From positions 1-58,417 of the IMG/VR virus record IMGVR_UViG_3300009109_000006: 58,417 bases of DNA. The stretch is one strand, 5' to 3'. The notes below the pieces were generated by a model that had not been told where the DNA came from, ran no database searches, and saw only the letters and a list, made by a program, of their open reading frames with translations. A program made the translations under genes and the position numbers. This DNA is from a virus (lineage: Duplodnaviria > Caudoviricetes). Every line of letters begins with the position of its first letter. Within the stretch, counting starts at the first letter, position 1. Shown piece after piece: positions 1 through 58,417 of the stretch.

Positions 1-119
1 CACTCACACGGTGGCCGATTCAGCGGCAAGGCCAACCAACTCCTTTTCGATATGGCGCACCATGCCCCGCACATCCCCAACCACAACGCCTGTCTCACAG
101 CCGTTCCAGGGCGGCGACT
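1..119. repeat. Terminal direct repeat, left copy (circular assembly overlap)
   Basis: 1-119 is identical to 58299-58417 and overlaps the 3' end of the VWA gene; most simply an assembler k-mer overlap of a circular or circularly permuted genome. Confidence 0.95.
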
Positions 120-1959
120 GACGAGCGAGGTCGTCGTGACGCGCAGCGTTCCACTTACGATCATCTGTCGATGCAAGATAGATGAGGTGAGTGCTGACTC
201 CCAGGCTGCGAATGTCTCGCACAGCCCTCGTCGCACTGTCCCGCCTGAACCAGTCGCCGTCCGTGATGGCGAACATCACCTTGTGCCTTTTGTCGGAAAC
301 CGCAAACACACGGTAAGCCGCTTCCAGTGCGGCGTGTGGCAGTGTGCCGCCAACTACGGGGAAGACAGCCACCTGCTCGCCCGCCGGAGACTCTGCCCTA
401 TACAGCACAGACATCTCGTTGCTGTAGCCAACCACGGTGCAGGGGATGTCCAGCCGGTCACACGATTTCTTGATCGTCCACATAGCCTCGGACGAGGCAA
501 CCATATCTTCACCCATTGACTGCGACTGGTCAAGCAAGACAACAACTTCAATCGAAGTGGCGTCGTCCCCTGCATCTTTCCACTCGTCAAAGACATCAAG
601 GTCCACACCTCTGCTTTGCATCATGGCTTCGATGTTGACTCGCCCACTTGACACTCGCTTCACCCAGGCAGGCTCGGCGTCATATCGCAACTGCGCCATT
701 GCAGTCGTCAAACGGTCGGCAGCAGTTTTGCTCGCCGCCGCAGGAGCCTTTGAGTAGGTAGAAGCGTACTTCTTGCTGCCCGCATTGGTAAGAGCAATTT
801 TCTCCAACTCTCGGGCAGCCTGGATGGTGTCCAGAATGTCGGTGCGAGTGGCGTCAAGCGCCTCGTCCACTGCTTTAGCAGCCTGCTCTTCCAAGGTGTC
901 AGGGGTGGCCGAACCATCTCCTGCGGTGGCAGTAGTCGCCTCGGCTTTCTCTGCCTCAGCATCTTCTTCCTTGTCGCCCATGGGGCACGGCGCACTCTGG
1001 CTGCCACCATCGGCCTCATCATCAGCATCAGCCTGTTCTTGGATACGGCGCTGCTCTTTCACTGACTCAGCACTAGATGCACGCTGATGCTCGTGGCCGT
1101 GCGTGACGTTCGGAACCATGTCCTCAGACCTTTTGTGGGTGTGCGTTTCGGCCTGACGCTCAAACCAGACGGCCAACTCCCGAACCAGTTCTACTGCACG
1201 GTCGCCGTCTGACGGGAACGACAATGAACGGTACTCGTCAATGATCTTCTCCAGCATGGTGGTGTCGGCCTCACCAAATCTGGCTACAGACTTAGCCCTG
1301 GCGCGCTGCCGCATGTCTGCCGGAAGGTAGCGCCGCCCATGAAGAAGCAGGTGCCGCAAGGCCCAGTGATCCTTGGCGTATTCAGGATCGGAAGAAACCG
1401 GCGCTCCCGCGTGGTCCAGAACCCACTGAGCAACAGTCAAGGTGAAGTAGTCGCTTGACACCGGCCAACGAGCCACGAACAGGCGCTCAATCCGCTGGTC
1501 TTCCAGAAGGTTGAAGCACCGCCATGCACTTGGATGATCCTTCGTCAGCCTCCGAATATCGGGGAGGGGCTTGTGAGTGTGGCGCGGCGTATACAGAACG
1601 TGAGCCAACTCGTGGTAGTTCAGCCCTTTGCACGCTGACATCGAACGTACAAGTGCGCTGGCGTTATTCGGAGATAGCACCGTTTGCAGGTGGCTCTTGG
1701 ACAGAAAGATGGTTTCGCCATCTGTCCAGCCGGGTGGGGTAGCACCATCAAACGACCAAGTGATTGGATTGCTGAGTTTCACTGGGACAGTGCGCCCGGC
1801 AACGATGGAGTTGACTTTCGTGAACACAGCAGCGAACGACTCTATGCGAGCCGCCAACTTTGCGTTGGCTAGGCGCTGCTTTGGCGTGAGCGTGGAGTCC
1901 ACGCCCAGCACATCACTGTCGTGGGAGTCCCGATAGCGACGCCTCTTATACCGCTTCAC
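4..1959 (-). CDS. VWA-domain protein with N-terminal HExxH metallopeptidase-like region (MoxR partner)
   Basis: HELAH and FNLLEDQRIE motifs; acidic linker; MIDAS motif LLDQSQSM and ITDGDW; adjacent to the AAA ATPase. Confidence 0.85.
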   Translation of the reverse strand: MKRYKRRRYRDSHDSDVLGVDSTLTPKQRLANAKLAARIESFAAVFTKVNSIVAGRTVPVKLSNPITWSFDGATPPGWTDGETIFLSKSHLQTVLSPNNASALVRSMSACKGLNYHELAHVLYTPRHTHKPLPDIRRLTKDHPSAWRCFNLLEDQRIERLFVARWPVSSDYFTLTVAQWVLDHAGAPVSSDPEYAKDHWALRHLLLHGRRYLPADMRQRARAKSVARFGEADTTMLEKIIDEYRSLSFPSDGDRAVELVRELAVWFERQAETHTHKRSEDMVPNVTHGHEHQRASSAESVKEQRRIQEQADADDEADGGSQSAPCPMGDKEEDAEAEKAEATTATAGDGSATPDTLEEQAAKAVDEALDATRTDILDTIQAARELEKIALTNAGSKKYASTYSKAPAAASKTAADRLTTAMAQLRYDAEPAWVKRVSSGRVNIEAMMQSRGVDLDVFDEWKDAGDDATSIEVVVLLDQSQSMGEDMVASSEAMWTIKKSCDRLDIPCTVVGYSNEMSVLYRAESPAGEQVAVFPVVGGTLPHAALEAAYRVFAVSDKRHKVMFAITDGDWFRRDSATRAVRDIRSLGVSTHLIYLASTDDRKWNAARHDDLARQSPPWNGCETGVVVGDVRGMVRHIEKELVGLAAESATV

Positions 1960-2843
1960 TCGCTCACCTCCTCGGTGTTCTCGTTGTTCTGAGTGTCGTC
2001 CTCGCCGAACAGTTCGCTCTTGATGAGCGTGGCTTCCAGCGTGAGAACCTCACGCACCACCACCTGCTCGTCGGGCGAGAAAGAGTTGACGAAGTTGCCC
2101 ATGGCAAAGTCGAAGCCCAGGTTGTCGCTGGTAGCGAACTCCTCAAACTCCAACAGCATGTTGGTGCTGACCGGAGTAGTGAGGTCACCCACGGCGTGGC
2201 GCTCACGCAGCGAGCCTGCCAATGTCAGCAAAGTGTTGCTGGCCACCAGTTCGGCCTCTACGTCTGTCGAATACGGGAACGACAACTTGATGGCAAACCT
2301 GTTCCTGAACGCTTGGTTGAGCGGGCGAGTGCCATGGTAGCCACGATTCATGGTGGCGATGATCTGGCAGTTCGGGTGGGCACGAAGTTCTGTGGGGAAC
2401 GACGACCCTGACGCCTCAGGAATGCTGATGGCACGACGGCGATCCAACAGCGAGTGCAGGTAGACGGAAATCTTGGGAGGCATCATGTTCACCTCGTCCA
2501 AGTAGATGATTCCTCCATGCTCCACGGCCTTCAGGAGATCGCCCGGCACGAAGTCGAACGTGCCGTCGGGCTGGGGGGTCCAGCCGCCAATGAAGTTGCG
2601 TGGCTCCGCTGCCCCGTTGCACGGGATGTTGACCACAGGCAGGCCGACCTCGGCAGCAAAGGCCATGACCAGTGAGGTCTTGGCGCTACCGGTCGGCCCT
2701 TCGATCAGCACGTTGTGCCGCAGGGAGTGTGCCGTGGCGAGGGCGTCCAAATCACGGACACCATCGACTTCACGAGAAACGTAGTCCTCGTAGAAGAAGC
2801 GTTGCGGCACAAGGTGTGCCAGGGGATGGTCGGTGTTAGGCAT
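1956..2843 (-). CDS. MoxR/CbbQ/NorQ-type AAA+ ATPase
   Basis: Walker A GPTGSAKT, Walker B IYLDEVN, ATMN, AFRNRF; 4-bp overlap with the VWA gene. Confidence 0.9.
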   Translation of the reverse strand: MPNTDHPLAHLVPQRFFYEDYVSREVDGVRDLDALATAHSLRHNVLIEGPTGSAKTSLVMAFAAEVGLPVVNIPCNGAAEPRNFIGGWTPQPDGTFDFVPGDLLKAVEHGGIIYLDEVNMMPPKISVYLHSLLDRRRAISIPEASGSSFPTELRAHPNCQIIATMNRGYHGTRPLNQAFRNRFAIKLSFPYSTDVEAELVASNTLLTLAGSLRERHAVGDLTTPVSTNMLLEFEEFATSDNLGFDFAMGNFVNSFSPDEQVVVREVLTLEATLIKSELFGEDDTQNNENTEEVSE

Positions 2844-2918
2844 GGAGTGTTTCCTTTCTCCGTTGGGCTAGATGAACACTAGCAGATTGTGTCAATGGTT
2901 GTTGTCATTACTTTCTTC

Positions 2919-2964
2919 GTCCCTGCCCCGGCCTCGCACCGGGGGTGGCTGCTAGTCAGGGGAG
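2919..2964 (-). other. tRNA-minihelix-like structured element, copy A
   Basis: CCCUG...CCCCGG-UGCGAGG-CCGGGG-CAGGG-AC; covaries with copies at 3646 and 4480. Confidence 0.6.
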
Positions 2965-2974
2965 TGAGGGCGAA

Positions 2975-3235
2975 TCAGCCGTCCGTGTTCCACGACCGAA
3001 ACGGCTTGTGGTCCACGGTGTACTGAGCGCACTCACAGCCATCTCCCACCGGATGGTTGTGGGAGAGGATGTAGAGGTCGGTGGGCAGGTTGTCGGTTGC
3101 CGCCTTGATCTCCAGTTCCTGTTCGATCATGGCAATGCCGCCAGGGTCGCTGTCGGCATCGACAATCCACTCGTCGTCAAACGATCCGTCCACGACGACC
3201 CAGCACTCGTAGTGCCCTCCGTTGTGGGTGTTCAC
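2975..3235 (-). CDS. Hypothetical protein
   Basis: Probable GTG start overlapping the upstream stop, after an AAGGAG RBS. Confidence 0.6.
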   Translation of the reverse strand: MNTHNGGHYECWVVVDGSFDDEWIVDADSDPGGIAMIEQELEIKAATDNLPTDLYILSHNHPVGDGCECAQYTVDHKPFRSWNTDG

Positions 3236-3441
3236 GCCGTCTCCTTTCTGTCGGTCAGTCGGTCCACGACCATGAGGCCGTGTGCCTTGGTGCAACGGTC
3301 GCAGTAGTAGTCGCCGTGCCCCTCGTAGAAGTCATCGAAGGCGTACACCGTGGCGACGTTCACGCACCGCTCGTCGGCCTTGGGCACCCAGCCTCCTTGG
3401 CATGGCCTGCCGTGATCCGTGTGAGTGATGGTGTTCTTCAC
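3232..3441 (-). CDS. Small Cys-rich hypothetical protein
   Basis: GTGA-coupled to neighbours; CxxC motif. Confidence 0.6.
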   Translation of the reverse strand: MKNTITHTDHGRPCQGGWVPKADERCVNVATVYAFDDFYEGHGDYYCDRCTKAHGLMVVDRLTDRKETA

Positions 3442-3611
3442 TTGCACTCCCCACGGTGGTTGTCGAACTCAGCAACAACCTCACGGTCAGTGTCGTGCCA
3501 CCGGGCTGTCTGCCACCCGCAGGCGCAGATGCCACCATGGTGGTCGCCAAAATCAACGAACCGAAGGGCGTGGAGCGGTGTCCATGTTGAGTTGATGGAT
3601 GGAGTTTTCAT
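3438..3611 (-). CDS. Small hypothetical protein (57 aa, CxCGW...H possible zinc-binding), not in the ORF track
   Basis: Read by hand: MKTPSINSTW...GICACGWQ...FDNHRGECK; AGAGG RBS; stop overlaps the next start. Confidence 0.6.
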   Translation of the reverse strand: MKTPSINSTWTPLHALRFVDFGDHHGGICACGWQTARWHDTDREVVAEFDNHRGECK

Positions 3612-3645
3612 TGGGTTCCTCTCTCTGTTTGTCGTTCATCACTTA

Positions 3646-3695
3646 GTCCCCTGCCCCGTCGTGAGCGGGGTGCCCGGCAGACCGGGACAGGGGGG
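3646..3695 (-). other. tRNA-minihelix-like structured element, copy C
   Basis: CCCCUG-U-CCCGG(UCUG)CCGGG-CA-CCCCG-CUCACGA-CGGGG-CAGGGG-AC. Confidence 0.55.
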
Positions 3696-3716
3696 TTGGT
3701 TCGGCGAGGGGTCAGA

Positions 3717-3947
3717 TCACTGCTCGTCCTCGCACCCGAGGCAGTCATCGGCGCACCGCTGGTCCGGGTCCTCGTGCCGCTCGTATTCGGCGTCCTCCGC
3801 GTTAAGTGCGCCGAAGTGTCCGATGACCAACTGGTACTCCTCGTACTCCTCCCAGAAGGCTTCTCCGGGCTCGTGGACGTACTCCGTGCCGAGGGGCTCT
3901 CCGGCTTCATTGGTGACGACGGTGTATGGCATGTCTTGCTCCTTCAT
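3717..3947 (-). CDS. Small acidic hypothetical protein
   Basis: ORF in the early operon with RBS; Glu-rich. Confidence 0.55.
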   Translation of the reverse strand: MKEQDMPYTVVTNEAGEPLGTEYVHEPGEAFWEEYEEYQLVIGHFGALNAEDAEYERHEDPDQRCADDCLGCEDEQ

Positions 3948-4004
3948 GGTGGTTTTCGTCGATGTCTACCCATTCGACCTTACGGTCGCCTCTGATTACG
4001 CTGA

Positions 4005-4451
4005 TCATGCTCGGGCCTCCATGTAGATCCGGCGGGACTCGTCCATCCGGGCGGCGCACTCAGCGACGGTCCACTCCACGCGGTGGTGGTATGGGCTGCC
4101 GTCGGCAGGCATCAACTCCAGACCGTTGCCGATCTCGTTGAGGATGAAACCCTCCGGGCACGGGACGGTGATGTTGCCGTCGTCGGTGGCCTTCTCGCCA
4201 GCGAACACGACCGGGCCGACCAACTTGTGGGCGTATCCGGTCCACTGGCGAGCGATCATGGAACCGACGAGGTTCAGGGTGAAGTCCTGACGCATCAGCC
4301 CCTCCTCGTTGACCCACGCCACGACGCCTCCGGGGAGATCGACTGCTTCGATGTAGCCGTCCACCAGAGTGGACAGGTCCGCGTAGGTGTCGTCGGTGGG
4401 GACGACGCGGAAGGCGTCGCCGTTGTCGTTGATTACGAGGTAGTTCTTCAT
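4005..4451 (-). CDS. DUF3846-like phage protein
   Basis: LVDGYIEAV, VNEEG, N..GS and LVGPVVF pattern; AAGGAG RBS. Confidence 0.75.
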   Translation of the reverse strand: MKNYLVINDNGDAFRVVPTDDTYADLSTLVDGYIEAVDLPGGVVAWVNEEGLMRQDFTLNLVGSMIARQWTGYAHKLVGPVVFAGEKATDDGNITVPCPEGFILNEIGNGLELMPADGSPYHHRVEWTVAECAARMDESRRIYMEARA

Positions 4452-4479
4452 GGTGTCTCCTTGTTGGTGGTTGGTAGTC

Positions 4480-4524
4480 GTCCCCGCCCTGGGCTTGCAC
4501 CAGGGTGCCGACTAGTCGGGGGGC
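4480..4524 (-). other. tRNA-minihelix-like structured element, copy B
   Basis: CCCCG-ACUAGUCGGCA-CCCUGG-UGCAAGC-CCAGGG-CGGGG-AC. Confidence 0.6.
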
Positions 4525-4525
4525 G

Positions 4526-4867
4526 CTAGCAGCGTGCTGGGGTGACCTTCCTAGCCACCTTGGTGACTCGCTCTCCCCAGAACGTGTGCGCTGCAACGCA
4601 ACGGGACGCCGACGGCGTGCCCTCTACGTTGTACGGTCCATGGCAATGGACTTGGACACGGCCATCCGGTGTGGTGTCAGCCGAACGGAACTTGAACCAG
4701 CCCCTCTTGCCGCTCACCCGGAATAGCCGACCGGCAACCAGCGGGAGGCAACCGTCCAGGCGAAGTTCCTCGTGGAACTTCCACCCTGCCGCCTCCTTGG
4801 CTGCACGCTGTTCGGCATGGCACTGGCGCAGCGCCTTGGCCGCAGTAGCCGTAGCCTTTGGTGCCAT
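4526..4867 (-). CDS. Hypothetical basic protein
   Basis: AAAGGAG RBS before ATG at 4867; the longer ORF-track extension runs over the RNA gene. Confidence 0.65.
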   Translation of the reverse strand: MAPKATATAAKALRQCHAEQRAAKEAAGWKFHEELRLDGCLPLVAGRLFRVSGKRGWFKFRSADTTPDGRVQVHCHGPYNVEGTPSASRCVAAHTFWGERVTKVARKVTPARC

Positions 4868-4987
4868 ATCATCACTCCTTTCAGGTCCGAACATTGAAGG
4901 CTGTTCGATGAGCCTGTAGGTCAGTGAGAGAGCAGTGCCAGGAGGACACACACAAGAACGGGACCACTTGGTCACTGCTCTCTCTTG

Positions 4988-5066
4988 TGGAGGTGCGGGG
5001 AATCGAACCCCGGTCCATTGAGGTCCGTGTACGGCTTTACTCAATGTCGATGCCAATGCCACCCCC
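4988..5066 (-). ncRNA. Minimal tmRNA-like RNA (tRNA-like domain only, no mRNA-like domain)
   Basis: GGGGGUG/CACCUCC-A acceptor stem with G3:U70; stemless D-loop ending UCGAC; helix AUUGAG/CUCAAU; GGAC; T-arm CGGGG-UUCGAUU-CCCCG; CCA not encoded (CAA follows). Confidence 0.8.
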
Positions 5067-5770
5067 GTGTGACCAGCCATTGCTGGCTGGTCGGGGTTTT
5101 TACGCTTGAGATGCCTGCTAGTACAGCGGGGTGCCGCTTGGGTTTTGCCAAGCCTTGGCACTGCTGGCGAGCCAGACAAACAGCACGATGCCAACGTGCT
5201 TTCCCTCACCAGGGATGTCTGCTTTGCAGGAGTTCAGTCCACTGACGGGGTACGGGTAGCGATCCTTGCTCGGCGCTAGGGAGTGTGTACTCCCTGCCGC
5301 TCACCTAAACATCCTGCTGGCTGAGTGGCTTGGGGGACAGCGTGCCTCGGTGACGGTTGGACAACCGCCGCTCAAACGAGCGGGGACGCAGAATGCTGGC
5401 TCCAAGTTCTCTAGCGGCAGGCTCAGTGAGCGTTGCGCCTCTACAGCGAACTGGGGGTATGCAGAGTCGGGACCAGACTCCATGGATGGGCAGGCGTTTC
5501 AATAGCCTCCCGGCCCCATGGCCCCTGGACGAACTCAGATTTGGAAAGAAGCGCAGATGCCACCCCTGGTCCTTGGCTGCTGGCCGCAAGCCCGGTCCTG
5601 CTTTCGGACGCTGGGTTGGTTCCCGCTATGGTCGGCACCTTGATGGTCCGGTCCCACCCTCCCCCGTAGGGGAGGCTGCCCTAGTCGCTTCGCCTGGCTT
5701 GATGTCCTGGCCGCATCTCCCGGTGTTCCCGGTGAGGCATCTGTTGGTTTTCAAGCGCCCGTTGGGCGCT
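5067..5770 (-). ncRNA. Candidate large structured non-coding RNA (or RNA cluster)
   Basis: No convincing ORF; at least nine hairpins including a cUACGg tetraloop (5658-5675); long-range stem 5554-5561/5736-5743; directly downstream of a near-consensus promoter. Confidence 0.55.
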
Positions 5771-5775
5771 CACCC

Positions 5776-5804
5776 ATTCTAGCACACTCTGTCATGGGTA
5801 TCAA
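5776..5804 (-). promoter_or_regulatory. Sigma70/SigA-type promoter
   Basis: TTGATA (5804-5799), 17-nt spacer, TAGAAT (5781-5776) with extended -10 TG. Confidence 0.75.
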
Positions 5805-5905
5805 ATCATTGGCGTAGGGGGCAGTGGCCAGAGACACCATGGAGTCCACCTGCACTGCCCGCCCCACGGGTATAGTCGCCCAACCCAACTCAACAGGAGG
5901 ACTAG

Positions 5906-6202
5906 ATGCTCGGCTGTACCGTTGCCCGCTACCGACCGACTCGCCATGCCCGCTCGGCTGTTCGCTCATTTGAGCGAAGGGTTCAGGCTTGCTATCAGAA
6001 GAAAGGGCAGCACGTTGTACCAGCACTTTGCCGCCCTATTGCCTGCAAAAAGAACGATGGCTGCCAGAGGCATTTCTGGGAAATGAGACACCAACAAACT
6101 GCTGCTTCCAAACGGGTTGGATTGCCGGATACTTTCTGGGCGGCTGCTGCAAAAAGCGCCAGGGCGCTTAGCATTACTATTACTACTACTGAAAAGAAGT
6201 AG
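5906..6202 (+). CDS. Hypothetical basic protein
   Basis: AGGAGG RBS 5 nt before ATG; stop overlaps the helicase start. Confidence 0.55.
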   Translation: MLGCTVARYRPTRHARSAVRSFERRVQACYQKKGQHVVPALCRPIACKKNDGCQRHFWEMRHQQTAASKRVGLPDTFWAAAAKSARALSITITTTEKK

Positions 6203-7473
6203 TGGTGTCTGGAAAAGATGAAGTTCTGTTTCTTTCAGCAGTCCTCAGACAAGGAGATGTAGTAACCCCTCTAGGCTCTGGCGTTACAAAGCATTGGTTC
6301 CACTCCTACCAAGATGAGTGGGAGTGGGTTGACTCTTATGTAAAGAGGCACCGTAAGTGCCCCTCCAAAACTCTCTTTAGAGACAGGTTCCCTGGGTTCA
6401 CTATTCTCAAATCAGATGACGTTGAATACACCATCAACCAACTGAGGGCCTCTCATATCAGGTTCTCTTTGATCGACACTGTTGACGACGTTCTGGAAAG
6501 ACTAAAAGATAGTGAAGACCCTTCTGGGGTTCTTGATTCTGCCTACCAAAGCCTGGCTTCGATTCAACTAGATGCTCATGGCGGGCAAAACGAAAGTGAG
6601 ATCATCTCCGACTGGGAAGGGACATTTTCAGAAGTTGCTCGCCGTTACGAACGGATGCAGGCCCGTGGTATGGCTGGGGTGCCTACGGGTTTTGCCACAC
6701 TGGACCTGCTAACCGGTGGCCCTCAGCCCGGCGACTACTGGATTGTGGCTGCCCGCCTCGGGCAAGGCAAGACATGGACGCTGATTCGTATGGCCTGTGC
6801 AGCCCTGTACGGCGAAGCCGTTGTTCAATACGATGCCTTAGAGCAGTCACGGGCACAGATTGCCATGAGGTGCCACACGTTCCTGTCTAGCCAGTACGGA
6901 ACTGAAGTGTTCAAGTCCATGGACCTGATGCACGGCAAGAACTTTGACCTTGTGGCATACAAGCGATTCTTGAAAGAGTTGAGCGGGAAACTGGATGGTC
7001 GTCTTGTGGTTGATGACACTTCCAGGGGGCGAGTCAGCCCGTCATCCATCGCTGCTCAGATTGAGCGCAATCGGCCGGACATCGTGTTCATCGACTACCT
7101 CACGCTTATGAACGCAGGCGGGGACGACTGGCGGGCCATGGCCGAACTCTCAGGTGAGATCAAGGGCATTGCCATGCGGTACGAGGTGCCCATCGTTGCA
7201 GCGGCTCAAATCAACCGCATGGCGATAGGCAATGATGTTCCTGGGGCTGAGCACTTGGCGGCTTCGGATGCGATTGGGCAGGACGCTGATGCCGTGGTCA
7301 CGATGCGGCAGATGAGCCAGCGTGTCATCAAAATGAAACTTGCCAAGTTTCGGCACGGAATGGACGGGCAGGCTTGGTTCAACGAGTTCTCCCCGAACAC
7401 CGGGCGGTTTGAGGAGATCAACGGCGATGACGCCAAAGACCTCATGGACGAAGACCGTGCCAACGCCGACTGA
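6202..7473 (+). CDS. dnaB: DnaB-like replicative helicase
   Basis: GVPTGF, ARLGQGKT (Walker A), VFIDYLTLM, AAQINR, IGQDAD, KFRHG. Confidence 0.92.
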   Translation: MVSGKDEVLFLSAVLRQGDVVTPLGSGVTKHWFHSYQDEWEWVDSYVKRHRKCPSKTLFRDRFPGFTILKSDDVEYTINQLRASHIRFSLIDTVDDVLERLKDSEDPSGVLDSAYQSLASIQLDAHGGQNESEIISDWEGTFSEVARRYERMQARGMAGVPTGFATLDLLTGGPQPGDYWIVAARLGQGKTWTLIRMACAALYGEAVVQYDALEQSRAQIAMRCHTFLSSQYGTEVFKSMDLMHGKNFDLVAYKRFLKELSGKLDGRLVVDDTSRGRVSPSSIAAQIERNRPDIVFIDYLTLMNAGGDDWRAMAELSGEIKGIAMRYEVPIVAAAQINRMAIGNDVPGAEHLAASDAIGQDADAVVTMRQMSQRVIKMKLAKFRHGMDGQAWFNEFSPNTGRFEEINGDDAKDLMDEDRANAD

Positions 7474-8353
7474 GGGGTTTATTTCCAAGCACCTTGATGT
7501 TCGGGCTAGGAGCGGTATTGAGTGGCAGTGCCTCTGCCCCTTTCACAACGACACCTCACCATCGCTGAGCGTCAACGTAAAAGACGGGGTGTTCATCTGC
7601 TTTGCCTGTGGGGCGAAGGGCACGGTGTCGGACATTGCGGCGCACCTTCAGGTCGGGAATGTGGTCGTCACGAAAGAGCGAGAAGACGACCGCATCTCCC
7701 GGCTTAGGAAGGAGGTGGCAGAACTGGCCTCAGAGCCTCCCAGAGCCTCTCTCGTCTACCCGGACGAGTGGCTGGGCAGGTTCGACCATCAAACCGACTA
7801 CTGGGCCTCCAGGGGCTTCTCTGAGCAAGTTCAGCGGGCGTTCCAACTGGGGTACGACCCGCTCCGCAACCATGCGGTTATCCCACTGCGGAATCAGCAC
7901 GGCGGCGTTGTGGGGGTTATCCGGCGTCAGTTGGATGACGGTGCCCACCCGCGCTACCTCTACCCGCGGGGGTTCAAGATCAGCCGCCACCTGTTTGGCG
8001 CACACGTTGCCCAGCACCATGATTCTCTAGCAGTAGTTGAAGGGTCACTGGACTGCATCGCCTGTTGGGATGCGGGTGTTCCGGCCGTGGCTCTACTGGG
8101 GTCAAGGTTGTCGCAGCACCAGGCAGATTTGCTCGGGATTTTAGGCCCCAACTTCATCGTGGCATTCACTGACCGGGACGAGGCGGGGAGAAACGCCGCC
8201 CAACAACTAGTTGATATGTTCGGGAGTCGGGTGAGTGTTCCTGAGTATCCAGCGCATTGGGTTGGCAAAGACCCGGCTGACTTGACCCCTGCTCAAAGGC
8301 TTGAAATGGCTGGTGTGGCTAGTATCATGCTGGAGACTGCTTACGGGCAGTGA
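7340..8353 (+). CDS. dnaG: DNA primase (CHC2 zinc finger + TOPRIM); true start probably GTG at 7457
   Basis: CPFHND...CFACG; VVEGSLD; DRDEAG; KDPAD. Confidence 0.9.
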   Translation: MPSFGTEWTGRLGSTSSPRTPGGLRRSTAMTPKTSWTKTVPTPTEGFISKHLDVRARSGIEWQCLCPFHNDTSPSLSVNVKDGVFICFACGAKGTVSDIAAHLQVGNVVVTKEREDDRISRLRKEVAELASEPPRASLVYPDEWLGRFDHQTDYWASRGFSEQVQRAFQLGYDPLRNHAVIPLRNQHGGVVGVIRRQLDDGAHPRYLYPRGFKISRHLFGAHVAQHHDSLAVVEGSLDCIACWDAGVPAVALLGSRLSQHQADLLGILGPNFIVAFTDRDEAGRNAAQQLVDMFGSRVSVPEYPAHWVGKDPADLTPAQRLEMAGVASIMLETAYGQ

Positions 8354-8386
8354 GTGTTCATACGAACCTCCTTTCATTGGGTAAAG

Positions 8387-8419
8387 GAAAGGCCAGGGCC
8401 TCAACAGCCCTGGCCTTTC
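8387..8419. terminator. Likely bidirectional intrinsic terminator between convergent transcription units
   Basis: 13-bp inverted repeat GAAAGGCCAGGGC/GCCCTGGCCTTTC between primase (+) and the late operon (-). Confidence 0.7.
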
Positions 8420-8504
8420 TGATTGTTTAGGAGTGTTGGCTGTGGCAGCGTGGTGTTGTCCTCAAACGGTGTGCCCGGCCATCACATAGCCAGCGGCAGG
8501 GCGG

Positions 8505-8705
8505 CTACTCAAGGTGCTGAACGTCGGCCTCGGTTTCGATCCAGACTCGGGCACCGCATCGGTCAGGGGTGTCAGAGTGAACGATGGTGCAGGGGCCGTC
8601 AATCCTGACTTTCTTCCAGTGAGTTGACCCCTTGTAGGTCCGGTCGATGATCGCCGGTTCGCCCCTCCTGATCTTCTGCTGGTGAACGTGGATGGTGTGC
8701 TTCAC
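8505..8705 (-). CDS. Small phage hypothetical protein
   Basis: IHVHQQ...I.GP...CGARVWIET pattern resembles a recurrent small phage family. Confidence 0.7.
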   Translation of the reverse strand: MKHTIHVHQQKIRRGEPAIIDRTYKGSTHWKKVRIDGPCTIVHSDTPDRCGARVWIETEADVQHLE

Positions 8706-8739
8706 TGGGCCTAGCGGCTACTTGCCTGCTGCCCTCTCA

Positions 8740-8913
8740 CTACTCGTCATCTCTGGACACTTCCTCAGGCACTACCTCTTGAAGCAGGCGCTCAATCTCA
8801 GCCTCCTGCTTCTCAATGATGGCTCGCTGGGTAGCCAGTTCCAGTTGGATCATGCCGTCCACTGTCTGCTGGAGTTGCCCCATGACTTCAAGCGGGGTCA
8901 CTGATACGGACAC
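8740..8913 (-). CDS. Small coiled-coil hypothetical protein
   Basis: AGGAG RBS before GTG at 8913. Confidence 0.55.
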   Translation of the reverse strand: MSVSVTPLEVMGQLQQTVDGMIQLELATQRAIIEKQEAEIERLLQEVVPEEVSRDDE

Positions 8914-8956
8914 GGTGTTTCTCCTCTGTTTGTTTGCGCTTGTTTGAGCCGGGCAA

Positions 8957-9679
8957 TCACTGGCTAGCCATCGCCTTGTAGGTCTTGGGGCCGACGATGC
9001 CGTCAGGGACGAGGCGGTTCTTACGCTGCCACGCCACAACTGCCCGCTTGGTGTTCGGACCAAACACTCCGTCTGCCTTGGCTCCAACCTGCGACTGCAC
9101 CCACTTGACGACCTTGCCTCTCATGCGAGGACGCCGCAAGCGGAGAGCCTTCTTGTAAGGAGGTGGCGGGGACGAGTGCTCAACCGGAACCGGCTGCTTC
9201 TCAACAATGGCTGTGTACGCCGAATCACCAGGGCACGCTGTGGGCTTGACATCACGGTGCCCCCGGACATTGGCGTCAGGAGTGATGTGGCCCAGGGACT
9301 GGCCCAGCCGGATCAAAGCATGGACAGAATCCACGCACTCCTTGGACACCTTCTGTTGGCCCGTGTCACCGATGATGACAATGGCGTAGGAGAGGTGGTT
9401 GTACCCCTTGGTAGCGCCGGGCTTGGCCCCCCACCCCCGGAGTTCATACACACGACCTGACCGTGGGGCGACGGCAAACGAGTATGCGATGTCCGACCAG
9501 CCTCGGGTGCCCATGTGGTACTGCTGGTACGCCCTCAAAGCCGCGGCCTCGTGGTCACGCGTGTGCCCAGCCAACTTTGTGCCTCCGTGGTGGATGAACA
9601 CCATGGTGGCTGTTCTGCGCTGGGTGTACTTCCGCTTGCGCGGCTTAGCGCCCCAGTCGGACCTGCTTAGGATTCTCAT
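8957..9679 (-). CDS. Endolysin: N-acetylmuramoyl-L-alanine amidase (PGRP/Amidase_2) plus peptidoglycan-binding domain
   Basis: FIHH, WSDIAYSF, GHRDV..TACPG; C-terminal DGVFGPNT and DGIVGPKT repeats. Confidence 0.92.
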   Translation of the reverse strand: MRILSRSDWGAKPRKRKYTQRRTATMVFIHHGGTKLAGHTRDHEAAALRAYQQYHMGTRGWSDIAYSFAVAPRSGRVYELRGWGAKPGATKGYNHLSYAIVIIGDTGQQKVSKECVDSVHALIRLGQSLGHITPDANVRGHRDVKPTACPGDSAYTAIVEKQPVPVEHSSPPPPYKKALRLRRPRMRGKVVKWVQSQVGAKADGVFGPNTKRAVVAWQRKNRLVPDGIVGPKTYKAMASQ

Positions 9680-11232
9680 TGTGCCTCCAGTGCCTCAATG
9701 CGGGCAGTCAGTTCAGCAATCTGGCCCGCCTGCCGCTGGGCCAGGTGGACGAGTGCTGGCACGATGCGGGCGTACTGGACGCCCTCTGGCCGCATCACCG
9801 GCTCCCCGTCGTCGTCAAGGTGGGGGACCTTGTTGCCGTCGGCGTCGAGCACCGTCATCGTCCGAGTTTCGCCGGTCTCCTCGTCGGTGACTTCCTCAGT
9901 CTGCCAGTGCTCGCTGTAGTGGACCCAGCGGGGGTTGATCTCGGCAACCTCTTCGGCGATGAAGCCGTGGTGGGACCAGTCGGAGCGGTCGAGGTCGGCC
10001 GTGGAGCGGAACCAGACGGGGCGCAGGCTCAGGGCGAGGTCGGCCTCGGTGTCCCAGAGGTCCTCGATGTCGGTCTTGTACCGCTCGGACGAGGTGGACT
10101 GGCGAATGTACCCCGACGAGTTGACGTTCACGTTCTCCGCGGTGGCGGTCGTCCTGTCCCAGACGAGATCGGAGGTGAAGTTTCGGTTGCCGGTCACCGA
10201 CTCACCGACGAGGAGGTCACGGCCCGTCGATCCGTAGACCATGAAGTCGGCCCCGTTCGTCGTTGCGGTCGCCCCGATGACCACGTTGCCAGCACCATCG
10301 AAAGTCATTTCGGTTCGGGAGTCGGAAAAGTTGCGGAACTCAATACCCGACCCCGCCGACTGCTGGAACCCGTAGGTGTCGTACCCGCTGCGCTCCATGC
10401 GGAGCGCTTCGCCGCTGCTGACAATGTGAACCTGGCTATCCGTTGGGCTGTCCGTGCCAATGCCGATCTTGCCGCTCGGGTCGATGACGAGAGCCTCGTT
10501 GGTGATCCCGGCGTAGTCGTTGCTCGTCCCGAAGATCAGCGACGACCCGCCGCCTCCCATCTTGGCCCCGATGCGGGCACTGGGTTCCTCGGCGCCCGTC
10601 GTGTAGCGGAAGTCCATCGCCACGATGTCATCGGTGGCGTGGTCCGTGTTAGTCAGGGTGAACATGCCACGGTTGGCGCTGGTGAAGTCCGTGAGGTCAT
10701 CGTCCGAGGCGATCTCGACGGCTGTGACGGGCGTGAGCGTTCCCACGCCGAGTCTCCCGCCGTACACCAGCAGGTAGTCGTCTGCCTGTTGCCACTTGAC
10801 GTAGGCCCCCGAGGTGTCCCCGTAGGCCAAGAAGTCGACGCCTGCGGAGCCGCCTGATGCTCCGAGTTTGAGGATGTCGTTGGTGGCGTCCCAGGTCATC
10901 AGTTTGTTCGCCGTGTCGCCATAGAGGACCACGTTGTGGCCTTCGTCGTCCACGCCCACGGTGACCGTGCCCTTGATGGTGTACGCCCCGGACGAGACTG
11001 ACCAAGTGTCAAGGTCAAGCAGGGGGACCCACGCCGATCCCGAATAGACCTCTAGCGTCTTATCGGTGCTGTTGTAAATCACAGCACCCTCGGACCCTGA
11101 GTCCACGCTCAGGGCATCACGAGTGGTGGTCGTTTCTTTGTTTATCGACTGGTCCTGCATGGCCTGAATCTTGGCCTGAGTGACCACATCACCTGTGGCC
11201 CATGAGTTCCAGTTGGTTGGTGCGAGTGCCAT
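9676..11232 (-). CDS. Tail fibre / receptor-binding protein with C-terminal intramolecular chaperone (peptidase S74)
   Basis: GKIGIGT-type repeats; SSERYKTDI, LRPVWF, GFIAEEV; terminal coiled coil. Confidence 0.85.
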   Translation of the reverse strand: MALAPTNWNSWATGDVVTQAKIQAMQDQSINKETTTTRDALSVDSGSEGAVIYNSTDKTLEVYSGSAWVPLLDLDTWSVSSGAYTIKGTVTVGVDDEGHNVVLYGDTANKLMTWDATNDILKLGASGGSAGVDFLAYGDTSGAYVKWQQADDYLLVYGGRLGVGTLTPVTAVEIASDDDLTDFTSANRGMFTLTNTDHATDDIVAMDFRYTTGAEEPSARIGAKMGGGGSSLIFGTSNDYAGITNEALVIDPSGKIGIGTDSPTDSQVHIVSSGEALRMERSGYDTYGFQQSAGSGIEFRNFSDSRTEMTFDGAGNVVIGATATTNGADFMVYGSTGRDLLVGESVTGNRNFTSDLVWDRTTATAENVNVNSSGYIRQSTSSERYKTDIEDLWDTEADLALSLRPVWFRSTADLDRSDWSHHGFIAEEVAEINPRWVHYSEHWQTEEVTDEETGETRTMTVLDADGNKVPHLDDDGEPVMRPEGVQYARIVPALVHLAQRQAGQIAELTARIEALEAQ

Positions 11233-12485
11233 TAGAAACCTACTTTACCTGAGTCAACTTTGCCGGTGTCCACGATGAGGAAGTCGCCCAGGATTTCGGC
11301 ATATGGGGACAGCCCAAACGTGGTCGTCCACTGGTTGCCAGTGCTGATGCGATGAGCGATGTTGTCTATCACCATGTCATCCACGATTTGAGCCGATGCC
11401 ACACCGTTCACACGGGGGGTGCGCTCAATGGTGATGGCCGTAGCAACGTCAAGTTCCAGAACTGTTGTCTGGTTGGCCGTGCTGAGAATGTTGGGTTCTA
11501 CTACCAGTCGGTCAAACCGGGCCGACGGGTCTTTGTAGACCAGTCTCAGAAAGTCGGCCATGCCCTGCACTTCAGTAGTACCAGGGGTGGTGACCCGGTT
11601 GAGCAGCCCCGTCCGGCTGAACTCTCTGATCCCGAACGATGCTTGGCTGGTGCTGTCAGAAGCAGTCTCTGGGACACCTCCCAGCACGCCGCCGGAGTCA
11701 AAGCGGGCCAGGGAGATGAGATTGAACAGCAACTCAGAGTCCGTGAACAGAGCAACTGACTGGTACGGGATGTCGCTCCCATCGTCAGAGAAAGTCACCG
11801 CTGGGGTGCCGATGTCAGTATGGCGCCCCTTGAACACAAACTTGCCTTCTCGGCTAATGAAGATGCCCTGCGCCAACTCACTGTTGGCGACTACCTGCAA
11901 CTCCTGCCAAGCGTTGGTCGTTGTCTCCTTCGCCTGAAGGGTGGCCTGACCGGTGGCTATATCACGGTTGGCCGCCCCGGTTGGCCAGAGCGGTTCACCG
12001 GAGCCGCCCCCACCGTCCGCTGTTGCCACATAGCAATCAAGGATGTTGGTAACACGAGTGCCTGACACTTCCTCAGAGAACGTGGGAGGCTTGTTAGCGC
12101 TGCTGTCCGTCAGGCTTTGCAGTGACGCCATGCTCAACTTCTGTAGCCCGTCAGTGCATTTGACCGTCACGAACGAGGCGTTAGGTCCGTCGTAGTGAAC
12201 CGTCCAACTGTCTACCGTGCCCTCAAATACCTGCTTGTCGGAGGCGCTGACGGTGCCGTAGATGCACACGGCTGACTTCAACTGGATGTTTCCGTAGTAA
12301 GCGCCTAAAGCGTACTCCGGGTCAAACCGGCGGTCTTCGTTGCGGAGAGTGATGGTCGCCGTCCCCGCTGTGCAGTGTGTGATGGACCGGCTCCTGCCAC
12401 GACGAATGTCAATTTTGGTGACGTAGGCCGACACATCGACCGTGGACCCCAGATAGACGGTGACCTTTGGAGTGACGTTAGCCAT
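11232..12485 (-). CDS. Minor tail / tail-tip protein
   Basis: Follows the tape measure; IRRGRS..AGTATITLRN.DRRFDP pattern. Confidence 0.75.
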   Translation of the reverse strand: MANVTPKVTVYLGSTVDVSAYVTKIDIRRGRSRSITHCTAGTATITLRNEDRRFDPEYALGAYYGNIQLKSAVCIYGTVSASDKQVFEGTVDSWTVHYDGPNASFVTVKCTDGLQKLSMASLQSLTDSSANKPPTFSEEVSGTRVTNILDCYVATADGGGGSGEPLWPTGAANRDIATGQATLQAKETTTNAWQELQVVANSELAQGIFISREGKFVFKGRHTDIGTPAVTFSDDGSDIPYQSVALFTDSELLFNLISLARFDSGGVLGGVPETASDSTSQASFGIREFSRTGLLNRVTTPGTTEVQGMADFLRLVYKDPSARFDRLVVEPNILSTANQTTVLELDVATAITIERTPRVNGVASAQIVDDMVIDNIAHRISTGNQWTTTFGLSPYAEILGDFLIVDTGKVDSGKVGF

Positions 12486-15400
12486 CAGGTGCTCGCACTA
12501 GATGTATACATGCTGGACTCCGTGGTGACGGGTACAGGCCCGTTGGCCCGCTCATACTCACGAAGTGCTTCAACAACGGCCTCGGACACTGCCGCCGGGT
12601 CGCTCACCCCAGCGGAGATGTTGATGTTGTAGGTGCTGCCGCCACCGCCCATGGCTCCCAGTTTGCTTAGCGGGACAATGGCTTCTGGTCCGGCTTCCCC
12701 GGCAAGTACCAGTTGGGGCTTTTTGACCACCCCTCCGTTGGCCATGGCGGGCACGCTTTCCAGCCCGGCGAGGTAGTTCATTACGTTGCCCAGGCCGTGT
12801 TCTTCAATGCTCTTGTAGAACCGGTCAAGTTCTACGGCCTGCCGGTACTCGTCAAACTCTGGGAAAGCCTGCCGGGCCTCCTCCATCATCTCTCTGATGT
12901 GCTCGGTGATGAGAGCGAACTGGTCGGCCAGTGTGCCGCCCATGTCGTCAATGGCTTCAAGCGCCTTGACTACCTCCGGGGCACTACGAGCCAGTTCCAT
13001 GTAGGCGGCTTCCTGTGCCCGGACGGCTTCAACCTGTTCCAGCGCCAAGTCACGCAACCGCTCGTCAATGGCGGCGATCTGCTGCTTGACCGCTTCCTCA
13101 GCACTCAGTGCTGCTGCGGCATCCTCACTTGCCAGCGCCAGTTCTTCTTCAGCGATGGCAAGGTCCAGGGCGATTGTTTCTGCCTCAGCCTGCATCTCAG
13201 CGAGGCGTTCCTGAGCGTCAATCAGTTCCTGCGACGGAGCAATGGCGTCGGCAATGCTTTGGGTGAGGGCGTCTTGTGCTGCCGTGTACTCGGCTTCGGT
13301 GATGATCCCTGCGGCGTACCTGCGCTCTGCTGCGCTGAGGGCGTTAGCCAGCCGCTCAATCTCAGTGGCTTCGGCGGCGGTCACATCCGCAGCGGCCTCA
13401 GCCTCTGTGATGAACCCTTGGGCGATCAGCCCTCGCTCAACCGCTGTTACCTCATGGGCTTTGGCCACCAAATCGTCAATGGCGGCCTGCTGGTCCTCCA
13501 ACGCCTCTGGGGTCAGTTCCTGTTGGCGGGCAACCAGCCGCTCGTAGGTGGCTTCAAGGTCCAGCAGTGCCCTGGCCTGCCGAAGAACCGACAGTTCGTA
13601 CTCCCGCTGGAATCGGTTGCCGTCTTCTTGGAGTTTGTTGCGCTGGTCAAGAAGGGCGTTGATCTCCTCGTCAATGCGCTCAACTCTTTCTGTCGCACTG
13701 ATGTAGCCGCTAATGGCGCTAGTGCCCGTCTTCACTGCTGCGGCAGACCGCTCAATGGCCCCCAGGATTTGCTCCCAAAGGTCAACTGTTTCTTCCAGGC
13801 CACGGCCGCCACGCCCGCTCCATGGTGCCTCAGTGATCTCGGGCATCGACAGCAGCGACAGCAACTTCTCCAAGTGGGCGATAAAAGGTATGTCGGCTGG
13901 TACGCCCACTGCCGTAAGAGCCTCAATGACGGCGCTGATGGACTGGGTGTTCATCCCGCCGAATCTCATAACAACATCAACGACAACCGGGGGAGCACCG
14001 TCAATGGTCATCATCATGTCGTACATGCGGAGGAGTTCGTCAGTGTTGTACCCTGCCGCCTGACCAGCCTGCACCAGCCAGTCGCGTGCCTTCTGGAGTT
14101 CGCCACGCAAGATTTCAGTAGCGTCTGACGCTATGTCCGCAGCCTGGTTCATTTTGTGGATCGCCTCGGCGTTGGCAAATGCAGCACCCTGAACGCCAGC
14201 GATCATGCTTTCAAGTTGCTCGGCCTCATCTCCCGTGGCCCGCTGAGCGTTAGCCGCCTGGAACATGACCTGCGCCATGGCGTCAACTGAATCCCCCAGG
14301 TTGTCGGTTGTCCCAATAAGGTCAGTCGTCAGGCCAGAAGTGATCTTGATGCGGTCGTTGAGGTTCTGAAAGTCCTTCTCGGCAGTCACCACACGGCGCT
14401 CGGCTTCAGCAAGCGAAATCCCAAGTTCCTCTACTGCACCGCTCAGGGCTAGAGCGCGCACCTCCAGTTCTTCGGTTTGCAGTGCTGCCTCATGCACAAC
14501 CTTGTTGTAGGCAAGCACTTCTTCGTTGACAGTAGCGGTGATCTCACCAAACTGTTCCGCAAACTGAATCGCTTCTGCTGCTGAGCGAGAGTTGAGCCAC
14601 GCCTCCCAGTCAATACTTCTGGCAGAAGCAATGTCTGCGGCCAGCCCCGCCTCCACAGCAAACTGCTGCAACAACTCCAGGGTTCTGTCTGCGCTTGACT
14701 GCCACTCACTCACCATGTCGCCAGAGGGCGGCTCTAGCGAGTCCACGAGCAGGCGCTGGATTTGTTCCCACGAAGTCCGCTGGAATGTGCGCTTCTGCGC
14801 GTCGCCAATGAGTCGAAGGGCTACTACAAAGTTTTCTGCCTGACTGGTAGCAAGGTCATACCCCGTATTGAGTGATTTGAGATAGTCAAGCAGTGGTGGG
14901 TAGACGTACTCGCCGGTTTCCCCGGACTCTTGGACGATCCGCACAAACTCCTGCAACTCGACACTAGTCAGGCCCAACGTGTCCACAAGTTGCTGAACGT
15001 CGCTGTCGATGTTTTGGAACGGCCTGTTCCCCAGCCAGTTGCGCCATGCTTCTTGGTTGTCGGGCAGCAGCCCGTTCTGGTCGTAGAGAGCACTGTTGAT
15101 GCTGTCGATGGTGGCTTCTAGTTTCTTCCCTTCGTCATTTGCTCCCTTGAAAATCTCCATTAGGACAAATGCACCTGCTGTGAGAACGAGCAGGGGGAGG
15201 ATGGTTTTCAGGGCAGCAGACAGCCCCAGTGTGGCCGCAGTGGCTGCTACTGTGGCCTGCGTTTCAGCCGCCAGAGCAGTAACTGCACTCCAAGTGGCTG
15301 CCGCATACTTGATCTTGGCTACCGCTGCCGCACCAATGCCCGCAGCGAAGCCCAGTACGGCTTTGGCTCCCAGAGCCAGCACAAAGGCTGTGATGACCGG

Positions 15401-16561
15401 GAGCAGTGGTTCCAAAATCGCTGCAAGTGCTTTGAGGGCTACCGCAGCACCCTGAACTGCCACGTTCCAGGCTGCCCACGCAGTGATGGCACCGCCAACC
15501 TTGACAACTTCGGCTGCAACTCGTCCGGCGCTTTCAGCAATGGTAATCAGCGACTCCCCGATGCCCTGAAGGGTCTTTTGGGTGTCCTCGTCCTGAGTGA
15601 AGGCAATGAATGCGGCCATGGCGTTAGCCATCGACTGGCCAAAGTTGCTGATCCAAGTGTTGAGTTGGCTGCCTTCAGCGAGACTGGCCTTGATCCACTG
15701 GACGAACGGGTCCAGCCCCTCGTTCACGAACTGCTTGAACGCTGGGTACAGCCCGTTGCCAATAGAAATCTTGATGTCGTTCACGATTCGGACAAGTGAG
15801 CCAAGTTTCTTGACTGGCTCCTCCAAAGACTTGGCATACGCACCGGAGAGTTTCTTGCCTTCTGCCAGGGCGGCGTTCAGCACCGCCTGTGTTCTCTCTG
15901 CGTTGGTAAGTGAATCGGTCGCCTTGCCTATTTCGGCGGCGTATTCGGCTACGGCTTGCCCCACCTGAACCTGAACTCCGGCATTACGCAGCAGCAGTGA
16001 GTTTTGCCGGGCAATACCGTAAATCAGCCGGTCGAGCGTGGCTGACGAGTTGCTGTTGGAGATGACGGCCGCATCCTGAGCAACTCGGGCCAAGTCCACG
16101 GCCTGAGCAGCGTCCATGTTGTTGCGAATGAACTCGGCCAGGGTGTTCTGGGCGATACCAAGTTCGATGCCGGACTTTCGGATGTTGTGGGTGAATGTCT
16201 CTATCTGGTCGCTGCTGTACCCGACCCGGCGACCAAGCATGTTGAGAACGCTGGCCATCTGCTCGGTTCGTGCCGCCCCGAAGATGGACTCTTTGACAAA
16301 CGCTTTGAGGGCAAACGTGGCCCGCGTTACGGCATTGGACAGTTGAATGCCGAATGCCACTGCCAGCGTGGTCCTAACGAACTTGCTGAGCCGCCCACCA
16401 GCACGTTGGGCATTCCCGTAACTTTTGGTGATGGAGTTTGCAGACTGCTGGGCGCTGTTGGCCAGCGCCTGCATTGACTTGGCAGCCTTTTGAGTCTCAC
16501 GAACCCAGACGGTGGCATCAGCGGTGATCTGTGCGGCGAGATCAAGCCCTGATGTTGCCAT
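12485..16561 (-). CDS. Tape measure protein
   Basis: 1358 aa, Ala-rich helical with hydrophobic stretch; C-terminal MANGGVV..GEAGPEAIVPL; follows the chaperone genes. Confidence 0.92.
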   Translation of the reverse strand: MATSGLDLAAQITADATVWVRETQKAAKSMQALANSAQQSANSITKSYGNAQRAGGRLSKFVRTTLAVAFGIQLSNAVTRATFALKAFVKESIFGAARTEQMASVLNMLGRRVGYSSDQIETFTHNIRKSGIELGIAQNTLAEFIRNNMDAAQAVDLARVAQDAAVISNSNSSATLDRLIYGIARQNSLLLRNAGVQVQVGQAVAEYAAEIGKATDSLTNAERTQAVLNAALAEGKKLSGAYAKSLEEPVKKLGSLVRIVNDIKISIGNGLYPAFKQFVNEGLDPFVQWIKASLAEGSQLNTWISNFGQSMANAMAAFIAFTQDEDTQKTLQGIGESLITIAESAGRVAAEVVKVGGAITAWAAWNVAVQGAAVALKALAAILEPLLPVITAFVLALGAKAVLGFAAGIGAAAVAKIKYAAATWSAVTALAAETQATVAATAATLGLSAALKTILPLLVLTAGAFVLMEIFKGANDEGKKLEATIDSINSALYDQNGLLPDNQEAWRNWLGNRPFQNIDSDVQQLVDTLGLTSVELQEFVRIVQESGETGEYVYPPLLDYLKSLNTGYDLATSQAENFVVALRLIGDAQKRTFQRTSWEQIQRLLVDSLEPPSGDMVSEWQSSADRTLELLQQFAVEAGLAADIASARSIDWEAWLNSRSAAEAIQFAEQFGEITATVNEEVLAYNKVVHEAALQTEELEVRALALSGAVEELGISLAEAERRVVTAEKDFQNLNDRIKITSGLTTDLIGTTDNLGDSVDAMAQVMFQAANAQRATGDEAEQLESMIAGVQGAAFANAEAIHKMNQAADIASDATEILRGELQKARDWLVQAGQAAGYNTDELLRMYDMMMTIDGAPPVVVDVVMRFGGMNTQSISAVIEALTAVGVPADIPFIAHLEKLLSLLSMPEITEAPWSGRGGRGLEETVDLWEQILGAIERSAAAVKTGTSAISGYISATERVERIDEEINALLDQRNKLQEDGNRFQREYELSVLRQARALLDLEATYERLVARQQELTPEALEDQQAAIDDLVAKAHEVTAVERGLIAQGFITEAEAAADVTAAEATEIERLANALSAAERRYAAGIITEAEYTAAQDALTQSIADAIAPSQELIDAQERLAEMQAEAETIALDLAIAEEELALASEDAAAALSAEEAVKQQIAAIDERLRDLALEQVEAVRAQEAAYMELARSAPEVVKALEAIDDMGGTLADQFALITEHIREMMEEARQAFPEFDEYRQAVELDRFYKSIEEHGLGNVMNYLAGLESVPAMANGGVVKKPQLVLAGEAGPEAIVPLSKLGAMGGGGSTYNINISAGVSDPAAVSEAVVEALREYERANGPVPVTTESSMYTSSAST

Positions 16562-16566
16562 GGTTA

Positions 16567-16775
16567 CTACCTACTCTTTGCTGCTGCCTTAGCCCGTTGT
16601 CTTGCTCGCTCCGTTTCCCACGCCACAATCCGGTCGTAGCCCGCCCAAGCCACGAGTTCCATTGAACTCAGCGGCTTGTGGCTTGGGCTTCCGTACAAGA
16701 GTTCCTCTACTGTTCGCCCTAGTCGCTCAGCGATGACGAACAGGTAGCGGTACTCAGGGTCTTCTAGGACGCTTT
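16567..16775 (-). CDS. Tail assembly chaperone, -1 frameshifted C-terminal extension (GT)
   Basis: -1 frame after the slippery site reads SVLEDPEYRYLFVIAERLGRTVEEL...WAGYD...SR*. Confidence 0.75.
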
Positions 16776-17114
16776 TCCCGCCTCATCCACCGCCTCAGGA
16801 GTCAGCCCGGAGAGTGCCATGGCCTTTTGGGCCACCTTCTCAACCGCTGCGGCTGACTTGTTCTGAAGGGCGCTGACATCATCGCCGCTGAATACCTGTT
16901 CCCCGCTTTCGGGGTCGAAGACAGTGGCGATGAGGATGCGGGGGTACAACTGCTCTAGGTCAATGTTGCCTGAATCGTCCATGGCGCTGTTGAGCATCTT
17001 GCTGCGCTCGGCAGCGGTCATGGTGCGGACCTCTACATCAACATCCCAGATGTCAATGTGGACAGTCTCCTTGCCGATGTCGTCGGCAGCAATGATTTGA
17101 TCCCTGAGGGACAC
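16764..17114 (-). CDS. Tail assembly chaperone (G)
   Basis: Between tail tube and tape measure; ends in G GGA AAA slippery site. Confidence 0.85.
   Translation of the reverse strand: MSLRDQIIAADDIGKETVHIDIWDVDVEVRTMTAAERSKMLNSAMDDSGNIDLEQLYPRILIATVFDPESGEQVFSGDDVSALQNKSAAAVEKVAQKAMALSGLTPEAVDEAGKAS
16773..16779 (-). promoter_or_regulatory. Programmed -1 ribosomal frameshift site GGGAAAA
   Basis: X XXY YYZ heptamer at the chaperone end, with the -1 frame open to 16567. Confidence 0.8.
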
Positions 17115-17147
17115 GGGGTCACTCTCCTCTGTTTGTGGTTATGGGTA

Positions 17148-17549
17148 CTAGGCGCGGGTAACGCCGCCGGTCTGCTGGAAGTCAGCAGAGAACGACACCT
17201 TGTCGGCTACCGGGCTGGACATCTCGTAACTCGTGCAGAACGCTTCAAAGGTGTAAGTGGTTGTGCCGCCGTCCGGCGAGTACACAATGGTGCCCGCAGA
17301 GCCACCGACAATGCCGCCAAGGACAACATCGTTACCGGTGGTCGCCGTTACATCCCACGACCCGCTGATGGAGCAAGAAGCGTCCTTCAACCCGGCAATG
17401 AACGCTTTCGCGTTATCCCCTAGGCTGGTGACCTCTGCTGGCTCGCCATTTTGTGTGAAGGTTACGTTGTCCACGCCAGTGATCGACCGGGCGGTGCCGC
17501 CCGAATCATCCACCGTGACCGTGGAGTCGGAACCGTGCTTGAAGGCCAT
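17148..17549 (-). CDS. Tail tube protein
   Basis: Position; E.TSLGD.AK.FIAGLKD and YEMSSPVADKVSFSADF motifs. Confidence 0.8.
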   Translation of the reverse strand: MAFKHGSDSTVTVDDSGGTARSITGVDNVTFTQNGEPAEVTSLGDNAKAFIAGLKDASCSISGSWDVTATTGNDVVLGGIVGGSAGTIVYSPDGGTTTYTFEAFCTSYEMSSPVADKVSFSADFQQTGGVTRA

Positions 17550-17561
17550 CTCTGTCGCTCC

Positions 17562-18374
17562 TTATGCTTGTTTGGCCGAAATACGCCCGACCGAAATGAT
17601 CGGCGTGATAGTACCGCTGCTGTATCCACTAGCAGCGGAGAACTGGAATCGCAGGTACTGGTTGAGTGTGCCTGATGTCGCCCCAGCAATGCCGGACGAA
17701 AGCGCCCCGGCTGACAGCGAGGCTTCAATGGTGGTGAGGTCTGACCATGAGGAACCGTTGGTGCTGTGCTGCACCTTGATCGCTTGGGCAGCATCCGAAG
17801 TGTTGGCTGTGATGTGCCAAGCAATCAGATAGCCGCTAGTGCTGGCCGCACCGCTGTTGACCGTTGTCCCGTCCACGGTAGAGCCAGCACTGGGAGTAAC
17901 AGCCGAACCGGTTGTGAGGCTTTCGGCAGCCCAGGCGTTGGCGTACACCACTCCTGCGGTGCCACCGTCATGCCCGCATTCCCAGTCGGTGCTCACTCCA
18001 ACAACATCGGCCACCGGGCTAGAAACGTCGTAACTGGTAAGTCGAGCATACGCTCCCTTCACCCAAGAACCGGCCGCCATGGTGTACGGGACAACAGTTA
18101 CAACTGACGGGTTGGCAGTGGAGTTCAGGCCATCCAAAAACTGGTCAAACGTCTTGGTGGTCCCGGTGGGGTCGATGTCGGTAGACGCCTCATACAACCC
18201 GCCCATACTCAGGGTTCCAGAGGTCAGCCCTTTGATGAAGGTTTTGCTGCTGTTAGTGAACGTCGTAGTTTCCCCTGGCTCTCCGGCTGAAGCGATGGTC
18301 GCTTCGTTCAGGTACGAACTCAGGTTGTATGAGTCCACAAAGACCTGGGTGTCTTTTCCGTGATAGAACGCCAT
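17562..18374 (-). CDS. Tail-tube-like paralogue with C-terminal beta-rich extension
   Basis: N-terminal half aligns by eye with 17148-17549. Confidence 0.7.
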   Translation of the reverse strand: MAFYHGKDTQVFVDSYNLSSYLNEATIASAGEPGETTTFTNSSKTFIKGLTSGTLSMGGLYEASTDIDPTGTTKTFDQFLDGLNSTANPSVVTVVPYTMAAGSWVKGAYARLTSYDVSSPVADVVGVSTDWECGHDGGTAGVVYANAWAAESLTTGSAVTPSAGSTVDGTTVNSGAASTSGYLIAWHITANTSDAAQAIKVQHSTNGSSWSDLTTIEASLSAGALSSGIAGATSGTLNQYLRFQFSAASGYSSGTITPIISVGRISAKQA

Positions 18375-18565
18375 TACTGCTCCTCCAAGATGCCTTGCTC
18401 AATCCAGGCGCGCAAAGTGCTAGTGGGAATCTCAGAAGCGATCTCTCCCGCAGCCACATACACATAGCCGCCGTCACGAGTTGGGTATTCGATGTTGACG
18501 GTGGCTCGGTACGCCTTGCTGCTCCGACTAGCCTTGCTGCTGCCGGTCCCCTTGTTGCTTGCCAT
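18374..18565 (-). CDS. Small hypothetical protein
   Basis: AGGAG RBS; stop overlaps the next start. Confidence 0.6.
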   Translation of the reverse strand: MASNKGTGSSKASRSSKAYRATVNIEYPTRDGGYVYVAAGEIASEIPTSTLRAWIEQGILEEQ

Positions 18566-18687
18566 GGATTTGCTCCTACGAACGGGCGCACCCCACTAGC
18601 AAGTGACAAGGGAGCACACCGGCTCACGGCATCACAGACCAATGGGGACACGAAGTTCACGAAACTATAAAGATGTATGTGCTGATG

Positions 18688-18858
18688 CTAGTTCACAACA
18701 CCTTCGGGCCGGAACTCGCCTTGCCGATTTAGCCCTTTGCACCGCGGGCACTTGATTTGCCAGGGGCGGGAGGTGACCTCGGCCAGCAGTTTCTTGCACC
18801 TCCAGCACCTGACCATTTCGTCTGTGCGCGTGGGCCGCTCCCCATAGGGGTCTTTCAC
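18688..18858 (-). CDS. Mu Com-like zinc-finger protein (56 aa), not in the ORF track
   Basis: Read by hand: MKDPYG...VRCWRCKKLLAE...IKCPRCKGLN; GTGA overlap with the upstream stop. Confidence 0.75.
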   Translation of the reverse strand: MKDPYGERPTRTDEMVRCWRCKKLLAEVTSRPWQIKCPRCKGLNRQGEFRPEGVVN

Positions 18859-19265
18859 GACAGGGCCTTCATTACCTGAAAGTTGGCAGAGAAGATGGTG
18901 TTGAAGTTCTCGTCTCTCTCCAAGAACTCAGGGCTGCCCAGCGCCTGAATCCTCAGATAGTTCACGCTGGACAAGGTGTCGTTGGATACGTTCTGGACTT
19001 GCTTCCACACCGTGTCGATGAGGGAGCGCCCGGTGCTGTAAGAGGCGTTCCTGACGTACAGCATCATTCGGGGGTTTTCCAGCACCGGCTCAGAGTTGGC
19101 TCCGTTCATGGCAAACATCGGTACGTCGGTGACCGTTTCAAAGATGGCAGCACAGTCCCCTGGAGTGTCGGGCAGCAGCCCTAGAAATAGGTTTGTGCCC
19201 AGAGTTAGGCCGGTCACGTTGGTGCCGATGTAAGTGCCAACCTCATCAAGAAGCGCCATCGCCAT
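18855..19265 (-). CDS. Tail terminator / minor capsid family protein
   Basis: NLFLGLLPDTP...LERDEN...NF pattern; position in the neck module. Confidence 0.75.
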   Translation of the reverse strand: MAMALLDEVGTYIGTNVTGLTLGTNLFLGLLPDTPGDCAAIFETVTDVPMFAMNGANSEPVLENPRMMLYVRNASYSTGRSLIDTVWKQVQNVSNDTLSSVNYLRIQALGSPEFLERDENFNTIFSANFQVMKALS

Positions 19266-19716
19266 CCCCCTGTTCAGGACCATCAGAGGTGTCGTACTGC
19301 TTCCAGGCGTTTGGGTTGGTGACCCTCTGCGACTTCTTGATGTCAGAGATCGCCCTGGCGAGGTGCTGCTCCAAAATGCGCTTGGCGCTAGCCATGTGCC
19401 CCACAAAGGGTTTCTCCAAGTACTTCACCTTGCCCTGGCCGATGCTGGGCGGTCGATCATGGACAATCCGGGCGTATGGCTCGCCGTACCCCAGGGTGAC
19501 GGTGATGCGGCCACTGGTGTCTGTGGTGGGAGGCAGTACGGTGCCTGACCTCATCAAAGCACCTGTGTCAACCGGGACATAGTTGCGCTTTGAGTCGGTC
19601 ATAATCATTTCAGCCGACCGATACAAGGCTGCTGCAATCTCACCGTTCAAGGCGTTGTTCAACGAAAGTGTGTCAATCGTCTTTGTGTCACCGGTGATCT
19701 TGATGCTGGCGCTCAC
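19246..19716 (-). CDS. HK97 gp10-like neck / tail completion protein
   Basis: VPVDTGALMRSG, YARIVH, KYLEKP. Confidence 0.8.
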   Translation of the reverse strand: MSASIKITGDTKTIDTLSLNNALNGEIAAALYRSAEMIMTDSKRNYVPVDTGALMRSGTVLPPTTDTSGRITVTLGYGEPYARIVHDRPPSIGQGKVKYLEKPFVGHMASAKRILEQHLARAISDIKKSQRVTNPNAWKQYDTSDGPEQGDGDGAS

Positions 19717-20030
19717 CGGAACGTCACCACCGTATGGTCCAAGCCGCCTACCTCGGTGTGGACCGAAACCGTCTTGATCTCCGGCGCTGATGTGTCGGGC
19801 AGCACGATCTTGTCCTTCACCCCGATGGAGGTGTCGGCAATGTATGCCCGCACGGGATGAATCTGCTCCTCCACCATGCCGGAGTCGTCAAGCGTCACCG
19901 GGCGCTCCACATAAGCGGAGGCGGTGCGGCTAGAACCGTATGACCTTTCCCCGTAGTTGTTGAACGCAGAGTACGGATGGATGGTCACCGTGTCCGGCAT
20001 GAACGTGCTGAGTTGCCTGTCAAGGGCCAT
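19713..20030 (-). CDS. Head closure (stopper) protein
   Basis: Size, beta-rich sequence and synteny. Confidence 0.65.
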   Translation of the reverse strand: MALDRQLSTFMPDTVTIHPYSAFNNYGERSYGSSRTASAYVERPVTLDDSGMVEEQIHPVRAYIADTSIGVKDKIVLPDTSAPEIKTVSVHTEVGGLDHTVVTFR

Positions 20031-20053
20031 TGGCTACACCCGGCTACACATGA

Positions 20054-20503
20054 CTACACCCGGTACTGATACGGAGTGTACTCGTTGTCTGCCGAATAAC
20101 GAGGGTTATCGGTAACGCCCTTGCGCCCAAAGATCGGAATGCGGTCGGTGTCCTGCATCCGGGTGTCATGCTGTGATTTCAGCCACCCGCTCAGGTATGG
20201 AGCAACCGGATCGACTTCCTCGTTGCGGGCGAGGTCGTTGGCCAGTTCCAGATACTGGCGGTACTTGGCGCTGAAATCGGCTTGAAGGCCGCCGATTGAC
20301 CGACTCATCAGCCGTGCATACTTGGCCGCAACGGCACGGGCCGACTCGCTAGCGGCCCGAACGACTGTTCCCTGCTTCGTGATGTAGTAGTTGATCTCCT
20401 CATCGGCCAGCAACTGGTCGTTGCTGTCGGTGTCACCGATGATGAGGCGTACAGCATCCTTGCTGGACGTTGCAAGGACCGTATTGTCGTAACTCCAAGT
20501 CAT
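20054..20503 (-). CDS. Head-tail adaptor protein
   Basis: VRLIIGDTD...LLADEEI motif; synteny. Confidence 0.75.
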   Translation of the reverse strand: MTWSYDNTVLATSSKDAVRLIIGDTDSNDQLLADEEINYYITKQGTVVRAASESARAVAAKYARLMSRSIGGLQADFSAKYRQYLELANDLARNEEVDPVAPYLSGWLKSQHDTRMQDTDRIPIFGRKGVTDNPRYSADNEYTPYQYRV

Positions 20504-20559
20504 GGCGCACCTCTATATGCCATAGTAGGTGCTTCTGAAAGTGGGGCGTTAGCCGCCTA

Positions 20560-20931
20560 CTACGACTTCTTAGTGTTGGGCTTTTTAGGCTTTTGAGACT
20601 TGCGGGTGGGGGTGGGCTTACTGGCTGCCTTGGTGGCAGTCGCAGGAGCCTGAGCGGCTTCCTGAGCCTTCTGCACATCCTCCAACTTGATGATGCGCCG
20701 GTTGACCCCCTCAACACGGGTAGGTGCTGGGATGGGGACTCCGACGGCTAGGACTTCGAGGTATCGTCGCTCCACCATGGTGGACACCCGGTGGGCTGGC
20801 CACGCTTCGGTGTTGACCACCTCACCACGCATCAACTGGTGGCCAGTGGCGTCAAACGGACGAAGGCAGACGGCCCAGGTCGTGTCGGGGGACACGGCAC
20901 CGGCCAAAGGATCGGACACGGGCATGGTCAC
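20560..20931 (-). CDS. Hypothetical head-region protein
   Basis: ORF coupled within the head operon; Lys/Pro-rich tail. Confidence 0.6.
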   Translation of the reverse strand: MTMPVSDPLAGAVSPDTTWAVCLRPFDATGHQLMRGEVVNTEAWPAHRVSTMVERRYLEVLAVGVPIPAPTRVEGVNRRIIKLEDVQKAQEAAQAPATATKAASKPTPTRKSQKPKKPNTKKS

Positions 20932-20946
20932 TTACCCTTCTGGTTG

Positions 20947-21396
20947 TTAGTTGGAAGAAGGAACCCAGGTGATGTACGCCGTGCCAGCAAACGAGCCGAT
21001 GGTGCCCGTGATACTGCCGGTGACAAACGACCCGGAAGCCACGGCACGAGACAGTGCCCCGTTCGTGCCACCATCGTCGGCAGAGTTGATGACCTGAGCC
21101 GTAGCCGTGGTCTTGCCGTCGATGAGCGTGTCATCACTGGTCGTCCCGTTAGCGGCGACCCCAACGTCAATGGTGGTGGTCGAACCAGATGCTGTGGTGA
21201 TGTCGATGATGACACTCTGAACGATGATGCGCTGGCCGGAAGCATTCTCCCAGGCCAGGGCACCACCGGCACCTGTGGCGGCGGTCATTGTGATGATCGA
21301 AGTGCGAGGTACAGCAGCGCCGTTGTCGGCCTTGCTGTCCTCTACGACCAGATCGCCAAAGAGTCCCTGACCCTGGGTCAAGCGGTTGTAAGACAT
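20947..21396 (-). CDS. Putative capsid decoration/accessory protein
   Basis: Thr/Gly/Ser beta-rich; directly after the capsid gene; AAGGAG RBS. Confidence 0.6.
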   Translation of the reverse strand: MSYNRLTQGQGLFGDLVVEDSKADNGAAVPRTSIITMTAATGAGGALAWENASGQRIIVQSVIIDITTASGSTTTIDVGVAANGTTSDDTLIDGKTTATAQVINSADDGGTNGALSRAVASGSFVTGSITGTIGSFAGTAYITWVPSSN

Positions 21397-21417
21397 GGTG
21401 TCTTTGCTCCTTGCGGA

Positions 21418-22377
21418 CTAGGCGACGGCGTTGCTGAAGAAGTACCCCAGGTCGGCGCTGATGACCTTGTTGTCCCAGGCCATCTGGCTCTCAATCCGGT
21501 CACACCGGAGTTCCGGCATACGGAACCGGGAGATGCCCACGGTCTGGCCCAAGCCGTCCGACACGCCCCGCCACTCAAAGGTGTAGCCAGCGGTGGGGGT
21601 GAGGATGCCGGGGTTGGGTGCGACGTAGCAGAGCAAGGCGTTCTTCCCGGCCACGCTGGTCATACTGACCGAAGCGCCCTCAGCGGCGGTGTTCTTGACC
21701 GCACGGGACACCAGCACACGATCCAGGCCAAGCAGCCGGGCAATCGTGTCGGTGTCCACCGTGTTGGACGAGGTGTACTTCACCCGGTCAATGATGTCCG
21801 GGTGGTTCCGCAACTGGCGGTAGGCGTCGTAGCCCAGCACCAGAGTGTTGGGCAGCATCCCGGTAGAGGCAAGGATGGTGGCCTTACCGGCCTCCACATC
21901 CTCAATCGGGTCGCTGGAGGCGTAGGACGACCACTTGGTGAAGTCTGTTCCACCGGTCTTGTCGGTGGTCCACACGCTGGTGGTGAAGAAGTCGGTGGTC
22001 CACTGGATCTCCCGGCGAAGGAGCATCCGCTGAGTGATGAACTCAGTGGCGTCCCGGTCGGGACTCAGGGGAGCGTCAGCGTTGGCACGAGTCTGATCGT
22101 CCACATCCTTGTGGAAAGCGTAGACATCAGCGTTGTAGGTAGCAGTGCTGAGTGTGTACCCGCTACCGGCCGACGGCGAAGCCGGGGCACGAACAGCGGC
22201 CTCGTCACGGAACCAGTCACCCTTGGTGTAGACGAAGTACTTGTCGCTCTGCTTCTCTACCGGGATCGACCGGAAGACACGGTTAGCAACGAAGTTATTT
22301 TCGCTTTGAAGGAAAGCGAGGCTAATGTTCGTGAGAATCGCATCAACATGAACATCTGAGGTAGTTGGCTGAGGCAT
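21418..22377 (-). CDS. Major capsid protein
   Basis: 319 aa; HVDAILTNIS N-terminus, PNTLVLG, GYTFEW, GYFFSNAV; follows scaffold and cement genes. Confidence 0.88.
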   Translation of the reverse strand: MPQPTTSDVHVDAILTNISLAFLQSENNFVANRVFRSIPVEKQSDKYFVYTKGDWFRDEAAVRAPASPSAGSGYTLSTATYNADVYAFHKDVDDQTRANADAPLSPDRDATEFITQRMLLRREIQWTTDFFTTSVWTTDKTGGTDFTKWSSYASSDPIEDVEAGKATILASTGMLPNTLVLGYDAYRQLRNHPDIIDRVKYTSSNTVDTDTIARLLGLDRVLVSRAVKNTAAEGASVSMTSVAGKNALLCYVAPNPGILTPTAGYTFEWRGVSDGLGQTVGISRFRMPELRCDRIESQMAWDNKVISADLGYFFSNAVA

Positions 22378-22390
22378 CGGTTATGTCTCC

Positions 22391-22777
22391 TTAGGCAGCG
22401 CGAGCGCCGCTCGGGTTGAGGAACATGGTGGCAGTCTCACCGGCCGACGCAGCCTCAATTGCTACGCCCATGACGGTCACCGTGGTGTCAGTGCCTCTGG
22501 TGATGGCATCAGCCTGAGAGTCAGCCGAAGTGCCGATGACATTTCCAGCGGCCAGGGTGCCGTCAGCGACCACCTTGCTGATACCAAAGATGGTCACCTC
22601 GGCGGCCTGGCCGGAGGTCGGGTCGTTCTGGAGAATGCCAATCGGCAAGTCCGTGATGGCGGTGCAAACATTCACCGTGGTAGCACTCGCCAACTTGACG
22701 AAGTGGTACTGTTTGGAACTGAGGTCAGCAGCAGCCGTCAGGTTGCCGAACTTCAGTTGTGCGGCTTCATAAGCCAT
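22391..22777 (-). CDS. Capsid cement/decoration protein (DUF2190-like)
   Basis: AAADL..QYHFVK, IGILQNDP..G; between scaffold and capsid. Confidence 0.75.
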   Translation of the reverse strand: MAYEAAQLKFGNLTAAADLSSKQYHFVKLASATTVNVCTAITDLPIGILQNDPTSGQAAEVTIFGISKVVADGTLAAGNVIGTSADSQADAITRGTDTTVTVMGVAIEAASAGETATMFLNPSGARAA

Positions 22778-22779
22778 GG

Positions 22780-23589
22780 TTAGCGAGCCTCCTTCAAGTA
22801 GGCGTCGTAGAGAGTCGGGTCTTCGCTGACCGCCTTGGCGATGGCGGCTTCACGGGTGAGCGTGGCGTCCTCAGCCTGGTACTGCTTGGCAGCCTGTTCA
22901 ATGCGCCCCATGCCGGAGTCGGCATCGAACGAGGGGAGAGCGCCAATCTCGTTGAAGGCAGCACCCTGCTTGATGACCTCGTTGGCAGCATCCAGAACCT
23001 GAGTGAGAGTTGCGTAGTGCTCCTCGTCCATGCTTTCGGCAGCCGCCTTCAGGACAGGGCCAAAGTCTTCGGCGCTAACCGACAAGCGGTCGTAGCCAGC
23101 GGCCTTAGCGACAAACTCTCGCTCCAGACGGTGGTCCCGTTCGGCCTTGGCAATCGCCTCGGCGGCAACGGCTCGGTCTTCGGCAGCCTTGACGAGTTCA
23201 ACAACGGCGGGGTCAGCCGACTTCAGGATGCTTTCTTCCGTCTGAGCATCACGCTGGGCCAGTTCGTCAACCTTGGCCAGCAACTCGTTGTTGGTGGTTT
23301 CAAGCGTGTCGATGTAGTCCAACATGGCAGCGATCTCATCGGACTGCTTGCTCATGTCTTCTTCCTCGTCATACTCGTCCGTAACGGCGTCGTCACGACC
23401 AGGGTTCTTGGGATGACCCTTATCCACAGGATCATCAGTAGCCTCAGATTCGGCATCCAAGGTGTCGGCTTCTGCCATTGGTGTGTCTCCTTTGTAGAGA
23501 ACGACTTTGCTGAGTTGATTGGCGGGGCGGGTAACGAGACTGATCTCGTCAAACTCCATGTCCGTCAATCTATTCCCGGTGGAAGGCAT
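22780..23589 (-). CDS. Scaffolding protein with N-terminal prohead-protease-like EISLVxxPAN segment
   Basis: Acidic coiled coil; DEISLVTRPAN; 11 of 15 Lys preceded by I/L/V at -2. Confidence 0.75.
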   Translation of the reverse strand: MPSTGNRLTDMEFDEISLVTRPANQLSKVVLYKGDTPMAEADTLDAESEATDDPVDKGHPKNPGRDDAVTDEYDEEEDMSKQSDEIAAMLDYIDTLETTNNELLAKVDELAQRDAQTEESILKSADPAVVELVKAAEDRAVAAEAIAKAERDHRLEREFVAKAAGYDRLSVSAEDFGPVLKAAAESMDEEHYATLTQVLDAANEVIKQGAAFNEIGALPSFDADSGMGRIEQAAKQYQAEDATLTREAAIAKAVSEDPTLYDAYLKEAR

Positions 23590-23689
23590 ACGGCTGCAAT
23601 GATAGAGATTGGTGTAAACACGCTGCGAATCACGGCACGGAATAGGCCCATTGCCCTATTTGCCTAGCCCGTCCAGGCTGCTCACTCCA

Positions 23690-25228
23690 TTAGTTTGTTG
23701 AAACTGGAGTGCCGCTGGCTACTGCCTCCACAAACATCTTCAAGGCACTGTCGTTCTTGGCTGCACTCGGAGTGATGTAGTAGACCGCCCCACTCTTTTG
23801 GCGCTTGCCGACCTCAGTGGGGTCAAGGAATGCACCGTCCGCATAGGAGTAATAGAGGTTGTCGTCTTTGCGACGGTACTCAACGAACTCCCCCAAATCC
23901 CAAAATGCCTGCTGGTTGGTGGAGCGAGACAAATCGGCTGCCTCTTTGTGCGAGTTCACAACGGCTGACACATCCAAAAAAACCCACTCTTGACCACCGC
24001 GCTCGCCCTTCCAAGCCCCTACATGGGCATTGGGGGTGCTCAAAGCGCCCTGGTTCTTGGCAATGTACTCTCTGACCTTCTGCGGCCCAGACCTCGCCCA
24101 CTCATCTAGAGAGAACTGGGCTTCAAGTTCTTCAAAGGTGGCTACTGCATTGCCGGAGCGGCGAAACCTGCCACGCTTTTGGTCAAACGTGAACCCGCCA
24201 TTTGCTGAGGCAAGTGCTGCGAGGTGCGACGCCCCGCCATACATTGACGCTGGAAGGTCGCCGGAGATGGTGTGCGCGGCACCGGCTGTGGTGAACCGCC
24301 CCAACTCGTCGTGGTACGGGTTGAACTTGCGGAGCAACGCAGCCTTCCTGGCAAGCCAGTCTGTCTGGCAACCAACACAGTGTGGCTGCGCCTTGCCCAC
24401 CTTGGCTTGAATGCCCATCTTGTTGGCGTAATCATTAGCGTCACGAAGCACCTCCAAAATGGGGATGCCCACTCGCACCACTTTCATGGTCAGGCCACCC
24501 AGTTTCCCGTCGTCGCTAGCGTCCATGCCCACCACTGTGGCCCAGCGGTGGTGGCCGTCAATGATATAGCCGTCTCTGCTGATGAACACCTCGCCAACGT
24601 CCAGATCAAACTTGCCTTCTTTAGCAGCCTGCAACATCCCGGCCACCTTGGCTCCCACCAACTCTGACTGGCTGGCTTTCAGGTGGGCCGCCTTGACGGT
24701 TTCACGAGTGACCTTGACCCCGCGCTTCTTCAAGTCTTTTACATATGGCTCGGCCAGATCGACCTCCCCACGCTTGTTACGCGGCATCTTGTCGGCTACT
24801 GAGTCTTTGATGGGGTCGCCCTTCAACTGGGGCATCTTGATGCGCGGAATCCCCTTGTGCTCAGCGCAGAACACGTTGGTGCCCGGCACCGACACACGGC
24901 ACAAGTCGTATGTCTTAGCCTTGTCGCCCCTTTCGCTGGCCTCTCTGACTACGTTGCGGAGTTCCACAAGCAGTGTGGACACTTGCTCCACCGACTCCAG
25001 TTCAACATGCTTGCCATCAGCCAGGTGACGAATCGCCTCATTGACATCAGAGGTCTTGATTGGGTTGCGCTTACTACCAGGCTTATCAGCGCCTGCGCTG
25101 CGCCCCGTTTTGTTGGCACCCTCGGCCCCCGTAGTGTTTCCATCAGCCGTAGTGAACCGGCCGATGTCGTCGTGATAAGGGTTGAACTTCCTTAGGTGCG
25201 CTGCTTTACGAACAAGCCACTGCGTCAT
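23690..25228 (-). CDS. Tagged cargo protein: two KFNPYHD tags; ParB/sulfiredoxin-like domain plus unknown domain
   Basis: Tags at 25148-25189 and 24287-24328; LKASQ...ISRDGYIIDGHHRWA; second module GAW...LDVS...QQAFWDL. Confidence 0.75.
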   Translation of the reverse strand: MTQWLVRKAAHLRKFNPYHDDIGRFTTADGNTTGAEGANKTGRSAGADKPGSKRNPIKTSDVNEAIRHLADGKHVELESVEQVSTLLVELRNVVREASERGDKAKTYDLCRVSVPGTNVFCAEHKGIPRIKMPQLKGDPIKDSVADKMPRNKRGEVDLAEPYVKDLKKRGVKVTRETVKAAHLKASQSELVGAKVAGMLQAAKEGKFDLDVGEVFISRDGYIIDGHHRWATVVGMDASDDGKLGGLTMKVVRVGIPILEVLRDANDYANKMGIQAKVGKAQPHCVGCQTDWLARKAALLRKFNPYHDELGRFTTAGAAHTISGDLPASMYGGASHLAALASANGGFTFDQKRGRFRRSGNAVATFEELEAQFSLDEWARSGPQKVREYIAKNQGALSTPNAHVGAWKGERGGQEWVFLDVSAVVNSHKEAADLSRSTNQQAFWDLGEFVEYRRKDDNLYYSYADGAFLDPTEVGKRQKSGAVYYITPSAAKNDSALKMFVEAVASGTPVSTN

Positions 25229-25230
25229 GC

Positions 25231-26862
25231 CTACAGAAACTCCACAATGTCTCTGTCAGCGATCTCCGAATAGTCCAAGCCGCGCTCGTCTGCAATCTGC
25301 TGCCACAAGTCGTCAATGGTTCGGACACTGCTGCGGTCATAACGAGAGGTTCCTTCAGGTGCAGCGATCTCATCGTAGAACCTGTCCACCAACTGGCTCG
25401 CCACAGAAGCAATCACCTTGGGGCGTGTGTCGGTCGTCTTCCCACGGTCCCTCGCTCTTTGGGCGATGGTGTGAACTAGCCCCCTCATGTCTGCTAGAGC
25501 CTTGTCGTCAAATGCGTCCCAGGCGTCCAGCGAAGCGTCGGGATCGTCCAGCCCTTGCTTGAGATACTCCTTGTTGAGCGCCCGCACTTTTCTTATCACT
25601 CTGGCGTGATTCTCGGGCACGCGTGTCACAAGGCCCATTAGCCTCGGTGCCCCAGCATTGGTGCTAGTGCGCTCCATCCCGCTAGGGCCACCGTCTCTGG
25701 TGCCACTGCCACCCCCACGACCACCGCTGCCCTCAAACCCCGCAGTAGTCACAGCACTGTTGGCAGTCGTAAACCGCCCAAGTTCATCATGGTACGGGTT
25801 GAACTTGGCTAGCGCAGCGGAGGCCAATGCGCGGCGCTCGCGCTCTTTTCTCTCAAACCTCTCAACCATTCGCTTGCGCCCTTCACGCTCCTGGTCTTCT
25901 CTTTGAGCACGCGTGATTCCTGCGCTAACCGCCACTTCTCTCACCTGCCTTACTGTCACTTTCTCTCCCGTTTTGAGCGAAATATTGTTGGCGATGCGCC
26001 TGTAGTCGCGAGAGCCATACCTTTTGTGACCAGCAAACCTGTCGTCGGTTCTAATGGCGTCTTCAATCGTCGCTCGCAGTTCCTCCTCTGAGCGTGGCTT
26101 GCTCCCCCCAAAGCGAGGGTGGCTCTCAGCAGCCCCCGCACTTCCCTCGGCTGTAGCGAAGCGCCCTAGTTCGTCGTGATAGGGGTTGAACTTGGCGAGG
26201 AAAGCGTTGGCCAGCGTGCGCCGCTTCCGCTTCCGCTTCTCCCATTCTGTGCTGTCCACATGCACTTCAGATGGCGTCGGCTGCCCTTTCTTGAAGCGTT
26301 CGATCTGGGCAAGCCGCTTTTTGGCCTCAGCCTCAGTGTCGTACTCCCCCATGAGCCTCCCGCTTTCTGAGTACACACACCAGCGGCCATTCGGCTTCTG
26401 TCGAACCACCTTGCTGATGTCACTGCTGTTCTTGCCGATGTCGGTGTAGCCGCCGTCTGGAAGGTCGATGCGCTGACGCCTGCCAGTGCCATGGACTGAG
26501 AAGCCCACATACCCACCCTTCTTGACCTGATCCCACACACGCCCATCATTCACCCTGAACCCGATCCACCATCCGGTGGGGACGGAGCCCGGCCTGATGC
26601 CAAGAGCATCCTGCTTCTCTTTGGTGAGCACGATGGATTCCACCAGAGTGGACACGCCCTTTTGAACGTGCATCTCTCCCCCATCACGCGAATGGAGAAC
26701 GTAGTGATACGCCGCCTTCTCTAGTTCGCTTTCACTGTCGATGAAGTCGTCCTGGCGATCCAGCAGCACGAGGTCGTCGGCTGTCTTGATGACATTGGCC
26801 CAGCCAAACACCAACTGCTGGTCGTCTTCAACTTTGACAATATCGGCCCTAATCGGCTTCAT
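25231..26862 (-). CDS. XkdF-like prohead serine protease fused to two tagged cargo segments
   Basis: QLVFGWA, DRQDD, GEMH, VES, GWWIG, GFSVHG; tags at 26152-26193 and 25765-25806. Confidence 0.8.
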   Translation of the reverse strand: MKPIRADIVKVEDDQQLVFGWANVIKTADDLVLLDRQDDFIDSESELEKAAYHYVLHSRDGGEMHVQKGVSTLVESIVLTKEKQDALGIRPGSVPTGWWIGFRVNDGRVWDQVKKGGYVGFSVHGTGRRQRIDLPDGGYTDIGKNSSDISKVVRQKPNGRWCVYSESGRLMGEYDTEAEAKKRLAQIERFKKGQPTPSEVHVDSTEWEKRKRKRRTLANAFLAKFNPYHDELGRFATAEGSAGAAESHPRFGGSKPRSEEELRATIEDAIRTDDRFAGHKRYGSRDYRRIANNISLKTGEKVTVRQVREVAVSAGITRAQREDQEREGRKRMVERFERKERERRALASAALAKFNPYHDELGRFTTANSAVTTAGFEGSGGRGGGSGTRDGGPSGMERTSTNAGAPRLMGLVTRVPENHARVIRKVRALNKEYLKQGLDDPDASLDAWDAFDDKALADMRGLVHTIAQRARDRGKTTDTRPKVIASVASQLVDRFYDEIAAPEGTSRYDRSSVRTIDDLWQQIADERGLDYSEIADRDIVEFL

Positions 26863-26913
26863 TCGCGACCGTCCCTGGCAACAGAAATACAAAGACGCCC
26901 GTATGTTAGTTGT

Positions 26914-27165
26914 CTAGGCCCCTTTCAGGAAAGCCTCTGCTGGCACGAACCGAAATACCGGCGTGCCATTCATAATGGCTTGCAAGCGTTCAGTCGGAGC
27001 ATCGTCAGCGCCATACCACTTGCCCCTGGCCTGGATGGATGCAAGCGGGGTGGGTGGGTATACGGTTCCGTTGTTGGCGTTCACAATGTAGGCAGTGTCT
27101 TCAGGGGTGTTTGTGTCTTGCACTACATAGAGCGAGTCTCGGTGGCCCAACACTTTGATTGTCAC
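26914..27165 (-). CDS. Small hypothetical protein downstream of a toxin-like ORF
   Basis: GTGA overlap with 27162-28637; GAGGAG RBS. Confidence 0.6.
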   Translation of the reverse strand: MTIKVLGHRDSLYVVQDTNTPEDTAYIVNANNGTVYPPTPLASIQARGKWYGADDAPTERLQAIMNGTPVFRFVPAEAFLKGA

Positions 27166-45641: not shown

Positions 45642-46909
45642 GAGGCTCCTAGTAGTTCCATGCGCGTGGGCAAGAACTCTAGGTGAACGTCAACACCATG
45701 TAGCCACTGCCTCACCTCGTCCCAGCGTGAAGTGCGGCAGTAGACAAGCAGGTTTTGGATCTCTGCTCTGGCAACTTGCTTCCGCAACATCTCTACCCAG
45801 GACTTGCGCGCCTCGTCTTCGTCATGGGCGTTCGTCCTAGTGCGCGACACAATGTTTTGAACCTGAATGCTTGCCCAGGTGAGTGGGGTAGGTAGCGACC
45901 CTAGGGCGATGTCCATGAAGTCGTCCTCGGCTCTCATCTCCAAGTCGGGCATGACTCTGACTCCGGCCTCTTGCAAGTACCGCCCGATCCACCGCGAACG
46001 GAACAAGGCGTGCAGAGACAGAGCACGCGGCATGGCGTCCTGTGAGTAGTTGGGCGTGATGGCGTACTCAATCTGAGAGTTGATGGTTTTGGTCAAGTAC
46101 TTCTTCGGGTTGTTCCACCAGCATTCAAAGTATTCATCCCAGGTGTAGAAGGAGAGCATGATTTTGCTGAGGTCGTCCATTCCCGATGTGCTGTCGATGC
46201 CCCAGTTGTAGAGCCAGTATCCGTCCCACTCCATGTCTCTTGTGGCACTCCCCGCCCAGGTCGTCAGAGGCTGGGGGAGTTCTTCAATCATCATGTCCGT
46301 CCGTAGCAGCGGGATGTCCCACTCGCCATACCCCGGCCACACCATGTCCTCTTTCAGAGTCAAGATTCCCTCTAGGTCAACCTCACCGTCGCTTTCGTCG
46401 GTGCCATTGTCACCATGGTTGGCGTTTGGCAACTCGGCCAACGAGTCGCCTCCCAGGAGTGCCCCTTCTCTAACAACGTGTGAGGTAGCCGCAATGTCGC
46501 CCAAGGTGTCGTCCATCGTGGCCATGAGTGCGTCAACATCGCTGGCGTTGTAGCCCGTTCCCACCACATCGTCCAAGCCTGACAAGAGTTCTGCCAACAC
46601 CGTGTTGTCATACTCAGCAAAATCACTGGTTCGGTTGTCAGCCAGGACAATGCGAGCCGCCTCATCATCAGCAACATCGACCATGACTACGGCGATGGTG
46701 TCCCACCCCAACAGTTGAGCGGCTTGGTAGGTGTGGTTTCCGGCGAGGATCTTGCTTGTGCTTTTCTGCACCACAATCGGCTTGAACTGGCCGTTGGCTT
46801 TCAGTGACTCAGCAATGGCTTGCACATCGCCCTTGCGCGGGTTCTTGTCGTATGGCTGGAGTTCTTCCAGCGGCACCGTCCGTGTCTCAGTGAACAAGGC
46901 GTCGGTCAT
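45605..46909 (-). CDS. ParB-like N-terminal domain fused to a DUF4417-like domain
   Basis: NPRKG, ILAGNHT, LADNR; C-terminal FYTWD..FE..W, ITPNYS, RSRWIGRYLQEAGVRVMP. Confidence 0.75.
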   Translation of the reverse strand: MTDALFTETRTVPLEELQPYDKNPRKGDVQAIAESLKANGQFKPIVVQKSTSKILAGNHTYQAAQLLGWDTIAVVMVDVADDEAARIVLADNRTSDFAEYDNTVLAELLSGLDDVVGTGYNASDVDALMATMDDTLGDIAATSHVVREGALLGGDSLAELPNANHGDNGTDESDGEVDLEGILTLKEDMVWPGYGEWDIPLLRTDMMIEELPQPLTTWAGSATRDMEWDGYWLYNWGIDSTSGMDDLSKIMLSFYTWDEYFECWWNNPKKYLTKTINSQIEYAITPNYSQDAMPRALSLHALFRSRWIGRYLQEAGVRVMPDLEMRAEDDFMDIALGSLPTPLTWASIQVQNIVSRTRTNAHDEDEARKSWVEMLRKQVARAEIQNLLVYCRTSRWDEVRQWLHGVDVHLEFLPTRMELLGASWEASRRNPNLL

Positions 46910-47211
46910 AACTGCTCCCTTTGTTGCCTGAAACGCAGGCGCTCCCGCTCAGTCATGGCACCTGCAATGCCATGCTGAAGGCTGTCCTCAATAGACCAGA
47001 TGCGGCAATGGGCAAGAACCGGGCAGGCGGCGCAGATTTCCTTGGCGTCACAAACGCACTGTAACCGATCACAGCCAGAAGGGTGTTGGTCGCATCTGGT
47101 ACTACAGCGGTGCTGGAAAAACAGGTCTGTCTTTCCTTTGCACGCCGCATAGTCAAGCCACTTGCTCTCCCACCACAGAGCATCCGTAGATGGCAATGGC
47201 GGCAGCGTCAT
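46906..47211 (-). CDS. whiB: WhiB-family Fe-S transcription factor
   Basis: W...AAC, CAACPVLAHC, GIAGA.TERER. Confidence 0.85.
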   Translation of the reverse strand: MTLPPLPSTDALWWESKWLDYAACKGKTDLFFQHRCSTRCDQHPSGCDRLQCVCDAKEICAACPVLAHCRIWSIEDSLQHGIAGAMTERERLRFRQQREQL

Positions 47212-47662
47212 AGAGGTCTTGATCGCCACCTGCACGGGCGTGGAGAGTAGGCCATCGTAGTTGTACGGCAGCGCCAACCTCTGGCTTAGTGGCGTTGCCT
47301 CGTCCGGTGACTGACTTCTTCCATGATGAGACATTGGCGCTATGCGTGAAGCACCCGCGGTTGTGGAGGGCACCCTGTATGGCCCCGGAGGTAAAGGCTT
47401 GCACCATGGTGGAACGGAACCCGCCTCGGCCCAACACCGGCCACTCTACAAACGCATGTCTGGGGATATTGGCATCCCATGGCAACGAGTCCAAAAAGTC
47501 GTGTGTGGCATCCCACCCCGCGGCACAGGCTATTGGACCGGCTGGCCCCAAGCGTGGATAGGCAGCAAGGTGAAACTCGTCTTCATGGATAGCCACAAAC
47601 GCTGCTCTTGTAGAAGCAGGATCAACTCCCACCACAACGGCCTCTGGCACCCCAATCATCAT
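47153..47662 (-). CDS. ruvC: RuvC-like Holliday junction resolvase
   Basis: VGVDP, FVE, WKKSVTGRGNATK, DAAAIA. Confidence 0.85.
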   Translation of the reverse strand: MMIGVPEAVVVGVDPASTRAAFVAIHEDEFHLAAYPRLGPAGPIACAAGWDATHDFLDSLPWDANIPRHAFVEWPVLGRGGFRSTMVQAFTSGAIQGALHNRGCFTHSANVSSWKKSVTGRGNATKPEVGAAVQLRWPTLHARAGGDQDLYDAAAIAIYGCSVVGEQVA

Positions 47663-47668
47663 GTCTCG

Positions 47669-48106
47669 CTATCCGTGCGCCAAATCGGCTTCAAGTTTCG
47701 CCATGGTGATGCGTCGGCTCCCCAGGTCTATGGCTTTGGCTGCCATCTCAGTGAACGTGCGGAGTTCTCCTGTGCGGAAACGGTACGTCTTGGTGCCTTT
47801 CATCACCACGCCGTCGGCCTCAGCCCGTTGCAACAGCATGGTGAGTTCCATCGCCCGGCTGTAGACGGCATTGGCGTACTCCATCAGTGCCATAGGGCCG
47901 GGTTGAACCGGTGGGTCGGAGTGCCCCAACAGCACACTGGTGTACTCGTCTAGTTCGTCTCTCATGGCTGTGACCGACGGGATGCCCTGCTCAACCCGAA
48001 AGTGCCTGACCCCAGTCGATGGCGTCTTCGGCGCTGACGGCGCTGAGACAGACATGGGAGTAGGGGCACTTGGTGAACGTCGAACCCTTACGGACTTTGC
48101 ACTCAT
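47669..48106 (-). CDS. Hypothetical protein
   Basis: ORF in the recombination operon. Confidence 0.6.
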   Translation of the reverse strand: MSAKSVRVRRSPSAPTPMSVSAPSAPKTPSTGVRHFRVEQGIPSVTAMRDELDEYTSVLLGHSDPPVQPGPMALMEYANAVYSRAMELTMLLQRAEADGVVMKGTKTYRFRTGELRTFTEMAAKAIDLGSRRITMAKLEADLAHG

Positions 48107-48779
48107 CTAGAACCTCCGGTAGTTCGTCGTGTTCGATGGCCACGTTCAGACTGGCCAGGATGCCAACGATCTCGTCAATCGTGCTCTCATCCCTGTGAAC
48201 CTCCACTTCCAACCAGTTTTGTGTGGACTTGTCCTCGTACACCACCACCGCTTGGTCCAAGCCAGACGCCAGGAGGTAGCCATGCACCTGTTTGATATGA
48301 GCGGGGAGCGCACCATGGTTCTTGACGGTGCTGAACTGACTGGTCCCTTTCAACTCAAACATCCAAACATCTTCACCAAAGTCGCTCACCCCATCCATGG
48401 AGCCAGTCAGGCGGTACTCCTCCATGGCCACCCCAACCTCCACGCTGCTAAGCACCCCCGCCTGGAGCAGCATGATCTGCCAGCGGGCGTGCCTCCAAGT
48501 CCCATCGTTGAAGATGTTCTGGAGTTGCGGGTTGTACTCCTTCAAGCGGGGAACGTCGTAGTAGTCGAACACTTGCCTGCGCTCACACTGATACAACTGT
48601 GATGGGTGGAAGGCTCCGGCCCTGGTGCCGCCAGGGGCTAGCAATCTGAGAAGCGTTTTCTGCATCTCAGCATCAGCAACGACTACCCCCTCGTCATGGT
48701 TGGCTAGCCAGCCGGTCAGTTTGGGCGTGATCTTGCTCTGCTGCTTTGCCACCTTGGCGATCTTCTTTAGGCCACTCAC
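47991..48779 (-). CDS. Cas4-like PD-(D/E)XK exonuclease
   Basis: HPSQL..C.R, GSMDG, ELK, Q..GY, C-terminal Cys cluster. Confidence 0.8.
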   Translation of the reverse strand: MSGLKKIAKVAKQQSKITPKLTGWLANHDEGVVVADAEMQKTLLRLLAPGGTRAGAFHPSQLYQCERRQVFDYYDVPRLKEYNPQLQNIFNDGTWRHARWQIMLLQAGVLSSVEVGVAMEEYRLTGSMDGVSDFGEDVWMFELKGTSQFSTVKNHGALPAHIKQVHGYLLASGLDQAVVVYEDKSTQNWLEVEVHRDESTIDEIVGILASLNVAIEHDELPEVLDECKVRKGSTFTKCPYSHVCLSAVSAEDAIDWGQALSG

Positions 48780-49201
48780 GCCCGCCCTCCTTTGGACAAC
48801 GAGCAGTACAGCACCATGTCAGCATCCCTAAAGCGCACAACGTACACCGGTCGTTTTTCAGCCATGGTCGCCTCCTTCCACAGCGAAGTTAGTTCTGTGC
48901 CCTTGATGGTGTGTGTCTTGTTGGCATCTTTGATCTCGTAGAGAGTTTCATGGTCCGACGCATCATGCTTGATTCGGAGCGCCCCCGATGCAGGGTGCGG
49001 CTTAGCCCCTAGCGATTTGGCCATGGCCTTCTCAGTCAGTCTCCCGTCCCGCTGTCTGCTTCCTGGCTGCCACGGGAACTCAAGTTGGCCAGGGATTTGG
49101 CCAGACTCTCCACCATGGCTGGATTGCTCGCCAACGCCTCCCGAAACTTCGCCCGCCCCACCACCGGGTCCATGGTCATCTCGTCTGTTGTCGCCCACCA
49201 C
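48776..49201 (-). CDS. Small PD-(D/E)XK / Holliday-junction-resolvase-like nuclease (true start probably near 49030-49090)
   Basis: E...AK..G...PASGA...D......EIK. Confidence 0.65.
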   Translation of the reverse strand: MVGDNRRDDHGPGGGAGEVSGGVGEQSSHGGESGQIPGQLEFPWQPGSRQRDGRLTEKAMAKSLGAKPHPASGALRIKHDASDHETLYEIKDANKTHTIKGTELTSLWKEATMAEKRPVYVVRFRDADMVLYCSLSKGGRA

Positions 49202-50082
49202 TTTCTCCCTTCGTTATGCACTAGGCCGTCAATGGCCCCTTGCGTCATCAGAAAGCCCACGTTGTCAACCTCGCCACGGGCTAGATCGAAAGTGAACAGC
49301 ACATCCTTGGATGGTGCAGCCAGTTTGCTCTTTTCCAATGTGGCCCGAATCTTGTGGGCCGTGACAACGCTGACGTTTGTCTGCTTGCCCTCAGAGTCAT
49401 GGACCTTGGCCCCCTCTTTGACCTTGCCCGCTTTCCTCAGCGCCACCCGATGGCTGGCATAGAACGGCAGCGCCTTACCGCCAGGAACAGTTTCGGGGTC
49501 ACCAAACATTTGGCCCACATTGAGGCGCGTCTGGTTGATAAAGATGACGGCTGTGTTGGAGTTGGCCGTGGTCAGTTTCCGTAGGCCAGTAGACATGAGG
49601 GCAGCCAGTCGGGCTGGTTGGATGGTTTCGTTCGCCAGCCGCTTGTTGGCCTCTGTCTGTGGAAGCGTGGCTGCCACAGAGTCCCAGACTAGGAGGTCGA
49701 TGCCGTTACGAATCAGAACCTCTGATACGTCGATGGCTTCTTCACCCGACGATGGCGCTTGATAGATCAGGCTGCTGGTGTCCACGCCGATGTTCGTGGC
49801 CCACTCAGGGTCGTAGGCGTGTTCCGTGTCCACGATGGCACAGGTGCCACCCTGAGCCTGGCACTGAGCGATGGCTGACAGCCCCACATATGACTTCAAT
49901 GTGGAGTACGCACCGAACAGTTCAGTGAACCTCCCACGCGGGACGCCGCCACCTAACAAGTAGTCCATGGGCAGCACGCCCGTTGGGATGGTCGTGACTC
50001 GCAGCGAGTCGTCCGACCCCAGCCGGACTGTCCCAGCGCCTAGCACGCTGTTGATCTCGGCAGCGATCTCCGTCGCCTTCAT
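49036..50082 (-). CDS. recA: RecA-like recombinase
   Basis: GGGVPRGRFTELFG, DTEHAYD, WDSVAA, FINQ, PGGKALPFYAS. Confidence 0.93.
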   Translation of the reverse strand: MKATEIAAEINSVLGAGTVRLGSDDSLRVTTIPTGVLPMDYLLGGGVPRGRFTELFGAYSTLKSYVGLSAIAQCQAQGGTCAIVDTEHAYDPEWATNIGVDTSSLIYQAPSSGEEAIDVSEVLIRNGIDLLVWDSVAATLPQTEANKRLANETIQPARLAALMSTGLRKLTTANSNTAVIFINQTRLNVGQMFGDPETVPGGKALPFYASHRVALRKAGKVKEGAKVHDSEGKQTNVSVVTAHKIRATLEKSKLAAPSKDVLFTFDLARGEVDNVGFLMTQGAIDGLVHNEGRKWWATTDEMTMDPVVGRAKFREALASNPAMVESLAKSLANLSSRGSQEADSGTGD

Positions 50083-50089
50083 GCCACGA

Positions 50090-50770
50090 TCACGCCGTCA
50101 CCAGCAGTGGCCGCACCACGATGGACTGATGGCCTTCGTCCCGAAGGCGAGCCATGGTGCGAAGCAAGTCTTGGTTGGCAGCCAGATGGTGTCGGCCAGT
50201 GCCGTCCGTCAGCGCCCATCCAATGTTGGTGCCATCCTCATGCGAGATGCGGGCATCGTCTGAGGTGTCGTCCCACCCCGGTGCAACCGTGATCTCAGCC
50301 CCTTCTGCTTCTGCCGGAGGCGCTTCCACCGGCTTCTGTGCAGCCTTCTGTGCAGCAGCGATATGACCGGGGAACGGACCCTTTCCCTCGGCCCAAACCC
50401 CCTTGTGGTACTCACGCACCAAGGTCAGTTCTTCGCTGTAACGCGGGTCATGCTCGCACACCGACAAAAAGTGTGCGCCCGCTCGTGTCAGCGAGATCCT
50501 CCAAGTGCCATGGCTGGAAGTGTCCCAGCCGATGAGTCCGTCTTCCACCATCTTTCGGAGAACTGCATCTTTCTCAATCTTGGTGGTGCCGGGCTTGAAC
50601 GTGTCGGGGAAGTAAGAGTGCAGCGTGCGGTAAAGGCGAGTGCGGCACTTCCCGTTGTCGTCAACGAACCGATGGCCGTACTTCCACCGAAGTATGGCCA
50701 GCATCAGGAGGCGGCTTCTCCCCCGATGGATGCCCTTGTAGAAGTTCTTGTAATCGAGGTTGGTGGTCAT
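50090..50770 (-). CDS. Hypothetical protein (possible winged-helix DNA-binding N-terminus)
   Basis: AAAGG RBS; LRKMVEDGLI...ISLTRAG pattern. Confidence 0.6.
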   Translation of the reverse strand: MTTNLDYKNFYKGIHRGRSRLLMLAILRWKYGHRFVDDNGKCRTRLYRTLHSYFPDTFKPGTTKIEKDAVLRKMVEDGLIGWDTSSHGTWRISLTRAGAHFLSVCEHDPRYSEELTLVREYHKGVWAEGKGPFPGHIAAAQKAAQKPVEAPPAEAEGAEITVAPGWDDTSDDARISHEDGTNIGWALTDGTGRHHLAANQDLLRTMARLRDEGHQSIVVRPLLVTA

Positions 50771-50785
50771 AAGTTTCCTTTCTTT

Positions 50786-53449
50786 TCATTCTGGGTAAAC
50801 GGCGAGTGTCTTGAGCGCCCCAGCCTGTTGCAGATGCCGGAGTGTTCCTTTGAGAGTGCCGGTCTTCGACCACTCTCGGCCTCCTGTTACTGATCGGGCA
50901 GGGCACCTTGATACTAGGTCGTCAATACTACTGAATGGTGCATGGTCTGCGACACATTCTGCGGCAGCCTGTCCAACCCCCTTGACTGACTTCAGCCCCC
51001 GCCTCAATGCGTTCTTGGGCGGGTGCATGGTCCAAGACACCCCCGACTCGTTGATGTCCACGGGCAGCACTCTGATGCCCATAGCCCTGGCCTCCTTGAT
51101 GTACTTCTGCTCTTTGTCCGACCCAGCAGTGGTTTCCAGCAACGCTGCATGGAACTCCAGCGGGTGGTGAACTTTCAAGTAGGCCATCTGATACCCGAAC
51201 AAGGCATACGCCGTGGCATGGGCACGGTTGAACCCATAGGCAGCGAACCCTTCGACCAGCGACCATGCTTCGTTGATTTCGCTCTGGTCCATGCCCACCG
51301 TTTGGCACAGCCCCTCAAACTTCTCGCGGTTGGCCTGGAACGTCTTGACTGACTTATCCGCATAGCCCGCTATGGCGTGCTTCCCTTTGACGGCCTGCAA
51401 AAAGGCGTTCATCTCTGCAACGGGCATCCCCAAGTCTTTGAGGATGGCAAGCACCTGCTCTTGAAACGCCGGAACGCCATGAGTCTCCTGAAGGTGCTTC
51501 TTGAAAACCTCATGGGGGTACTGGACATTCTCAGGGTGTGCCCGATTGTGCAGGAACAGATCCGTGTACCCATGGTCACGGGTGGCTGGCCGGTAGAGGG
51601 CGTTGATAAGCACGAGGTCGGCCACTGTCTTAGCCTTCACCTCACGGCACCCCTGAGCGGCCGTAAACCCTTCAAGTTGGAAGATGCCCGTGTCAGGCCG
51701 CCCCTTTCTCAGAAAGGCCATGGTCTTCTTGTCATCCAAAGAAATGAATGATCTGTCGGAGCGTCCCAGCAACTCCAAACACCGGTGCATGGTTGTGAGG
51801 GACCGCAGCCCTAACAGGTCAATCTTGACAAACCCAGCATCCTCTACATCGTCCATGGTCATCTGAGTAACCGTCGTGTCAGACGAGGGAATCAGCATGG
51901 TCGGAATGAGGTCGTCCAGCGGGTAGTCGTCCTGGGTCAACACAAATCCAGCGGCATGGGCACCGGGTGATCGCCTAATCGGGATGTCAGACAGAGCCAT
52001 CAGTTTGTGCGCTGCCTCTATGTCCACGGCTTCCAAATCATGGGCGTTCTGGACTCGGCCCAAACGCTTGGCAAATCCGTCCCCCAGCCTCTTACGCATC
52101 CCCGCCATGTACTGCACAAACAGCCCGCCCCGCCCTGTCTCGGCATCCAGCCCTAGCCGGTTGTAGGTGCCGATCTGCACGACTCCGTACTTGTGGGCAA
52201 GGTATTCGACCACCTCATCCCGGCGCGTGTCTTCTACGTCAAGGTCAATGTCGGGAGGGCGAATCCGATCAGGTGTCAAGAACCGGTCGAAGGTCAGGCC
52301 CCACTGGAGGGGGTTCACTTGGGTGATGCCCAGGAGAAAGCAGATCAGCGATCCTGATGCCGACCCTCGGGCCATGACCAAGATGCCCGCTTTGCGGCAC
52401 CACTCCACATAGTCATGGACTAGCAAGAAGTAGTCAGCCATGCCTAGTTGCTTGACCACGCCCAGTTCATAGTCCAGCCGCTCGCAGTACTCGTCCGCAG
52501 TGTCCAACATGAGGTCGTTCATCGCCCGGTCGCACAGTTGGCGCAGTTTCCCCAGTGGCTTAGACGCCACCTTGGGAATGTGGTACCGGTAGTCGTCCAG
52601 CATGGGGAGCGTGAGTTTGTGCCGCTCCAGCAGGTCGCGATAAGACTCCTCCGCTCCAGACCAGATGTGTGGGAGTGCCTTGTAGTGCTTCTTCACCCAT
52701 GGCGTGCTGGCCAAGTGGTAACTGTCTCCAGGGAAAGAGACATCTCCAATGTCACCTGAGTAGGCGATGGACTTCATAAAATCATGGAGGGGCTTGTGAG
52801 CCTTGTCGCAGTAATGGCAGTCCTGAGTGATGATGACAGGACGCCCGATCTCGGCAGCCACTCGCCACAGCGCCTCGGCTAGAAGGTCGTCGGTCCATTC
52901 ATCACCATGGTCGGTGCAATGGTGTTGGATCTCCACATAAGTGTGAGGGAACCAGCCAGCCAACATCTGAGCCATTCGCTTGCCCTGCTCCTCGTCACGG
53001 ACGATGGCTTGCTGAACAAGGCCGAAGTAGCAGCCGGTCAGCAGAGCGATGCCATCTGCATGGCCTTCACGGCTCATGGTGGCTAAGTCAGATAGTGAGA
53101 TGCGTGGTTTGTAGTGATACTGCTCACGGCGATGCGACTGGCTGCACAGTCGCACCAGCGCCGAATAACCCTCACGGCTGAGGGCTAGCAGCGTCAGGTG
53201 ATGGCGCTTGGCGGTCTTGTCGGTGATGTCATCAACGACATACGCCTCTAGTCCAGGGAACGGGAGCAGGTTCGCTCTGCGGCACGCCTGATACAACTGG
53301 AAGCAGCCGCTCATGTTGCCATGGTCGGTGATTGCTAGCCCCGGCTGCTTGAACTTCACAGCCTTCTCCACCATGGTGCCTATGTCGGCCATGCCGTCTA
53401 GGCAGGAGAACTCACTGTGAACGTGCGTGTGGAAGAACTGGCTACTCAT
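50786..53449 (-). CDS. dnaE: DNA polymerase III alpha subunit
   Basis: PHP HTHVHSEFS.LDG, ITDHG; RGSASGS; PDIDLD; KIDLLGL; YGFNRAH. Confidence 0.95.
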   Translation of the reverse strand: MSSQFFHTHVHSEFSCLDGMADIGTMVEKAVKFKQPGLAITDHGNMSGCFQLYQACRRANLLPFPGLEAYVVDDITDKTAKRHHLTLLALSREGYSALVRLCSQSHRREQYHYKPRISLSDLATMSREGHADGIALLTGCYFGLVQQAIVRDEEQGKRMAQMLAGWFPHTYVEIQHHCTDHGDEWTDDLLAEALWRVAAEIGRPVIITQDCHYCDKAHKPLHDFMKSIAYSGDIGDVSFPGDSYHLASTPWVKKHYKALPHIWSGAEESYRDLLERHKLTLPMLDDYRYHIPKVASKPLGKLRQLCDRAMNDLMLDTADEYCERLDYELGVVKQLGMADYFLLVHDYVEWCRKAGILVMARGSASGSLICFLLGITQVNPLQWGLTFDRFLTPDRIRPPDIDLDVEDTRRDEVVEYLAHKYGVVQIGTYNRLGLDAETGRGGLFVQYMAGMRKRLGDGFAKRLGRVQNAHDLEAVDIEAAHKLMALSDIPIRRSPGAHAAGFVLTQDDYPLDDLIPTMLIPSSDTTVTQMTMDDVEDAGFVKIDLLGLRSLTTMHRCLELLGRSDRSFISLDDKKTMAFLRKGRPDTGIFQLEGFTAAQGCREVKAKTVADLVLINALYRPATRDHGYTDLFLHNRAHPENVQYPHEVFKKHLQETHGVPAFQEQVLAILKDLGMPVAEMNAFLQAVKGKHAIAGYADKSVKTFQANREKFEGLCQTVGMDQSEINEAWSLVEGFAAYGFNRAHATAYALFGYQMAYLKVHHPLEFHAALLETTAGSDKEQKYIKEARAMGIRVLPVDINESGVSWTMHPPKNALRRGLKSVKGVGQAAAECVADHAPFSSIDDLVSRCPARSVTGGREWSKTGTLKGTLRHLQQAGALKTLAVYPE

Positions 53450-53467
53450 GCTGCGGGGGTGTGAGCA

Positions 53468-53815
53468 TCAAATCTCCTGAACATCATCGGGGTGGAAAAA
53501 CGGTGAGTAAAGCGACTCTTGGACACTGCTGCGCCGGTCATGTTCCTGGCCTAAGCGTCGCCACTGATACGACTTCATGGTGCGCCGATACCCGGCCTGC
53601 CGCATGGCCCAATCAGTGATGTGGCGAGGGCATCGCACAACGGAATACCACTGCGGGCTAATGCCCTCCAGCCACCACATTGCCCGCTCCTCCGTCGAAA
53701 GAGCGCTCCGGCCACACTTACCGCACACCAGTACCTTGGCTGGCTTGGTGGTCTTGGATGGGCGGCGGCTCATAAGGTTCACGCTCTGATCGTTGGCGGT
53801 GAGCATCAGCCCCAT
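53468..53815 (-). CDS. Hypothetical zinc-binding protein
   Basis: CGKC...CPRH. Confidence 0.55.
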   Translation of the reverse strand: MGLMLTANDQSVNLMSRRPSKTTKPAKVLVCGKCGRSALSTEERAMWWLEGISPQWYSVVRCPRHITDWAMRQAGYRRTMKSYQWRRLGQEHDRRSSVQESLYSPFFHPDDVQEI

Positions 53816-54083
53816 CAGTCTTGCTCAACCGATAGCGTTCCTCAAACGGGCACTCTGGGTCATGGCGGTACAGCGTCCCGTATTCTGAGTCCCGCATCCT
53901 CAGCACGGTAACTCCTTGGTCCTCCAGGGCACGAAGAACAAAGCCCATGGTGCGTGGAGAAAGGTTGCCGACTTGCTCGCAGATTTCAGTCCACGACACT
54001 GTTTCAGTACTGAGCAGCATGGCTGCTACACGGTGTCGCTTCGGCTCACGGTTCTTGTCGAACGGGTTGTTGGCCTCGGCCAT
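53718..54083 (-). CDS. Hypothetical protein (possible HTH)
   Basis: GGGAG RBS before MAEANN. Confidence 0.55.
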   Translation of the reverse strand: MAEANNPFDKNREPKRHRVAAMLLSTETVSWTEICEQVGNLSPRTMGFVLRALEDQGVTVLRMRDSEYGTLYRHDPECPFEERYRLSKTDGADAHRQRSEREPYEPPPIQDHQASQGTGVR

Positions 54084-54106
54084 AGTGCAACTCCCTTGTG
54101 AATAAT

Positions 54107-54222
54107 GTGGTGCCGCCAAGACGGACCTCGGCTGCCGGACGGAAACTGTTCCAGCGCCGGGTGAGTGAAGGTGGTGGGGGGGGGAGAGGGCTTCACTCAC
54201 CCGCCCGCCTCGGCGGCACCAC
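54107..54222 (-). ncRNA. Candidate structured RNA: three-way junction with C-rich loop
   Basis: 20-bp closing stem (G:U pairs work only on the minus strand); 12-bp hairpin with CCCUCUCCCCCCCCC loop. Confidence 0.5.
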
Positions 54223-54233
54223 GACCTAGCGGA

Positions 54234-54950
54234 TCAGACCTCAGCGATTTCGATGATGGCGTCAATCAAGTCGGCCTTCTTCACGCCTTCAACCGTGATG
54301 TCAAGTTGCGTGGCGATCCCACGAAGTGTCTTCAGTGGCATCTCGTCCAACTCGTCTACGTCGATGACCAACTCGTCATCTTCGTCCACATCATCATCGC
54401 CATCTTCGGTCCCCATGGTGACGGGCGGGTTGTCGAAGGGATCTTCCCCTTCAGCCACCTTGCGGGCGTCTTCCAAAACCTTTGCCAAGTCCAACAACTC
54501 ATACTTCTGAGTGTTGATCTGGCTCGGTGCCTGAGGCGTGGCGTCGTAAGTGGTGTCCAAGCCAGTGCCGTGGCGATCCAGTTCGTAGTTCCTGTCCAGC
54601 AACGTGTCGAACTTCTCGTACTTTATCATCAGCAGGTTGGCCAGCGTCTTAGCCAACTTCAAAGGCAAGACGCGATCTGTCTGAATGTCCAGGGCGTTGG
54701 TCAGGTAGCGGAATGAGGGTCGAACGCCGTCAGGAAGCACTTCGCCCTCCACCATGGGGACGAACTGCTTGTTCTCGGCGTCATAATACTCCTGATAGCC
54801 GAACCACTCCTCGGGGTTGGTGAGGAAACGGACGATCAGGCCATCTTCGCCCACATGCTTGATATAGGCTCCGCTGGCAGCCCCTCGTTTGAGAGACGCC
54901 TTGACGGCTTCGATGCTGCCCAATCGTTGGCCAGCGATTTTGTCGGTCAT
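54234..54950 (-). CDS. Putative single-stranded DNA-binding protein with C-terminal Rho-N-like domain
   Basis: VRFL, R.GTGLDTTY, acidic linker, LKTLRGIA...KKADLIDAI; in the replication module. Confidence 0.65.
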   Translation of the reverse strand: MTDKIAGQRLGSIEAVKASLKRGAASGAYIKHVGEDGLIVRFLTNPEEWFGYQEYYDAENKQFVPMVEGEVLPDGVRPSFRYLTNALDIQTDRVLPLKLAKTLANLLMIKYEKFDTLLDRNYELDRHGTGLDTTYDATPQAPSQINTQKYELLDLAKVLEDARKVAEGEDPFDNPPVTMGTEDGDDDVDEDDELVIDVDELDEMPLKTLRGIATQLDITVEGVKKADLIDAIIEIAEV

Positions 54951-55036
54951 GTTCTACATGCCTCCTTCAATAAGGGTAGGGGTTCTGAGGTATTCGTCAC
55001 CATAGCAGCCACTGATGGCACTGGTGGGGACCAGCA

Positions 55037-58417: not shown

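Follow-up and report, generated by a model that had tools for sequence, protein, structure and literature searches.

The window analysed here, 58,417 bp, makes up an entire IMG/VR virus record whose completeness class is 100% with terminal repeats, and the minus strand of the window carries at positions 4988..5066 a gene of 79 nt (counted through the discriminator A) for a tmRNA reduced to its tRNA-like domain (TLD), hereafter called a mini-tmRNA. The locus is almost certainly a genuine member of a family of TLD-only tmRNAs. The kind as such is already described for phage DS6A (2009/2014), a point that had escaped the original prediction, and as a single locus the finding is confirmatory, not surprising; what is noteworthy is the breadth of the family, the apparent selection on its alanine identity, its conserved inner module and the fact that it is missed by annotation pipelines.

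Read on the minus strand, the RNA begins with the 5' strand of the acceptor stem, GGGGGUG (5060..5066, with G3 at 5064), which forms 7/7 pairs with positions 4989-4995, and continues into a stem-less D-region of 14 nt with UCGAC at its end (5046..5059), as read from the sequence and seen in the Rfam alignment. It is followed by helix 2 (5017..5045), whose 6 bp AUUGAG/CUCAAU are formed by the strands 5045-5040 and 5022-5017, and helix 2 is closed by an inner module of 17 nt (5039-5023) made of a 5' loop UAAAG, a 3-bp stem CCG/CGG with the loop UACA, and a 3' loop AC; both elements were read from the sequence and appear in the minimum-energy fold. A GGAC junction (5016-5013) leads into a perfect T-arm of 5 bp, CGGGG UUCGAUU CCCCG (5012-4996), both again seen in the sequence and in the Rfam alignment, and the gene ends with the 3' acceptor strand CACCUCC and the discriminator A at 4988 (together 4988..4995, sequence read). 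CCA is not encoded, the discriminator being followed by CAA. A K-turn reading of the inner loop, judged by eye, was rejected for want of the second sheared pair. The sequence of 4988-5066, when re-read, is exactly the one spelled out in the original prediction, and all of the tmRNA hallmarks that had been pointed out there (G3:U70, discriminator A, no D-stem, UCGAC, GGAC and a perfect T-arm) are present.

The Rfam tmRNA model RF00023 aligns from its first to its last position over 4985-5066(-), with high posterior probability at both ends and a score of 64.7 bits (gathering 47; E = 5.5e-23 for the whole window), 15 bases standing in for 308 internal positions (message and pseudoknots) out of the 374 of the model. 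Our own covariance model of the family, R1, gives the gene 72.6 bits (E ~6e-18), its only match in the window. Of the scans that had been suggested as checks, the Infernal one is therefore positive and the ARAGORN one is not: on the window, ARAGORN neither called the mini-tmRNA nor found a tag peptide, its only gene being a tRNA-Ser(GCU) at 56809-56900, distant from the mini-tmRNA. The mRNA-like domain of a standard tmRNA (resume codon, tag frame and stop codon) is absent, with 17 nt between the helix-2 strands, as are the pseudoknots PK1-PK4 and the long helix 2/5 (Rfam alignment and fold) and the canonical features of a tRNA-Ala, namely a D-arm and an anticodon arm with a 7-nt loop, the loop of the inner hairpin having 4 nt. 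This agrees with the earlier observation of a helix 2 shut after 17 nt and of missing pseudoknots, tag ORF and anticodon arm, for which Rfam, ARAGORN and the fold are of one voice. As for the partner of a two-piece or permuted tmRNA, no other tmRNA-clan match reaches the gathering level in the window, and none is seen in 4300-6300 even at E up to 1. The minimum-energy fold gives the acceptor stem, helix 2, the 3-bp inner hairpin and the T-arm, with an energy only mildly better than that of shuffled sequences (z = -2.1; 3/200 shuffles as stable), and the case for a mini-tmRNA rests on the family match and on covariation, not on folding energy. The description of the gene as a phage tmRNA cut down to its tRNA-like domain is borne out by the 7/7 pairing of the two TLD halves, the RF00023 match and the covarying family presented below.

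In the literature searched, experimental documentation of a viral RNA mimicking the TLD exists for one phage only, DS6A, and no paper on a broad phage mini-tmRNA family was found. A passage in PMC4131195 (Hudson, Lau and Williams 2014) names 'Mycobacterium phage DS6A (TLD only)' and, with reference to Mao et al. 2009, reports strong inhibition of tmRNA by a similar molecule, whether it can be charged or not, perhaps via titration of SmpB; the corresponding passage of PMC11915505, the 2025 tmRNA database paper, repeats that tmRNA is inhibited in E. coli by a DS6A-like form. The DS6A RNA was located at JN698994 28478-28557. It resembles the RNA of the window in being phage-encoded, about 80 nt long and built of TLD halves joined via a short helix 2, with G3:U70, a discriminator A and a common inner module AAA(R)CCG-loop-CGG, and one model (R1) matches both, at 59.1 bits for DS6A and 72.6 bits for the window. 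The two differ in the sequences of the acceptor stem and helix 2, in the CAC (not GGAC) that precedes the T-arm of DS6A and in its T-stem, GCGAG/CUCGC. DS6A is moreover a temperate mycobacteriophage with an integrase, whereas the phage of the window has no integrase and comes from marine metagenomes. As in DS6A, the RNA of the window is phage-encoded, here on a complete virus record, and a tmRNA of the host's own is presumed.

A blastn search with the 82-nt RNA returned short matches, which include unannotated look-alikes in Streptomyces phages. The Rfam tmRNA model gives 59.3 bits, above its cut-off, to the one in Shaeky (MT701595 42932-43013) and 36.8 bits to the mini-tmRNA of Alone3, and a second blastn query added LuckySocke, GiJojo, pSt2308 and BRock. 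These RNAs share the architecture and the inner module with that of the window, but they are embedded in large tRNA arrays, while the sole tRNA gene of the window lies far from its mini-tmRNA. A 'hypothetical protein' CDS is annotated across the mini-tmRNA of GiJojo (PP725410 17025-17102), which is probably a mis-annotation. In Alone3, the tRNA model matches, with a long insertion, an unannotated stretch of 126 nt directly upstream of the mini-tmRNA (37.5 bits; L002 2359-2484, or OR725492 ~18022-18147), possibly a tRNA with an intron or some other interruption; the tmRNA model also matches this phage weakly at a second place, 12889-12964 (29.9 bits).

Reduced tmRNAs are also found in organelles. 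A passage of PMC11915505 describes message-less tmRNAs of mitochondria and two plastid genes of ~65 bp (Mallomonadaceae). Such RNAs, in jakobid and other mitochondria, have likewise lost the mRNA-like domain and kept the TLD, with a presumed dependence on SmpB, but there it is the sole resident tmRNA that has been reduced, whereas the phage mini-tmRNA would be an extra, virus-borne copy, a contrast that assumes a full tmRNA of the infected cell's own. Standard one-piece tmRNAs (RF00023), which phages such as the mycobacteriophage Bxz1 group and Streptomyces phage Faust also carry, the latter as a full tmRNA with an annotated tag peptide, have the same TLD; the RNA of the window differs from them in lacking the resume codon, tag frame, stop codon and pseudoknot. 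With attP cores derived from ssrA, as in Mycobacterium phage MarkPhew, it has the T-arm and the 3' acceptor sequence in common, but those cores comprise the 3' part only and lie beside an integrase, while the window has the 5' half as well and no integrase.

The size of the family was estimated with two pattern scans of viral contigs. In the first, the inner motif and the T-loop were prescribed; it matched 56 viral contigs, 53 of which carry TLD-only RNAs of 77-80 nt; the other three (L030, L037 and L064) are tRNA-like sequences of 84-87 nt that were set aside by eye. The second fixed only UCGAC, GGAC and the T-loop, being blind to the inner part, and matched at least 119 viral contigs. Among the matches listed, 66 of the 80 distinct sequences (new loci plus the window) have 7/7 acceptor pairs and a length of 69-81 nt, 2/80 are 95-nt variants, and 12/80 resemble the 3' ends of longer tmRNAs. 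Together, the scans yield at least 105 distinct mini-tmRNAs of 69-81 nt. When the second pattern was applied to species-representative bacterial genomes, at least 121 matches were obtained, of which, among the matches listed, 119/121 are 3' ends of ordinary tmRNAs and 2/121 are mini-tmRNAs, both on short MAG contigs. The TLD-only form is thus predominantly viral and not cellular (66/80 in viral contigs versus 2/121 in bacterial genomes, among the matches listed). In the 140 mini-tmRNA loci, the length is 78-79 nt in 101, another tRNA lies within 300 nt in 28, and C follows the discriminator in 134, with a full CCA encoded in 24. Standard annotation misses the family, ARAGORN overlapping 3/140 loci and the cultured Streptomyces phages carrying their mini-tmRNAs unannotated. 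The two 95-nt variants (L095 11908-12002 and L103 11235-11329) have a longer helix 2 and inner part, and their loci encode an endolysin-like protein that is 52% identical to that of the window. In a further subgroup (L033, L036, L040, L057 and L058), UCGAC is replaced by UUAGCCC and GGAC by GGUAC, which looks like a coordinated change at the junction of the D-region and helix 2.

The search for homologues that the original prediction had called for, with a view to covariation, was rewarded with a large covarying family. R1 was built from a gapless seed of 18 sequences (A2) with a structure assigned by hand, and it recovers 99/99 chosen loci at 44-104 bits, other matches in those loci scoring at most 28 bits. 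Counts were taken from A4, a model-fitted alignment of 99 distinct sequences from which 7 near-duplicates had been left out; it supersedes an alignment (A3) that contained five weak tRNA-like matches of 25-28 bits, and no counts come from a MAFFT alignment of 106 sequences (A1), in which the 5' acceptor strand was misplaced. In A4, 96.4% of the cells are paired, compared with 68.3% after shuffling, and 0/500 shuffles reach that value, which for the acceptor stem is partly a matter of construction, only sequences of 69-82 nt with 7/7 acceptor pairs having been admitted; the pairing of helix 2 and of the T-stem and the presence of G3:U70 are not by construction of the filters. The covariation score is 0.669, against 0.132 for shuffled alignments and 0.05-0.09 when the partners are slid by 1-3 columns, and two-sided changes occur in 15/22 pairs, among them all 7 of helix 2 and both outer pairs of the T-stem. 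The structure is under purifying selection across the 99 distinct members.

Within the acceptor stem, G1:C72 and G2:C71 are kept in 99/99 sequences and G3:U70 in 98/99, while positions 4-7 vary freely, and the discriminator, which no filter had prescribed, is A in 99/99 rows (95/95 from viral contigs and the other 4 rows); judged from these sequences, it is the alanine identity elements that are under selection. The T-loop was fixed by the patterns in both sets and UCGAC and GGAC in the second, so that the conservation of the D-region columns GG and UCGAC is, for UCGAC, partly set by the second pattern. The inner module was free to vary in the 61 sequences that were found blind to it, and there A occupies three columns of the loop in 42, 47 and 47/61 and a purine the fourth in 47/61; at the two stem positions, C is present in 52 and 56/61. 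The inner hairpin has a 4-nt loop in 82/99 members, the ends of the loop being C..G in 69 and U..A in 7, which makes the UACA loop of the window a compensated variant.

The genome has an exact terminal repeat of 119 bp and a GC content of 58.4% (computed on the window), and it encodes a portal, a DnaE-like DNA polymerase, tail and head proteins, a DnaB helicase, a primase and an amidase endolysin with a peptidoglycan-binding domain. A single ORF of 2594 codons, 28634-36418 (-), separates the portal gene from the head-protein-like genes. At 4-2843 (-), an AAA_5 (MoxR/CobS-like) ATPase adjoins a protein of 651 aa whose match to a von Willebrand (VWA) domain is weak and sub-threshold, and this ATPase is kept in both of the nearest relatives (L169 and L170) with 55% identity. 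No match to SmpB (PF01668) and none to a tyrosine or serine recombinase (PF00589 Phage_integrase, PF00239 Resolvase) was obtained anywhere in the complete genome. The public runs listed as carrying the phage are 7 DNA runs from marine metagenomes, with no RNA run among them. Contigs from four runs of one study carry positions 4700-5400 without any difference, and three runs of one study have contigs of 5.1-5.4 kb that cross this interval with 0 differences, no gap and no joint; an assembly deletion is excluded as far as contigs can show.

The mini-tmRNA lies on the strand that carries most genes, in a region of about 1.3 kb (4868-6200) which adjoins the divergently oriented DnaB and primase genes and in which no ORF has the coding GC pattern of the genome (low GC2, high GC3). 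This region may hold a regulatory RNA, an origin or very small genes, and Rfam at E up to 1 finds nothing in it besides the mini-tmRNA. A sigma-70-like promoter match on the same strand, TTGATA-17-TAGAAT with TG (5776..5804 (-), ~710 nt upstream), agrees with the consensus at 10/12 positions and is a consensus match only, one such site being found versus 0.4 expected in shuffles. A 10-nt copy of the 5' end of the RNA, 500 nt upstream, was judged to be due to chance. Hairpins stand on both sides of the gene. The one 4 nt upstream of the RNA 5' end (10 bp, 5070..5093) has no U-run on the minus strand, whereas on the plus strand it is followed, within 5070-5103, by GGGTTTTT, which is terminator-like; 5070-5103 has the look of an intrinsic terminator that would end an antisense transcript of the mini-tmRNA, and no promoter-like site on the plus strand was found near it. 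The other, which starts 3 nt past the discriminator (4926..4984 (-)), is a long hairpin with perfect 12-nt arms and 35 nt between them, possibly an element for 3' processing or RNA stability, or else a terminator that lacks a U-run. Neither of the two qualifies as a canonical terminator on the coding strand. Downstream, on the same strand as the mini-tmRNA, there is a gene of 113 codons with a strong Shine-Dalgarno sequence and a sub-threshold match to DUF7246 (4526-4867).

According to protein similarity, the closest cultured relatives of the phage are actinophages, the portal being 47-49% identical to those of Arthrobacter phages and the DnaE-like polymerase ~40% identical to those of Gordonia and Brevibacterium phages. 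When the 701 nt around the site were compared by blastn with 50,697 phage records, none matched. Neither of the two nearest relatives by DnaB (62-63% identity), of which one is a complete genome, has a mini-tmRNA, and the interval between the ATPase and DnaB is 1.3 kb in these relatives versus 3.4 kb in the window; the absence and the longer interval together indicate that the mini-tmRNA is an accessory insert in a variable region. Its absence from the nearest relatives further means that this phage lineage can do without it. A different mini-tmRNA is present, at another location, in a more distant relative (L141, portal 53% identical).

The 3' end of the RNA provides a lead to the host. The last 29 nt of the RNA of the window, with at most one mismatch, were searched in 401 sampled Actinomycetota genomes, with no other phylum as a control, and matches were obtained in 8/401, exact ones in 4/401. 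In the matched genomes, full-length tmRNAs of 341-360 nt end with these 29 nt and begin with the same 5' acceptor strand as the mini-tmRNA, and in three of them (L295 to L297) the first strand of helix 2 is nearly identical as well. None of the full-length actinobacterial tmRNAs with the shared 3' end has the inner hairpin, so that the inner module is not simply the leftover of a deletion. An actinobacterial host is a lead and not an assignment, only Actinomycetota having been sampled, although the protein similarities are concordant with it. In the marine runs X1, X3 and X4, short contigs match only the last 30 nt (4987-5016), which are identical, and continue into a different mini-tmRNA that is like that of locus L026. 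This fits a second, co-occurring phage with an identical TLD 3' end, in which case two phages would be mimicking the TLD of one host.

Trans-translation is the main pathway of ribosome rescue and protein tagging in bacteria. The original prediction had offered two functions, an SmpB decoy and an RNA that donates Ala without a tag; as predictions these are plausible and in accord with published work. We give a slightly better than even chance to the mini-tmRNA acting in infected cells as a dominant-negative inhibitor, made by the phage, of trans-translation and ssrA tagging in the host. The TLD is, according to the tmRNA papers cited here, in the parts that treat it, the portion recognised by AlaRS, SmpB and EF-Tu. 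Host enzymes would process the 5' and 3' ends of the transcript and add CCA, host AlaRS would charge it with alanine, and host SmpB would bind it, the phage encoding no SmpB of its own. The mini-tmRNA would then compete with the full-length tmRNA of the host for SmpB, for EF-Tu and for the empty A site of stalled ribosomes. It carries no message, so each SmpB or ribosome that it occupied would be lost to tagging. Processing, CCA addition, charging and competition are what we infer from the anatomy of the RNA, from its strict alanine identity and from the fact that the phage has no SmpB, and expression, SmpB binding and the effect on the host are likewise to be read as predictions from sequence. 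The points that speak for inhibition are the RF00023 match, the homology to DS6A, the selection on structure and on alanine identity, the missing SmpB, the viral character of the form and the published inhibition. Against it stand the fact that the sole promoter-like match is ~710 nt upstream, the lack of a canonical terminator on the coding strand, the missing gene in the two nearest relatives by DnaB, and that a lytic phage has no evident benefit from blocked trans-translation. The strictness of G3:U70, in addition, is not explained by simple titration, and favours the alternative of rescue without a tag that is discussed below.

A tentative reading, which we would not call probable, is that the mini-tmRNA is no passive sponge but an active, Ala-charged ligand of the ribosome in which the inner module, missing from the full-length host-type tmRNAs with the same ends, is a new functional element, an asymmetric purine loop (AAA-R opposite A-A/C) next to a closed tetraloop hairpin. 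Such an RNA would either uncouple rescue from tagging, so that products leave with Ala only or with an Ala tail, or disarm the readers of the tmRNA shape, for example RNase R, accessory nucleases of type III CRISPR or defence domains resembling SmpB. If true, this would make the family a widespread phage RNA counter-measure against translation-linked quality control or defence.

Rather unlikely, in our estimate, is the alternative that the Ala-charged RNA, with SmpB and EF-Tu, takes over the stalled peptide without adding a degradation tag. The ribosome would then be released by drop-off, by peptidyl-tRNA hydrolase or by an ArfB-type factor, and the products, phage proteins included, would gain one alanine, or several through repeated rounds. 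Selection for charging predicts what is seen in the acceptor stem (G3:U70 in 98/99 and a discriminator A in all rows, next to variable neighbouring pairs), whereas titration need not produce it. Peptide transfer to a TLD-only tmRNA has moreover been obtained in vitro, as stated in a passage of PMC3895274 that cites Shimizu and Ueda 2006, and the message-less mitochondrial tmRNAs, with imported SmpB, are thought to be helpful with incomplete mRNAs according to the passage on them in PMC11915505. However, a way for a peptidyl-Ala-TLD to leave the P site with neither message nor stop codon is not known, and the sole experiment on the phage form that is reported in the cited passages showed inhibition, not rescue.

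We consider it quite improbable that the mini-tmRNA has no part in trans-translation and is an anti-defence decoy for other host factors that bind the shape of tmRNA or tRNA, such as RNase R (which is recruited by tmRNA-SmpB), the accessory nucleases of type III CRISPR systems or defence proteins with SmpB-like domains. The leads to such interactions come from the literature: in the relevant part of PMC11662646, the anti-CRISPR AcrIIIA1 works in complex with host tRNA and tmRNA fragments that bind RNase R, and in that of PMC11090510, CoCoNuT restriction systems have SmpB-like OB folds that are predicted to bind tmRNA. The location in a variable accessory region, with the gene missing in the nearest relatives, is also common for counter-defence genes. 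Nevertheless, nothing links systems of the AcrIIIA1 or CoCoNuT type directly to any mini-tmRNA, and the strict alanine identity would be left unexplained.

Even less should be expected of the idea that the element is a signal for the processing or stability of a polycistronic transcript, that is, a site cut by RNase P and a 3' nuclease or a protective end, akin to t-elements or mascRNA-type structures. We think this very unlikely. It would suit the same-strand unit that extends from the promoter-like site to the gene with the strong Shine-Dalgarno sequence, with hairpins on both sides of the RNA, and there is a weak, sub-threshold match to mascRNA (26.1 bits versus a cut-off of 42.5), but a cut site needs no G3:U70, no tmRNA D-region, no GGAC and no inner module, all of which are kept across 99 divergent sequences.

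Finally, it is hardly credible that the locus is an att remnant, a decayed ssrA pseudogene or an assembly artefact arising by internal deletion of a full-length tmRNA, because the record is complete and without an integrase and the independent contigs are identical; many phages do use the ssrA 3' end as attP (MarkPhew has a 44-nt match beside its integrase), and the methods section of PMC11915505 names internal assembly deletions as a known source of false tmRNA forms, but both TLD ends are present here and pair perfectly, at least 105 distinct sequences have the same architecture with compensatory changes, and the inner hairpin has no counterpart in the full-length actinobacterial tmRNAs. The decayed attachment-site fragment, against which the original prediction had argued from the pairing of the two ends, is ruled out by that 7/7 pairing together with the missing recombinase and the covarying family.

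The window adds a complete genome of a marine, apparently lytic phage to the DS6A kind. If the proposed function is true, the mini-tmRNA would be a natural and compact inhibitor or re-router of tmRNA-SmpB. As its ends equal those of host-type tmRNAs, it would also be a marker for matching phages with their hosts, and the family would offer a testable case of RNA mimicry in the conflict between phage and host.

Follow-up and report, generated by a model that had tools for sequence, protein, structure and literature searches.

A hairpin-rich, non-coding stretch between a leftward promoter-like site and a mini-tmRNA in a marine phage genome: tentative reading as the untranslated leader of an early transcript

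The phage and the layout of the locus

The window analysed here, namely the full 58,417 bases of IMGVR_UViG_3300009109_000006, is a whole virus record that has direct terminal repeats and is rated complete. The phage is a siphovirus encoding a tape measure protein, a major tail protein, a major head protein and a portal, and its replication and repair genes specify a DnaB helicase, a primase, a Pol III alpha-like polymerase, RecA and a ParB-like protein; no integrase was found among the gene families scanned, a scan that covered part of the genome's ORFs. A giant protein of 2594 aa (28637–36418, minus strand) displays an N-terminal region of the head-morphogenesis (minor head protein) type and, near residue 2100, a domain resembling the ParB C-terminus. 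WhiB-like proteins are typical of actinobacteria and actinobacterial phages, and since the phage possesses a WhiB-like gene (Table 1), belonging to a family that among 14 control genomes matches Corynebacterium only, its host is probably a marine actinobacterium. Pieces of the phage have been found in marine metagenomes of four studies.

The genes located left of position 4867 are on the minus strand and those of the DnaB–primase block, from 6202 onwards, are on the plus strand, so that the stretch of about 700 nt with which we are concerned sits in a divergent gap, downstream of a leftward promoter and upstream of a mini-tmRNA. The promoter TTGATA-N17-TAGAAT, that the first-pass annotation had described as pointing into the stretch, is present on the minus strand (5804–5776) with 10 of 12 matches and represents the sole site of such quality between 4400 and 6400. 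Taken by itself, the match is no better than chance, the sites with 10/12 matches being 3 in the whole genome vs. 2.0 ± 1.3 expected from a Markov model; it is the position and direction of the site in the divergent gap that render the promoter credible, and a start of transcription would be expected near 5769. A search for a promoter conserved in relatives yielded nothing consistent.

On the other side of the gap, the TATAGT element (5870–5875) may function as a rightward promoter, and the two presumed promoters, placed ~100 bases apart, would constitute an ordinary divergent control region. The 98-aa ORF that opens the rightward unit (5906–6202, plus strand) is an orphan, Cys/Arg-rich and endowed with an excellent ribosome-binding site and a codon-usage score near zero; it adjoins the DnaB gene, is without a family match and bears no relation to the small gene found ahead of DnaB in relatives. 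A dip in base composition (46–49% G+C at 6000–6600 vs. about 60% elsewhere) extends from the end of this ORF into the beginning of the DnaB gene and might represent a DNA unwinding region.

Table 1. Coordinates of the features discussed in the text, numbered from the first base of the window
Feature	Position	Strand	Characteristics
First protein gene of the leftward unit, 113 aa	4529–4867	minus	AAAGGAG ribosome-binding site; phrog_1338, E 5.8e-05
Long hairpin	4926–4984	minus	12 perfect pairs; directly 3′ of the mini-tmRNA, no U-run after it
Mini-tmRNA, 82 nt	4985–5066	minus	RF00023, 64.7 bits, cut-off 47
tmRNA-proximal structured segment	5067–5180	minus	branched stem 5110–5180 plus hairpin 5071–5092
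9-bp hairpin (one of the nine)	5071–5092	minus	GCAA loop; 4 nt upstream of the mini-tmRNA
Hairpin (one of the nine)	5146–5160	minus	
Weak terminator-like hairpin (one of the nine)	5182–5200	minus	6-bp stem followed by GUUUGUCU; −8.4 kcal/mol
Short perfect hairpin (one of the nine)	5202–5215	minus	part of 5202–5480
Short perfect hairpin (one of the nine)	5278–5295	minus	part of 5202–5480
Short perfect hairpin	5354–5367	minus	part of 5202–5480
Short perfect hairpin (one of the nine)	5368–5383	minus	part of 5202–5480
Short perfect hairpin (one of the nine)	5464–5480	minus	part of 5202–5480
cUACGg hairpin (one of the nine)	5658–5675	minus	inside the 190-nt segment; −16.3 kcal/mol
Hairpin at the predicted transcript 5′ end (one of the nine)	5754–5770	minus	7–8 bp, loop AAC; −12.7 kcal/mol
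Sigma-70/SigA-type promoter-like site	5776–5804	minus	TTGATA-N17-TAGAAT; 10/12 matches, TG before the −10
Start of the rightward unit	5870–6202	plus	−10-like TATAGT 5870–5875, AGGAGG, ATG 5906 (98-aa ORF)
DnaB helicase gene	6202–7473	plus	phrog_19, E 9.5e-61
WhiB-like gene	46936–47160	minus	Pfam PF02467, 45.4 bits, above the Pfam cut-off

Coding potential

The stretch had been described as free of ORFs and as a long gap in the genome, and both descriptions hold, the former in the sense that it is non-coding: a codon-usage score, for which 21 long ORFs of the same genome served as the training set, remains, in all six frames of 5180–5900, below that of real genes (0.32 ± 0.15), and the low-coding run extending from 4741 to 6420 (1680 nt) is the longest of the genome, the runner-up being 870 nt.

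Small protein genes of unusual composition could nevertheless have been overlooked, since ORFs of 60–141 aa are present on both strands and the gene caller of the source data predicted a protein of 129 aa within the stretch. However, apart from the codon-usage score, that lies under that of real genes in every frame, neither the called protein nor the 94-aa ORF, the longest of the minus strand, has relatives; indeed, in a search among 5.8 billion proteins the latter found no match and the longest ORF of the plus strand (141 aa) matched itself alone. Twelve distinct frames (10 of the 21 stop-to-stop frames of the stretch, a 116-aa frame at 5736–6083 and the 98-aa ORF) were compared with PHROGs and Pfam and no family match passed the threshold (best E 0.2 with the former; best E 0.027 with the latter, corresponding to 13.8 bits against a cut-off of 25). 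Furthermore, no ORF of the stretch combines a convincing ribosome-binding site with a start codon, the sites being weak or absent and the putative products Arg-rich and junk-like, and ORFs of this kind are, by our own estimate, expected by chance at 62% G+C. Overlooked small genes are thus held to be a most improbable explanation of the stretch.

Local hairpins and global folding energy

The nine hairpins listed by the first-pass annotation are all found on the minus strand at the positions given in Table 1, with energies between −6.2 and −18.0 kcal/mol. When the count is restricted to perfect Watson–Crick pairing (stem ≥6, loop 3–8), 5067–5780 contains 8 hairpins vs. 1.26 ± 1.10 in dinucleotide shuffles, none of the 300 shuffles reaching 8, and vs. 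1.52 predicted from the rate of the whole genome (Poisson P 1.9e-4); tiles dense in hairpins are clustered, within the genome, at 4201–6314. The excess of perfect local hairpins is beyond chance. The centres of the main hairpins (5081–5762) are separated by about 96, 194, 97, 89 and 78 bases, a spacing that looks roughly periodic; no tandem repeat is detectable in the stretch.

The description of the stretch as “densely structured” is borne out by this count and fails for the minimum free energy (MFE) of most of it. Indeed, on the minus strand 5180–5780 folds no better than shuffled sequence (z −0.96; 10 of 60 shuffles equally good; genome background: mean −0.06, sd 1.37, six values from three places only), and 120-nt segments starting from 5180 to 5840 (thus covering 5180–5959) yield z values from −1.5 to +1.4. 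The same applies to the 190-nt domain (5554–5743), whose postulated closing strands CAGAUGCC (5743–5736) and GGCAUCUG (5561–5554) are complementary as claimed but whose folding energy is ordinary (z −1.50; 18 of 200 shuffles equally good). At the 3′ closure of this segment, positions 5557–5566 repeat exactly 5056–5065, i.e., the first ten bases of the mini-tmRNA (minus strand), 501 bases upstream, a coincidence of chance-level expectation.

The whole region attains z −3.17 on the minus strand (20 shuffles only) and −1.33 on the plus strand, the former value being due to the tmRNA-proximal end. In fact, the folding better than that of shuffles that is looked for in a structured ncRNA is displayed only by 5060–5179 (minus strand, z −3.64) and by 4868–5215, a segment comprising the mini-tmRNA together with the hairpins on either side of it (z −3.63; 0 of 100 shuffles equally good). 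Shuffled sequence of 62% G+C is about as stable overall as the real one, and what distinguishes the latter is the presence of many short perfect local stems. A caution follows for any reading based on sequence only: at 62% G+C lists of hairpins are impressive, yet the total folding energy is ordinary.

As to the strand, perfect Watson–Crick stems are identical on both strands and therefore constitute no proof of a role at the RNA level; accordingly, the summed hairpin energies are nearly equal (−96.4 on the minus and −92.6 on the plus strand). The minus strand is favoured by the direction of the promoter and, weakly, by the UACG (5658–5675) and GCAA (5071–5092) tetraloops, which account for two of the eight four-base loops when the minus strand is read and for none of the eight when the plus strand is read, the weakness of the latter support being due to the fact that, by our rough estimate, such an asymmetry is a ~1-in-20 event. 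On this strand, the 5′-terminal stem-loop (5754–5770) may have a stabilising role and the hairpin at 5182–5200 could end or attenuate the RNA made upstream. Read on the plus strand, the strong 5071–5092 hairpin followed by GGGTTTTT (5070–5100) resembles an intrinsic terminator; it faces the mini-tmRNA, and there is no plus-strand gene upstream of it.

The mini-tmRNA and its relatives in other phages

That the stretch leads into a mini-tmRNA is confirmed by the Rfam tmRNA model, which scores 64.7 bits at 4985–5066 on the minus strand. The molecule consists of the tRNA-like domain only, with the G3:U70 pair and with neither a tag-coding part nor an encoded CCA. ARAGORN did not call it, and called no tRNA or tmRNA in the stretch. 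A downstream fold as stable as that of 4926–4984 is found in 5 of 95 distinct mini-tmRNA loci among the matches listed. A perfect 10-base complementarity between 5156–5165 and 4931–4940 brackets the mini-tmRNA and its flanking hairpins and competes with the local 12-bp hairpin of 4926–4984; it may serve as a processing stem or have arisen by chance, 1.4 kb of sequence being expected to contain about one such pairing.

A motif scan of viral contigs returned at least 119 mini-tmRNA stretches, and since 109 of the 119 listed form an acceptor stem with at least six of seven pairs, the tag-less form is common in phages. In most of the mini-tmRNAs listed, helix 2 is closed by a small hairpin (…AAAGCCGCACGCGGA…) that is conserved among them, and CCA is encoded in 23 of the 95 distinct ones among the matches listed. 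In one locus, a mini-tmRNA (3267–3321, minus strand) is accompanied, 2.6 kb apart, by a full tmRNA called by ARAGORN (5905–6228, minus strand), which carries the odd tag AWDYNPMWVQCSA.

The idea that a long non-coding or hairpin-rich upstream region might be a trait of the mini-tmRNA family found no support. The upstream non-coding length, estimated by a crude measure, has a median of 60 nt in the 56 evaluable loci among those listed and is at least 500 nt in 7 of them, the estimate for the phage studied here (1260) being the largest among the loci listed; likewise, the median number of upstream hairpins is 1 per 714 nt (103 loci among the matches listed), and two loci do have 9 and 8 upstream hairpins, but in regions occupied by ORFs. 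In the two loci with the closest mini-tmRNAs among the matches listed, about 80% identical, protein genes reach to about 70–130 nt upstream; both of these phages also encode WhiB-like proteins. Upstream flanks are shared, among the loci listed, only within groups of related phages.

Known RNA families and the case for a dedicated RNA

Searched with the 4227 models of Rfam 15, the stretch contains no family that reaches its gathering score. With the limit relaxed to E ≤ 10, the segments 4800–6300 (1501 bases) and 5060–5810 (751 bases) returned only noise, the best rows below threshold being RAGATH-5 (21.4 bits vs. a cut-off of 50) and a trypanosome snoRNA (18.9 vs. 47), both on the plus strand. 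The first-pass annotation had noted that the end of the 190-nt domain loosely recalls raiA-motif RNA and that large phage ncRNAs such as GOLLD and ROOL often sit beside tRNA genes; the former likeness is not supported, there being no raiA row at E ≤ 10 in the two segments or at the gathering threshold in the entire genome, and for GOLLD and ROOL there was neither an Rfam match nor a homologue with which the architecture could be compared, these three families being, as we take it, contained in Rfam 15. Bacterial RNase P RNA likewise gave no row at E ≤ 10 in the two segments.

The match of the tmRNA model RF00023 is limited to 4985–5066, and that of the permuted-tmRNA model is weak (15.5 bits vs. 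a cut-off of 47) and falls at 4858–5015, outside the stretch. Since none of the minus-strand frames terminates in a peptide resembling a tag, the stretch is not the displaced message part of the tmRNA; a decayed tRNA array was also ruled out, there being no match to the tRNA model at E ≤ 10.

These results bear directly on the premise that the stretch specifies one or more dedicated ncRNAs, such as a companion of the mini-tmRNA acting on the host ribosome-rescue machinery, that could take the form of a roughly 600-nt RNA ending near 5182–5200 or of several hairpin RNAs. The hairpin excess, the occurrence of the UACG and GCAA tetraloops on the presumed transcribed strand only, the combination of a 5′-terminal hairpin with a terminator-like site and the well-folded proximal segment all point in this direction. 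On the other hand, there is no Rfam match, both 5180–5780 and the 190-nt segment fold no better than shuffles, no homologue is found in the collections searched, which leaves conservation without support, and 5067–6210 is unlike the 119 viral mini-tmRNA loci listed. A dedicated RNA is accordingly regarded as doubtful.

In a more specific and quite unlikely version, a phage-specific large RNA (about 600–700 nt) or a string of hairpin RNAs would be made together with the mini-tmRNA and work with it; such an RNA might sequester or divert host ribosome-rescue and RNA-decay factors (SmpB, RNase R, RNase P, Rho) early in infection. If so, it would represent a new RNA class, confined so far to this marine actinophage lineage, and should part of the stretch cooperate with the mini-tmRNA as a functional RNA, it would be relevant to the way in which tag-less phage tmRNAs disturb ribosome rescue in the host.

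Distribution of the stretch: spacer or replication origin?

Comparison of the DNA with phage records gave no match to the stretch. Relatives of the phage were identified through DnaB (62–65% protein identity) in 2 viral and 8 metagenome loci, none of which displays any DNA likeness to 4401–6210 (best E ≥ 1.2) or a match to tmRNA; in two of them the divergent gap measures about 120–200 nt. Against the 119 viral mini-tmRNA loci listed, 5067–6210 yielded a best blastn E of 0.28 over 22 nt and nothing with nhmmer; with 120 bacterial ssrA loci all 122 matches fall within the 3′ part of the tmRNA. No DNA match was obtained with 5 named bacterial genomes, only matches of 23–48 nt, at chance level, with 401 sampled genomes of one phylum, and none with an exact 22-base pattern in viral contigs. 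As to the adjacent leftward genes, viral contigs contain no relatives of the 113-aa protein and two of a neighbouring 148-aa protein, with 35–40% identity. Parts of the stretch itself recur in metagenome contigs from three other studies, which cover 5207–5446, 5495–5653 and 5709–5859, about 0.5 kb of the stretch in total, with 0 differences, an identity that would indicate a young population only.

An orphan sequence, missing from all relatives examined, may be a functionless spacer, either recombined in with the mini-tmRNA or made of decayed genes, in which the hairpins are tolerated leftovers, for instance of old terminators. The lack of a global structure signal, of repeats, iterons and family matches is consistent with such an origin, as is the plus-strand terminator-like hairpin of 5070–5100, which makes no sense in its present context. 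In phage genomes, however, genes are closely spaced and 700 bases of no use are seldom retained; moreover, the stretch belongs to what is by far the longest non-coding run of the genome, its hairpins are five times as dense as in the genome at large, the frames tested bear no trace of a decayed gene and the pieces from the three other studies are identical, though as evidence of a young population only. All in all, a mere spacer is considered rather improbable.

The absence of the stretch from relatives having the same replication genes weighs, instead, against a replication origin acting at the DNA level, activated or primed by transcription from the promoter, with the hairpins forming in unwound DNA or in a primer RNA after the models of ColE1 RNA II and of the R-loop origins of phage T4. 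Its vicinity to the genes for DnaB and primase, where the direction of the genes switches, its location downstream of a strong promoter, its richness in hairpins on both strands and the G+C dip to 46–49% just to the right (6000–6600) would all suit an origin; yet there are no iterons and no tandem or multi-copy repeats, and with 61–63% G+C the stretch is not AT-rich. This explanation is deemed very unlikely.

The stretch as an untranslated leader

Being non-coding and located directly downstream of a well-placed promoter, the stretch is probably made as untranslated RNA. Taking into account its observed non-coding nature, promoter match, hairpin excess, proximal fold and absence from relatives, the best reading that we can offer, held tentatively and at somewhat less than an even chance, is that 5067–5775 represents the untranslated, hairpin-rich 5′ part of a leftward early transcript. 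The ncRNA interpretation of the first-pass annotation is thereby retained insofar as the stretch is non-coding, probably transcribed from a well-placed promoter and enriched in hairpins, and is abandoned as regards one large or several dedicated structured ncRNAs, given the absence of an Rfam match. In addition, folding no better than that of shuffled GC-rich sequence, an outcome by which the annotation itself would have its proposal refuted, is what both 5180–5780 (z −0.96) and the 190-nt domain display; the evidence lends no support to a novel large structured RNA.

Transcription, processing and hairpin functions can be envisaged as follows. RNA polymerase would start at the promoter 5804–5776, producing an RNA opened by the 5′ stem-loop and continuing for about 700 nt without a gene, past the weak terminator-like hairpin 5200–5182, the only site of this type between promoter and mini-tmRNA. 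The RNA would then proceed through the well-folded 5067–5180 segment, the mini-tmRNA and the very stable hairpin 4926–4984 to the protein genes from 4867 down, the mini-tmRNA being presumably cut at its 5′ end by RNase P, trimmed at its 3′ end and supplied with CCA. The hairpins, which are numerous, short, perfect and unrelated to one another, would have local effects and would not assemble into a single large tertiary fold. In general bacterial RNA biology hairpins can protect RNA ends, shield against Rho and guide processing; here they might, in the same way, protect the end of the RNA, hide Rho landing sites and offer nuclease cutting sites around the mini-tmRNA.

Several observations speak against an untranslated leader: the promoter match alone is at chance level genome-wide, perfect hairpins with nearly equal summed energies on the two strands are no proof of a role at the RNA level, the plus-strand terminator-like structure of 5070–5100 is left without explanation, and a leader of such length is atypical of mini-tmRNA genes, whose estimated upstream non-coding length has a median of 60 nt in the 56 evaluable loci among those listed. 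Since in the relatives genes begin almost immediately beyond the divergent promoter gap, both the stretch and the mini-tmRNA seem to have been added specifically in the lineage of this phage. If the stretch is nothing else than a long leader, the architecture would be that of an ordinary, though unusually long, early transcript, and its main value would be to mark the mini-tmRNA as expressed from an early, strong promoter.

Comparison with known systems

GOLLD, ROOL and the raiA motif RNA share with the stretch the phage context, the location beside a tRNA-type gene, a size of several hundred bases and the lack of ORFs, from which the stretch departs in having no Rfam match, no homologues and no overall excess of folding energy. 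ColE1 RNA II and the origin transcripts of phage T4 are untranslated, stem-loop-rich RNAs found by replication functions, and the stretch resembles them in being presumably promoter-driven and untranslated, rich in stem-loops, hundreds of bases long and next to replication functions; unlike what would be expected from these models, relatives of the phage with the same replication genes do without it.

A close parallel to an untranslated leader is offered by the precursors of tmRNA (ssrA) and of operon tRNAs, in which, as presumably here, a promoter and a leader precede a tRNA-like domain that bears the alanine mark G3:U70, requires both 5′ and 3′ processing and is flanked by structure on both sides. 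The flanks of bacterial ssrA are short, far below 700 nt, whereas the phage leader would be about 700 nt long and hairpin-rich; in addition, the message part is missing and protein genes lie on the same presumed transcript.

Finally, a “TLD only” (CDS-less) tmRNA has been described in Mycobacterium phage DS6A (Hudson et al. 2014, PMC4131195; PMC11915505). Such a CDS-less molecule is said there to inhibit tmRNA (PMC4131195, PMC11915505), perhaps, as suggested in PMC4131195, through titration of SmpB. These sources deal with the mini-tmRNA as such, and the passages concerned mention neither an extended leader 5′ of it nor a companion RNA (PMC4131195, PMC11915505). The RNA to which the stretch leads is of the same kind, and in both cases the host is an actinobacterium, probably so for the present phage.
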